From sequence record SRR31156797_6140: a DNA stretch of 49,625 nucleotides. One strand, written 5' to 3'. Of this stretch, positions 1 to 49,625 are shown one piece after another (position 1 is the stretch's first letter; every line of letters begins with the position of its first letter). The notes below the pieces were generated by a model. That model was given only the letters and a program-made list of their open reading frames with translations. It was not told where the DNA came from and ran no database searches. Position numbers and translations under genes: made by a program.

Positions 1-651
1 TCTGATTTCGTGACTCATATTGGCTAAAAAAGCCGATTTTACTTTTTCCGAATTAATAGCTTTCAGACTTTCTGCAATAAACTGCTTTTGTGCATAATAA
101 AGCAAGGGTACTTCCAATACAAAGAACAGTGTTGAGATGATAAATATATCAATGAGACGTTCCCGGCTATTATTATAATCAATGATCCATTCCGGATGGA
201 AAAATTCAATAAAAAAAAGGAACATTGTATTCAGAGAAAACAAAAAAGTAATGAGTAAGCGCCTTTTTACTTCAGTAAAAAATAAAAACATAGGAACAAA
301 TGCCTGCACAATAAGCAAAGTAGGGCCATAACTTCCGGCATTAAAAAACCAAAGTAAGTTTAGGATTATAAAAATAGAAGTGATAAAACTATTGAGAGTG
401 AGATAATAATAGTTTTTAAAGCGACAAAGATAATAAAGGCATGAAAAAAATAAAGCTATTGCACTTGTTGTAATAATTAATGGCAGAGATAATTGCATAG
501 CAATATTACTTATGGTGGCAATAAGAGCTAAAAAAAGTGAGATTAATAATATTTGTTGAAATATTTCTTTTGAATTAATTCTTCCTAATTTAATATCAAT
601 CCATTTATCCAGAAAAATCCCAAATAGGTTCGAAATTTTTTTTCTACTCAT
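1..651 (-). CDS. Membrane sensor histidine kinase, N-terminal part (runs off the window start)
   Basis: Not in the ORF track. Manual translation from ATG at 651 gives several hydrophobic segments, then AINSEKVKSAFLANMSHEIR, a HisKA H-box. Confidence 0.85.
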   Translation of the reverse strand, partial: MSRKKISNLFGIFLDKWIDIKLGRINSKEIFQQILLISLFLALIATISNIAMQLSLPLIITTSAIALFFSCLYYLCRFKNYYYLTLNSFITSIFIILNLLWFFNAGSYGPTLLIVQAFVPMFLFFTEVKRRLLITFLFSLNTMFLFFIEFFHPEWIIDYNNSRERLIDIFIISTLFFVLEVPLLYYAQKQFIAESLKAINSEKVKSAFLANMSHEIR

Positions 652-764
652 GTGATGTGATGATTTAGAATTTTAAATATAGAATAATGATTGAATAGAG
701 TTACACTAATTTTGTTAAATCAACAGAATTTCGGACTAAATGCGTTTTTCATTAGGGTAAATGT

Positions 765-772
765 TATTTTTG
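765..772 (+). promoter_or_regulatory. Bacteroidota -7 promoter element for cobD-cbiB
   Basis: TATTTTTG matches TAnnTTTG, 26 nt before ATG 799. Confidence 0.5.
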
Positions 773-798
773 CGCTTTTATTTTCAAAAAAAGCAATT

Positions 799-1827
799 AT
801 GTTGCACGGTCACGGAAATGATACTTTGTTGTTAAAGCATAAGGTAAAAGTTGATTTTAGCTCTAATATTTGGTACGAAAATGTAAATAATGGATTGTTG
901 CAACATCTGCAGCAAAAATTATCTAATATATGCAATTATCCACCTGTAGATGCTGCGAATTTACAACGTAAAGTAGCTGATTTCTATAGTTTAAAGAGTG
1001 ATCGGGTTTGTATAAGTAGTGGCGCTACCGAAGCTTTTTATCTATTGGCACATTTATACAAACAAAAAACGGCAACAGTTATTGGTCCGGCATTTTCAGA
1101 ATATGAAGATGCATGTAGAATGTACAATCTGGATATTCAATTTTTAAGTAATACTCAACTGCATGAGGATAGTCAATTCAATACCGATTTAGTTTGGTTA
1201 GGTAACCCTAATAATCCTGACGGAAAAGTACTAAGCTTAGAATTTATGAAAGCTTTGCTGCAAAATAATACTAACGCTTTATTTGTTATAGACGAGGCTT
1301 ATGGAGACTTGTGTAATGGGTTTGATTCAGCGATTAGTTTATTAGAGGAGTATGAAAATTTAGTTATAGTAAAATCGGTTACTAAGCTTTGTTCGATTCC
1401 AGGTTTGCGTTTGGGTTATTTAATAGGAAATGAATCATTAATTCATAAAATCGGATCACTAAGAATGCCATGGAGTGTGGCTACATTGGCCATAGAAGCC
1501 GGTTTGTATATCTATGATCATTTCAATGATTTTAAATTAAATGTAGATCAGATATATCATGAATGTTCATCTTTTCAGCATCAGTTAAAGGAAAGTACAA
1601 ATTTCAAAGTCTTTTCATCTTGTACCAATTATTTTTTATCGGAATTAACATCAGGAACCGCAGCTGAATTGAAGTCATACCTGTTGGAAAACCACGGTTT
1701 TTTGATCCGGGATTGCTCCAATTTTAGAGGACTGACTGAAAGGCATTTTCGCATGGCGGTTCAGGGACAAGAGAATAATAAACAATGCGTCAATGCTATT
1801 CAAACTTATTTAGAACATGCACACTGA
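799..1827 (+). CDS. cobD: L-threonine-O-3-phosphate decarboxylase (PLP class I/II aminotransferase fold)
   Basis: HGHG..DFSSN start, NPNNPDG, IDEAY and KSVTKLCSIPGLRLGY motifs; overlaps cbiB. ATG 799 is preferred over the track's TTG 691. Confidence 0.85.
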   Translation: MLHGHGNDTLLLKHKVKVDFSSNIWYENVNNGLLQHLQQKLSNICNYPPVDAANLQRKVADFYSLKSDRVCISSGATEAFYLLAHLYKQKTATVIGPAFSEYEDACRMYNLDIQFLSNTQLHEDSQFNTDLVWLGNPNNPDGKVLSLEFMKALLQNNTNALFVIDEAYGDLCNGFDSAISLLEEYENLVIVKSVTKLCSIPGLRLGYLIGNESLIHKIGSLRMPWSVATLAIEAGLYIYDHFNDFKLNVDQIYHECSSFQHQLKESTNFKVFSSCTNYFLSELTSGTAAELKSYLLENHGFLIRDCSNFRGLTERHFRMAVQGQENNKQCVNAIQTYLEHAH

Positions 1828-2749
1828 TTTACTTCCGGCATATATTTTAGTCATTGGTTTTTTATTGGATGCTCTCATTGGTGACCCAAACAGTTGGCCA
1901 CATCCAATTAAAGTTTTTGGGAATCTTATTTATTGGGGCGAAAATCGATTTAATCAGGGACAAAAAAGAAAACAGAAAGGAGCTTTGTTTGCCATAGTTT
2001 GTATTGTATTTGCTTTTGTTGTTTTTAGTTTGATAAACTGGGGAATACAATTTAATTTTTGGTTGAATCTTATAGCTGGTTCCGTATTTGTATTTTACGG
2101 TTTAGCCAACCATATGTTGATTAAGGAAAGTTTAAAAGTGGTATTTCGACTCGAAAAAGAAGGGGTAGAAGCAGGGCGAGATCAATTAAAATATATTGTA
2201 GGACGTGATACCTCTCAATTAAATCCACATCAGATAAGAACGGCTGTTTTGGAAACGCTTTCCGAAAACCTGAGCGATGGTGTTATTGCACCCTTGTTTT
2301 ATTATGCCATTGGAGGAATCCCACTTATGTTTGCCTATAAAATGATTAATACGCTGGATTCTATGATTGGCTATAAAAGTGAGCGTTATAAGCAATTTGG
2401 TATGTTGGCAGCCAAAATAGATGATGTAGCTAATTTTATTCCGGCTCGTTTAACCGCCTTACTAATGGTGCTGGTGAGCTTTAGTTTCCGTGGGCTACAA
2501 TATATCCTCAAATATGGAAACCAACATGCCAGTCCCAATGCCGGATATCCCGAATCGGCTTTAGCCGGAATATTAAATTGTCGCTTTGGAGGCCCAAATG
2601 TTTACCATGGTCAATTGATGGATAAACCCTACATAGGCGAAAATCCACGCCAAGTCACAAAAAAAGATATTATTAAAGCAGCATGGGTAAATGTGGGCGT
2701 GAGTGTGGTAATGGTAGGCTTAATAGTGAGTCTCTTTTATTTTGTTTAA
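1817..2749 (+). CDS. cbiB: Adenosylcobinamide-phosphate synthase
   Basis: GDP..WPHP, IVGRDT, ETLSENLSDGVIAPLFY, YKMINTLDSMIGY and HASPNAGYPE motifs. Confidence 0.95.
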   Translation: MHTDLLPAYILVIGFLLDALIGDPNSWPHPIKVFGNLIYWGENRFNQGQKRKQKGALFAIVCIVFAFVVFSLINWGIQFNFWLNLIAGSVFVFYGLANHMLIKESLKVVFRLEKEGVEAGRDQLKYIVGRDTSQLNPHQIRTAVLETLSENLSDGVIAPLFYYAIGGIPLMFAYKMINTLDSMIGYKSERYKQFGMLAAKIDDVANFIPARLTALLMVLVSFSFRGLQYILKYGNQHASPNAGYPESALAGILNCRFGGPNVYHGQLMDKPYIGENPRQVTKKDIIKAAWVNVGVSVVMVGLIVSLFYFV

Positions 2750-2843
2750 ATCCTGCCCAAAGAAATTCAGTACTTTTTTAAAGAGTACTGATATTATCTT
2801 CCTATAAAATCAAAGAAACCGTTAATAAATACTTATTAACCGT

Positions 2844-2933
2844 GGCGTAAGAGTTAGTTGTAACGGCGAAATGCTAATTACTAAGGCGAAATACCTTGGG
2901 GTGTAGGCTAAACATCATGTTACGGAGGCGAAC
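2844..2933 (+). repeat. Five direct repeats of GGCGAA at about 21-bp period
   Basis: GGCGTAA 2844, GGCGAAA 2865, GGCGAAA 2885, GGCTAAA 2906, GGCGAAC 2927 (spacing 21, 20, 21, 21). Confidence 0.75.
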
Positions 2934-3000
2934 AGTATGTTACATTTAAAAACTTTGGTAAAACTTGAAGAAGCGCGCCATATTTTTCTCTTTTTTCATT

Positions 3001-3036
3001 TTTGTTTAGGCATATTAAAAAATATATATACATTTG
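3001..3036 (+). promoter_or_regulatory. Bacteroidota promoter (-33 TTTG, -7 TACATTTG) driving the riboswitch leader
   Basis: TTTG at 3001 and TAnnTTTG at 3029-3036, immediately before the aptamer. Confidence 0.7.
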
Positions 3037-3039
3037 CGT

Positions 3040-3216
3040 CAGTTTTGTGATTGGCAAGTATACCTACTTGTCATGAGAGGGAACCCGGTGTAAATCCGGG
3101 GCTGTACCCGCAGCTGTAAGCTCCACAATAATGTTTAGTACCACAAAACCACTGTTGAAAACGTTTCAATGGGAAGGTAAACTAAACAGGAGTAAGCCAG
3201 AAGACCTGCAAAACAG
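3040..3216 (+). ncRNA. Cobalamin riboswitch (aptamer)
   Basis: AGGGAACCCGGTGTAAATCCGGGGCTGTACCCGCAGCTGTAA core, CCACTG...TGGGAAGGT and B12 box AAGCCAGAAGACCTGC; lies upstream of B12 genes. Confidence 0.93.
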
Positions 3217-3222
3217 AATTCA

Positions 3223-3270
3223 TACAGTAATCAATTTCGGGTGAAGATTATACTGTAGATGTTTTATTTT
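3223..3270 (+). terminator. Probable riboswitch expression-platform terminator
   Basis: TACAGTAATC pairs with GATTA(TA)CTGTA, followed by GTTTTATTTT. Confidence 0.55.
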
Positions 3271-3283
3271 ACATAGATTTTTA

Positions 3284-4402
3284 ATGTTACGGTTTAGTGT
3301 ATTTGTACACATGCATTTTTGTATGCGTACATCTCAACTTTTTTTTTCTGTATGCAGAAAAGATAGTAGGTATGGTCAGTTAAAAATAAACTGTTTGGCC
3401 TTGGTGAATAGTAGCCTTCAAGGTTTTTTGAGTTATTTTAAATCAATTATAAAACTGATTGTAAGGCATGGCACAATTGATAGATTAAATGCCAAATCAG
3501 CATGTGCAATGTTAATGCTGTTTGTTTTGCTTAGTTCTTGTCAGACTAATGGCTCCAAAGAAAACAATGCTCAGAAATCCGGAATATTGTTGGTAACTTT
3601 TGGTTCATCTTATGCCAAACCTCATCAAACATTTCAGTTTATCGATTCTCTTACCAGAAATCGATTTCCTAATCAGGAAATTCGCTGGGCTTACACCTCT
3701 TCATTTGTAATTAAAAAATTAAAAGATGGTAAAGGTCATGGCTCTCTGAAAGGACAATCTATACATATGTTTTCACCCCGGGAAGCACTGTTGCAAATGA
3801 TACAAGATGGCTTTAGTCATATTTCAGTTCAGTCGCTTCATATGATACCAGGAAGTGAGTATGACGATCTTGCTCAAACAATAAATAATATAAGCGCTGA
3901 AAATCCTCAACTTAAGTGTGCGTTAGGAGCTCCTTTAATGAATGATGAAGAGGATCTAAAAAGCATATCAGATGAGTTATGCCGTATTTTTTCAGAACAA
4001 CTGAAAAGTGGTGAACCTGTTCTTTTTATGGGACATGGTACAGAACATGCAAGCAATATTAAATATGCCTTGCTGGAAAAGGAAATGCAAAAAAAGGCAC
4101 CTCATTTTTATGTAGGTACAGTTGAAGGATTTCCTTTAATCGACGATCTAATTCCAAAATTAAAAACAAATCATAAAGGAATTTCCAATATTACAATCAC
4201 CCCTCTTATGTCTGTAGTTGGCGACCATGCTTTAAATGATTTAAATGGAACGAGTAACGAGATGTTTCCTGAGAATCCATCGTGGCGTGAGAAACTGGAG
4301 GCCGAAGGTTATCATGTTAACAGTATTTTAAAAGGTATGGGTGATTATCCAAATATCAGTAACATATGGTTAAACCATCTGGAAAAGATTCGAATTAAGT
4401 AA
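3284..4402 (+). CDS. cbiK: Sirohydrochlorin cobaltochelatase CbiK, with lipoprotein signal (start codon uncertain)
   Basis: GILLVTFGSS, VQSLHMIPGSEYD, MGHGTEH and PLMSVVGDHALND motifs; hydrophobic stretch plus LSSC lipobox (Cys codon 3539-3541). Confidence 0.88.
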   Translation: MLRFSVFVHMHFCMRTSQLFFSVCRKDSRYGQLKINCLALVNSSLQGFLSYFKSIIKLIVRHGTIDRLNAKSACAMLMLFVLLSSCQTNGSKENNAQKSGILLVTFGSSYAKPHQTFQFIDSLTRNRFPNQEIRWAYTSSFVIKKLKDGKGHGSLKGQSIHMFSPREALLQMIQDGFSHISVQSLHMIPGSEYDDLAQTINNISAENPQLKCALGAPLMNDEEDLKSISDELCRIFSEQLKSGEPVLFMGHGTEHASNIKYALLEKEMQKKAPHFYVGTVEGFPLIDDLIPKLKTNHKGISNITITPLMSVVGDHALNDLNGTSNEMFPENPSWREKLEAEGYHVNSILKGMGDYPNISNIWLNHLEKIRIK

Positions 4403-4448
4403 TTCATAAAAATTCCCAAATCGTCATAATCTGACAATTATTTCAATG

Positions 4449-4485
4449 AAAGAAAATCCTCCCTTACATAGGGTGGGTTTTCTTT
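4449..4485 (+). terminator. Intergenic hairpin (attenuator or mRNA stabiliser) between cbiK and the TonB receptor
   Basis: AAGAAAATCCTCCCT-tacat-AGGGTGGGTTTTCTTT imperfect inverted repeat. Confidence 0.45.
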
Positions 4486-4521
4486 ATCAAACTCAGTACG
4501 ATTTAATAAAAACTATCTAAA

Positions 4522-6696
4522 ATGTATAAAGCAATATTTTTAACTATTACTATATTATCTTCTTTATTCAGTATTCATGCCCAAAATAAGTATTCTATAA
4601 GTGGAAAAATAAGCGATGAAAATGCAGAAGCGCTTATTGGTGCACATGTTTATTTAAATGGAACCTCTATTGGTGTAGCTACCAATGAAGTCGGAGAGTT
4701 TAAAATAAAAAATGTGATTTCCAAGGATTATCAACTTTGTGTTTCTTATTCTGGTTATAAAAGATATCGTCAGCAAATAGAATTGAATCAGGATATCAGT
4801 GGGCTGGATATCACCATGAATCAGGCCGAAGGTAACCTGGGCGAAGTGGTAGTAACAGGCACCGGAACGCCACATCATTTAAAAACAGCACCTGTTCCAA
4901 CGGAGTTGATTTCTAAAAAGACCATAGAGGATGTGGCTGCTCCGGATTTTATTTCGTTAATGCAAACCGTAAGTCCATCCTTCGATTTTAGTCCTGGAAG
5001 CATGGGATCTTTCATTCAATTGAATGGATTAGGAAATGATTTTATTGTGATACTGATTGATGGAAAACGCGTGTATGGCGATATGGGAGGCTTGAACGAT
5101 TTAGGCAGGATTAGTCCTGATAATGTGGAGCGCATCGAAGTGGTAAAAGGTGCTTCGTCCTCCTTATATGGATCTGATGCCATTGCTGGTGTTATTAATA
5201 TCATTACTAAAAAATCAAAGCGAAAGTTCTCGCTTACAAACAATACTTTATTAAGCGAATACAATGGCTTGCAACAAACAGCCAATATCGATTTTAATTC
5301 GCGCAAGCTAAGGAGTCATACTAGTTTTTCACTGAAAAAAACGGATGGTTGGCAAAATAGCCCTTACGAAATGGATGGCGAAGATTTGGTAGAAACGGAT
5401 TATATGACGCAAAATCCTTATAATAACCGCAATATCAGTCAGGATTTGGAGTTTTATGTCAACGATCAGTTTACTGTGTCAGGAGGCGCATCCTATTATA
5501 TCAATGATATTCAGAATCCGGCAAAATCCTATGGTTATTATTTCGAAGATCTGAGCTATCACCTTGGGGCTCAATACCTGGTTTCAGCCAAATCGAAAGT
5601 GGATTTTATATTTACTTCGGATAGATATAAATATTACTACAAATACAACGAAGAGTATAAATCGTATGAAAAAGGTGATTTTACTTTAAATAACGATCAG
5701 CAACGTATGGCTTATGATTTAAAGTGGATTACTGAGTTAAATGATAATCATACACTAACGGTTGGAGAAGAGCTAATCAATGAAATATATCGTTCCGAAA
5801 CGCGCGTTGAAGGAGGAAAAGCAGAGGCATTTACACATTCTTTTTATGCGCAGGACGAAATAAAAATGTTTACGCATTTATTGGCTACTGCCGGATTTAG
5901 AGTGGTTTCACATCAGAATTTTGGTTCTATTGTTACACCTAAACTTTCATTGCTGTATAAATTCAACAATTTTAATTTAAGAGGAACTTATTCCAATGGT
6001 TTTAAAGCCCCGACTTTAAAAGAGTTGTATTATCAATATGAAAAAGGATCTAAGGTGTATATGGGAAATACCGATTTAGATCCGCAGAAATCCCATTACT
6101 ATAGTTTGGGTGTGGATTATAATAACGATTGGTTTTCAGGAAACCTCAGCGCATACCAAAATGATGTAAACGGACTAATTGTTTACAAAACCATTGATTT
6201 ATTACCGGGAGATGAAGAAGCCGGAATTACTAGTCGACGTCAGCATTATAATGTTGAGAATGCACAAACTTTGGGAGCCGATATCATGTTTGATGTGAAG
6301 CTTCCGAAAGGCTTTACTGTTGGAGGTGGCTATAGCTATGTAGATGCCCGAAATCTTACATCAGATTCCCGATTGGAATATGTGGCTCAAAATTATTTAA
6401 ATGTTCGGGCAGGATATGCACATAAGTGGAATGATTATTCTTTGCGCTTAAATCTTTTGGGACGCATACAAGATGAAAGATACTTTGAAGGAGAGCCTAA
6501 TGCCAAGGCTTACCAGTTGTGGAAATTATCAACGGTTCATGATTTTGCAGAATTTAGCAGCTTTAAAATCAGATTTACAGCCGGAATTGATAATGTTTTA
6601 GATGAGGTGGATGATTCACCTTATGGTTCGCATTATGGAACGATTAATCCAGGCCGAACCTTTTTTGCAGGACTAGAAATAAATTTTTCAAAATAG
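4522..6696 (+). CDS. TonB-dependent outer-membrane receptor, BtuB-like (corrinoid or cobalt)
   Basis: Signal peptide, carboxypeptidase-regulatory-like N-domain, EVVVTGT, plug motif ERIEVVKGASSSLYGSDAIAGVINIIT, C-terminal GRTFFAGLEINF; under the B12 riboswitch. Confidence 0.9.
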   Translation: MYKAIFLTITILSSLFSIHAQNKYSISGKISDENAEALIGAHVYLNGTSIGVATNEVGEFKIKNVISKDYQLCVSYSGYKRYRQQIELNQDISGLDITMNQAEGNLGEVVVTGTGTPHHLKTAPVPTELISKKTIEDVAAPDFISLMQTVSPSFDFSPGSMGSFIQLNGLGNDFIVILIDGKRVYGDMGGLNDLGRISPDNVERIEVVKGASSSLYGSDAIAGVINIITKKSKRKFSLTNNTLLSEYNGLQQTANIDFNSRKLRSHTSFSLKKTDGWQNSPYEMDGEDLVETDYMTQNPYNNRNISQDLEFYVNDQFTVSGGASYYINDIQNPAKSYGYYFEDLSYHLGAQYLVSAKSKVDFIFTSDRYKYYYKYNEEYKSYEKGDFTLNNDQQRMAYDLKWITELNDNHTLTVGEELINEIYRSETRVEGGKAEAFTHSFYAQDEIKMFTHLLATAGFRVVSHQNFGSIVTPKLSLLYKFNNFNLRGTYSNGFKAPTLKELYYQYEKGSKVYMGNTDLDPQKSHYYSLGVDYNNDWFSGNLSAYQNDVNGLIVYKTIDLLPGDEEAGITSRRQHYNVENAQTLGADIMFDVKLPKGFTVGGGYSYVDARNLTSDSRLEYVAQNYLNVRAGYAHKWNDYSLRLNLLGRIQDERYFEGEPNAKAYQLWKLSTVHDFAEFSSFKIRFTAGIDNVLDEVDDSPYGSHYGTINPGRTFFAGLEINFSK

Positions 6697-6806
6697 AAAA
6701 TAGCTAATATCTGTATAACTCGATTGAATTCGCTGTCGCACCCTCTTTTGTATAACTGTTTTTTTGCAGGGTGCGCAGTGCATTTAATTATTGATCAATC
6801 CAGTTT

Positions 6807-7931
6807 ATGAATAGAATGCGCTTTAAAATCACCATATCTTTCTCTTTGATGCTAACTGCGATAGCGTGTAATTATGACTCTGGTCATCAATCACAAATTG
6901 ATCAAATTAATGTCATCAATCTGCATGCAGCAAAAGGTTTTAGTATTGATTCTACTCAACATTCTAAAACATTGCGTATTTATGACACACACACTCATAG
7001 TAAGGTGGTTGATGAATTTGTTTTGCGACCTCAAAGTTATCAAGCAGACTTAGAAGCCAATGAAATTAAAGTTCCATGTAAACGAATAGTGTGCCTGAGC
7101 TCAACGCAGTTGGCTTATTTAATAGAACTGGATGCACTTGAAAATATAGTAGGCATCAATAGTAGCAAGCATCTTTTTAATAAAAAAATAAAAGAAAAAG
7201 TAGCTACAGATAAAGTTGCCAAAGTAGGAAAGGAAGGAAGCTTTAATATAGAAACCATCATTAACCTTAACCCGGATGTCATTTTTGTTTCGCCTTTTAA
7301 AACCGGAGGATATGATGCTCTAAAGAACCTGGGAATACCTTTGGTTCCGATGGCTTCTTATGGCGAGAATACGCCACTTGGCCGAGCCGAATGGATGAAG
7401 ATGATGGCACTTTTTACCGGAGACAGCCCCAAGGCGGATCGTATCTTTAACCAGATAAAAAGTAATTATGCGCATTTAAAATCTCTAACCGATTCCATAA
7501 CAAAGCGACCAACGGTGTTTAGTGGTAAAATGAAAGGCGGAACATGGTACGTAGCTGGAGGGGAAAGTTTTTTTGCACATTATTTCAAAGATGCTGGTGC
7601 CGATTATGTAATAAAAGATAATAATACAGCTGCAGAGCCAATGGATTATGAAAGCCTATATAATCAGGCATGGAATGCCGATTATTGGCGTTTATTGACA
7701 AGTTCACCAAAAGGATTCAATAAAAAGGCTCTTAAAGCCGAGGATGAGCGCTATGCAGATTTTAAAGCTTTTAAAACAGGAAATATTCTTTTATGCAATG
7801 TGCGTGAAATACCTTATCGGGAAGAATCCAGTGTTAAACCGGATGTTTTACTGGCCGATTATATACATCATTTTCACCCCGATTTATTACCTAATCATCA
7901 ACCTGTTTATTGGAAAAAGATAAATGAATAA
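6807..7931 (+). CDS. ABC transporter substrate-binding lipoprotein (BtuF/FepB class)
   Basis: AIAC lipobox, RIVCLSST, ETIINLNPDVIF and ENTPLGRAEWMK motifs. Confidence 0.88.
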   Translation: MNRMRFKITISFSLMLTAIACNYDSGHQSQIDQINVINLHAAKGFSIDSTQHSKTLRIYDTHTHSKVVDEFVLRPQSYQADLEANEIKVPCKRIVCLSSTQLAYLIELDALENIVGINSSKHLFNKKIKEKVATDKVAKVGKEGSFNIETIINLNPDVIFVSPFKTGGYDALKNLGIPLVPMASYGENTPLGRAEWMKMMALFTGDSPKADRIFNQIKSNYAHLKSLTDSITKRPTVFSGKMKGGTWYVAGGESFFAHYFKDAGADYVIKDNNTAAEPMDYESLYNQAWNADYWRLLTSSPKGFNKKALKAEDERYADFKAFKTGNILLCNVREIPYREESSVKPDVLLADYIHHFHPDLLPNHQPVYWKKINE

Positions 7932-8991
7932 AACCATACTATATTATATTGGCTTACATTCTGGATATGCTAAAATTCTGTTGGGAGTTTTGCTGTTACA
8001 GGCACTTTTTGTGCTCAATCTGGCGATTGGATCGGTGCATATACCGGTTAAATCTGTAGTATCCATCTTATTCAGTAAAGATGCGGAAAATATAGTGTGG
8101 TTTAACATTATGATGCGTTCCCGTTTGCCTCAAGCCATGGTTGCCTCAGGAGCTGGGATGGCTTTAGGAATTGCGGGTTTATTGATGCAAACCTTATTTA
8201 GAAATCCCTTAGCAGGCCCTTCTGTTTTAGGAATTTCATCAGGAGCAAGTTTGGGGGTTGGTTTTGTCATTCTGGTAGCGGGACAGTTTTTAGGTTTTTC
8301 ATTTAGCCAGTTAGGTATGATGGGTGATATTTCACTGTTGGTAGCTGCCTTTTCTGGTTCGTTGGGGATTTTGGCAGTCATTCTCATATTGTCTAAAAAG
8401 TTTGGTAGCAATCTGGCGGTATTGATATTAGGTGTGATGATTGGCTATTTGAGTAATTCTCTTTTAGGGATTATGAAATTTTATAGTTTGGAGGAGGATG
8501 TGCATACCTATGTGATTTGGGGTTTGGGAAGTTTTTCCAGATTGTCTTTAGGGCGAGCTCAACTATTCTTATGGTTGACAATTATTCCTTCCGTAGCCTG
8601 TTTGTTTCTATCTAAACCTTTAAACTTATTATCGCTGGGAGATAATTATGCTTTCAATTTGGGTTTAAAAATCAAACGAGCACGTGTATTAATTATATTA
8701 GTTTCTGGGGTTTTAACGGCCATTGTTACTGCATTTTGCGGACCGATTGCATTTATTGGAATGGCTGTTCCGCATATGGCTAAAATGATATCACGAACAT
8801 CCAATCATTTCACATTAATCTCTTATGCAGGGATTTTGGGTTCGGCCACGGCACTACTTTGCTGTTTAATAGCACGGCTTCCTGGTTTCGATAGTGCTTT
8901 GCCTATTAATTCGGTTACTGCATTTGTTGGTGCACCAGTAGTTATTTCTGTTATCTGGAAACGAAGAAAAAGTCAATTCGGGGAGGAGTAG
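7924..8991 (+). CDS. ABC transporter permease (BtuC/FecCD family)
   Basis: RLPQA, MQTLFRNPLAGPSVLGISSGA and GPIAFIGMAVPH motifs. Confidence 0.93.
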   Translation: MNKTILYYIGLHSGYAKILLGVLLLQALFVLNLAIGSVHIPVKSVVSILFSKDAENIVWFNIMMRSRLPQAMVASGAGMALGIAGLLMQTLFRNPLAGPSVLGISSGASLGVGFVILVAGQFLGFSFSQLGMMGDISLLVAAFSGSLGILAVILILSKKFGSNLAVLILGVMIGYLSNSLLGIMKFYSLEEDVHTYVIWGLGSFSRLSLGRAQLFLWLTIIPSVACLFLSKPLNLLSLGDNYAFNLGLKIKRARVLIILVSGVLTAIVTAFCGPIAFIGMAVPHMAKMISRTSNHFTLISYAGILGSATALLCCLIARLPGFDSALPINSVTAFVGAPVVISVIWKRRKSQFGEE

Positions 8992-8992
8992 T

Positions 8993-10051
8993 ATGGCATC
9001 AATTATAGAAATAAAGAATTTAAGTATTGGCTATCAAGGATCACAAAATGCTAAAGTGGTAGCACAAAGTCTGAACGCCTGTTTGCAGGAAGGTGAAATG
9101 ACTTGTTTGTTAGGTGCTAATGGTAAAGGTAAAAGTACTTTAATGAAAACCATTAGTGGTTTTTTATCTCCTATTAAGGGAGAATTAATGCTAAATGGTT
9201 CTGGTATTCAAAATCTGAATGAGAAACAAATGGCACAACAAATTGCCATTGTTTTAACCGAAAAAATAAATGTGCCCAATGCTTCAGTGTTTGAATTGGT
9301 GGCTTATGGAAGAAGTCCTTTTACCGGATTTATGGGAAAGTTGTCGGCAAAGGATAAGCAAATTATAAATCAGTCGATTGAAATGTGCGGGATTGCACAC
9401 AAAAAACATGACTTATTAAGCACGCTAAGTGATGGCGAAAGACAAAAAGCGACCATAGCAAAGGCTTTGGCTCAGAATACACCTTTTATTTTGCTGGATG
9501 AACCTACGGCATTTTTAGATTTACCGGCTAGAGTGGAAATAATGCAGTTGTTGCGTCAATTGGCTTCGGAAAAAGGAAAGGCCATTTTAATGTCGACTCA
9601 CGATTTGGATTTGGCTTTGCAAATGGCTGATAAATTATGGCTGTTGCAAAGAGATGCTATTTGTAGTGGAAGTCCCGAAGATTTACTGTTATCCAATGCT
9701 TTTCAGAATATGTTTAGCAAGGGAGGAGTAGAGTTTGATAATAAAACAGGCATGTTCCGGGTGAAATATCAACACAAAGGTGTTTTAACGGTTCAGGGAC
9801 ATGGCTTTGAATATGTATTGTTGAGAAGGGCTTTATCTCGTAAGGGAATCCAACTAAAACAGCAACAGACTCCCTTGGGTATCTGGGTCAAAATAAAAAA
9901 TAAAATGTCATCTCCTTATGTGTTAATGGAAAATGAACAGGTTCTTGGTGACTTTGATTCTGTAGAGAAACTGGTAAAAGTAATTCTTGAAAAGGCAGAT
10001 GTAAATAAAATATTAGTCGACGAAAATCTTTTATCCTCACAAACATCATGA
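8993..10051 (+). CDS. ABC transporter ATPase (BtuD/FepC family) with C-terminal extension
   Basis: GANGKGKST Walker A, LSDGERQK signature, ILLDEPTAFLD Walker B, STHD. Confidence 0.93.
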   Translation: MASIIEIKNLSIGYQGSQNAKVVAQSLNACLQEGEMTCLLGANGKGKSTLMKTISGFLSPIKGELMLNGSGIQNLNEKQMAQQIAIVLTEKINVPNASVFELVAYGRSPFTGFMGKLSAKDKQIINQSIEMCGIAHKKHDLLSTLSDGERQKATIAKALAQNTPFILLDEPTAFLDLPARVEIMQLLRQLASEKGKAILMSTHDLDLALQMADKLWLLQRDAICSGSPEDLLLSNAFQNMFSKGGVEFDNKTGMFRVKYQHKGVLTVQGHGFEYVLLRRALSRKGIQLKQQQTPLGIWVKIKNKMSSPYVLMENEQVLGDFDSVEKLVKVILEKADVNKILVDENLLSSQTS

Positions 10052-10851
10052 AAGTAGCTGCCATAAATAGCTGGTCAGAACCTTTGCAAATTTCTCAAAA
10101 TATAGAGAGAATGGAAGGTTTACTCATACAATTACGGAAAAAGCAGGTTCGTTATGCTTTGTTTCCCGAGTTGGGAGTCTCCGGATATTTAAATTCGCAG
10201 CATCTTTTAGCCAAATATGAAAGCCTGCATTTGGATGCACTTCAGTCCATACAATCCTTATCTGCAAATTTTCCAGAAATGTATATTTCCCTTGGATTGC
10301 CAATGCCGCAACACGGAGGATGGGCCATCGCTCAGTTGACTTTGCTGGGCGGAGAAATAGTCGGTGAGCATTACAAAACGCATTTATCGGTACATGAATT
10401 GGAGAATTATATCCCCGGAAATCAGCTCGAACTAACTGCGGTAGATACTTTTAATTTAGGTTTACATCTTTGTTTGGAAAGTCATTATCCAGAATTAAGT
10501 CTGATGTATCAGGATATGGGAGCTGAATTATTAGCCTATGCTTTTGCTTCGCCACGCGAAACTCCAAATGAAAAGTCAGAACGTTTTGCTATGCTTTTAA
10601 AAGCAAGAGCTTATGATAATTGCTGTTTTGTGATGGCTTGCAATCAAACAGGTAAAACACCCAGTGGAAAAAATTATGCAGGAGCAGCCTTGATCATTTC
10701 GCCTAGAGGAAAAATAGTGGCACAAAGTAATGGATGGGAATCTAATTATTGTGTGGCAGAAATTGATCGGAAAGATATTCTGAGAATTAAGCATAGTAGG
10801 ATGAGTCATTTTCCAACATACAGGAATACGGTATTTGAACTAAAGTTTTGA
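10048..10851 (+). CDS. Nitrilase-superfamily carbon-nitrogen hydrolase
   Basis: Glu-Lys-Cys triad motifs FPELGVSGY, YKTHL and LCLESHYPE; ARAYDN; NQTG. Confidence 0.88.
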   Translation: MKVAAINSWSEPLQISQNIERMEGLLIQLRKKQVRYALFPELGVSGYLNSQHLLAKYESLHLDALQSIQSLSANFPEMYISLGLPMPQHGGWAIAQLTLLGGEIVGEHYKTHLSVHELENYIPGNQLELTAVDTFNLGLHLCLESHYPELSLMYQDMGAELLAYAFASPRETPNEKSERFAMLLKARAYDNCCFVMACNQTGKTPSGKNYAGAALIISPRGKIVAQSNGWESNYCVAEIDRKDILRIKHSRMSHFPTYRNTVFELKF

Positions 10852-10862
10852 GAACAGAAGCA

Positions 10863-12179
10863 ATGGAAAATATAAATAAAACAGCGTTCTTAATCGCTGC
10901 TCCTAAAAGTAATAGCGGCAAAACTATCGTCAGTTTAGGCCTGATGGAAGCCTTACGCCAGAGGGGAATGCAGGTGCAGGCGTTTAAATGTGGACCGGAT
11001 TATATCGATCCGATGCATCATCAGCAAGTTACTGGTAATTCATCTTACAATTTGGATACCTGGATGATGGAAGAAGATCATATGCAGGAAATCTTTAACA
11101 AGCATGCATGCAAATCCGATGTTGCCATAGTAGAAGGAGTTATGGGCTTGTTTGATGGAGCAGTGAAAGATAAAGGTAGTTCTGCCGAAATAGCCAGACT
11201 ATTAGATATTCCTGTTGTGTTAGTGGTAGATGCTTCTTCTGTGGCTTATTCTATTTCGCCGCTTTTGTATGGCTTTAAGCATTTTGATAGCCGATTAAAG
11301 TTGGCTGGTGTTATTTTTAATAAAGTGAGTGGTGAATCGCATTACAAATTTTTAAAAGAAGCAGCTGATGATGTGGGTATTGAGTCTTTAGGCTTTCTTC
11401 CAAAAAATAGCGAATTAGTTATGGAATCGCGGCATTTAGGCTTGCATATGCCGCAAGATCAGGATTCTGGCAAATCGGTAAAGCTCGCCGCAGAATTGCT
11501 TGATAAACATGTGGATATTGATCACCTAATGAAGAATTGCACGAAAGATATTTCTGAGTATTCTCCTCAAGTGCAAGTTCGAAAAAATGAAATCAAAACC
11601 ATTGCCGTAGCGAATGATGAGGCTTTTAATTTTATGTATCCTGCTAATTTAAATGCTTTGCAGGAAATAGGAGAGGTGTCGTTTTTTAGTCCTTTACGGG
11701 ATGCAGAACTTCCTGAAGCAGATGTAGTATGGTTGCCAGGTGGATATCCAGAGCTTTATGCCAAGGAATTATCTCAAAACAAGGAAATGATAAGTTCTAT
11801 TAAAGCATTTTCAGATAACGGAGGCCGTTTAATTGCAGAATGTGGAGGGATGATGTATTTAGGAAAATCCCTGTTTACAGATGATGATAGTGAGCTTTCA
11901 ATGTGTGGAATATTTGATTATAAAACATCTTCAAAAAATACAAAGCTAACCTTAGGCTACAGAAAATTACAGATCAAAGATGAAATTTATTTTGGTCATG
12001 AGTTTCATTATTCAAAGCTTTTAGAAACCAGTGGAGCAGATGGTTCTTACAAGGCTTTTTCTGCCAGAGAAAGAGAAATTGACATGCCGGTATTTCGCAA
12101 AGAAAGAGCTTGGTCTTCTTATATGCATTTGTATTTGGGGCAATCAGAAAAAATGGAATCCTTTTTAAAAAAGATATAG
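10863..12179 (+). CDS. cbiA: Cobyrinate a,c-diamide synthase
   Basis: SNSGKT, FKCGPDYIDP, EGVMGLFDG, and glutaminase motifs AECGGMMYL and GHEFHYS. ATG 10863 or TTG 10848. Confidence 0.95.
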   Translation: MENINKTAFLIAAPKSNSGKTIVSLGLMEALRQRGMQVQAFKCGPDYIDPMHHQQVTGNSSYNLDTWMMEEDHMQEIFNKHACKSDVAIVEGVMGLFDGAVKDKGSSAEIARLLDIPVVLVVDASSVAYSISPLLYGFKHFDSRLKLAGVIFNKVSGESHYKFLKEAADDVGIESLGFLPKNSELVMESRHLGLHMPQDQDSGKSVKLAAELLDKHVDIDHLMKNCTKDISEYSPQVQVRKNEIKTIAVANDEAFNFMYPANLNALQEIGEVSFFSPLRDAELPEADVVWLPGGYPELYAKELSQNKEMISSIKAFSDNGGRLIAECGGMMYLGKSLFTDDDSELSMCGIFDYKTSSKNTKLTLGYRKLQIKDEIYFGHEFHYSKLLETSGADGSYKAFSAREREIDMPVFRKERAWSSYMHLYLGQSEKMESFLKKI

Positions 12180-12180
12180 G

Positions 12181-12894
12181 ATGGAAATGTCAGAAGTAGC
12201 AATTAAAATTGGTTTTACCGGTGTAGCACTGGGACCAGGAGATCCTGAGTTAATTACTGTAAAGGGATTAAAAGCATTGCAAAATGCCGATGTTATATAC
12301 TATGCGGCTAGCAAAATTGATAAGAATGGGGTTCAAAGTTATTCCAAAAACATATTGGATAGTTATCAACTGAATGCGCCTTGTAAGCCCTTGCATTTTC
12401 CGATGACCGGAAAAAACAGGGCTGTTTTTTATAAACAGGCTTATGAGAAACTTAAGCGTGATGCACAGGAAGGATTAAAAGTAGTAATGGTAACCGAGGG
12501 TGATTTAGGGTTTTACAGCACTTTTGGTTATATCATGAAATTGGCAAAAAAAGATGAAATCGCAGTAAATGCTATTCCCGGAGTGCCCGCATTTATAGCT
12601 GGTGGAGCCCAAAGTGGTTTTCCCATTGTAGAAGGAGATCGACATTTTACGACCATCGCTTTACCCAAAAGTTTTGAGGATATAAAGTCACGTTTAAATG
12701 AAAAACAGGCTTTAGTTGTGATGAAAATGAAAGTACTCAATGGCTGGTTTGAATTTTTGAGCTCAGTTGAAAGAGAATTTATTTATGTAGAAAAGATAGG
12801 AACGGTGGATGAGTTTATAACGAGTGATGTTGCAGATTTAAAAGATAGAAGTATTCCATATTTCGCACTAATCATTTTTCCTGGAGTCGAATGA
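12181..12894 (+). CDS. cbiL: Cobalt-precorrin-2 C20-methyltransferase
   Basis: GVALGPGDPELITVK, TEGDLGFYSTF, IPGVPAF, VVMK and PYFALI motifs. Confidence 0.88.
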   Translation: MEMSEVAIKIGFTGVALGPGDPELITVKGLKALQNADVIYYAASKIDKNGVQSYSKNILDSYQLNAPCKPLHFPMTGKNRAVFYKQAYEKLKRDAQEGLKVVMVTEGDLGFYSTFGYIMKLAKKDEIAVNAIPGVPAFIAGGAQSGFPIVEGDRHFTTIALPKSFEDIKSRLNEKQALVVMKMKVLNGWFEFLSSVEREFIYVEKIGTVDEFITSDVADLKDRSIPYFALIIFPGVE

Positions 12895-12929
12895 TGAAAC
12901 ATTATGACAGGTTAGTATTGTATTAGCTG

Positions 12930-13122
12930 GCTTACCGCATTCATGTAAAAGCGTTAAGAAAATTATTAACCAAACGTTAAGAAAGAAAAGCTGTTTGAGC
13001 TTTTGCGAGTTCTTTTCTTTTAGTGAAGGGTAATGATTTTTAGCTTTTTCATGGTAGCGGCGGCTTTTTTTGTTTCGTTTTTGCAGCTGTAGGTAAAAAT
13101 GAAAAGCCCGTCGGCTTGAGAC
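12930..13122. repeat. Long imperfect inverted-repeat element (MITE-like or structured ncRNA) inside the cob operon
   Basis: Nested pairings CCGC/GCGG, CATG/CATG, AAAAGC/GCTTTT, AAAATTATTA/TAATGATTTT and AAAGAAAAG/CTTTTCTTT, plus a second hairpin TTTCGTTTTTGC/GTAAAAATGAAA. Confidence 0.6.
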
Positions 13123-13185
13123 AAAGAATATTAAATTATTGAGAAAAAGATTATTTGATTATCAGGGATAAAAGAGAAGAACAGA

Positions 13186-14586
13186 ATGAATAAAATATAT
13201 AGCATAGGAATAGGTCCAGGAGGAGATGATTATATTACTCCTCAAGCCCAAAAAGCCATCGAAGAATCTCAAATCGTTATTGGTTATAAATATTACGTGG
13301 GATTGATAGCTCATTTAATCCAAGGTAAAGATACTTTCGATACTGGAATGAAAAAAGAACGAGATAGAGCTGAGGAGGCATTTCGTTTGGCTAAAGAGGG
13401 AAAAACGGTGGCTGTTATCAGTAGTGGCGATTCCGGCGTTTATGGAATGGCATCTTTACTTTGGGAAATGAAAGTAGAAGAAAAAGCCGATACTTCTATT
13501 GAAGTTGTTCCCGGTATTAGTGCCATGATGGCTGCTGCGGCAAAGTTAGGAGCTCCTCTGGCACATGATTTCTGTTCCATTTCCATGTCAGATCTGCTAA
13601 CCTCTTGGAACACCATTGAAAAAAGAATTCATGCAGCAGCCTCAGCCGATTTTGTAACCGCTGTTTATAATCCTAAAAGCAATGAGCGTTTTTGGCAATT
13701 GGAACGGCTTCGAAATATTTTTCTGGAAAAGCGATCTCCGGATACACCAGTAGGTATTGCTCGTCAGATTGGACGAGAGGAAGAAACCATTAGTATTACC
13801 ACCTTACGGGATTTTGATGTAAATGTAGTAGATATGTTTACAGTGGTGATTATTGGTAATTCTCAATCTTTTGGATTTCAAAATAAAGTGATAACACCAA
13901 GAGGTTACTATCAAAACAAAAATCAGCATAAAGATCAGATTGGCCGTCAAATTATGAATAAAAGTTTTCAGTCAATTCTAGATCAGTTGAATGCAGGAAA
14001 TTATGCTCTCGACCATCTTTGGGTGGCATTACATGCGATTCATACAACAGCAGACTTTAGCATGGCAGATACTTTGGTTTTATCTCAGGATGTCATTAAC
14101 CGTTTGCATCAAGCATTTTATTCGGGAAATACACCTGTAATTATTACCGACGTAAATATGGTAACGCAAGGTATTCGAAAGAACATTGCAGAAAGCTTGG
14201 GTTTGGAGATTAAATGTTATCTGAACGATGAGCGAACAAAAATTAGAGCAGAAGACAAAGGAATTACCCGCACGCAAGCAGGTATTCAGCTGGCAGTAGA
14301 AGAGCATCCGGAAGCATTGTTTGTTTTTGGTAATGCTCCCACAGCTTTAATGGAACTGGTAAAACATATTCGAAAAGAGAAAGCAAATCCGGTTGGGGTA
14401 ATTGCAGCTCCGGTCGGTTTTGTCAATGTGCAGGAATCTAAATGGCAACTGCAATATGGTTGTGCTCAAATTCCTCATGTTATTGTGAGTGGTCGCAAGG
14501 GTGGAAGTAATATTGCAGCGACGATTATTAATGCCATTTTATCCTGGGATGAGGCCAAAGAAATGCATCCGGGAAAAGGATTGTAA
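13186..14586 (+). CDS. cbiHC: Precorrin-3B C17-methyltransferase / precorrin-8X methylmutase fusion
   Basis: N-half GIGPG, SSGDSGVYGMAS, GAPLAHDF, YNPKS, TPRGY; C-half IHTTADF, FGNAPTAL, APVGFVNV, GRKGGS. Confidence 0.92.
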   Translation: MNKIYSIGIGPGGDDYITPQAQKAIEESQIVIGYKYYVGLIAHLIQGKDTFDTGMKKERDRAEEAFRLAKEGKTVAVISSGDSGVYGMASLLWEMKVEEKADTSIEVVPGISAMMAAAAKLGAPLAHDFCSISMSDLLTSWNTIEKRIHAAASADFVTAVYNPKSNERFWQLERLRNIFLEKRSPDTPVGIARQIGREEETISITTLRDFDVNVVDMFTVVIIGNSQSFGFQNKVITPRGYYQNKNQHKDQIGRQIMNKSFQSILDQLNAGNYALDHLWVALHAIHTTADFSMADTLVLSQDVINRLHQAFYSGNTPVIITDVNMVTQGIRKNIAESLGLEIKCYLNDERTKIRAEDKGITRTQAGIQLAVEEHPEALFVFGNAPTALMELVKHIRKEKANPVGVIAAPVGFVNVQESKWQLQYGCAQIPHVIVSGRKGGSNIAATIINAILSWDEAKEMHPGKGL

Positions 14587-14598
14587 AGACAGCTTTGA

Positions 14599-15813
14599 AT
14601 GAAGAAATCAATGATCAAAGAAAAAAATATCACAGTAATTGGAATTGGAGATCAACAGCCTGTTTTTTCAGAAGAAATAAAAGCATTGATTCAATCCAGT
14701 CGCTTTTTCTCAGGGGGAAAGCGTCATCATCAATGGGTAAAGGACTTTTTACCGGACGATGCTCATTGGGTAGAAATTACTGTGCCTTTAAGCCATGTGA
14801 TACAATCGATAAAGGAGCAGGATCAAGATTGGGTGGTGTTTGCATCTGGTGATCCACTGTTTTTTGGTATTGCTAATACATTAAAAAGAGAAATTCCCAA
14901 TGCTCCATTAAAGGTAATTCCATCGTTTAATGCTATTCAGTTATTAGGTCATCGTTTGGGCGTAAACTATGGAGAATACAAAATGGTGACTTTAACAGGG
15001 CGTCCCTGGGTGGAGTTTGATAAAGCTTTGGTTCAGCGAGAAAGCAAAATTGCTGTTTTAACCGACCGAAAAAAAACACCATCAGTCATTGCGCAAAGGA
15101 TGTTGGATGCTGGAATGGATGATTATACCATGGAAGTAGGAGAGTGCTTGGGAGGGGCGAGTGAGCAAATTTTTTCAATGTCGGTTGAGGAGGTTTCCAG
15201 GAACGAGTTTAAAGCACCCAATTGTATGTTATTAAGAAAGGTAGAAAGTACTCCTGCGCAAAAGGGAATTGTAGAAGGTGAATTTAAAACATTGGAAGGA
15301 AGGCCTAATATGATTACCAAAATGCCGGTACGTTTAACCACTTTATCATTGATGCAATTGCATACTAAAAAAGTTTTTTGGGATGTGGGAGCCTGTTCTG
15401 GAAGCGTGTCTATTGAAGCAAAGTTGAATTATCCACATCTAGAGGTGATTCCTTTTGAGATAAGACCCGAGTGTAAAGAAATTATCAATGAAAATAAACG
15501 GAAATTTAAAGTACCAGGGTTAAATCCCCAAATTGGTGATTTTTCTGCTTTGGATAAGAGAGATTTTCCTAAACCGGATGCTGTTTTTTTAGGCGGATAC
15601 GGAGGGAAGATGCATGCTATATTGGACGAGGTCAACTCTTATTTGCATGAGAATGGTATAATTGCTTTTAACTCTGTTAGCAAAGATAGTGCTCAAGCTT
15701 TTAAGGAATGGATTCAATTGCGAAATTTCAAATGCCTTACAGAATGTAGTGTTTCTGTGGATACCTATAATCCCATTCAAATTATAGTGGTGCAAAAAGA
15801 AGAGGAACTATAA
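14599..15813 (+). CDS. cbiET: Precorrin-6Y C5,15-methyltransferase (decarboxylating)
   Basis: GGKRH, FASGDPLFFGI, MITKMPVR, FWDVGACSGSVSIE and PDAVFLGG motifs. Confidence 0.92.
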   Translation: MKKSMIKEKNITVIGIGDQQPVFSEEIKALIQSSRFFSGGKRHHQWVKDFLPDDAHWVEITVPLSHVIQSIKEQDQDWVVFASGDPLFFGIANTLKREIPNAPLKVIPSFNAIQLLGHRLGVNYGEYKMVTLTGRPWVEFDKALVQRESKIAVLTDRKKTPSVIAQRMLDAGMDDYTMEVGECLGGASEQIFSMSVEEVSRNEFKAPNCMLLRKVESTPAQKGIVEGEFKTLEGRPNMITKMPVRLTTLSLMQLHTKKVFWDVGACSGSVSIEAKLNYPHLEVIPFEIRPECKEIINENKRKFKVPGLNPQIGDFSALDKRDFPKPDAVFLGGYGGKMHAILDEVNSYLHENGIIAFNSVSKDSAQAFKEWIQLRNFKCLTECSVSVDTYNPIQIIVVQKEEEL

Positions 15814-15828
15814 CTCAAATCAACAAAA

Positions 15829-17622
15829 ATGAATCAAAAGAAACTATATATTATTACGCATTCCGATGAAGGAGAAAAGTTGGGAAATCGTATTTTATCT
15901 TTGGGAATTGAAGGTGTTTTGTTTCGCTCTCCAGATAACTTTGATGAATTATGGTCGAAAGCTGAAGCTTTTTTGTTTATCGGAGCCATGGGGATTTGTG
16001 TGCGAACGATTGCCCCATATTTAATAGATAAGTTTACCGATCCAGCTGTTATAAATATGGATACAAAAGCCAGTTTTATCCAATCCGTATTGTCCGGACA
16101 TATTGGAGGTGCCAACGAATTAACAATTGACTTGTCTAATAAAATTGGTGCTCAACCGGTAATTACTACCGTAAGTGATTGTAATAAATTGTGGTCTTTG
16201 GATACGTTGGCTAATCGCTTTAACTGGAAGATGGAATGTCATCATTCTCTAACCGGGATTATGGCGGCTTTTGTTAATCGTCGTCCTTCTGCCTTATTAT
16301 TAGAAGCAAGAGATGAAGGAACCTTGTATTTAGAAACTTCTTTACCAGATCATGTAAAAGTGTTTTATAGCGCTAAAGATATAAATGAGAGCACCATTGA
16401 CATAATCATTGCAGTTTCTCCTTTTATACACGAATTCACAAAGCCAGTATTGTATTACAGACCGGCTATGTTGAGTTTGGGATTAGGTTGCCAGAAAGGG
16501 GTTGATTCCAGATTGTTTTCCACTCAAGTAAGCCGATTGCTAAATAATAATAAGTTGTCTGTTTTGGCGTTGAGACATGTCGGTACGGTAGATATAAAAT
16601 CAGATGAGCATGCACTTTTACAATTTGCTGATGCCATCAATTTACCACTGCAAACCTTTGGTGGCGACATATTATCTCAATATGATATTCCAAATCCTTC
16701 CAATAAAGTTGAAAGTGTAACTGGATCAAAAGGTGTAGCGGAAGCTGTTGCTATGCACCTTTCAAAAAATGAGCTTTACCTTGAAAAAACGAAAGAACAA
16801 GTAGAAGGTAAGTTTTTTACCATGGCGATTGCTATTGAAAAGAGTATGGAACGCAAAGGAATGGTTGAAATTGTAGGAGCTGGTCCCGGTGATCCCGAGT
16901 TGGTTTCTGTTAGGGGAAAGAGGTTTTTACAAACAGCCGATTTAATTTTGTATGCAGGAAGTTTGGTTCCTAAAGAATTGACACATTATGCCAAATCAGG
17001 ATGTGTTGTCAAAAGTTCTGCGGGAATGGATTTGGAAACACAAATTGAAACCATGAAATCTTTTTATGACAGAGGCTTGTTTATAGTACGATTACACACT
17101 GGCGATCCTTGTATTTATGGTGCCATTCAGGAACAAATGGCTCGCATGGATGAATTAAATATGCAATATCATATTACTCCGGGTATTTCTTCTTTTCAGG
17201 CTGCAGCAGCGGCTTTGCAATCGCAATTTACAATTCCGGAAGAGGTGCAAAGTATTATTTTAACGAGAGGAGAGGGGCGTACTCCTATGCCAGAAAAGGA
17301 GCAGCTGCATAAATTAGCTCAATCGCAAAGTACCATGTGTATTTACCTGAGTGCATCAATTGCCGAAAAGGTTCAGGATGAATTGTTGGTACATTACCCT
17401 ACTGATACACCAGTTGCAGTATGTTATAAACTAAGCTGGAAAGATGAAAAAATATGGAAGACGACATTAAGTCAACTTGCTCAAACAATTGAGGAAAATA
17501 ATTTAAGCATGACAACCATGATTGTGGTTGGAAAAGCTATTGGAAACCGAAGTGGTGAATCTAAATTGTATCATCATCAATTTACACATGCATTCAGGAA
17601 AGGATTAGAGGTAAAAGGATAA
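15829..17622 (+). CDS. cbiGF: Cobalt-precorrin-5A hydrolase / precorrin-4 C11-methyltransferase fusion
   Basis: N-half GAMGICVR, DPAV, LSGHIGGAN, GLGCQKG, GVAEA; C-half VGAGPGDPEL, YAGSLV, RLHTGDPCIYGAI, SKLYH. Confidence 0.93.
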   Translation: MNQKKLYIITHSDEGEKLGNRILSLGIEGVLFRSPDNFDELWSKAEAFLFIGAMGICVRTIAPYLIDKFTDPAVINMDTKASFIQSVLSGHIGGANELTIDLSNKIGAQPVITTVSDCNKLWSLDTLANRFNWKMECHHSLTGIMAAFVNRRPSALLLEARDEGTLYLETSLPDHVKVFYSAKDINESTIDIIIAVSPFIHEFTKPVLYYRPAMLSLGLGCQKGVDSRLFSTQVSRLLNNNKLSVLALRHVGTVDIKSDEHALLQFADAINLPLQTFGGDILSQYDIPNPSNKVESVTGSKGVAEAVAMHLSKNELYLEKTKEQVEGKFFTMAIAIEKSMERKGMVEIVGAGPGDPELVSVRGKRFLQTADLILYAGSLVPKELTHYAKSGCVVKSSAGMDLETQIETMKSFYDRGLFIVRLHTGDPCIYGAIQEQMARMDELNMQYHITPGISSFQAAAAALQSQFTIPEEVQSIILTRGEGRTPMPEKEQLHKLAQSQSTMCIYLSASIAEKVQDELLVHYPTDTPVAVCYKLSWKDEKIWKTTLSQLAQTIEENNLSMTTMIVVGKAIGNRSGESKLYHHQFTHAFRKGLEVKG

Positions 17623-17639
17623 AATATTCAGGTTCATTT

Positions 17640-19493
17640 ATGGAGGCAAACTCAAAAAAAGATATTCATATATTATTGTTTGGCGGAACAACTGAAGGAA
17701 AAAAAGCTGCCTGGCTGTTTGATCAATTAGAGATTGAATATTACTATTCAACAAAAACTAAGGTTTATTTTCAGGGCAAAGGTCAAGCTATTTTTGGAGC
17801 TATGGATAGTGCGGCAATTCAAGCGTTCAGCAGGAATCATCATATAAAACTAATTATTGATGCAGCTCATCCGTTTGCAGAGGAGTTACACCATAATATA
17901 GTTGATGCCGCGTGTCAATTACAGATTAGTACGGTACGATATGAAAGAGTTTTTTCGAATTTAGAAGAGGATAATTATCTGAGGTTATTTGACTCGTTCG
18001 AGGCAATGAATCATGCTCTATGCGCTTCGAAATTCAATTGTATTTTAGCCTTGACGGGTGTTCAAACGATCAAGAAACTAGTTAATGTATGGCAAGCTAA
18101 GATTTGTTATTTTCGGATTTTAAATACCTCACAATCGTTATCCGTTGCATTACAAAGTAGTTTGAAAAGAGAATATATCATTCAAGAGGAGCCTAATGAT
18201 GACGAAAGTAATCTTCATGAATTAATTGAGAGAACGAAAGCCCAAGTGATTTTGAGTAAAGAGAGTGGAGAGTCAGGTTTTTTTGCCCACAAATTAAAAG
18301 TAGCCAATGCCAATAAAATTCCATTGTGGGTAGTAAAAAGACCTGATTTAAAAGGCTATGATTACACAGTTGATTCTGTTATTGAATTACATTCCATTAT
18401 TTACAAATTAAAAAAAACGAAATTACGACCGGAAGGAATTACCTTAAGAAAAGGTTTTACAACAGGCAGTTGTGTTACAGCAGCAACAAAAGCTGCGTTT
18501 GTCTCTCTTTTTGAAAAGGAGTTGCCACAATCCATATCTATTATTTTGCCAGATGGATCAACTACTCGCTTTCTGACTTATCCAGAAAAGCAAGATAATT
18601 CTCATGCATCTTGCCTGGTTGTAAAAGATGCTGGTGATGATCCGGATATTATACATGGAGAACAGGTGGGGTGCAGTATTACTTTGATTCCTGAACCTGG
18701 AATTAAATATAAAAGAGGAAAAGGTGTTGGCTTAGTGACTTTAAATGGATTATCGGTGAATGTAGGAGAACCCGCTATAAATCCGGTCCCACGTCAAATG
18801 GTGACTAAGGCATTAGCGTTCTTGAGTGATGAATATGATTATCATGGAGGAATTGAGGTAACACCATTTATCCCAAAGGGGAAGGAATTAGCACTAAAAA
18901 CTTTTAATCCAAGGATAGGAATAGTAGGAGGTATTTCCATCCTGGGAACAACAGGTCGGGTGGAACCATATTCAAATGAAGCTTTTATTTCGTCAATTCA
19001 GAAGCAGTTGAAGGTAATAAAGGCTTTAAACTGCAATACTGTGGTTTTGAGTTCTGGTTTGCGAAGTGAAAAACGTTTAGCTACATATATTCAAGATGTA
19101 CCGTCTCAGGCTTTTATTCACTTTGGAAATTTGGTTGGAAAAACGCTTGAACTTTGTCGAAAAGAGAAAATAAAAGATGTTCATTTAGGCTTAATGCTAG
19201 GAAAAGCTATAAAACTTGCAGAGGGAAATTCTAATACTCATAGCAAAAAAGTAGTTTTTAATGCTGAATTTGCTGCTCAAATAGCTCAAGACTGCGGTTA
19301 TTCATTTCAAGTTGTAAAAGAAATTCAGAAATTAAAACTGGCCAATGCCATACCTGATTTAATTCCAATTCACAAAGAGGAATTGTTTTATCAGGAATTA
19401 GCCAAACGATGTTATCTAGTTTGTGAAAAGTATGTCGATTCGAATTTCACTTTCTATCTTCTGTTACCTGGAAATATTGTTATAAAGCATTAA
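17640..19493 (+). CDS. cbiJD: Precorrin-6A reductase / cobalt-precorrin-5B C1-methyltransferase fusion
   Basis: N-half FGGTTEG, IDAAHPFA, KESGESG; C-half LRKGFTTGSC, KDAGDDPD, PAINPVPR, TFNPRIGIVGGISILGTTG. Confidence 0.93.
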   Translation: MEANSKKDIHILLFGGTTEGKKAAWLFDQLEIEYYYSTKTKVYFQGKGQAIFGAMDSAAIQAFSRNHHIKLIIDAAHPFAEELHHNIVDAACQLQISTVRYERVFSNLEEDNYLRLFDSFEAMNHALCASKFNCILALTGVQTIKKLVNVWQAKICYFRILNTSQSLSVALQSSLKREYIIQEEPNDDESNLHELIERTKAQVILSKESGESGFFAHKLKVANANKIPLWVVKRPDLKGYDYTVDSVIELHSIIYKLKKTKLRPEGITLRKGFTTGSCVTAATKAAFVSLFEKELPQSISIILPDGSTTRFLTYPEKQDNSHASCLVVKDAGDDPDIIHGEQVGCSITLIPEPGIKYKRGKGVGLVTLNGLSVNVGEPAINPVPRQMVTKALAFLSDEYDYHGGIEVTPFIPKGKELALKTFNPRIGIVGGISILGTTGRVEPYSNEAFISSIQKQLKVIKALNCNTVVLSSGLRSEKRLATYIQDVPSQAFIHFGNLVGKTLELCRKEKIKDVHLGLMLGKAIKLAEGNSNTHSKKVVFNAEFAAQIAQDCGYSFQVVKEIQKLKLANAIPDLIPIHKEELFYQELAKRCYLVCEKYVDSNFTFYLLLPGNIVIKH

Positions 19494-19906
19494 AATCTTC
19501 AATGATTTATTGAAAGATCAATATCGGAGAATATTGTATTTATTTGAAATTGCTCAATTTTCTATCTCAAAATGAATGTTTTAATTAGTTGACTAATTTG
19601 TTGCCCTTGAAATCATTTTTTTTATTTAATTGGAGATCACAGAATCTATTACTATACTTTTAGAACGTTAGGTTATAATATATTATTATACTGATTTTGT
19701 TTTACTCAGAGATATAAACTAATATATCTTCCTATTTACTCAAACGTATATCTTACCTAAATGTTGAATATTTAATTAATACTATTTGCTTAAAATGTGA
19801 CTATTGTTTTGCATTCATTATATTAGTTTTGTATGGTAAAATGATAAAGAGTATAAAATTAAAACAGGTAGAGCCATAAGATTAGGTTTACAAAATTAAA
19901 CGGAGT

Positions 19907-22714
19907 ATGAAAAAAGAGATTATATTGTTGATACTGGTAATGCTATTTGGAATTGGAAGTATTAAGCTTTTTGCTCAATCTGCAAGTGGAAGTGACAATT
20001 TAGTTGCACAACCTATAGCCGATAGAACAGTAACATTTGATGTGACAGAGGAAGGAGAATCTTTACCTATTATTTGGGGATTAGATTTAGCGTGGTTAAG
20101 TGAAGCAAATATTCGTAGGGGAGTTGCTTTTATGGGATCAGATATTGTTGATGTTGTTAGATCTTCATTTATGCCAACAGATGCAATTGTGGATGGTGCA
20201 TTAACTGGTGATGCTTTAACCAACACCAATTTAAGAATTAGTATTATTAATGAGTGGTTAGATGAACATACGCAAGTGGTGCTAAATTCTGATCACCCTT
20301 CAATTGGAGATGATTTTGATCCTTCAAATGCCAATCAAGCAGCAAACTGGGCAGAATTAATCGATATTACAAGAGCTATGCATGTTGATGCCGGACGTAC
20401 AGTAATTACAGTTTCTCCTTTTAATGAACCTGATTATTCTGCAACAGGCCAGGGAACTATTGATGATTTTTATGATATAGTGGAGGTATTAAAGCAAAAT
20501 CCGAATTTCGATAATATAAGAATCTCAGGAGGTAATACTTTAAATTGTGATGAAGCTGCATATTGGTATAATTATTTAGATCCTGCAGGATTAACAGAAG
20601 GAAATACGCATCAACTTGCTGGTGTTTTTGATAATTACGCTAGTTTTTTTGAAACAGTTAGAGCTAATGGTGACCATGCAACCGGAGATGAATTACATAA
20701 TATTATGGAAGCCATGGTAGGTGTTGAGTATGGAATGCAAACTGGTATTTGGTGGGGAACAGCAGAGTATGTGCGTGGTGAATTTTGTAAAGCAAGTGGA
20801 GGAACCCGATTAGGTTATGCTGAGCATAGAGATTATTGGACATCGGCAGCGGTATATCGTACTCCAGATGAAAAAATTCAAGGCTTTATTGGAAGTTCAG
20901 AGCGTCAGGCTGTTACTACTGATTTTCGTTTTTTCTCAAAAGAAAGAGATGTTTATTATGATGGTTACGGTCCTCAAAGAGAATATGTAGTAGAATTACC
21001 AGGAGGAGAAGTTGGTAGTTATCAAAATGGACAAACCAATGCCGAAACGGTTGTTAATATCACATGGGGTGATGATATTCAGCCTGTTATTGATGGAAGA
21101 TATGTAATTGTAAATAAAAACAGTGGTAAAGTAATGGAGGTTACAGGTGGTTCTACTAGTGACGGTGCAAATGTTAGACAAAATACCTACTCTGGAGCTG
21201 CTTACCAACAGTGGGATGTAACACCGGTAAGTAATAGAATTGGAGGTGGTTTTAGCTACTTTCAAATAACGGATGCAAATGTCGGTAAATCTCCGGATGT
21301 TGTAAATTGGTCGCTTGATAATGGTGGTAATATTGCTATGTACGGTGCTGCTTTTGGTGAAAATCAGCAATGGTATTTAGAGTATGTAGGTGATGGTTGG
21401 TTTTATATCAGAAGTCGACATAGTTCTTTAGGTTTGGAAGTATATAATTCACTTCCTCTAGCTGGAGCAAATATTCAGCAGAACAAAACTTACGGAGGGG
21501 ATAATCAGAAATGGCGTTTTTTACCAATTGATGCAGAAGTAGAATTTGTTGCACCAAGTATACCGACTGATTTAGCTGCTGTTGCTAAAGCTGAGTCAGT
21601 AGAGCTTTCATGGACAGCTAGTCCAGAGGATGATGTGAATGGATATCATATTTATCGTTCAGAAACTGAAGGAGGACCTTATAATACAATTGCACGAAAT
21701 GTAAAGAGTGTATCATATGTTGATAATACGGCTACAGAAAATAAAACCTATTATTATGTGGTTAGGGCAGTAGATTATTCATTAAACCGTTCAGAATATA
21801 CCAGTGAAGTATCGGCAACAACAACAGGAGCAAATGCTTTGGTGGCACATTACGATTTTGAAAGTGACACCTATGATAGCTCAGAAAATCTAAACAATGG
21901 AGCTACATACGGAAGCTTTTCATATGCAGCAGGTAAAGTAGATGATGAAGCTATTGTATTTGACGGAAGTGATAATTTTATTCAGTTACCAGCAACAGTA
22001 GTACATCAACAAGAAATAACTATTGCGACTTGGGTATACTGGAATGGAGGACAGGCTTGGCAGCGTATCTTCGACTTTGGTAATGGAACTGATGAATATA
22101 TGTTTTTAACACCAACTAGCAATACAGGAAAACTTCGTTTTGCTATTAAAAATGGAGGTGATGAACAAGTTTTGGATGTTACAAAATTGAGTAATCAGGT
22201 TTGGACACACGTAGCAGTTACTATTGATGCATCAGGAGCTAAAATGTATGTAGATGGAGAACTAGCTATAGAATCTGCTGCTATTACTATTAATCCATTA
22301 GATTTTAAACCGGTATTAAATTATCTGGGAAGAAGTCAGTATTCGGATCCATTATTTAATGGAATGTTAGATGATTTTAAAATATATAACTATGCTTTAT
22401 CTGCTTCAGAGGTAAGTACATTGGCTTCAACATTAACTAATGGATTATTTAAGTCTGAATATAACGACGGAAAAAATCTTTCATTATATCCGGTGCCTGT
22501 TGTAGATAACGTAGTATTAAACTATTCAGGAGAATATAGTCCTGTTTCAAATGTTAATGTGTATAATATGAATGGTAAGTTAATGCTATCAGAAACGATG
22601 GAGTACGGTAGTAGCCTTACTTTAAATGTAGCTGACTTACCAACTGGTTTATATATGATTAAGTTGACAAATGATAATGAAACGATAACGAAAAAGATGC
22701 TTGTAAAGCATTAA
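19907..22714 (+). CDS. Secreted multidomain protein: putative glycoside-hydrolase-like N-domain, ricin-B (CBM13), Fn3, LamG and T9SS C-terminal domain
   Basis: Signal peptide; PFNEPD motif; QQW/QKW repeats; SWTAS..GYHIYRS..YYYVVRAVD Fn3; WQRIFDFG..WTHVAVT..DDFKIYNYALS LamG; YPVPV..GLYMIK..KMLVK CTD. Confidence 0.8.
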   Translation: MKKEIILLILVMLFGIGSIKLFAQSASGSDNLVAQPIADRTVTFDVTEEGESLPIIWGLDLAWLSEANIRRGVAFMGSDIVDVVRSSFMPTDAIVDGALTGDALTNTNLRISIINEWLDEHTQVVLNSDHPSIGDDFDPSNANQAANWAELIDITRAMHVDAGRTVITVSPFNEPDYSATGQGTIDDFYDIVEVLKQNPNFDNIRISGGNTLNCDEAAYWYNYLDPAGLTEGNTHQLAGVFDNYASFFETVRANGDHATGDELHNIMEAMVGVEYGMQTGIWWGTAEYVRGEFCKASGGTRLGYAEHRDYWTSAAVYRTPDEKIQGFIGSSERQAVTTDFRFFSKERDVYYDGYGPQREYVVELPGGEVGSYQNGQTNAETVVNITWGDDIQPVIDGRYVIVNKNSGKVMEVTGGSTSDGANVRQNTYSGAAYQQWDVTPVSNRIGGGFSYFQITDANVGKSPDVVNWSLDNGGNIAMYGAAFGENQQWYLEYVGDGWFYIRSRHSSLGLEVYNSLPLAGANIQQNKTYGGDNQKWRFLPIDAEVEFVAPSIPTDLAAVAKAESVELSWTASPEDDVNGYHIYRSETEGGPYNTIARNVKSVSYVDNTATENKTYYYVVRAVDYSLNRSEYTSEVSATTTGANALVAHYDFESDTYDSSENLNNGATYGSFSYAAGKVDDEAIVFDGSDNFIQLPATVVHQQEITIATWVYWNGGQAWQRIFDFGNGTDEYMFLTPTSNTGKLRFAIKNGGDEQVLDVTKLSNQVWTHVAVTIDASGAKMYVDGELAIESAAITINPLDFKPVLNYLGRSQYSDPLFNGMLDDFKIYNYALSASEVSTLASTLTNGLFKSEYNDGKNLSLYPVPVVDNVVLNYSGEYSPVSNVNVYNMNGKLMLSETMEYGSSLTLNVADLPTGLYMIKLTNDNETITKKMLVKH

Positions 22715-22771
22715 TTCAGACTTCTGAGTCTTCCCGAAACAAGGTTGACAGTTAAAATATAATATTAGTCG

Positions 22772-22803
22772 AAACCTGTGAAGCCTACTTCACAGGTTTT
22801 TTT
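22772..22803 (+). terminator. Rho-independent terminator
   Basis: AAACCTGTGAAG-ccta-CTTCACAGGTTT followed by TTTT. Confidence 0.9.
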
Positions 22804-22908
22804 ATGCATAAGATTAAGAGTTTCCATTTCAATCAAATAAATGATCATTTGCTCCTATAGATAGCAATGCAGATGTTAAAAATGCATTTGATAAAACAGA
22901 ATTTTGCA

Positions 22909-23143
22909 TTGGAGCCATTTTATTTTGAAATGCAGTCAAATCCTTGAATCGGCTTCAATTAATTTACAAAATGCACACAATGCAAAGATTTGCGACGATT
23001 TTATTTGCAAAATGGCCACAAATCAAGGATTTGGCATGATTTTATTTCTGAAATGCCCCCAATTCAAGGAAAAGGCTCCATTTTTCTTCTGAAATGCGTT
23101 CAATGCAAGGATTTGTGTCTATTTCATTTTAAAATGAGCACAA
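22909..23143. repeat. Degenerate tandem array of six dyad-symmetric units, 40-41-bp period
   Basis: AAATG at 22928, 22969, 23010, 23051, 23092 and 23132, each followed by N4-CAA. Confidence 0.85.
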
Positions 23144-23229
23144 TTACTATGGGCAACATGCTACCTGGCTTTTCTATTGGGGTTCCTCATAACTATAATC
23201 AATTTAAATCATCAAATAGATAGAAAAAC

Positions 23230-23261
23230 AAAAGCTCACTCCAAATAAGGAATGAGCTTTT
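23230..23261 (-). terminator. Terminator downstream of lgt
   Basis: AAAAGCTCACTCC-aaataa-GGAATGAGCTTTT. Confidence 0.75.
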
Positions 23262-23282
23262 AATAAATCATATTTTTTAGCC

Positions 23283-24086
23283 TTATGCTTTATCTTTTAT
23301 CTTAAGCTGATACGAACGGTATATAAAATACAATCCGGCCAGTACAAAAGGAATACTTAACCATTGGCCCATATTTAAGGCCATACCTTCTTCAAACTCT
23401 TCCTGATTTTCTTTTACAAACTCAATAAAGAAACGAGCCAGGAATGTTCCCACTAAAAACACTCCAAAAATTAAACCCTGACGATCCTTTGCTTTAGTTT
23501 TCCAATACATATACATCAGCAATGCAAATAATGAAAGGTAAGATAAGGCCTCATATATCTGCGTAGGATGTTTGGCAACAGTTTCTCCATTTCGGGCAAA
23601 AATAAATCCCCATGGTAAAGTTGTTTCTACTCCGTAAATTTCAGAATTCATTAGGTTACCCATACGAATAAAGAAGGCAGCTAAAGCAGTTGGAATTACC
23701 AATCGATCTAAAATCCAAATGGGTGATTTTTTGGATACCTTTTTAGAGTAAAATATAATGGCAATTACAATTCCCAAAGCACCACCATGACTGGCCAGTC
23801 CACCATGCCACACCATTAATATTTCGCCCGGATGTTCAGCATAATAATCCCACCCGTAGAAAATTACATGTCCTAAACGAGCTCCTACAATGGTAGCGAT
23901 AACCACATACATAAATAGTTTTTCGAGCCAGGGAAGGGGAATCTTTTCTGCTTTAAACATTTTCTCCATCAGGTAATAACCTAACATAAAAGAAATGGCA
24001 AAAAATAATCCGTAATATCTAACAGATAGAGACCATTTTCCAAATATTTCAGGATCTACATTCCAGGTAATAAAATCTAGTACCAT
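23283..24086 (-). CDS. lgt: Prolipoprotein diacylglyceryl transferase
   Basis: RYYG, GARLGHV, GGLASHGG, RMGNLMNSEIYG, HPTQIYE and RFFIEFVK motifs. Confidence 0.96.
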   Translation of the reverse strand: MVLDFITWNVDPEIFGKWSLSVRYYGLFFAISFMLGYYLMEKMFKAEKIPLPWLEKLFMYVVIATIVGARLGHVIFYGWDYYAEHPGEILMVWHGGLASHGGALGIVIAIIFYSKKVSKKSPIWILDRLVIPTALAAFFIRMGNLMNSEIYGVETTLPWGFIFARNGETVAKHPTQIYEALSYLSLFALLMYMYWKTKAKDRQGLIFGVFLVGTFLARFFIEFVKENQEEFEEGMALNMGQWLSIPFVLAGLYFIYRSYQLKIKDKA

Positions 24087-24196
24087 AATTATTTTGATTT
24101 TGAGTTCATGGATAAGCGTTTTGTTCGCCTATCCACGGCTCTATTTTAGCTATTACTGCAGCTAAATATTTTATTTTAAAGTTACTTGATTATTAA

Positions 24197-27100
24197 TTAT
24201 GCCGGTTGTCCTTTACCATGACATTGCTTGTACTTTTTCCCGCTTCCACATGGACATGGCTCGTTACGTCCTACTTTTTTCTCCACTCTTACCGGTTCTG
24301 CTTTTGGCTTTTCTTTAGCTGGACTCTCACCACCGCCAAAACCATCACGACTTGCTTTCAGTTTACTTAAATCCTGACGCTTACGAACTTCTTCCTGCTT
24401 AATTTGCTCAGGATCCTGAACCGGAATAGTTGCTTTTACCAAAGTAGAAACCACATCGCGATTCGCTTTATCCAACATGCCTTTAAACAATTCAAAGGAC
24501 TCAAATTTATAGATCAATAGCGGATCTTTTTGCTCGTAAGTCGCATTCTGAACGGCAGTTCTTAAATCATCCAATTCACGCAAGTGCTCTTTCCAGGCAT
24601 TATCAATCGTCATTAAGATGATGGATTTCTCCAGTGACTTCACTAATTCAGCACCATTGGTTTCGTAGGCTTTTTTCAAATTAGTGGTAATCTGCATCAT
24701 TCTTTGTCCATCAGTAAACGGAACTACAATATTCTTGTATTGCTCCGACCTGGTTTCGTATACATCCTTTATTACAGGCATAGCTTGAGATGCAATAGTT
24801 TCTGCTTTTCGTTGATAAGCACTCCACACATCTTTGTATAGTTTATCAGCCATTTCTGCAGGATTTCCTTTTAAGAATTCCTGACTTGAAAATGGTGAAG
24901 AAACTGAGAATACACGGATTAGTTCCATCTCAAAACCTTCGAAATCGGCATTCTGATGATGCTCCGAAATCATGCTCTCACATGTATCATAAATAGTATT
25001 CGATAAGTCAACCTGAATTCTCTCACCATATAAAGCATGGCGACGTTTGGTATAGATTACCTCTCGCTGAGAGTTCATTACATCATCATACTCCAGTAAT
25101 CGTTTCCTGATACCGAAGTTGTTTTCTTCCACTTTTTTCTGAGCACGCTCAATAGATTTGGTAATCATGGAGTGTTGAATTACTTCACCATCCTCAACTC
25201 CTAATCTATCCATATATTTTACAATACGATCCGAACCAAACAGACGCATCAGGTTATCTTCTAACGAAACGAAGAATTGTGAACTACCCACATCTCCCTG
25301 ACGACCGGCACGACCTCTTAACTGGCGATCGACACGACGAGACTCATGACGCTCAGTACCTACAATGGCTAAACCTCCTGCCTTCTTTACCTCATCTGAT
25401 AATTTAATATCGGTACCACGACCTGCCATGTTGGTAGCAATAGTTACCACTCCTTTTCCTCCGGCTTCCGCTACAATTTCAGCCTCGCGCTGGTGCATTT
25501 TCGCATTCAGTACGTTATGCTTAATTCCTCTGATCTTAAGCATACGACTTAAAAGTTCTGATATTTCTACAGAAGTGGTACCCAATAATACAGGACGGCC
25601 ATCTTTAACCAATCCAACAACTTCTTCGATTACGGCATTATATTTTTCACGGTTTGTTTTGTAAACCTTATCATCTCTATCATCTCGAGCAATCGGTCTG
25701 TTGGTTGGAATAACCACTACATCCAACTCATATATATCCCAAAACTCACCTGCTTCCGTCTGCGCTGTACCTGTCATACCCGAAAGTTTGTGGTACATTC
25801 TAAAGTAATTCTGCAATGTTACAGTAGCATAGGTTTGCGTAGCAGCTTCTACCTTAACACGTTCTTTGGCTTCGATAGCCTGATGTAAACCATCAGAATA
25901 ACGACGGCCTTCCATAATACGACCTGTTTGCTCATCTACAATTTTAACCTTGTTATCCATTACCACATACTCTGTATCTTTCTCAAACAAAGTATAGGCT
26001 TTTAATAACTGGTTAATGGTATGAACCCTTTCAGATTTTACTCCATAACTCTGTAATAAAGCATCTTTCTTCTCCAGTTTATCCTGATCACTTAAAGTAG
26101 ATTTCTCCAATTCAGCAATCTCAGAACCAATATCCGGCAGTACAAAGAATTGTGGATCATCCGTAGACCCTGTGATTAAATCAATTCCATTTTCGGTAAG
26201 CTCTATAGAGTTGTGTTTTTCATCAATTACAAAGAACAAAGGATCGGTTACTATATGCATATTTTTACTATTCTCCTGCATATAGTAATTTTCTGTTTTT
26301 AGCATGGAAGCTTTTACTCCCGGTTCACTTAAAAACTTAATCAATGGTTTATTACGAGGAAGACCTTTAAAGACTCTGAGCAATAATAAAGCACCTTCTT
26401 CAGCCACCTTTTTATCCTCAGACTTCATCTTCTTTTTGGCGTCCACTAAAATGCCTGAAACCAGTTGGCGCTGTGCCTCAACTAATTTTTCCACCTTTGG
26501 TTTTAGCTCTTCAAAAAGCTGATCATCACCTTTAGGTACCGGTCCTGAAATAATCAAAGGTGTTCTCGCATCATCAATTAATACGGAGTCAACCTCATCG
26601 ACAATGGCATAATTGTGCTTACGTTGCACTAAATCTTCAGGAGAAATAGCCATGTTATCACGCAAGTAATCAAAACCAAACTCATTATTGGTACCAAATG
26701 TAATATCACAATTATAAGCTACTCTACGCTCATTTGAGTTAGGTCGATGCTTATCGATACAATCTACAGATAGTCCGTGGAATTGATATAATGGCCCCAT
26801 CCATTCGGAGTCACGTTTTGCCAGGTAATCATTCACAGTTACCACATGAACACCACGACCTGTTAATGCATTTAAGAAAACAGGCAAAGTAGCCACTAAG
26901 GTTTTACCTTCACCTGTTGCCATCTCAGCAATTTTCCCCTGATGCAAGGCTACACCACCAAACAACTGCACATCGTAATGAATCATTTCCCAGGTAATGG
27001 TATTTCCTCCCGCTTCCCAAGAGTTATGCCAGATGGCCTTGTCGTTTTCAATTTCTACAAAATCATGCGCTGCAGCTAAATCTCTGTCAAATTCCGAAGC

Positions 27101-27499
27101 ACTTACTTCAACCGTTTTGTTTTGCGTAAAACGTCTGGCTGTATCTTTAAGAATGGCAAAAGCTTCAGGCAGAACATCTGCTAAAACTTTTTCCAGCTTT
27201 TCATCAATACCTTTTTCTATTTTATCTACTTCAGCATAGATTTTTTCTCTTTCTGTAATCGCTACAGAAGCATCTTCTGTTTTATCTTTTAGCGCCGCTA
27301 CTTTATCTAAATCCTCTTGAATAAAGGATCTGATTTTATCCTTTAAGGCCAGACTTTTTTCACGAAGCTGGTCGTTTGTTAACTTTTCAATTTCAGGGGA
27401 TACTGATTTTACCAGATCTACAATAGGGTTTAGTTCCTTTAAATCACGATCATATTTACTACCAAAAAATTTGGTAACCAAATTATTAAATATTGCCAT
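24197..27499 (-). CDS. secA: Preprotein translocase ATPase SecA
   Basis: [38 protein letters not shown] and C-terminal [18 protein letters not shown]. Confidence 0.99.
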
Positions 27500-27595
27500 G
27501 CTTATATTAATGATATCAGAGAATATTTACTCTGATCGGTTTTACAAAAAAATAATAAGAATTAACTCTTTACTAAAGAGTTTTAAAAGCGAAGA

Positions 27596-28000
27596 TTACA
27601 CGAACAGCGGACCTGCTCTGCTTTGAATATGAATTCCCTCATAAAAGGAAACATAGCTTTGTTTAGCGTTTATAACTCCCTCTAAGGTGAGTACACATCT
27701 AAAGCAAAACTGCCTGACCGATAGAATTACCGGCACATAATGATTAGAAAAATCTTTGAGTAGAGAATGGTTTCTTCCGGATTCTATTATTTTATGAATC
27801 CTGTTTTTAGGGCTCTTCGAAGGCTTGCTCTTTTTTACTTTTGTAATTGGAGCAGACTTTTCTGAAGAACTAATATCAAACTCAAAACCGTAAGTTCGTA
27901 AAGTTTCAGCATTTAATTCCAATGATCCCACCACGCACGACGACATAGTCACCAGCAGTGTAATCCCAAGAACTTTAAATTTTGCTAAATCTTTCTTCAT
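27596..28000 (-). CDS. secA upstream ORF with signal peptide and C-terminal RAGP; candidate SecM-like translation-arrest peptide
   Basis: Basic N-terminus, hydrophobic stretch with MSSC, ends GIHIQSRAGPLFV; 96 nt upstream of secA on the same strand; own TAnnTTTG promoter. Confidence 0.72.
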   Translation of the reverse strand: MKKDLAKFKVLGITLLVTMSSCVVGSLELNAETLRTYGFEFDISSSEKSAPITKVKKSKPSKSPKNRIHKIIESGRNHSLLKDFSNHYVPVILSVRQFCFRCVLTLEGVINAKQSYVSFYEGIHIQSRAGPLFV

Positions 28001-28020
28001 TTAATTTTTTCTAACGCCCA

Positions 28021-28028
28021 CAAATGTA
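28021..28028 (-). promoter_or_regulatory. Bacteroidota -7 promoter element for uORF-secA-lgt
   Basis: Reverse complement reads TACATTTG, 20 nt before ATG 28000. Confidence 0.65.
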
Positions 28029-28131
28029 ATAAAAAAGACAAAAGATATACATCTTTCCAACAAGAGATAATATGACAATAAAAAAGAGACTCTAAAACAA
28101 CGCTTTAAAGTCTCTCTTCATATTTTCTTTT

Positions 28132-28941
28132 TTATTTCTTCATATACTTATAAGCTTCCGGCAAATAAGATTTAATGTCTGAAATACGCGTATCATCCGA
28201 TGGGTGCGTACTCATAAACTCTGGTGGTTTTTGACCTCCACTTTCAGACATTCTAGTCCAGAAATCAACTGCCGTTGCAGGATCATATCCTGCCATAGCC
28301 ATAAAAATCAAACCCATTTTATCCGCTTCTGTTTCGTGCTTACGCGAAAAAGGTAACATCATACCATACTGAGCTCCCAAACCAAATGCACCCATATAAA
28401 TTTGCTGCGTTTGCTCCGGTTTCTCTTTTAGCGCCACTTGCAATCCCATGGCTACCGCTTGTACACCCATTTGCTGACTCATTCTTTCATTACCATGACG
28501 AGCTACAGCATGAGCAATTTCGTGTCCCATAACTACAGCCATTCCATTTTCATCCTGTGTATAAGGTAAAATACCAGTATAAAACACAACCTTTCCTCCT
28601 GGCATACACCAGGCATTGGGTGTTTCGTCATCTACCAGGTTAAATTCCCAGCTAAAGTTATCTACATGACTACTTAAGCCATTATCGTTTAAATATTTTT
28701 CTACTGCAGCTGCTATTTTGGATCCCACCTTTTTTACCAAGGCACTCTGTTCCTGATTGGTTGACAGCTTGGCTTCTTTAAGAAAAGCACTGTAATTGGT
28801 CAAACCCATATCGGCCATTTGTGATTCCGGGAACAAATTTAACTGAGATCTTCCTGTAATAGGTACTTTAGAACATGCAATAGCCATTACAGCTATGATA
28901 ATAACACTTGTTATTTGCTTCCAATACATTTTAATATTCAT
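28132..28941 (-). CDS. M48 family zinc metalloprotease, lipoprotein
   Basis: AIAC lipobox, NAWCMPGGK, GHEIAH (HExxH), SRKHETEAD and STHP motifs. Confidence 0.93.
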   Translation of the reverse strand: MNIKMYWKQITSVIIIAVMAIACSKVPITGRSQLNLFPESQMADMGLTNYSAFLKEAKLSTNQEQSALVKKVGSKIAAAVEKYLNDNGLSSHVDNFSWEFNLVDDETPNAWCMPGGKVVFYTGILPYTQDENGMAVVMGHEIAHAVARHGNERMSQQMGVQAVAMGLQVALKEKPEQTQQIYMGAFGLGAQYGMMLPFSRKHETEADKMGLIFMAMAGYDPATAVDFWTRMSESGGQKPPEFMSTHPSDDTRISDIKSYLPEAYKYMKK

Positions 28942-29020
28942 CCTTGAAGTTATTTTCAGATTAGATTATCTATTACAAAAATAGAAGAATTGTATGAATT
29001 TTATAAACCCAGATGCTTCA

Positions 29021-29695
29021 TTATGGTTCAATGCCTGTATTTTTCCAGTAAGCATTTTCATCATCATCTTCATCTTCCTCCTCCTCATCAAGCACTGATT
29101 TAGGTCGTTGAGGTCCTTTCTTGCGATAAACCCACGCAAGAAGTATACCAGCCAATCCTCCCCAAAAATGTCCTTCCCACGAATATGGCAAATTCACTTT
29201 TAAAGGAAAAGCACCCCAAACCAAACTTCCATAAAAGAAGATTACCAAAAATGAAATAGCTATTAATCGGATATGTCTTCTGATAATTCCGCTTAAAGCC
29301 AGAAAACCGGCCAAGCCATAAATAACTCCACTGGCACCGATATGCCAGGAATCGCGCGCAGCCAACCATACACCAACTCCGGCAAAAAGATAAATCAGAA
29401 AGAAAACTTTATAAGCGATCTTATTATAGAAATAAAATAATGTTAAAGCCAATACAAACATTGATACCGAATTGGAATACAAATGATCCCAATCGCCATG
29501 TATCAAAGGAGAACAAATAATACCTATTAAGCCCTCTGATTTTAAAGGTCTGACACCAAAACTGGTAAAAGACCATCCTTCCAATGTTTCAACCAATTTG
29601 ACAGTGAATATTATCAGAACAAAAAACGAAGGAAAAATAAGGCTATGAATAAAGCGCCTTTTTTCGATGGGAATATGTGAACCTAAACCTTTCAA
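29021..29695 (-). CDS. Rhomboid family intramembrane serine protease
   Basis: HGDWDHLYSN, GASG and SWEGHFWG motifs. Confidence 0.92.
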   Translation of the reverse strand: MKGLGSHIPIEKRRFIHSLIFPSFFVLIIFTVKLVETLEGWSFTSFGVRPLKSEGLIGIICSPLIHGDWDHLYSNSVSMFVLALTLFYFYNKIAYKVFFLIYLFAGVGVWLAARDSWHIGASGVIYGLAGFLALSGIIRRHIRLIAISFLVIFFYGSLVWGAFPLKVNLPYSWEGHFWGGLAGILLAWVYRKKGPQRPKSVLDEEEEDEDDDENAYWKNTGIEP

Positions 29696-29801
29696 TCAAT
29701 AAATGTGTTAATGCCTAATTCATCTTAAATAAACATAAATTTTTAATACATGACCGCCTATTCCTTGATTAATATTTAATTTTACGTCCCATTTCAACAA
29801 C

Positions 29802-31085
29802 ATGCAACTATTACAATATTTAAATCATACTGAACGAAAAGCTTTTAAGCTTCATTTGTTCTACAGTTCTATCGACGGCATAGCAAGAGGTGCACTGATT
29901 TTGAATGAATTTATATTTATTAAATCACTCAAAGGTTCAAATCTACAGATGTCTTTTTTATTCCAATTCAGTATGGTTGTATTTTTATTTGCGATGCTGG
30001 CCAATGAAATAATGCGCCGTTATCCAAATAGAAAAAAACTATTAAGAACTGTTGGTATTATCACTCGTTTGCCTTTAGTTATATTTTCCATTTTCCCGGC
30101 AGTCAATCCTGAGTCAGGGTTATCTCCCGATTTTCACCTATTGTTTTTGGGTGTTTTCTTATTATTCTATACCTCGCAAATAGCTGTTGTACCCTCCATC
30201 AATCTTTATTTAAAGGGAAATTACAGGCACGAAAACTTCGGGAAACTTTTTGGTTATTCTACAACGGTAAATAAAGTTTTAATGATGACTTCCACTTTTA
30301 TAGTTGGGCTTCTATTAGATTTTGATGCAAATTCTTATCGTATATTTTATCCTTTAGTGGGTATTCTTGGAGTGATTTCAATTTTTCAATTAACAAAAAT
30401 AGATTTCAATCATCAGTTTACACCTCAGCAAACGCCTATTTATCAAGCTTTGGGAGATTCATTTAAGCGTATTTTTTATATCCTGAAAAATAATGTTCCT
30501 TTTCGTCACTTAGAACTGGGCTTTATACTTTATGGATTTGCCTGGATGAGTACACATGCAGTGATCACAATATTTTATAAAGAATCTTTAAACCTGAATT
30601 ATTCTTCGGTATCCTTTTATAACAATGCTTACAATCTGGTTGCCATTGCAGTGCTTCCTATTTTTGGTAAAATCATAGGAAGTAAAGACCCCAGACGTTT
30701 TGGTATAATAACCTTTTCTGCTTTAATGCTATTTATTGTTGCTACAGGCCTTACGGAGTACTTTGATTCTTTCAACGAATTGTGGGGGTTAAAACTTTAC
30801 CACATGTTATTAATTGCGGTAATTTTTAACGGTTTATTTATGGGAAGCATGCCTATTTTATGGGGAATTGGCAGTAGTTACTTTTGCAAACCGGATGAAG
30901 CTGCAGACTACCAGTCAGTGCACTTATTTTTAACCGGATTTAGAGCTCTCTTTGCTCCTTTTATAGGAATCAAGCTATATGAATGGTTTGGCTTTAGTTT
31001 AACCTATGCAGTTGGAGTAGGCATTTTGACTCTGGCCATTTTTTTAATGATATATTCTGAAAAAAGATTTCCTCAAAAGAAATAA
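29802..31085 (+). CDS. MFS transporter
   Basis: 427 aa with about 12 hydrophobic segments in two halves; substrate unknown. Confidence 0.7.
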   Translation: MQLLQYLNHTERKAFKLHLFYSSIDGIARGALILNEFIFIKSLKGSNLQMSFLFQFSMVVFLFAMLANEIMRRYPNRKKLLRTVGIITRLPLVIFSIFPAVNPESGLSPDFHLLFLGVFLLFYTSQIAVVPSINLYLKGNYRHENFGKLFGYSTTVNKVLMMTSTFIVGLLLDFDANSYRIFYPLVGILGVISIFQLTKIDFNHQFTPQQTPIYQALGDSFKRIFYILKNNVPFRHLELGFILYGFAWMSTHAVITIFYKESLNLNYSSVSFYNNAYNLVAIAVLPIFGKIIGSKDPRRFGIITFSALMLFIVATGLTEYFDSFNELWGLKLYHMLLIAVIFNGLFMGSMPILWGIGSSYFCKPDEAADYQSVHLFLTGFRALFAPFIGIKLYEWFGFSLTYAVGVGILTLAIFLMIYSEKRFPQKK

Positions 31086-31099
31086 TAGTACGAATATAA

Positions 31100-31729
31100 C
31101 TATCCCAACATCAATCCAATCAGAAATATAAAAATAACCACAATAAAGGTTGTTATTAATGAATTATAGGCAAACTTAAGCCACTTAAACTGACGCAACA
31201 GCATAAAATTAATTAAATAGCTGGTTCGAACCTGGTTTCCGATTTGAAGATGTTGACTACGAACTACTTTATCCATGGCATCCTCATATTCTTCTAATGT
31301 TGGATTAGAGAAATGCAAAAGCATGTTATCTTTTAATTCGGAGTAATTGGGATTAATTTGTTGCTTTAACACACCTTTAACCCCACTAGGCTTTGACGAA
31401 AGTAAGCTAGCAACCAAAGAAATACCTATGCCTATAATGGCAGTAATTTCTAAAATAGAACCTAATGGAACGTTCTGCTCTATATAATGGTGAAATACAA
31501 TTAAACCTGAAATGAGTGTAATGTTTATTCTCACCAGAATCATTGACTTGCGATCAGACAAAGCCATGGAGCTAAACAAGCTTCTGAATTGATTTCGCTG
31601 AAAGTTTGTAAACGATTTCTTAGGTTCCTTTTTGGTATCAAATTTCTTTCGTTCTTTTGGGGCAGAAATATCCAGTTTTTCTTCAACTAAAGTTCTTTCC
31701 AGTAAAATATCTTCCATATTCTCATGCAA
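31100..31729 (-). CDS. DUF5706 / Pycsar-effector-like membrane protein
   Basis: LSDRKSMILVRINITLIS resembles the ADxKA motif; two TMs, SSKP, LLHF..YEDAM, RQFKWLKFAY and a terminal TM. Confidence 0.6.
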   Translation of the reverse strand: MHENMEDILLERTLVEEKLDISAPKERKKFDTKKEPKKSFTNFQRNQFRSLFSSMALSDRKSMILVRINITLISGLIVFHHYIEQNVPLGSILEITAIIGIGISLVASLLSSKPSGVKGVLKQQINPNYSELKDNMLLHFSNPTLEEYEDAMDKVVRSQHLQIGNQVRTSYLINFMLLRQFKWLKFAYNSLITTFIVVIFIFLIGLMLG

Positions 31730-31995
31730 TTAAAACAAAACTATAGCACAAAATAATATTTTTACATTAACATATGCAACTATGTAGATGTTAATAATAT
31801 TTAATCATACCTAATCGCTTACCACCCTTGTAAAAGTTGTTAAAAAAAAGGAAACAATGTTGTTTTTCAGAAGCTAAAAATGACCTTATTACCCTATATA
31901 TGTGAACCATACACATTCAACACACACTATAACTATTATCAAGTACTGTTTAGCATCTTAAAAAAAGATCTTATTTTGTAAGAAATACGAAGTTT

Positions 31996-34116
31996 ATGCC
32001 AACAATACATCAAAATTTTAACTGGATCAATCAGTTTAAACGCGAATTCTGGAGAAATCCTAGTCGTCTTATTGCCAGTAAAGTTGTTATATCCATGCTT
32101 TTCGTGACACTCCCTTTTGTGATCATGCACGAATCAACTATTGCATTTACTATTGCATTAGGTATTGTTGCTGCAGCGCTTGCCGAAACAGATGACCATC
32201 CGAAAGGCCGATTAAAGGCTTTAATTGCTACTGTTCTAAGTTTTGCAATCACGACTATTTCTGCCACTTTACTTAAACCATATCCTATTATATTTGGAGC
32301 TGGATTTATTGCTTCAACTATTGTATTTGCTATAATCGGAGGTATCAGTGAACGATATAGAGGTATATCTTATGGTGCAATCTTAATTGGTATATATGCC
32401 ATGATTGCATATGATGATCACAACACTTGGTACACTCATCCTCTATACTTATGTTCGGGGTCTTTAATTTATGGTTTACTTTCTTTATTTCTTCTTTATC
32501 GAAAACCGTGGAGGCTTTTAGATGAACAGCTTGCTACAGGATTTATAGCACTAAGCGAGTATCTAGAAGAAAAGGCCAAACACTTTCCTATTTCCGATCC
32601 TGGTGATACTAATAAAGAGGCCATTCTTAACATTCAGGTTGTTGGGGCGCTTGAACGCTGTAAAGAAGTTATTAATATTTATAGTGGTGAAGTTAAAGAT
32701 GTTAAATCACTACTTCCGTATTTGCAAAGGTTTATGCTTTTACAAAGTTTACACGAAAGAGCTTCGTCCAGCCATGAACCTTATCAGAAGCTGAGTAAAA
32801 AAATTGAATATAAAGAATTATTTGAGGGTTTCTCTGAACTTTTGCATCAGTTATCGCATGCAACACGTTTGGTGGCAGAAAGTATGCTAACTAACGAAAA
32901 GTATGAACATCCTGTTTCTTTAGGATGGATTGTCAATGCACTTGAGTTTGAAATTGAGAAAATGCCTGTTCACGATAGTCAATTATTAGAATTGCTATTG
33001 CATAATTTGTAGAGATCTCATTACTCTTTGGCACATTTTAATTCCCCAGAACAAAGCACATCTATCCCCAAATTAGGTCAGGATACAAGATCTACCTGGC
33101 AAAAAATAAAGGATCAGCTTAATTTCTCTCATCCTCGTTTAAGATACGCCATTCGCCTTAGCTCCTGTTTCTTAATTGGGTATGCACTTGTTCAATATTT
33201 TCAAATTGAAAAAGGAGAATGGATCATGCTAACTTCCTTGTTTGTTAGTCAACCAACCTATAGCGAAACCAGAAGAAAGTTAATGCAAAGAATTCTCGGA
33301 ACGTTAACAGGAGTTGCTACAGGCGTACTTTTATTACAATTATTACCGACTGTACCCGGAAGATTAATCATCATTATAGCAAGCGCTTATTTTTTCTTTT
33401 ACTGGCTCAGAAGAAAATATTCAACAGCAGCAATTTTTATTACCATCTTCGTTTTAGCGGGTAATGAACTAAGGATGCTCAATTCTGCAGATATATTATT
33501 ACCCCGTATAGCCTATACCATTGCCGGAGCCATGCTTGCCTTTTTAGCAATCCGCTTTTTGTGGCCTAACTGGCAATACAAAAGAATTCCTCATTTATTG
33601 GCCGAAGCATTACACAACAATGCTTTCTATTTTGAGCAAATTATTCATGCAGAACATATTCACCAAACAGATGACTACACATACAGGCTGGCCAGACGTT
33701 TAGCTCATAAATCGGATAACGCATTAACGTTATCGTGGCAAACCATGCAGATTGAACCTTCTAAAATGAGAAACCTTATGCAACATGCATTTACTCTTAC
33801 CTACTTAAACCACGCATTGCTTTCGCACCTTTCGGCTTTAGGTGCCTTGCAGGAGGACAAGAGCTTCTTTAAAAGCTCTTTGCATATTGATCAGGAAATT
33901 GAAAATGCTTTAAAAGAAACAGCTGCCCGTATCCATCATAAACAAACTTCGATGAATCGCACTTCTTTAAAGCCAATATTAATGGAGTTAAAAGATAAAA
34001 TTAACGGCTTGGATGCAGGTAAAGAAAGACAACACCTTAGGTTAATTTATAATATTGCAGCAGTAAGCAACAAACTATTATTGGAGTCTGAAAAACTATA
34101 CCAAAACAAGAGTTAA
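31996..34116 (+). pseudogene. YccS/YhfK (FUSC) family membrane transporter split by an in-frame TAG at 33010-33012
   Basis: Both track ORFs are in the same frame; the junction reads LLHNL-TAG-RSHYSLAHF. N-half AETDDHPKGR; C-half RYAIRL, QPTYSETRRKLMQRILGT, LWPNWQ, YRLARR. Confidence 0.8.
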
Positions 34117-35933
34117 CAAACTACAACTTCTGCTATAGGTAAAGTAACTTTAACCTGAGTTCCTTTACCTTGTTCTGAAATAATGATTAAATCTCCACCA
34201 TGTTCATTTATAATATTTGAAGTAATAGACATGCCTAATCCGGTTCCTTCTCCTGGAATTTTAGTAGTAAAGAACGGCTCTGTAATTTTTGAAAGTGTCT
34301 GATTATCCATACCACAACCAGTATCTTTAATAAGCACTTCAATACTGTTATTTTCTACTTTGGATATCACCTCAATTTCTCCTTCTTCTTTAATAGACTG
34401 AACTGCATTCATTAAAATATTTAAAAATACCTGATGCATTTGTCCCTCATTGCCTTTTAGCTCAGCAGTACATTCGGCAAAATCTTTACGAACCTTAATT
34501 CTTCCTTTAAACTTATTTTTCAGCATCACCAGGCAATGAGTAATCACTGTATGTAAGTCATACTTCTCATTTTTAGAATAACCCACCCTGCTAAAATGAT
34601 TCAAACTCTCCACAATTGATGAAGAGCGTTTAACTCCCTCTTTAATGGCATACAGTAAATCCTTAATATCGTCTGGGTAAACTTTATAATTCTGTTTGAA
34701 AAAATCTTCCAATCCAACTAAACCTCCTTGAATAAAATTTAAGGGATTATTTAACTCATGAGCAACTCCGGCAGAAAGTAAACCTAATGATGCCAGCTTT
34801 TCACTTTTCACCATTCTTTCCTGGGCATTTTTTAATCGCTCATAAGCATTCACTAACTCTTTATTTTTGGAATTTAGATCTTTATTAATTTCACTAAGTT
34901 CCTGATTTGTTTTATTAAGCTCGTTAGTTCGTTCAGTAACCAAATCCTCCAGCTTCTTTTTATAATATTGCAACTGGATATCAACCTTCTTCTTCTCGTC
35001 ATTATCTCTTATAATTCCCAGCAATCTTTCTTTATTATTAATATTCGCTCTTCTAAGTGCTATTTCAACCCAAAATAAATTACCGCTTTTCTTCTGACAC
35101 AACCATTCAAATACAACACGCCCTTCTTGTTTTACCTTATGGACAAAGATATCGAGTACATCATTTGAAAATTCAGATTCCGGAGCACTTAATGTTTTTA
35201 ATGAAATTTCACTAAGCTCGTCTCTACTGTAACCAAACATCTGCAGCATTACATCATTTACATCTAATATACAAGCATCTGTATTCATCAGTAAAATAGA
35301 GTTTACAGAGGAATTAAATATTTGCTTATAATTACGACCGCTTTCTGCTAAAGCCTGGTTTTTCTTTCTTAAATCGCGAACTAATTGGGTAAAGACCTGG
35401 TAAAAGCTTCTGATTACTAAAACGAAAACAAATGCTACAATACCGATAATAAGAATCTGCATGATCCATGGATTGATACTGTTTTGGTATTCATGTAAAT
35501 CCAATAAGCCTACATAATCATTTTGAATTAGCCATACTCCCAATACCACAAATAGTATTGCTATACCAGCAAATAAATACAACGATCTTTGAACACTGAA
35601 TCCTATATAAGCCAAAAAAGGAATAAAAATGAGTAACAATTTATTATCGGATAGTAGTCCCAATTTTAAAACATCAGGAACAACCAAAGCAACTATTCCA
35701 ACAATAACAACAATAGCTTTATTTTGAATTGAAATAAAATGCCTTTTCACATAAACAATCGTAAAAAGAACAAGAACAATTAAGTCTGTCAGATAATTTA
35801 GGTAAAACCCAACTTTCCCAAAGTTAAACCAACTCAATACGTAAGCTATTCCGCCAAGTAAAATACCTAATAGTAAAGTACGGTTGATAACTTTATTATT
35901 TAATTCTTTTATTTCTTTTACACCCCTGTCCAT
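34113..35933 (-). CDS. PAS-domain membrane sensor histidine kinase
   Basis: TM region, PAS (FGYSRDEL..FWVEI), SEKLASLG..GVAHELNNPL, QVFLNILMNA, DTGCGM and FFTTK..GTGLG. Confidence 0.93.
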   Translation of the reverse strand: MDRGVKEIKELNNKVINRTLLLGILLGGIAYVLSWFNFGKVGFYLNYLTDLIVLVLFTIVYVKRHFISIQNKAIVVIVGIVALVVPDVLKLGLLSDNKLLLIFIPFLAYIGFSVQRSLYLFAGIAILFVVLGVWLIQNDYVGLLDLHEYQNSINPWIMQILIIGIVAFVFVLVIRSFYQVFTQLVRDLRKKNQALAESGRNYKQIFNSSVNSILLMNTDACILDVNDVMLQMFGYSRDELSEISLKTLSAPESEFSNDVLDIFVHKVKQEGRVVFEWLCQKKSGNLFWVEIALRRANINNKERLLGIIRDNDEKKKVDIQLQYYKKKLEDLVTERTNELNKTNQELSEINKDLNSKNKELVNAYERLKNAQERMVKSEKLASLGLLSAGVAHELNNPLNFIQGGLVGLEDFFKQNYKVYPDDIKDLLYAIKEGVKRSSSIVESLNHFSRVGYSKNEKYDLHTVITHCLVMLKNKFKGRIKVRKDFAECTAELKGNEGQMHQVFLNILMNAVQSIKEEGEIEVISKVENNSIEVLIKDTGCGMDNQTLSKITEPFFTTKIPGEGTGLGMSITSNIINEHGGDLIIISEQGKGTQVKVTLPIAEVVVC

Positions 35934-36081
35934 ATTCCTGAGATAAGAATATTTTAACCTGAGTTAGACATACTTTTTGGGTTTCAGGCTATTGTTTACT
36001 GAAATTTAAATAACTGTTTTGTGTAAATCAACTTTTTAACTGAGTTTTTTTTACTAAACCTATTGATAAATAAACAAAAAA

Positions 36082-36495
36082 CTACAATTGATGAAGTAGT
36101 TGATTTAGTTTATTCATTTCAGCCTGGCGGTTTAACGAAAATGAATCAGATTTAAGATCGACCAAATTTAAAATCTCCAAAGATTTGTAATAACATTGTT
36201 TAGAGTGCAATTCATCACCTGACTTTAGATGAATATCCCCACCCCGTGAAAGCAAAGTCGCAATCGTTTCCAAGCCTTCATAGCTTTCTCCATATTTTAC
36301 TTCGAATATAGTAACCAGTTTATCCAAATCTATTTGTAGTAAAGTATCCTCGTCCATATCCAAAGCACGCAGAATACCTTCATTATATATCTTTTGGGCT
36401 TGTTCTATTTCTCCTTTTTTTAACAGGCCCAATAAAGCAGCTATCAATTTAGCCATTTCATCTATCATCCTTAAAATATAATCTCGTCTTATCAT
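36082..36495 (-). CDS. Conserved hypothetical protein (DUF6483-like)
   Basis: N-terminal RRDYILRMIDEM motif; helical. Confidence 0.6.
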   Translation of the reverse strand: MIRRDYILRMIDEMAKLIAALLGLLKKGEIEQAQKIYNEGILRALDMDEDTLLQIDLDKLVTIFEVKYGESYEGLETIATLLSRGGDIHLKSGDELHSKQCYYKSLEILNLVDLKSDSFSLNRQAEMNKLNQLLHQL

Positions 36496-36600
36496 TTATT
36501 ACTTTTTCTTTTAATATTAAGATTAAAAGGCTTTATAAAAAATTATCTTAGCAAAAAGTTTGGTATAGATTTTTAATGTAAACGATAAAAAAATAACAAG

Positions 36601-37050
36601 ATGATCATAGATAGCTTGGATAATGTTAAACATTACAGACATTTAAACGAAAGAATTAAAAAAGCTTTTGAATTTTTAGAAGAAATAGATTTTGAAGCAA
36701 TTGAATCAGGAAAATATAATGTTGAAGGTGATGAAATATTTGCTATTGTGAGTGAATACAACACAAAAGAACACATTGATGCCAGACCTGAAGCCCATGA
36801 ACGTTATTTAGATATTCAATATGTCGTAAAAGGAGAAGAATATATGGGCTATGCTCCTTTAGAAGATCAGGAAGTGAGCCAGGCTTACAATGCAGACAAA
36901 GATCTTGTTTTTTATCATGCAGAAGTAAGCCCGATTAAAGTAAGCGAAGGTATGTTTGCTGTATTCTTTCCAACGGACATTCACGCTCCTGGAATGAAAA
37001 TCAAAGAATCAGCTCCTATTAAAAAAGTGGTAGTTAAAGTATTGATGTAA
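36601..37050 (+). CDS. YhcH/YjgK/YiaL family protein
   Basis: MIIDSL, EAHERYLDIQY, FAVFFPTDIHAP and KKVVVKV motifs. Confidence 0.93.
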   Translation: MIIDSLDNVKHYRHLNERIKKAFEFLEEIDFEAIESGKYNVEGDEIFAIVSEYNTKEHIDARPEAHERYLDIQYVVKGEEYMGYAPLEDQEVSQAYNADKDLVFYHAEVSPIKVSEGMFAVFFPTDIHAPGMKIKESAPIKKVVVKVLM

Positions 37051-37157
37051 CTATAATAGATCGTTAGATATGAGATTTCGTAGAGGCACTTAAGACCAAT
37101 AAATTATCTTATAGTCTATTCATTCTAATTTAACGAACTATAGAATTAGAATTGCAT

Positions 37158-37186
37158 AAAAAACCCGGTTAATTCATTTAACCGGG
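37158..37186 (-). terminator. Rho-independent terminator
   Basis: Minus strand CCCGGTTAA-atgaa-TTAACCGGG-TTTTTT. Confidence 0.85.
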
Positions 37187-37209
37187 CAATTATATAATTT
37201 GGTTTTATA

Positions 37210-37683
37210 CTAATTCTTAGGCCAGATAACTTCTTCGTTCTCGTCGTCCCAAATTGGGCCAAACTGAATTTCTGTTACAGTTCCGTTTTCGAGCCAGAAG
37301 TTAATACTTGACTCATAAAATGAGATTACCTCATGATCAGGACTTTCTGGTGAGGAAACATCTTCTCTTTCATACTCACCTAAATCTAAATTAGAAACTC
37401 TTTCCAATAATTCTTCATCAGAATTTCCAATTAAAGCCAAACCTTCTAAAACTGCTTCTTCGGAGCTTATGGCAATCGAACCTAATTTCCAGTCATCTAC
37501 TTCATCAAATGAAACAGAAAGTTCTAATTCGTCATAATGATAAGCTTCTGTATTATCATCAGCTTCATCACTACTAGTATAAGCATCTACTTCATCAGGT
37601 TCGCCTAAAACTTTTTTAACTTCCTGACGGGTCATGCCAAAACGAATTTCGTCAAACCCTTTACCAATTAAAATGTCTTTCAT
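37210..37683 (-). CDS. Acidic hypothetical protein
   Basis: 157-aa ORF with FGMTRQEVKKVLGEPD motif, followed by a terminator. Confidence 0.75.
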   Translation of the reverse strand: MKDILIGKGFDEIRFGMTRQEVKKVLGEPDEVDAYTSSDEADDNTEAYHYDELELSVSFDEVDDWKLGSIAISSEEAVLEGLALIGNSDEELLERVSNLDLGEYEREDVSSPESPDHEVISFYESSINFWLENGTVTEIQFGPIWDDENEEVIWPKN

Positions 37684-37964
37684 GCGTTTTTAATTTTCAT
37701 TTGCTGCATAGAACTCACCATTGAAATTACATCACGAATCATCGGATCAACTTTTATGGCTCATTTCATGTATTATTTTTAAATATGATAACAGTTTATG
37801 GACTTTGAACCAACTGATATTAAATGAATTTAGTAAAAAAATATCATTTTAATATTTTCTGCAAGATATATCAATATTTAAAGCATACAACAAGCCATGA
37901 AGAAATTTTATAAATATTTCACATAAAGTGTTCTAACCTGTGTTCTTTGAACTTTTTGTAGAAA

Positions 37965-38843
37965 TTAAATTGTTGCTAAAGCACTTTTAAAATCCTGAGC
38001 ACTAGAGATAAGTATAACTGATGATTGAATCTCCTGTTCTTGGTTTTTAACCTGAAGACCAGTTGCCATAAAAGGTGTTTCTGGAAATTCAGCCAAATAT
38101 TGTTTCAATAAATTATTCACTTCCACTTTTGATGGAGGACTTACAAATGAAGTGAAAAATGCATCAACTTTTTGAACCTGAGCAATTACTTTTAAATCTT
38201 CAAATGGCACAGAAATTCCAAGATACACTACATTGTACCCTTCTTTACGAGCTATTAAACTATAAAACAACAAACCTATTTCATGCAATTCACCTTCCGG
38301 TAAAAAGAATACGATATGTTTATTATTCGTTTCGTTACCCATTTCATTATCGATGGCAACAATTATTTTCTGACGAATCAGGTTACTGATAAAATGTTCT
38401 TGGGCAGGATTAATTGTACCAGCCTGCCATAGCAAACCAATTCTATCTAAAAATGGGAACAGGATTTCTTCAACTGTATTTTCAAAACCTCTTTTGATAA
38501 TTGAGGTCGTTAGCACATTATTAAATTTTGTTTCATTCAATTCGAGCATCGAAACAACCAGACTCTCTATTTGTACATTAGTATTGCCGTGATCAAGACA
38601 TAAATCAAGCACTCTTTCTTTTAATTGTTGATCACTTAAATCGGCAATTTTCGAAATTTTAAATCCATTTTGATTTAAAATAGAAATATTCAATATTCGT
38701 TTCAGGTCAGCATCAGAATATTTCCGAATATTTGTATCGCTTCGTTGTGGCTCTATTACCCCATATCTTCTTTCCCAGATACGAATGGTATGAGCTTTTA
38801 TACCGGAAATCTTTTCTAAATCCTTTATCGAATAAACTGCCAT
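37965..38843 (-). CDS. MerR-family regulator with B12-binding domain (CarH/LitR type)
   Basis: MerR HTH with HTIRIWERRY, WQAGTINPAQEH (Wx9EH) and ELHEIG (ExHxxG). Confidence 0.9.
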   Translation of the reverse strand: MAVYSIKDLEKISGIKAHTIRIWERRYGVIEPQRSDTNIRKYSDADLKRILNISILNQNGFKISKIADLSDQQLKERVLDLCLDHGNTNVQIESLVVSMLELNETKFNNVLTTSIIKRGFENTVEEILFPFLDRIGLLWQAGTINPAQEHFISNLIRQKIIVAIDNEMGNETNNKHIVFFLPEGELHEIGLLFYSLIARKEGYNVVYLGISVPFEDLKVIAQVQKVDAFFTSFVSPPSKVEVNNLLKQYLAEFPETPFMATGLQVKNQEQEIQSSVILISSAQDFKSALATI

Positions 38844-38968
38844 ATTGCGAATTAGTTATTGCCTGTTGGTTATTTTATTATGCTATAATAAGTACTCTTT
38901 GTTAACGAGCGCACACTGAATTTTGTTCATCAAATTTAGATTTTTATTTGGCAAAAACATACTTAAAG

Positions 38969-39003
38969 CAGGAAAGGCCGGCATTTAAAAACCAGCCTTT
39001 CTG
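38969..39003 (-). terminator. Probable terminator after the fasciclin gene
   Basis: Minus strand GAAAGGCTGG-loop-CCGGCCTTTC with a weak U-tail. Confidence 0.55.
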
Positions 39004-39104
39004 TCAACAAACGAACTCAACTCCGGAATTATTTACCGTCGCTATTCAAGTTCATAAGTTTCTCCCCTCCAAGCACCTTTTATTAAATAAAGAAGTTTAT
39101 TTTA

Positions 39105-40457
39105 TTATGGAACAATTACCTTATCAATGGCATGAACAACTCCGTTTGTTCCCTGAACATCGGCAATTAGCACATTTATATCACTATCTATTACCACTCC
39201 CGAAGTGACATCCACATTTATCATTTTTTGCTCATTTAAGGTTTGTACATCACCGTTACTTAAATCTGCTGATCTTACATTTCCACTAACCACATGAGCC
39301 AGTAAAATTGGAGTTAATGTTTCTTTGGATAAATCGGAAATACCACTTACTTCAAGCTCTGCAAACAAAGCTTCAAAAGCAGCATTAGTAGGAGCAAATA
39401 CGGTAAATGGACCAGCTCCTGATAAAGTTTCAACCAACTCAGCTTTTACTACAGCTTCCACCAAAATGGAAAAAGCACTATTGTTAATGGCAATATCAAC
39501 CACATTATTAGGTACAATTACTTTATCAACAACATGAATAATTCCATTTGTAGCAACTACATCAGTTAAAACAACTTGAGCTGAATTATTTATCATTACG
39601 CTATTATCTTGAATTTGGATATTTATAGTTAATGGATTATCCTGCCCAGTAGCAAGAGTACTTACATAACCTGATGTAACATCCTCTGCGGGAACAAAGG
39701 CATTTACTACATGATTCAATAAAATAGGTGTTAGATCATCTTTACTCAGATCGTCTAAACTAGCATTTAAATCCTCTAATAACATGGCAAATGCATCATT
39801 TATGGGAGCAAATACAGTAAAGTTATTCGCAACATCGTCAAGTGTTTCAGCTAACTCGGCTTTAACAACTGCAGCTGTAAGACTGGATAATGCAGGATTA
39901 GCTATAGCATGATCGGTAATAGAAGGAGGTAAGATTACTTTATCTATTATGTGAATTATTCCATTGTCAGCCATGACATCAGCTTGTGTAACCGATGCTG
40001 AACCATTAATTTTTAAGTTCTCTTTATCGAAATAAATTGAAAAGTAATAATCTCCTTTGGGACTTATTGATGCATAATAACCTGTTGATAAAGCGGATGA
40101 CTCATTAGAACCAGCTACAACATGATATAATAAAATCTCCGTTAAATCTTCAACAGGAATATCATCCAGAGAGCTCGCTCCTAAGTCATTTAACAATTCG
40201 GTAAAAGCATCATTTGTTGGAGCAAAAACTGTGTATTGTGAAGTACCATTAAGCGCACCTACTAAGTTTGCTTTCGTAAGCGCATCAACTAATATTGAAA
40301 GCGAGGATTCAGCTACAGCAATATCTACAATAGTATTTGTTTCTTCTTCCATCATTTTATCATCATTATCTGATTCATCATCACAAGAAGTAAAACCAAC
40401 TTGCAGGGCAAAAAGAATCAATAATAAACTATACCATTTTAATTTCAGAGTTTTCAT
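39105..40457 (-). CDS. Fasciclin (FAS1) lipoprotein with three tandem domains
   Basis: FTSC lipobox with acidic tail; three TVFAP.N.AF / ILL.HVV / NG..H..DKV repeats. Confidence 0.93.
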   Translation of the reverse strand: MKTLKLKWYSLLLILFALQVGFTSCDDESDNDDKMMEEETNTIVDIAVAESSLSILVDALTKANLVGALNGTSQYTVFAPTNDAFTELLNDLGASSLDDIPVEDLTEILLYHVVAGSNESSALSTGYYASISPKGDYYFSIYFDKENLKINGSASVTQADVMADNGIIHIIDKVILPPSITDHAIANPALSSLTAAVVKAELAETLDDVANNFTVFAPINDAFAMLLEDLNASLDDLSKDDLTPILLNHVVNAFVPAEDVTSGYVSTLATGQDNPLTINIQIQDNSVMINNSAQVVLTDVVATNGIIHVVDKVIVPNNVVDIAINNSAFSILVEAVVKAELVETLSGAGPFTVFAPTNAAFEALFAELEVSGISDLSKETLTPILLAHVVSGNVRSADLSNGDVQTLNEQKMINVDVTSGVVIDSDINVLIADVQGTNGVVHAIDKVIVP

Positions 40458-40527
40458 AATTCAAGTTTTAATGTTGACGAAATAAGACAGGTTTAAAGAA
40501 ATCGCGCGAAATTTTCTTCTTAACCTA

Positions 40528-40607
40528 TTTTGTTTAATTATTTAAATTATTACTTAAACATGTCGAGTTTAATTTTTGTTCATTTGTTTAGTATATTTCT
40601 TAAACAT
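40528..40607. promoter_or_regulatory. Duplicated candidate operator upstream of the fasciclin gene
   Basis: Two copies, 46 bp apart, of TTTTGTTyA-N2-TrTTTA-N8-CTTAAACAT. Confidence 0.6.
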
Positions 40608-40751
40608 TATTTTTATTGGGGATTATTGAGATTCATAAATTCTACTTTAAATTTCCAATAAACGCTTCTTCCTTGTTTCATAAATCTGGTTTACAATAGG
40701 GCATGTAATTTAAAAGTTTAACTTTGTGGCGTTAAAACAGCATAAGAAAAT

Positions 40752-41627
40752 ATGATAAAGTCAATGACAGGCTTTGGTAAAGCCACTTGCGAACTTCCAA
40801 ATAAGAAAATAAGTATTGAAATTAAATCTTTAAACAGCAAGCAATTAGATGTTAACATGCGCTTACCTAACATCTATCGCGAAAAAGATTTAGTGCTTAG
40901 AAATGAGCTGGCTAATAAGCTGGGAAGAGGTAAGGTAGATGTTGGTTTTTATGTAGATTTTTTAGGTGCTGAAAAAAATGCTTCTATAAACGCACAAGTG
41001 TTAGAAACTTATTATGAACAAATTGTGCCTATATCAGATAAGCTGGGTTTAACTGAGAAAACGGATATTTTAAGAGCTATTATGCCTTTACCTGATACCG
41101 TTAAAATTGAACAAGCCGAATTAGATGAAGAAGAATGGAAAAGCATTTTTGAAACTTTCCAAAAATCATTAAGCTGTTTAAATGATTTCAGAATTCAGGA
41201 AGGGAAAGTTTTAAAAGAAGATATTATTAAAAGGATTGAACATATCAGAAGCTTATCTGAACAAGTAGTGCCTTTTGAAAAAGAGCGTATTGAAAAAGTA
41301 AGAAAGCGTATTCTGGATCAACTGCAGGAAGTAAAAGATAAAGTAAACATGGATCAAAACCGTTTTGAACAGGAAATGATCTTTTATCTTGAAAAGCTTG
41401 ATATTACCGAAGAAAAAGTGCGCCTTTCTAATCACCTAAATTACTTTATAGAGACAGTTGAAACAGAAGATATGGTGGGTAAAAAATTAGGTTTCATTAC
41501 GCAGGAGATTGGTAGAGAAATAAACACCATGGGTTCAAAAGCCAACCATTCAGAAATTCAGAAGTTAGTGATTCAAATGAAAGATGAACTGGAAAAAATT
41601 AAAGAACAAAACCTGAATATTCTTTAG
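40752..41627 (+). CDS. yicC: YicC/YloC family endoribonuclease
   Basis: MIKSMTGFG, EIKSLNSK, DITEE..RL..H, GKKLGF..QE..REINT.GSK; TAACTTTG promoter at 40719-40726. Confidence 0.95.
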   Translation: MIKSMTGFGKATCELPNKKISIEIKSLNSKQLDVNMRLPNIYREKDLVLRNELANKLGRGKVDVGFYVDFLGAEKNASINAQVLETYYEQIVPISDKLGLTEKTDILRAIMPLPDTVKIEQAELDEEEWKSIFETFQKSLSCLNDFRIQEGKVLKEDIIKRIEHIRSLSEQVVPFEKERIEKVRKRILDQLQEVKDKVNMDQNRFEQEMIFYLEKLDITEEKVRLSNHLNYFIETVETEDMVGKKLGFITQEIGREINTMGSKANHSEIQKLVIQMKDELEKIKEQNLNIL

Positions 41628-41669
41628 TTTTCACCTTTCCGTAAATTCGTTTATTATTGCTTTATTATC

Positions 41670-42242
41670 ATGTCGAAAACAGGTAAGCTTATTATATTTT
41701 CAGCTCCATCAGGATCAGGAAAAACTACCATCGTAAAAGATTTACTAAACAAAGAATACCAAATGGAGTTCTCAATTTCTGCCACTACAAGGGCTCCAAG
41801 AGGAAAAGAAAAACACGGTGTTGATTACTATTTCTTAAGCCCTGATGAATTTCGTGAAAAAATTAAACAGGATGAGTTGCTGGAATGGGAAGAAGTATAC
41901 ACCGATAAATATTACGGAACCCTAAAAAGTGAGGTGGAAAGAATTACATCAAAAGGAAATAACATTGTTTTTGATGTAGATGTGGTAGGCGGTTTAAACA
42001 TCAAAAAAATGTATGGAGAACGTGCTGTTGCTATCTTTATACAGGCACCTTCTTTGGAAGAGTTAAAAAGTCGATTGACAGGCAGAGGAACCGATTCACC
42101 GGAAGTGATTCAACAAAGGTTAGATAAAGCCGAAGAAGAATTAACCTACGCTAAAGATTTCGATCATATTGTGGTGAACAATGATTTAGATACTGCTATT
42201 GCTGACACTGAAAAAATTTTGCAGGAGTTTTTAAATGGATAA
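41670..42242 (+). CDS. gmk: Guanylate kinase
   Basis: SAPSGSGKTT, SATTRAPR..E..GVDYYF and YYGT motifs. Confidence 0.97.
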   Translation: MSKTGKLIIFSAPSGSGKTTIVKDLLNKEYQMEFSISATTRAPRGKEKHGVDYYFLSPDEFREKIKQDELLEWEEVYTDKYYGTLKSEVERITSKGNNIVFDVDVVGGLNIKKMYGERAVAIFIQAPSLEELKSRLTGRGTDSPEVIQQRLDKAEEELTYAKDFDHIVVNNDLDTAIADTEKILQEFLNG

Positions 42243-42819
42243 TCCAATTGAAATAGGATTGTATTTTGGATCGTTTAATCCAGTTCACAAAGGGCACATT
42301 TCTCTTGCCGATTATATCACAAAGCATAGTTCTATTCAAGAGGTTTGGTTTATTGTAAGTCCTCAGAATCCATTTAAAATGGCTAGTGAATTGGCCGACT
42401 CTGAGCATCGATTGCAAATGCTACAACTTAGTATCTCTTCGTATCAAAATTTAAAAGCTTGTGATATTGAGTTGAATCTTCCAACTCCATCTTATACCTA
42501 CAAAACTCTTCGCGAATTAAGAGCGAAATACCCAAATAATCGTTTCTCGGTAATTATGGGAGCCGATAATTTACCTTATCTAGACCGTTGGAGAAATGCA
42601 GATGAAATTTTAAATCAGCATTCTTTTATTATTTATCCCAGACCAGGATATACAATAGATTCAAAGTTTATTAAAGAAAATATAGAATCCATTGATGCAC
42701 CTATATTTGATTATGATTCTACCAGCATAAGGGAAAAAATAAAACTCGGAGAAAGCATTGATGAGTTAATTCCACAAGGCGCGTACAATTATATCTGCGA
42801 TCATAAACTTTATCAGTAA
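42235..42819 (+). CDS. nadD: Nicotinate-nucleotide adenylyltransferase
   Basis: FGSFNPVHKGH, SPQNPFK, PSYT, MGADN and STSIR motifs. Confidence 0.95.
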   Translation: MDNPIEIGLYFGSFNPVHKGHISLADYITKHSSIQEVWFIVSPQNPFKMASELADSEHRLQMLQLSISSYQNLKACDIELNLPTPSYTYKTLRELRAKYPNNRFSVIMGADNLPYLDRWRNADEILNQHSFIIYPRPGYTIDSKFIKENIESIDAPIFDYDSTSIREKIKLGESIDELIPQGAYNYICDHKLYQ

Positions 42820-42902
42820 ACCTATCTTATCTTCAGGTTTTACAACTGAACTATTACCATATTCAATTGTCATAATTACTCATTATTTATTGAGTTGTTG
42901 AT

Positions 42903-43676
42903 ATGGATTTACAAATTAAAAATCAATATTTTTTAGTCTGTGGTGTAAGCAGTGGTTTTGGAAAAGAAACCGCACAACATTTGATTAACGAAGGTGCTTA
43001 TGTTATAGGTGTTGCTCGTGGACAAAATAAGTTGAATGAATTAAAAGAAACCTGGGGAACTTCATTTATTCCAATGCAAGGAGATATTACCGAAGAAGAG
43101 ACAGTTAAAAGGGTTTGCCAAGCAGCTATCAAACACCAAATATCCGGAGCATTTATAAATGCAGGAGGTCCACCCGCAATGCAGTTTTTAGAAACAAGTA
43201 TTCAAGACTGGGACAATGCATATCATTCCTTAGTACGTTGGAAAGTACAATTAACCCAACAATTGGTTCCTTATTTTAAACAGAAGCAATACGGAAAAGT
43301 CGTTTACCTCGAAAGTGCATCGGTAAAACAACCTATTACTAATTTAGTACTTAGCACTTCTTTACGTCTGTCTGTTGTTGGTATGATGAAAACCCTATCG
43401 CAAGAATTAGCAGGAAATGGGATCACTTTTAATATGATTGGACCTGGAATGCACGATACGCTGGCTATTGATCGTTTAATTCAAAAATCGACAGAACAAC
43501 AGGAAATTCCATTTGATGAAGCGAAAGCTCAATTTATTGATCAATTACCTACAAAAAAAATGGGTTCACCTAGTCATCTTGGAAGCTTGGCTGCCTGGCT
43601 ACTTTCTCCATTATCAAGTTTTGTTAATGGACAGGTTTATGCCGTTGAAGGAGGTACAGTAAAAGGTACGCTATAA
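42903..43676 (+). CDS. SDR family oxidoreductase
   Basis: GVSSGFG Rossmann motif, NAGGPP, VKQP..NLVLS and GQVYAVEGG. Confidence 0.9.
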   Translation: MDLQIKNQYFLVCGVSSGFGKETAQHLINEGAYVIGVARGQNKLNELKETWGTSFIPMQGDITEEETVKRVCQAAIKHQISGAFINAGGPPAMQFLETSIQDWDNAYHSLVRWKVQLTQQLVPYFKQKQYGKVVYLESASVKQPITNLVLSTSLRLSVVGMMKTLSQELAGNGITFNMIGPGMHDTLAIDRLIQKSTEQQEIPFDEAKAQFIDQLPTKKMGSPSHLGSLAAWLLSPLSSFVNGQVYAVEGGTVKGTL

Positions 43677-43686
43677 TACTTTATAA

Positions 43687-43723
43687 AATAAAAAAGACTG
43701 CCCTCAAAGCAGTCTTTTTTATT
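43687..43723. terminator. Bidirectional terminator between SDR and SulP
   Basis: AATAAAAAAGACTGC-cctcaaa-GCAGTCTTTTTTATT. Confidence 0.9.
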
Positions 43724-43729
43724 ATTCTT

Positions 43730-45370
43730 TTATTTAAATTTCTCCGGATTGGCAGCAACATAGTACCTCGGATCATCTATATCTCTTAAAATCTTTGACT
43801 CTAAATTTGGATCTGCTTTTACTAATAACTTAATACAATCCTCGCTTAAATGCTTTAAAGTTACTTTTTTATCTTCCTTATCGTATTTATCAATTAAGCT
43901 TGTAATAGCTTCAACGCCTGAAACATCAGATACTCTTGACTCAAGAAAATCGATTTCAATATTTTCAGGATCTCCTTTGATATCAAACTTTTCATTGAAT
44001 TCAGTAGTTGATCCAAAGAATAGAGGTCCCCAAATCTCGTAGATTGCTTTGTCCTCTTCTTTAATTCTTCTTTTTCTGGCACTAATACGTTTAGCACTTT
44101 GCCAAGAGAAAACCAAAGCTGAAATAATAACTCCAACGAATACTGCTATGGCTAAATCAAAAATAACGGTTACAGCAGAAACTACAACCAATACCACGGC
44201 ATCTCCAATTGGAATTTTATTTAAAATACGTAAGCTCGACCATGCAAATGTTTCAATTACCATTACAAACATAACTCCAATCAATGCAGCAATAGGTACC
44301 TGCTCAATATATTTATCGGCAAAAAGTATAAATATTAATAAGGTTACTGCCATGGTAATTCCTGACAATTTACCTCTACCATTTGAGTTAATATTGATAA
44401 CTGTTTGACCAATCATACCGCAACCACCAGTACCTCCAAATAAACCACTTAACATATTTCCGGCACCCTGTGCGATACATTCCCGGTTTCCATTTCCTCT
44501 GGTTTCGGTTAATTCATCTACCAGGTTCATTGTCATTAATGATTCAATTAAACCAACAGATGCAGCTAGGAATGCATAAGGAAGAATAAATTTTAAGGTA
44601 TCTAAATTAAATGGCAAATTCGACCACAGCTCCTGATTTGGCGTTGGAAATTTTCCTTTTAAACCTTCGCCTCCTCCTTCTCTGATATAAGACCCCACTG
44701 TAGCGACATCTATATCAGCGAAAATTACAACTAAGGTAGTAATTAAGATAGCCGTTAATGCAGCAGGAAGTTTAGTAGTAATTTTAGGTAATAACAGTAT
44801 TATGGCCATGGTAAAAAGAACTAAACCAATCATGGTAAATAATTCAGAACCATGCATCCATACATCTAAGTAACTTTTTAGTCCATCGGCAGAAACAACC
44901 AGCTGTTTGTGTGTAAACATTTTTATCTGAGCCCAGAAAATAACAATGGCTAAACCATTAACAAATCCAAGCATCACGGGATGAGGTATTAATCGAATAA
45001 ATTTACCAAGTTTAAATACTCCGGCTAATATCTGAATAACACCCATTAAAATAACCGCTCCCAGTAAATAAAAGTAGCCCATATTTTCTATAGGTACATC
45101 AAATGACATCCCTTTGGCGTGTCCTTCAGCAATTAAGTGAACAAAAATAACAGCTACGGCTCCTGCGGCTCCGGAAATCAATCCTGGTCTTCCACCAAAG
45201 ATAGCTGAGATTAATCCAATAATAAAAGCTCCTGATAAGGCAACTAAAGGATCTATTCTGGCCACAAAAGCAAATGCTACAACCTCAGGTATCATTGCCA
45301 ATGAAACAGTCATCCCCGCCAACAAATCATTTTTCGCGCTAGCAGTCGTTTTCCTTATAATTTCAAACAT
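43730..45370 (-). CDS. SulP family inorganic anion transporter with STAS domain
   Basis: GGRPGLISGAAGA, GLIESLMT, GGCGMIGQT and GPLFFGS motifs. Confidence 0.95.
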   Translation of the reverse strand: MFEIIRKTTASAKNDLLAGMTVSLAMIPEVVAFAFVARIDPLVALSGAFIIGLISAIFGGRPGLISGAAGAVAVIFVHLIAEGHAKGMSFDVPIENMGYFYLLGAVILMGVIQILAGVFKLGKFIRLIPHPVMLGFVNGLAIVIFWAQIKMFTHKQLVVSADGLKSYLDVWMHGSELFTMIGLVLFTMAIILLLPKITTKLPAALTAILITTLVVIFADIDVATVGSYIREGGGEGLKGKFPTPNQELWSNLPFNLDTLKFILPYAFLAASVGLIESLMTMNLVDELTETRGNGNRECIAQGAGNMLSGLFGGTGGCGMIGQTVININSNGRGKLSGITMAVTLLIFILFADKYIEQVPIAALIGVMFVMVIETFAWSSLRILNKIPIGDAVVLVVVSAVTVIFDLAIAVFVGVIISALVFSWQSAKRISARKRRIKEEDKAIYEIWGPLFFGSTTEFNEKFDIKGDPENIEIDFLESRVSDVSGVEAITSLIDKYDKEDKKVTLKHLSEDCIKLLVKADPNLESKILRDIDDPRYYVAANPEKFK

Positions 45371-45630
45371 ATTTAGTACTATTAGTTACTTTTCGTAAAA
45401 AAACAACAAAAATAGACCTTGAAATCGTGCTGTGCAAACCTACATAGTAAAGGTATTATAATAATGTTGAAATAAAGGCTCTATTAATTATATAACTCAC
45501 TGGCTACATGAGCAGTAAATACAAATTGTTAAAAGGGGTTAAAATATGGACTTTTTAATAATCTAACTTTCGTAAGTAATTAAAAATCTATTGTTTTTGA
45601 AATCTACACAAACTAGAAATCATTTTTTTA

Positions 45631-46002
45631 CTACCGATTCCACAACCAGATAATTCGATCATAAGAAATGGCATAATGAATAAAAATGGCAATCAAAAAT
45701 ACAAGACTCACATTCTTATAGCTAAGCGTATATGCACAACATACTCCAAATCCTAAAATAATCAATTCAAGCAATAAACGAATAATTCCCTTTGTTATAA
45801 CAGGAGCTGATCCAGAACGACTTGGATCACCGGGAACATTAAACACTCCCCAAATTACAGCCATAACTAAAGGGACGACTATACTTAATAAGTATTTGAA
45901 AATTATATGATCAGAGAGTTTCCATGCCCATACTCCGCTAAACACAAGCGCAAGAATTTCTAGCATAAATCTTACAATTAAATTAACAGGATGTAATGAC
46001 AT
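45631..46002 (-). CDS. YrdB (DUF2568) family membrane protein
   Basis: NLIVRFMLE, WGVFNVP and RLLLEL motifs; four TMs. Confidence 0.75.
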   Translation of the reverse strand: MSLHPVNLIVRFMLEILALVFSGVWAWKLSDHIIFKYLLSIVVPLVMAVIWGVFNVPGDPSRSGSAPVITKGIIRLLLELIILGFGVCCAYTLSYKNVSLVFLIAIFIHYAISYDRIIWLWNR

Positions 46003-46070
46003 AGGCTTTATTTCAGATAACTCAGCAAGAAAGAAAAAGTTTAGAATTAGGTAAACACCTATCTTTTTAT

Positions 46071-46102
46071 AAAAAAAAGAGATTGCCTACCTGACAATCT
46101 CT
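46071..46102 (-). terminator. Terminator after the GH16 gene
   Basis: Minus strand AGAGATTGTC-aggta-GGCAATCTCT followed by a T-run. Confidence 0.8.
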
Positions 46103-46134
46103 CAATCTATATTATAACAGGACTTATTAGAATT

Positions 46135-46950
46135 TTAGTATGCTACAGTACGACCTACATAAATGTTTCTGGCCTTCATTGTAGTGGTATAAGTCGGACC
46201 AGGCGAACCAGACGAACCTTCCATTTGCATATTAATGATTAACCACATAGGTTTACCTACGAAATTACCGGTATGCATACCTTTCCAAGATCCATCAATA
46301 TAATAATGTATACTAACATTAGTATCATCTGCTTTTGAAATCCAAACCTTGTATTCATGCCATGATCCAGGACTATAAACAGAAGTTTGAATTGTAGAAA
46401 CATCATTCCAGGCTCTAAATGTATTTTGCCAGTTTACACTATTTCCTTTAAACTCCATAATATCACTTTCTGGAGGCCATGTCCAGGCACCGCTTAACCA
46501 AAATGCAGGCCAGGTTCCGGTTGCTGTTGGAACCTGAAATTCACCTTTTACCTCATAATTTGGATATTGATCATTTATTAAAACCTGATGCTTTGCATGG
46601 ATAGCTCCAGAATGATAATTAATAGCTAAATATGGGTCTGCAGAACTATTACCTTCATCCCAGGTAATTTTATTTGCTGTAATGGTTAAAACACCATTAT
46701 TAGGATAAACATGATCAGGGTAGCCATACATTCTGGCTGAACCGTTATGATCTCGTCCCCATGGATAATAATAATTCCAGTAGGTTTCAAATGTTGCTTT
46801 ATCTGCAAATGTACTTGTTCCAATTACAGTTTCCCAGGTAGATTTTAGCTTGGCATCACCAGGTTGTTCTTTAGTAATAATTTCTTCTTGCTCACAACTT
46901 ATAGCAAATAATGCTACACTCATGAACAAAATGTACGAGATTTTTTTCAT
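46135..46950 (-). CDS. Glycoside hydrolase family 16 lipoprotein (possible endo-beta-1,3-galactanase)
   Basis: AISC lipobox; GTWPAFWL..WPPESDIME (ExDxxE); WHEY..W; YIDG. Confidence 0.85.
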   Translation of the reverse strand: MKKISYILFMSVALFAISCEQEEIITKEQPGDAKLKSTWETVIGTSTFADKATFETYWNYYYPWGRDHNGSARMYGYPDHVYPNNGVLTITANKITWDEGNSSADPYLAINYHSGAIHAKHQVLINDQYPNYEVKGEFQVPTATGTWPAFWLSGAWTWPPESDIMEFKGNSVNWQNTFRAWNDVSTIQTSVYSPGSWHEYKVWISKADDTNVSIHYYIDGSWKGMHTGNFVGKPMWLIINMQMEGSSGSPGPTYTTTMKARNIYVGRTVAY

Positions 46951-47300
46951 TTCAATAATTTTAATTTAATTAATATATATCCTGTTTATAATATATTTCA
47001 AAATAATCCAGCATATTCATTGAATTAACCAACTATTTTCCAATCACAAAATCAACAATTACAATATATTATGACTTTACTATCTTAATCTCAACAGACT
47101 CAATCAATAATCATTGACTTAATAAAAGTATTTAATTAAAAAACTCATTACTATTAAACATTCTACGATTACTATAAAAAATTCTACTACTAAAACTCAT
47201 AAGAACATGAGATAATTATTAAAAAATATAATAAAACACTTATTGGAATAGTATTAGAAATTAGCATCATAGAACTAAAACAGTAAATGATTGATTCTAT

Positions 47301-47333
47301 AAAAAAAAGAGGAAAATGAAAATCATCTTCCTC
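47301..47333 (-). terminator. Terminator after the C69 peptidase gene
   Basis: Minus strand GAGGAAGATGA-ttt-TCATTTTCCTC followed by T8. Confidence 0.8.
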
Positions 47334-47358
47334 CGCTATAATTAAATGTTCCTATTTT

Positions 47359-49029
47359 TTAATGAGTAGATTCCTCTCCGGGAAGTTTTTTCATTTTTAA
47401 TTTATCACCGGTTTCATCTGCAATTTTCTGATAGAATTCTTTACTATAACCAGGGAATTCAGCATGATGAGGATTTCCATGTTCATTTTTAAGAAATACA
47501 CCGTTCTCTTCTTTGTGAAGGTTACCATCTAAGTATTTTACCATCAGAAATTCATCTAAATTCTTCCAGGCATTAAACGTAATGTGACTTTGTTCTAGAG
47601 AATACTCGGTTAAAAATGCTTTGGCTTTTTCCGGATCTAATTTGTACAAATGGCTTGCTGCCTGATCAATCACCGGGCTATAGTCTTCAAATTTGTCCTC
47701 AAGCTTTTGCTGTACTTTTTTAATGTCCTGAATCATCATATTATATCTGCCATAAGCCTGATTGGATACACGATTAAAAATCCAGAAGGCAGAAGAGGAA
47801 GAATACTCCAGTAAGCTACCATTACCTTCAGCAAATTCGTGAGGAATGGCATCAATTCCACAGTAAATCGGAACATATACAGAGCTGGCAGCATCATCAA
47901 CGCCAAACCACAAAACACCACCAATAGGATCATCTAAAAAGCTACGCAATTGGGCAATGAATGAAAATCCGGTTTGCTGCGTGGCAATCGCTCTTTCGTT
48001 AAAGTATTCAACGGTGTCTACCTTCCATGTTAATGGTCTGAAACGATACGGACGGCCAAATGATCCGGCACCGGCATCCTGTGTCATATCCATTGAAGTG
48101 CCTTCGAAATGGTCGCGCATAATGTTTTGTAAATCGCGGTACGAAATTAGCTTCGAAGGTTTAATCCAAAGCGGAAGTCTTTCGGAAGATTCTCCTTTTA
48201 CATAGCCTTCGTATTTGTCCATTTCGGGGTTCATTAATCTAAATCCCGACCAAACACGGGCTTCGCAAAAACGCAAAGCGCCATAATCCAAAGGGGCATA
48301 GGCATCAGCAAAACTAAAGTTTTTCTTTTTGCCTTCGTAATATCCTTTTTCGATGGCAAAGTCAATTACATCGTCAGCATATAAACAATTCTCCGGATCA
48401 TTTAAGGGGAAAGTTGTAATACGAGCCTGGTTGGCATGTCCGGAAACCATTCCATCAGGAATTCTTCGGGCAACCCAAACAGCACCTTTATTGCCTGCGC
48501 CTTTACCAATCATTTCCATAATCCAGGCTTCATTTTTATCCGCAATAGAAAATGATTCGCCCGAACTGTAATAACCATATTCTTCAACTAAATCCGTCAT
48601 TATTTTAATGGCTTCTCTGGCACTTTTAGCTCGTTGCAGTGTAATATATATTAAACTACCATAATCAATAATACCTGTGGTATCTACCAATTCTTTTCTG
48701 CCGCCATAGGTGGTTTCTCCAATGGCAACCTGAAACTCATTGATATTACCAATTACCTGATAAGTTTCTTTGGCTTGCTTAATTTTACCAAGGTATTTAC
48801 CTGTGTCCCATTCGTACACATCCAGCATAGCACCTTCAGGCCATTTTTGTGCAGGCCAGTAATATAATTCACCATATAAGTCATGAGAATCTGCCGCATA
48901 AGAAATCATAACGGACTTATCAACGGATGCATTTTTTGTAATAATAAAGTTGGTACAGGCCTGTCCTAATTGAGGAAATATCAGGCCTAGCCCCATTGTT
49001 AATAATAGTAAAGCCTTTGTTTTGTTCAT
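47359..49029 (-). CDS. C69 family dipeptidase (Ntn hydrolase), secreted
   Basis: Signal peptide MNKTKALLL..GQA then N-terminal nucleophile CTNF; NEFQVAIGETT, YGYYSSGESF, HANQARI. The true start is probably 49029, not 49437. Confidence 0.9.
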   Translation of the reverse strand: MNKTKALLLLTMGLGLIFPQLGQACTNFIITKNASVDKSVMISYAADSHDLYGELYYWPAQKWPEGAMLDVYEWDTGKYLGKIKQAKETYQVIGNINEFQVAIGETTYGGRKELVDTTGIIDYGSLIYITLQRAKSAREAIKIMTDLVEEYGYYSSGESFSIADKNEAWIMEMIGKGAGNKGAVWVARRIPDGMVSGHANQARITTFPLNDPENCLYADDVIDFAIEKGYYEGKKKNFSFADAYAPLDYGALRFCEARVWSGFRLMNPEMDKYEGYVKGESSERLPLWIKPSKLISYRDLQNIMRDHFEGTSMDMTQDAGAGSFGRPYRFRPLTWKVDTVEYFNERAIATQQTGFSFIAQLRSFLDDPIGGVLWFGVDDAASSVYVPIYCGIDAIPHEFAEGNGSLLEYSSSSAFWIFNRVSNQAYGRYNMMIQDIKKVQQKLEDKFEDYSPVIDQAASHLYKLDPEKAKAFLTEYSLEQSHITFNAWKNLDEFLMVKYLDGNLHKEENGVFLKNEHGNPHHAEFPGYSKEFYQKIADETGDKLKMKKLPGEESTH

Positions 49030-49286
49030 AAAATCATATTTAAGTTGATTGAATATATAGTGTTGTAACAAAAATATATTTTTTGTGATAATGACTATAG
49101 GAGATTCATCATGTATTGTATATTGATTTACAAAATCATATAACTGTATTTTTTTTTTAAGTCGTTTGTGACGTTTTTTTTCAAGCTTACTTGTCTTTCG
49201 TATTTCTTTACGCTCTGTAGGTTTTTCCGTATATTGAGCGTTTATTGAAATGGGAAAAATTCTTTTTTCATCATTAAGAACGAGGT

Positions 49287-49625
49287 ATGAATAGGAGTAA
49301 TTTTGAGATTCGTAAGTATGTGGCGCCGGAAATATTATTCGGAAAAGATGTTCGTCTTCTCGCAGGTCAGTATCTCTGTAATTTTGGGATAGAAAAAGTA
49401 TTAATTGTATCAGATAATACAGTAAGCGAGCAAACATGGTTTAATGATATTATAGAAGAATTAGATGCCAGGGGGATAGAGTCTGTAATGTATAAGTCAG
49501 TTAGTCCAAACCCATTGGAAAGAGAGGTGATGGAAGGTGCAGATATATACAGCAGTAATCATTGTACTGGAATTTTAGCCATAGGCGGAGGTAGTCCTAT
49601 GGATTGTGCAAAAGGAATTGGAATT
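49287..49625 (+). CDS. Iron-containing alcohol dehydrogenase family protein, ErcA-like (runs off the window end)
   Basis: Not in the ORF track. Manual translation MNRSNFEIRKYVAPEILFG..KVLIVSD..VSPNP..AIGGGSPMDCAKGIGI. Confidence 0.85.
   Translation, partial: MNRSNFEIRKYVAPEILFGKDVRLLAGQYLCNFGIEKVLIVSDNTVSEQTWFNDIIEELDARGIESVMYKSVSPNPLEREVMEGADIYSSNHCTGILAIGGGSPMDCAKGIGI

Follow-up and report, generated by a model that had tools for sequence, protein, structure and literature searches.

Translation of SecM, which monitors secretion in E. coli, arrests on the motif F150xxxxWIxxxxGIRAGP166, which has RAGP as its core and stalls with the Gly in the ribosomal P site (PMC10987492). The arrest peptides ApdA, ApdP and ApcA belong to families described as having unrelated N-terminal contexts (PMC12992588, PMC10987492). 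The Arg residue of the motif has been reported to be irreplaceable in SecM, ApdA and ApdP, and RAGP is described as under-represented in bacterial proteomes (PMC12992588). In the Bacillus subtilis protein YwcI, the P91A substitution abolishes the stall (PMC10987492).

In a survey of 30,175 genomes, RAGP was one of the motifs used as queries for arrest peptides (Fujiwara et al. 2024, Nat Commun 15:2711, PMC10987492). The main text of this work defines the group uA_RQH_Bacteroidales, which comprises upstream ORFs (uORFs) of secA from the GTDB order Bacteroidales. Two of its members stalled in vitro, and both showed efficient arrest on B. subtilis ribosomes and weaker arrest on E. coli ribosomes. 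The summary motif of the paper, (R/Q/H)(A/G/D)(P/G/S)(P/G), implies that some tested member has Gly as the third residue. The preliminary description of the locus presented here had left it undecided whether published surveys include peptides of this type; a comparison with these catalogues, as given in PMC10987492, reveals that secA uORFs with RAPP-like motifs from GTDB Bacteroidales are already there.

The uORF and its probable transcription unit

The window (the whole stretch of DNA analyzed, 49,625 nt) carries secA on the minus strand at positions 24197..27499, with the ATG at 27499 and a predicted product of 1100 aa. Ahead of it on the same strand lies a uORF of 134 aa (27596..28000 including the stop codon), which represents a candidate monitoring substrate or arrest peptide and is separated from secA by a spacer of 96 nt (27500-27595). 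The uORF protein, identified from the ORF list and its translation, reads MKKDLAKFKVLGITLLVTMSSC...SFYEGIHIQSRAGPLFV and terminates at the stop codon 27598-27596. Its size, strand and distance to secA, as well as the C-terminal SRAGP-LFV-stop with the RAGP codons at 27619-27608, agree in coordinates and sequence with what had been proposed for this ORF. As a small unannotated uORF of secA, it corresponds to criterion (i) of Fujiwara et al. 2024, which covers such uORFs of secA, secDF or yidC. For comparisons between genomes, a secA query (first 200 aa) was matched in 150/151 and 45/46 genomes of two genome sets.

The uORF protein showed no match to any Pfam-A family at E <= 1, and its sole match in NCBIfam was under the cut-off of that model. 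An AlphaFold2 model based on alignment A1 was without a confident fold (pLDDT 47.7, pTM 0.17). Neither the family searches nor the model points to a different role for the protein. Relatives of this protein are named 'hypothetical', 'uncharacterized' or 'Lipoprotein' in the sources, with UniRef using 'Lipoprotein' for one of them.

Residues 1-22 (27935..28000, minus strand) form an export signal, judged by inspection, which in this genus is of the lipoprotein type. It combines a Lys-rich n-region (MKKDLAKFK), a hydrophobic core (VLGITLLVTM) and a following SSC, which together create a lipobox-like ...TMSSC. A sequence alignment of 21 genus sequences shows invariant F8, K9, V10, L11, I13-T18, S21 and C22, in agreement with the N-terminal export signal proposed earlier. 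By inspection, it also provides the N-terminal secretion signal or transmembrane segment of criterion (ii), and the 106 residues from Cys22 to Arg128 compare with the >30 residues between signal and C-terminal motif in criterion (iv). The lipobox-like Cys is found in 21/21 genus sequences versus 17/32 other family members, and the lipobox was rejected as a defining feature because of the latter count. A related hydrophobic N-terminus is present in all 32 family uORFs outside the genus.

Downstream of this Cys, residues 29-40 (LNAETLRTYGFE, 27881..27916, minus strand) represent a genus-conserved block in the 21-sequence alignment, with N30, A31, E32, L34, R35, Y37, G38 and E40 being invariant (21/21). 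An ESGR motif is likewise invariant within the genus. This degree of conservation is more than a mere spacer needs and counts against the arrest-peptide reading.

The sequence TAnnTTTG, which we take to be the consensus of the Bacteroidota -7 promoter box, is matched by TACATTTG (28021..28028, minus strand), ending 20 nt before the uORF ATG. In 16/19 genus sequences such a match precedes the uORF start at a distance of 20-35 nt, and in 1/19 one is found within the uORF-secA spacer, in line with the earlier assignment of TACATTTG as the uORF's own promoter. The gene upstream of the uORF unit encodes an M48 peptidase (Pfam PF01435). On its 3' side, a hairpin with a U-run (28077..28124, minus strand; -20.8 kcal/mol) is a likely terminator, with z = -6.65 and 0/200 shuffles folding as well. 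It is not among the matches of a consensus terminator scan. This hairpin likely separates the M48 gene from the uORF unit.

On the other side, the prolipoprotein diacylglyceryl transferase gene lgt (23283..24086, minus strand; Pfam PF01790, E = 1.5e-68) starts 110 nt past secA, and in 41/45 family genomes it follows secA immediately and in the same orientation. No terminator-like site was found between the two genes, and lgt is probably part of the same transcript as secA. The likely end of the unit is a terminator-like hairpin of 14 pairs with a U-run after lgt (23229..23262, minus strand). The locus is likely to represent a uORF-secA-lgt operon headed by the candidate arrest-peptide ORF.

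Conservation of the RAGP motif

The proposed arrest segment covers residues 118-131 (SFYEGIHIQSRAGP, 27608..27649, minus strand) and ends with the RAGP core. Within the genus, conservation was counted in 21 sequences, comprising the window and 20 genus loci (the matching genomes G003, G015 and G023 were left out). In this set G122, R128, A129, G130 and P131 of the segment are invariant, so that RAGP is present in 21/21. The orthologous uORF is present in 23/23 genus genomes; its frame is open at 132-138 aa in 21/21 sequences with identity down to 41%, and it lies 94-135 nt ahead of secA in 20/20 genus loci examined. The tail following the Pro (LFV and the stop codon in the window; 27596..27607, minus strand) differs among relatives in both sequence and length, comprising 1-8 residues without any conserved column. 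The six-frame ORFs of at least 100 aa in the window total 14,657 residues and contain RAGP a single time, at the uORF.

Database relatives show RAGP followed by 1-8 residues at the end in 35/36 cases. A matching uORF is located upstream of secA in 32/40 other Marinilabiliaceae genomes, with 31 containing RAGP and one KAGP, and these span 19/24 of the other genera sampled in this family. The 32 family uORFs encode signal-bearing proteins of 143-212 aa, end with [RK]AGP and 2-7 further residues, and are positioned 44-417 nt ahead of secA, with the Arg of the motif at residue 138-183. These counts for the genus, the database relatives and the family are the RAGP evidence that corresponds to criterion (iii) of Fujiwara et al. 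2024. Members elsewhere in the family came to light solely through inspection of the region upstream of secA. Outside the genus, a single-protein search gave nothing convincing, with a best E of 0.018 among 38 genomes. One 'RSPN' match (L103) belongs to a large, truncated ORF for an enzyme, of which it is the C-terminus, and is not a uORF.

The preliminary description had proposed, as a test set beforehand, that in syntenic orthologues RAGP and its distance to the stop should be conserved and the central part should diverge, with absence of RAGP conservation counting as refutation. The finding passes this test: RAGP and its distance of 1-8 residues to the stop are kept upstream of secA, whereas the middle and the tail vary across the genus, the family and the database relatives. 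In the other families of this order, 0/78 genomes were found to have a RAGP uORF. Within Marinilabiliaceae, a secA-upstream uORF of this type is absent in 7 evaluable genomes, indicating that it is dispensable.

The codons of the motif in 53 sequences include six for Arg (plus one AAA encoding the Lys of the KAGP variant), four for Ala, four for Gly and four for Pro. This full synonymous spread indicates that selection acts on the peptide and not on the RNA. The RAGP motif is not a product of chance. The KAGP variant in one family genome counts against an arrest function, given the irreplaceable Arg in the peptides studied elsewhere (PMC12992588), as does the weak stalling of the published Bacteroidales members on E. 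coli ribosomes (PMC10987492). On balance, we read the 134-aa ORF, with good confidence, as encoding a ribosome arrest peptide that monitors secretion. It would belong to the RAPP-like ('RQH') class and be an analogue of SecM without being homologous to it.

Two readings without arrest were weighed against this conclusion. Short ORFs readily form in this AT-rich region. The ORF might be untranslated, and what is conserved might be an element in the DNA or RNA of the secA leader. This is hardly credible in view of a frame that stays open throughout the 21 genus sequences despite their divergence and the use of every synonymous codon at RAGP. Moreover, Rfam contains no above-threshold match, with just three sub-threshold chance matches at E <= 1. 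The protein could instead be an ordinary small exported lipoprotein in which RAGP serves the mature form (in processing, sorting or binding), its place ahead of secA being a matter of synteny. The UniRef name of one relative and the invariance of the lipobox Cys, the following block and ESGR within the genus are consistent with such a protein. Beyond the genus, however, just the hydrophobic N-terminus and the near-end [RK]AGP persist, always ahead of secA, and the Cys is lost in 15/32 other family members (also between close relatives, as in the pairs G214/G198 and G027/G199). The low-confidence AlphaFold2 model also speaks against it, and the motif is identical to a proven arrest core that proteomes avoid (PMC10987492, PMC12992588), making a plain lipoprotein very improbable.

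Leader RNA structure and possible coupling to secA

The spacer of the window contains two local hairpins (27564-27582 and 27515-27536). The first begins 13 nt past the stop codon, outside the footprint of a ribosome positioned at Gly130. The predicted fold from the stall site to the secA start (27470-27650) is unexceptional (z = -1.23), and no pairing between these two sites was predicted in the window. When the footprint of a Gly130-stalled ribosome was masked, the predicted accessibility of the secA start increased by more than 0.1 in 2/51 sequences and decreased in 1/51, and the mean over the 51 sequences was 0.51 both before and after masking. With such a gain in two of the 51 sequences, the SecM-type model in which a stem covering the secA start is unmasked was rejected in silico. 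For the spacers of 51 sequences, each taken from the stop codon up to a point 12 nt beyond the secA ATG, z-scores point to slightly more structure than in shuffles (mean z = -0.99, with 9/51 below -2, 43/51 below 0 and 8/51 above 0). Hairpin-plus-U elements were detected in 16/51 spacers versus 8.1 +/- 2.2 (maximum 13) in shuffles, and a shared intrinsic attenuator was rejected because the element occurs in 16/51 sequences only. A consensus terminator scan found no terminator in the spacer of the window.

We infer that the 134-aa protein would stall the ribosome, sense force and control secA, and the following sequence of events is proposed. The promoter just upstream would transcribe the uORF and secA, probably together with lgt. 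By analogy with SecM and with the RQH-family toeprints in PMC10987492, the expected stall places Gly130 (27613-27611) in the P site, while the A site holds Pro131 (27610-27608). Once S-R128-A-G130 has been made and Pro131-tRNA fills the A site, the nascent R-A-G would lock the peptidyl-transferase center in a non-productive state and elongation would halt. With about 106 residues from the signal to the stall site, the signal would be outside the ribosome and free to engage SecA/SecYEG. Active translocation may then pull on the chain and release the arrest, which would last longer when export is compromised. A long-lived arrested complex may in turn raise the supply of SecA, and probably of Lgt. 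For the first three steps of this scheme (transcription, arrest and exposure of the signal), the grounds are the sequence, the comparisons between genomes and what has been published about this motif; the last two (release by pulling and increased SecA supply) are drawn by analogy.

According to the folding models, the final coupling step probably does not proceed through E. coli-like unmasking of a stem at the secA start. The arrest peptide may place synthesis and not switch it, with the arrested ribosome docking at the membrane through its exposed signal peptide and carrying the secA-lgt mRNA along, for SecA and Lgt to be made at the translocon, and no RNA switch involved, which we consider possible though doubtful. 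The folding models, which link the stall site with the secA start in just 2/51 sequences, are consistent with this, as are the spacers of 44-417 nt, which would be awkward for a fixed RNA switch, and the position of lgt, a polytopic membrane enzyme, directly behind secA in most family genomes (41/45). A localisation role for E. coli SecM has reportedly been proposed in one paper, and this was also counted in its favor. However, placement is compatible with an effect on expression level and does not exclude it, and the genomes G202, G033, G028 and G190, which lack the uORF, keep the secA-lgt order all the same. An action of the arrest at the RNA level, where the parked ribosome blocks termination or decay in the spacer and yields more full-length secA-lgt mRNA, has parallels in TnaC and Rho and in the mRNA stabilization by stalled ribosomes in erm leaders. 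It would agree with the excess of hairpin-plus-U elements over shuffles, with the mild structure of the spacers and with the lack of folding support for translational unmasking. On the other hand, 35/51 spacers contain no terminator-like element under the rule used, the consensus scan is empty for the spacer of the window, and the first spacer hairpin falls outside the footprint of the Gly130-stalled ribosome. We are inclined to view this RNA-level action, too, with some doubt.

For the coupling itself, we tentatively propose two routes of equal standing, namely that the arrested signal-bearing complex carries the secA-lgt mRNA to the membrane, or that, in the spacer, the arrested ribosome keeps the transcript from being terminated or degraded. 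A structural switch missed by the folding models appears unlikely, and it is equally unlikely that arrest is not coupled to secA at all. It is conceivable, if rather uncertain, that the Marinilabiliaceae RAGP peptide works without the E. coli RNA switch, as a lipoprotein-type substrate heading uORF-secA-lgt and raising SecA and Lgt supply through mRNA delivery or shielding. In that case, a single nascent chain would monitor both export and lipidation, the two opening steps in lipoprotein biogenesis.

Comparison with described arrest peptides

The locus points to convergent evolution: the four-residue stalling core of E. coli SecM precedes secA here too, within an otherwise unrelated protein, and the RAGP uORF has been kept across a whole family of marine Bacteroidota. 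The family also raises the question by what route arrest would act on the genes that follow where translation starts without Shine-Dalgarno pairing; the host phylum, Bacteroidota, rarely uses Shine-Dalgarno sites. The clade can serve as a naturally occurring mutational series for the sequence surrounding RAGP, and the conserved downstream lgt together with the genus lipobox provides cheap leads on lipoprotein export in Bacteroidota. 

Relatives carry names such as Saccharicrinis, Labilibacter, Plebeiibacterium and Marinilabiliaceae, and the genus is assigned by NCBI to the order Marinilabiliales. Under GTDB, which merges Marinilabiliales into Bacteroidales, the host would probably fall in Bacteroidales; the GTDB-based order sampled here holds at least 148 families, which would fit this merger. 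secA leader arrest peptides of this kind in GTDB Bacteroidales are already catalogued and tested in print (PMC10987492), and the value of the present family is incremental: it adds to the published class a well-delimited clade of single origin (19/24 other genera, 0/78 genomes elsewhere). No later literature on this uORF family was found beyond PMC10987492 and PMC12992588. The main text of PMC10987492 and the preprint name no species for the members of uA_RQH_Bacteroidales. The words 'lipoprotein' and 'lipobox' have no occurrences in the text, and the sections compared here likewise contain no discussion of a linkage to lgt or of a missing masking stem.

Like E. coli SecM, the uORF is located upstream of secA and encodes a signal peptide and RAGP a few residues before the stop, followed by a variable tail. 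It differs from SecM in that the F/W/I/G-I context is missing, the sole invariant upstream residue in the genus being G122, six before the Arg. In addition, the signal is of the lipoprotein type in this genus, and no stem is predicted to join the stall site to the secA start. Pfam contains a SecM model, and the absence of Pfam matches at E <= 1 upholds the initial observation that RAGP alone is in common; the missing homology also fits the independent origin suggested at that time.

ApdA, ApdP and ApcA resemble the uORF in a C-terminal Arg-Ala core with Pro/Gly and in stalling at the third residue (PMC12992588, PMC10987492), whereas they contain RAPP or RAPG in place of RAGP, precede secDF or yidC and come from other phyla. 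YwcI of B. subtilis has RAGP at residues 88-91 of 100 and stalls with the Gly in the P site (PMC10987492). In contrast to the uORF, it precedes sacT, which is no Sec gene, and it does not serve in secretion monitoring. The other class of secA uORFs reported for Bacteroidota in PMC10987492, uA_NSP-stop from Sphingobacteriaceae, undergoes a termination stall on a C-terminal N-S-P-stop, without RAGP and without a tail after the Pro.

The closest described system is uA_RQH_Bacteroidales, whose motif definition requires a query motif near the C-terminus in more than two secA uORFs per order; in the present family dozens of uORFs have this property. Both have a small unannotated uORF of secA, an N-terminal localisation signal, a spacer of more than 30 residues and, near the C-terminal end, a RAPP-like motif; the published members stall with the third residue in the P site (PMC10987492). 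The sole member motif given in the main text of that paper, R102-A-P-G of member _2, differs from the RAGP found here.

A candidate arrest peptide upstream of secA

In the window, a 134-aa ORF (MKKDLAKFKVLGITLLVTMSSC...SFYEGIHIQSRAGPLFV-stop) occupies 27596-28000 on the minus strand, and a 96-nt spacer separates it from secA (1100 aa, start at 27499, minus strand). The RAGP codons (27619-27608), the stop codon (27598-27596) and a match to the Bacteroidota -7 promoter box before the ORF (TACATTTG, 28028-28021) lie on the same strand. All of these features are located exactly where the preliminary description had placed them.

Four criteria have been set for upstream ORFs (uORFs) encoding monitoring substrates (Fujiwara et al. 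2024, PMC10987492). The window ORF shows all four traits: it lies before secA as a small uORF with no annotation, carries a localisation signal at its N-terminus and a conserved sequence at its C-terminus, and 106 residues separate the signal from the C-terminal motif (over 30 are needed). A Pfam scan of the protein returned no family, and its predicted structure has no confident fold (pLDDT 47.7, pTM 0.17). RAGP is the arrest core of SecM, where the stalled ribosome has Gly in its P site and Pro-tRNA in its A site; ribosomes also stall at this core in B. subtilis YwcI (PMC10987492). Swapped into ApdP and ApcA, RAGP supports arrest, and few tetrapeptides are avoided as strongly by bacterial proteomes (PMC12992588). 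Taken together, the SecM-identical core, the agreement with the four criteria and the lack of a Pfam family or fold argue that the uORF quite probably encodes a SecM-type arrest peptide of an origin independent of SecM. The independently evolved arrest peptide of the preliminary description is thus upheld as an interpretation of the sequence.

Six-frame translation of the window gives 14,657 residues in ORFs of at least 100 aa, and RAGP occurs once among them, at the uORF. Whole-genome searches recovered the uORF in 23/23 same-genus genomes and produced no convincing sequence match in 38 genomes outside the genus (best E = 0.018). The loci of 20 of the 23 genomes were inspected (G003, G015 and G023 were left out), and all 20 have the uORF 94-135 nt upstream of secA. 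In an alignment of these loci with the window (21 sequences), R128, A129, G130 and P131 are invariant although identity to the window drops to 41%. The tail after the Pro comprises 3-7 residues with no conserved column, and G122 is the sole further invariant residue in the C-terminal third. A LNAExLRxYGxE block just past the lipobox Cys (27881-27916, minus strand) and ESGR (residues 73-76, about 27773-27784, minus strand) are also invariant in 21/21 sequences, and their conservation in the genus exceeds the needs of a passive spacer.

A profile search of 5.8 billion proteins revealed 36 relatives, named "hypothetical", "uncharacterized" or "Lipoprotein", of which 35 carry RAGP followed by 1-8 C-terminal residues. 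The remaining one is a truncated protein (P0037, Saccharicrinis fermentans DSM 9555) of 94 aa with no RAGP. The genus locus L009, which has the same N-terminus over the stretch compared, encodes the full 134 aa ending in RAGPLSC, and the short protein probably reflects a frameshift or an assembly error. Across 53 genus and family sequences, Arg of the motif is encoded by six different codons (with AAA, Lys, once in a KAGP variant), and Ala, Gly and Pro by all four of theirs; the constraint at RAGP acts on the peptide.

Distribution in the family and order

Relatives of the locus belong to Saccharicrinis, Labilibacter, Plebeiibacterium and Marinilabiliaceae. NCBI taxonomy lists the genus under Marinilabiliales; its GTDB placement is probably Bacteroidales, which fits the GTDB-based order searched here (at least 148 families). 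Since sequence searches with the uORF stop at the genus border, secA was located in other genomes and its upstream region was read. The family sample covered 40 of 41 matched genomes from 24 genera other than that of the window. In 32/40, an ORF of 143-212 aa with a hydrophobic N-terminus and a C-terminal [RK]AGP plus 2-7 residues is found 44-417 nt upstream of secA, with RAGP in 31/32 and KAGP in 1/32; 19 of the 24 genera are represented. Among the eight genomes lacking it, a contig end truncates one locus, and in seven another gene abuts secA. The preliminary description had proposed a check of ORFs upstream of secA, and RAGP near the stop is indeed kept (21/21 in the genus, 31/40 plus one KAGP in the family) with a diverged middle. 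The hydrophobic N-termini of the family uORFs are alike, so these uORFs appear to form a single old family in which the middle is no longer recognisably similar. The KAGP variant (L052 in G188, 48 nt before secA, ...SSGNKAGPLYA) represents a copy in decay or else a natural exception; Arg is reported to be irreplaceable in SecM, ApdA and ApdP (PMC12992588).

The order sample comprised 80 of about 150 matched genomes, one per family, two of which had loci too short to read. No uORF of the [RK]AGP or RxPP/RxPG type was present before secA in the remaining 78 genomes. One of these genomes, from another family (L088 in G168), carries a signal-bearing uORF of 111 aa whose N-terminus is hydrophobic and which ends in KIRAPEIE 119 nt before secA. 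RAPE is among the published RAPx query motifs (PMC10987492), so this uORF may represent a second, unrelated lineage of secA arrest peptides in the order. Another gene type, encoding a highly conserved acidic DUF2795 protein of 73 aa with no signal peptide, precedes secA in the same orientation in 11/80 other-family loci (L117, L129, L135, L138, L140, L146, L150, L151, L152, L154 and L155; Pfam E = 9.5e-17 for L117), 106-263 nt before secA in ten loci and farther out in L152.

Probable transcription unit and possible coupling to secA

Upstream of the uORF, a minus-strand M48 peptidase gene (PF01435) is followed by a strong hairpin with a U-run (28124-28077, minus strand, -20.8 kcal/mol, z = -6.65), which a consensus terminator scan did not report. 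On the other side, lgt (PF01790, 23283-24086, minus strand) starts 110 nt 3' of secA, no terminator-like site was found in the secA-lgt gap, and a strong terminator-like hairpin of 14 pairs (23262-23229, minus strand) lies 3' of lgt. All genes lie on one strand, and the apparent order of the unit is thus promoter, uORF, secA, lgt and terminator. The -7 box precedes the uORF in 16/19 genus sequences and lies inside the spacer in 1/19, which argues for uORF-secA co-transcription. A rhomboid-family gene (PF01694, 29021-29695, minus strand) is located upstream of the M48 gene. In G028 (L071), a genome with no such uORF, the gene adjoining secA is an ORF that by eye resembles this rhomboid protein, suggesting loss of the M48-uORF segment there.

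Going by the anatomy of the uORF and the literature, the ribosome would stall at RAGP with Gly in the P site; by analogy, Sec-driven pulling would release the arrest, and the arrest would affect secA. Coupling through RNA structure was modelled in 51 sequences (19 genus and 32 family, with the near-duplicates L001 and L019 left out). The folded region began 60 nt upstream of the Arg codon and extended 40 nt into secA; it was folded free and again with the nucleotides covered by a Gly-stalled ribosome constrained to be single-stranded. The secA start had a mean accessibility of 0.51 with and without the stalled ribosome; the stalled footprint raised it by >0.1 in 2/51 sequences and lowered it by >0.1 in 1/51. 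Given this unchanged accessibility and the local nature of the predicted spacer hairpins, the folding models do not support the stem-loop coupling of E. coli SecM. Compared with shuffles, the spacers show a mild excess of structure (mean z = -0.99, 43/51 below zero, 9/51 below -2), and hairpin-plus-U elements are enriched (16/51 versus 8.1 +/- 2.2 in shuffles), though far from general. The remaining options are that the arrested complex delivers the mRNA to the membrane, that it protects the transcript, that the models missed a switch, or that there is no coupling to secA at all.

Genus members have a signal that closes with a lipobox-like ...T-[MV]-[ST]-S-C, in which the Cys is invariant (21/21). 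In the rest of the family, 17/32 members have such a Cys, and its presence varies between close relatives, so lipidation is evidently dispensable for the uORF family. Downstream, lgt directly follows secA on the same strand in 41/45 Marinilabiliaceae genomes (in the four misses secA is cut by a contig end), including genomes with no uORF. Any tie of a lipoprotein-type monitor to lgt is a lead rather than a finding.

Relation to known arrest peptides

The uORF is a real feature of an already known kind. Fujiwara et al. screened 30,175 GTDB r202 representative genomes for exactly this uORF pattern, with RAGP among the query motifs, and grouped the matches by order, naming a group uA_RQH_Bacteroidales (PMC10987492). 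Published catalogues, about which the preliminary description was unsure, therefore already contain this class of secA uORFs, and by definition the window uORF would belong to it. Proteins that NCBI annotates as "hypothetical" in Labilibacter marinus and Saccharicrinis carchari bear the RAGP motif, so the published pipeline should very probably have picked up the family. Two group members were tested and arrested efficiently with B. subtilis ribosomes and less so with E. coli ribosomes; the main text and preprint give neither species nor motif for member _1, and the toeprinted summary, (R/Q/H)(A/G/D)(P/G/S)(P/G), includes a tested RQH member with Gly in third position (PMC10987492). No later published work on the Marinilabiliaceae RAGP uORFs was found in the literature. 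New here is the extent of the clade, which spans the Marinilabiliaceae and is missing from the 78 genomes sampled in other families. So are the evidence that the family uORFs arose once, the genus-specific lipobox, the conserved lgt partner of secA and the model-based negative result for a SecM-type RNA switch. Member _2 of the published group has RAPG (PMC10987492), whereas the window uORF has RAGP. The uORF is not a SecM homologue, yet its conserved sequence is identical to the SecM arrest core.
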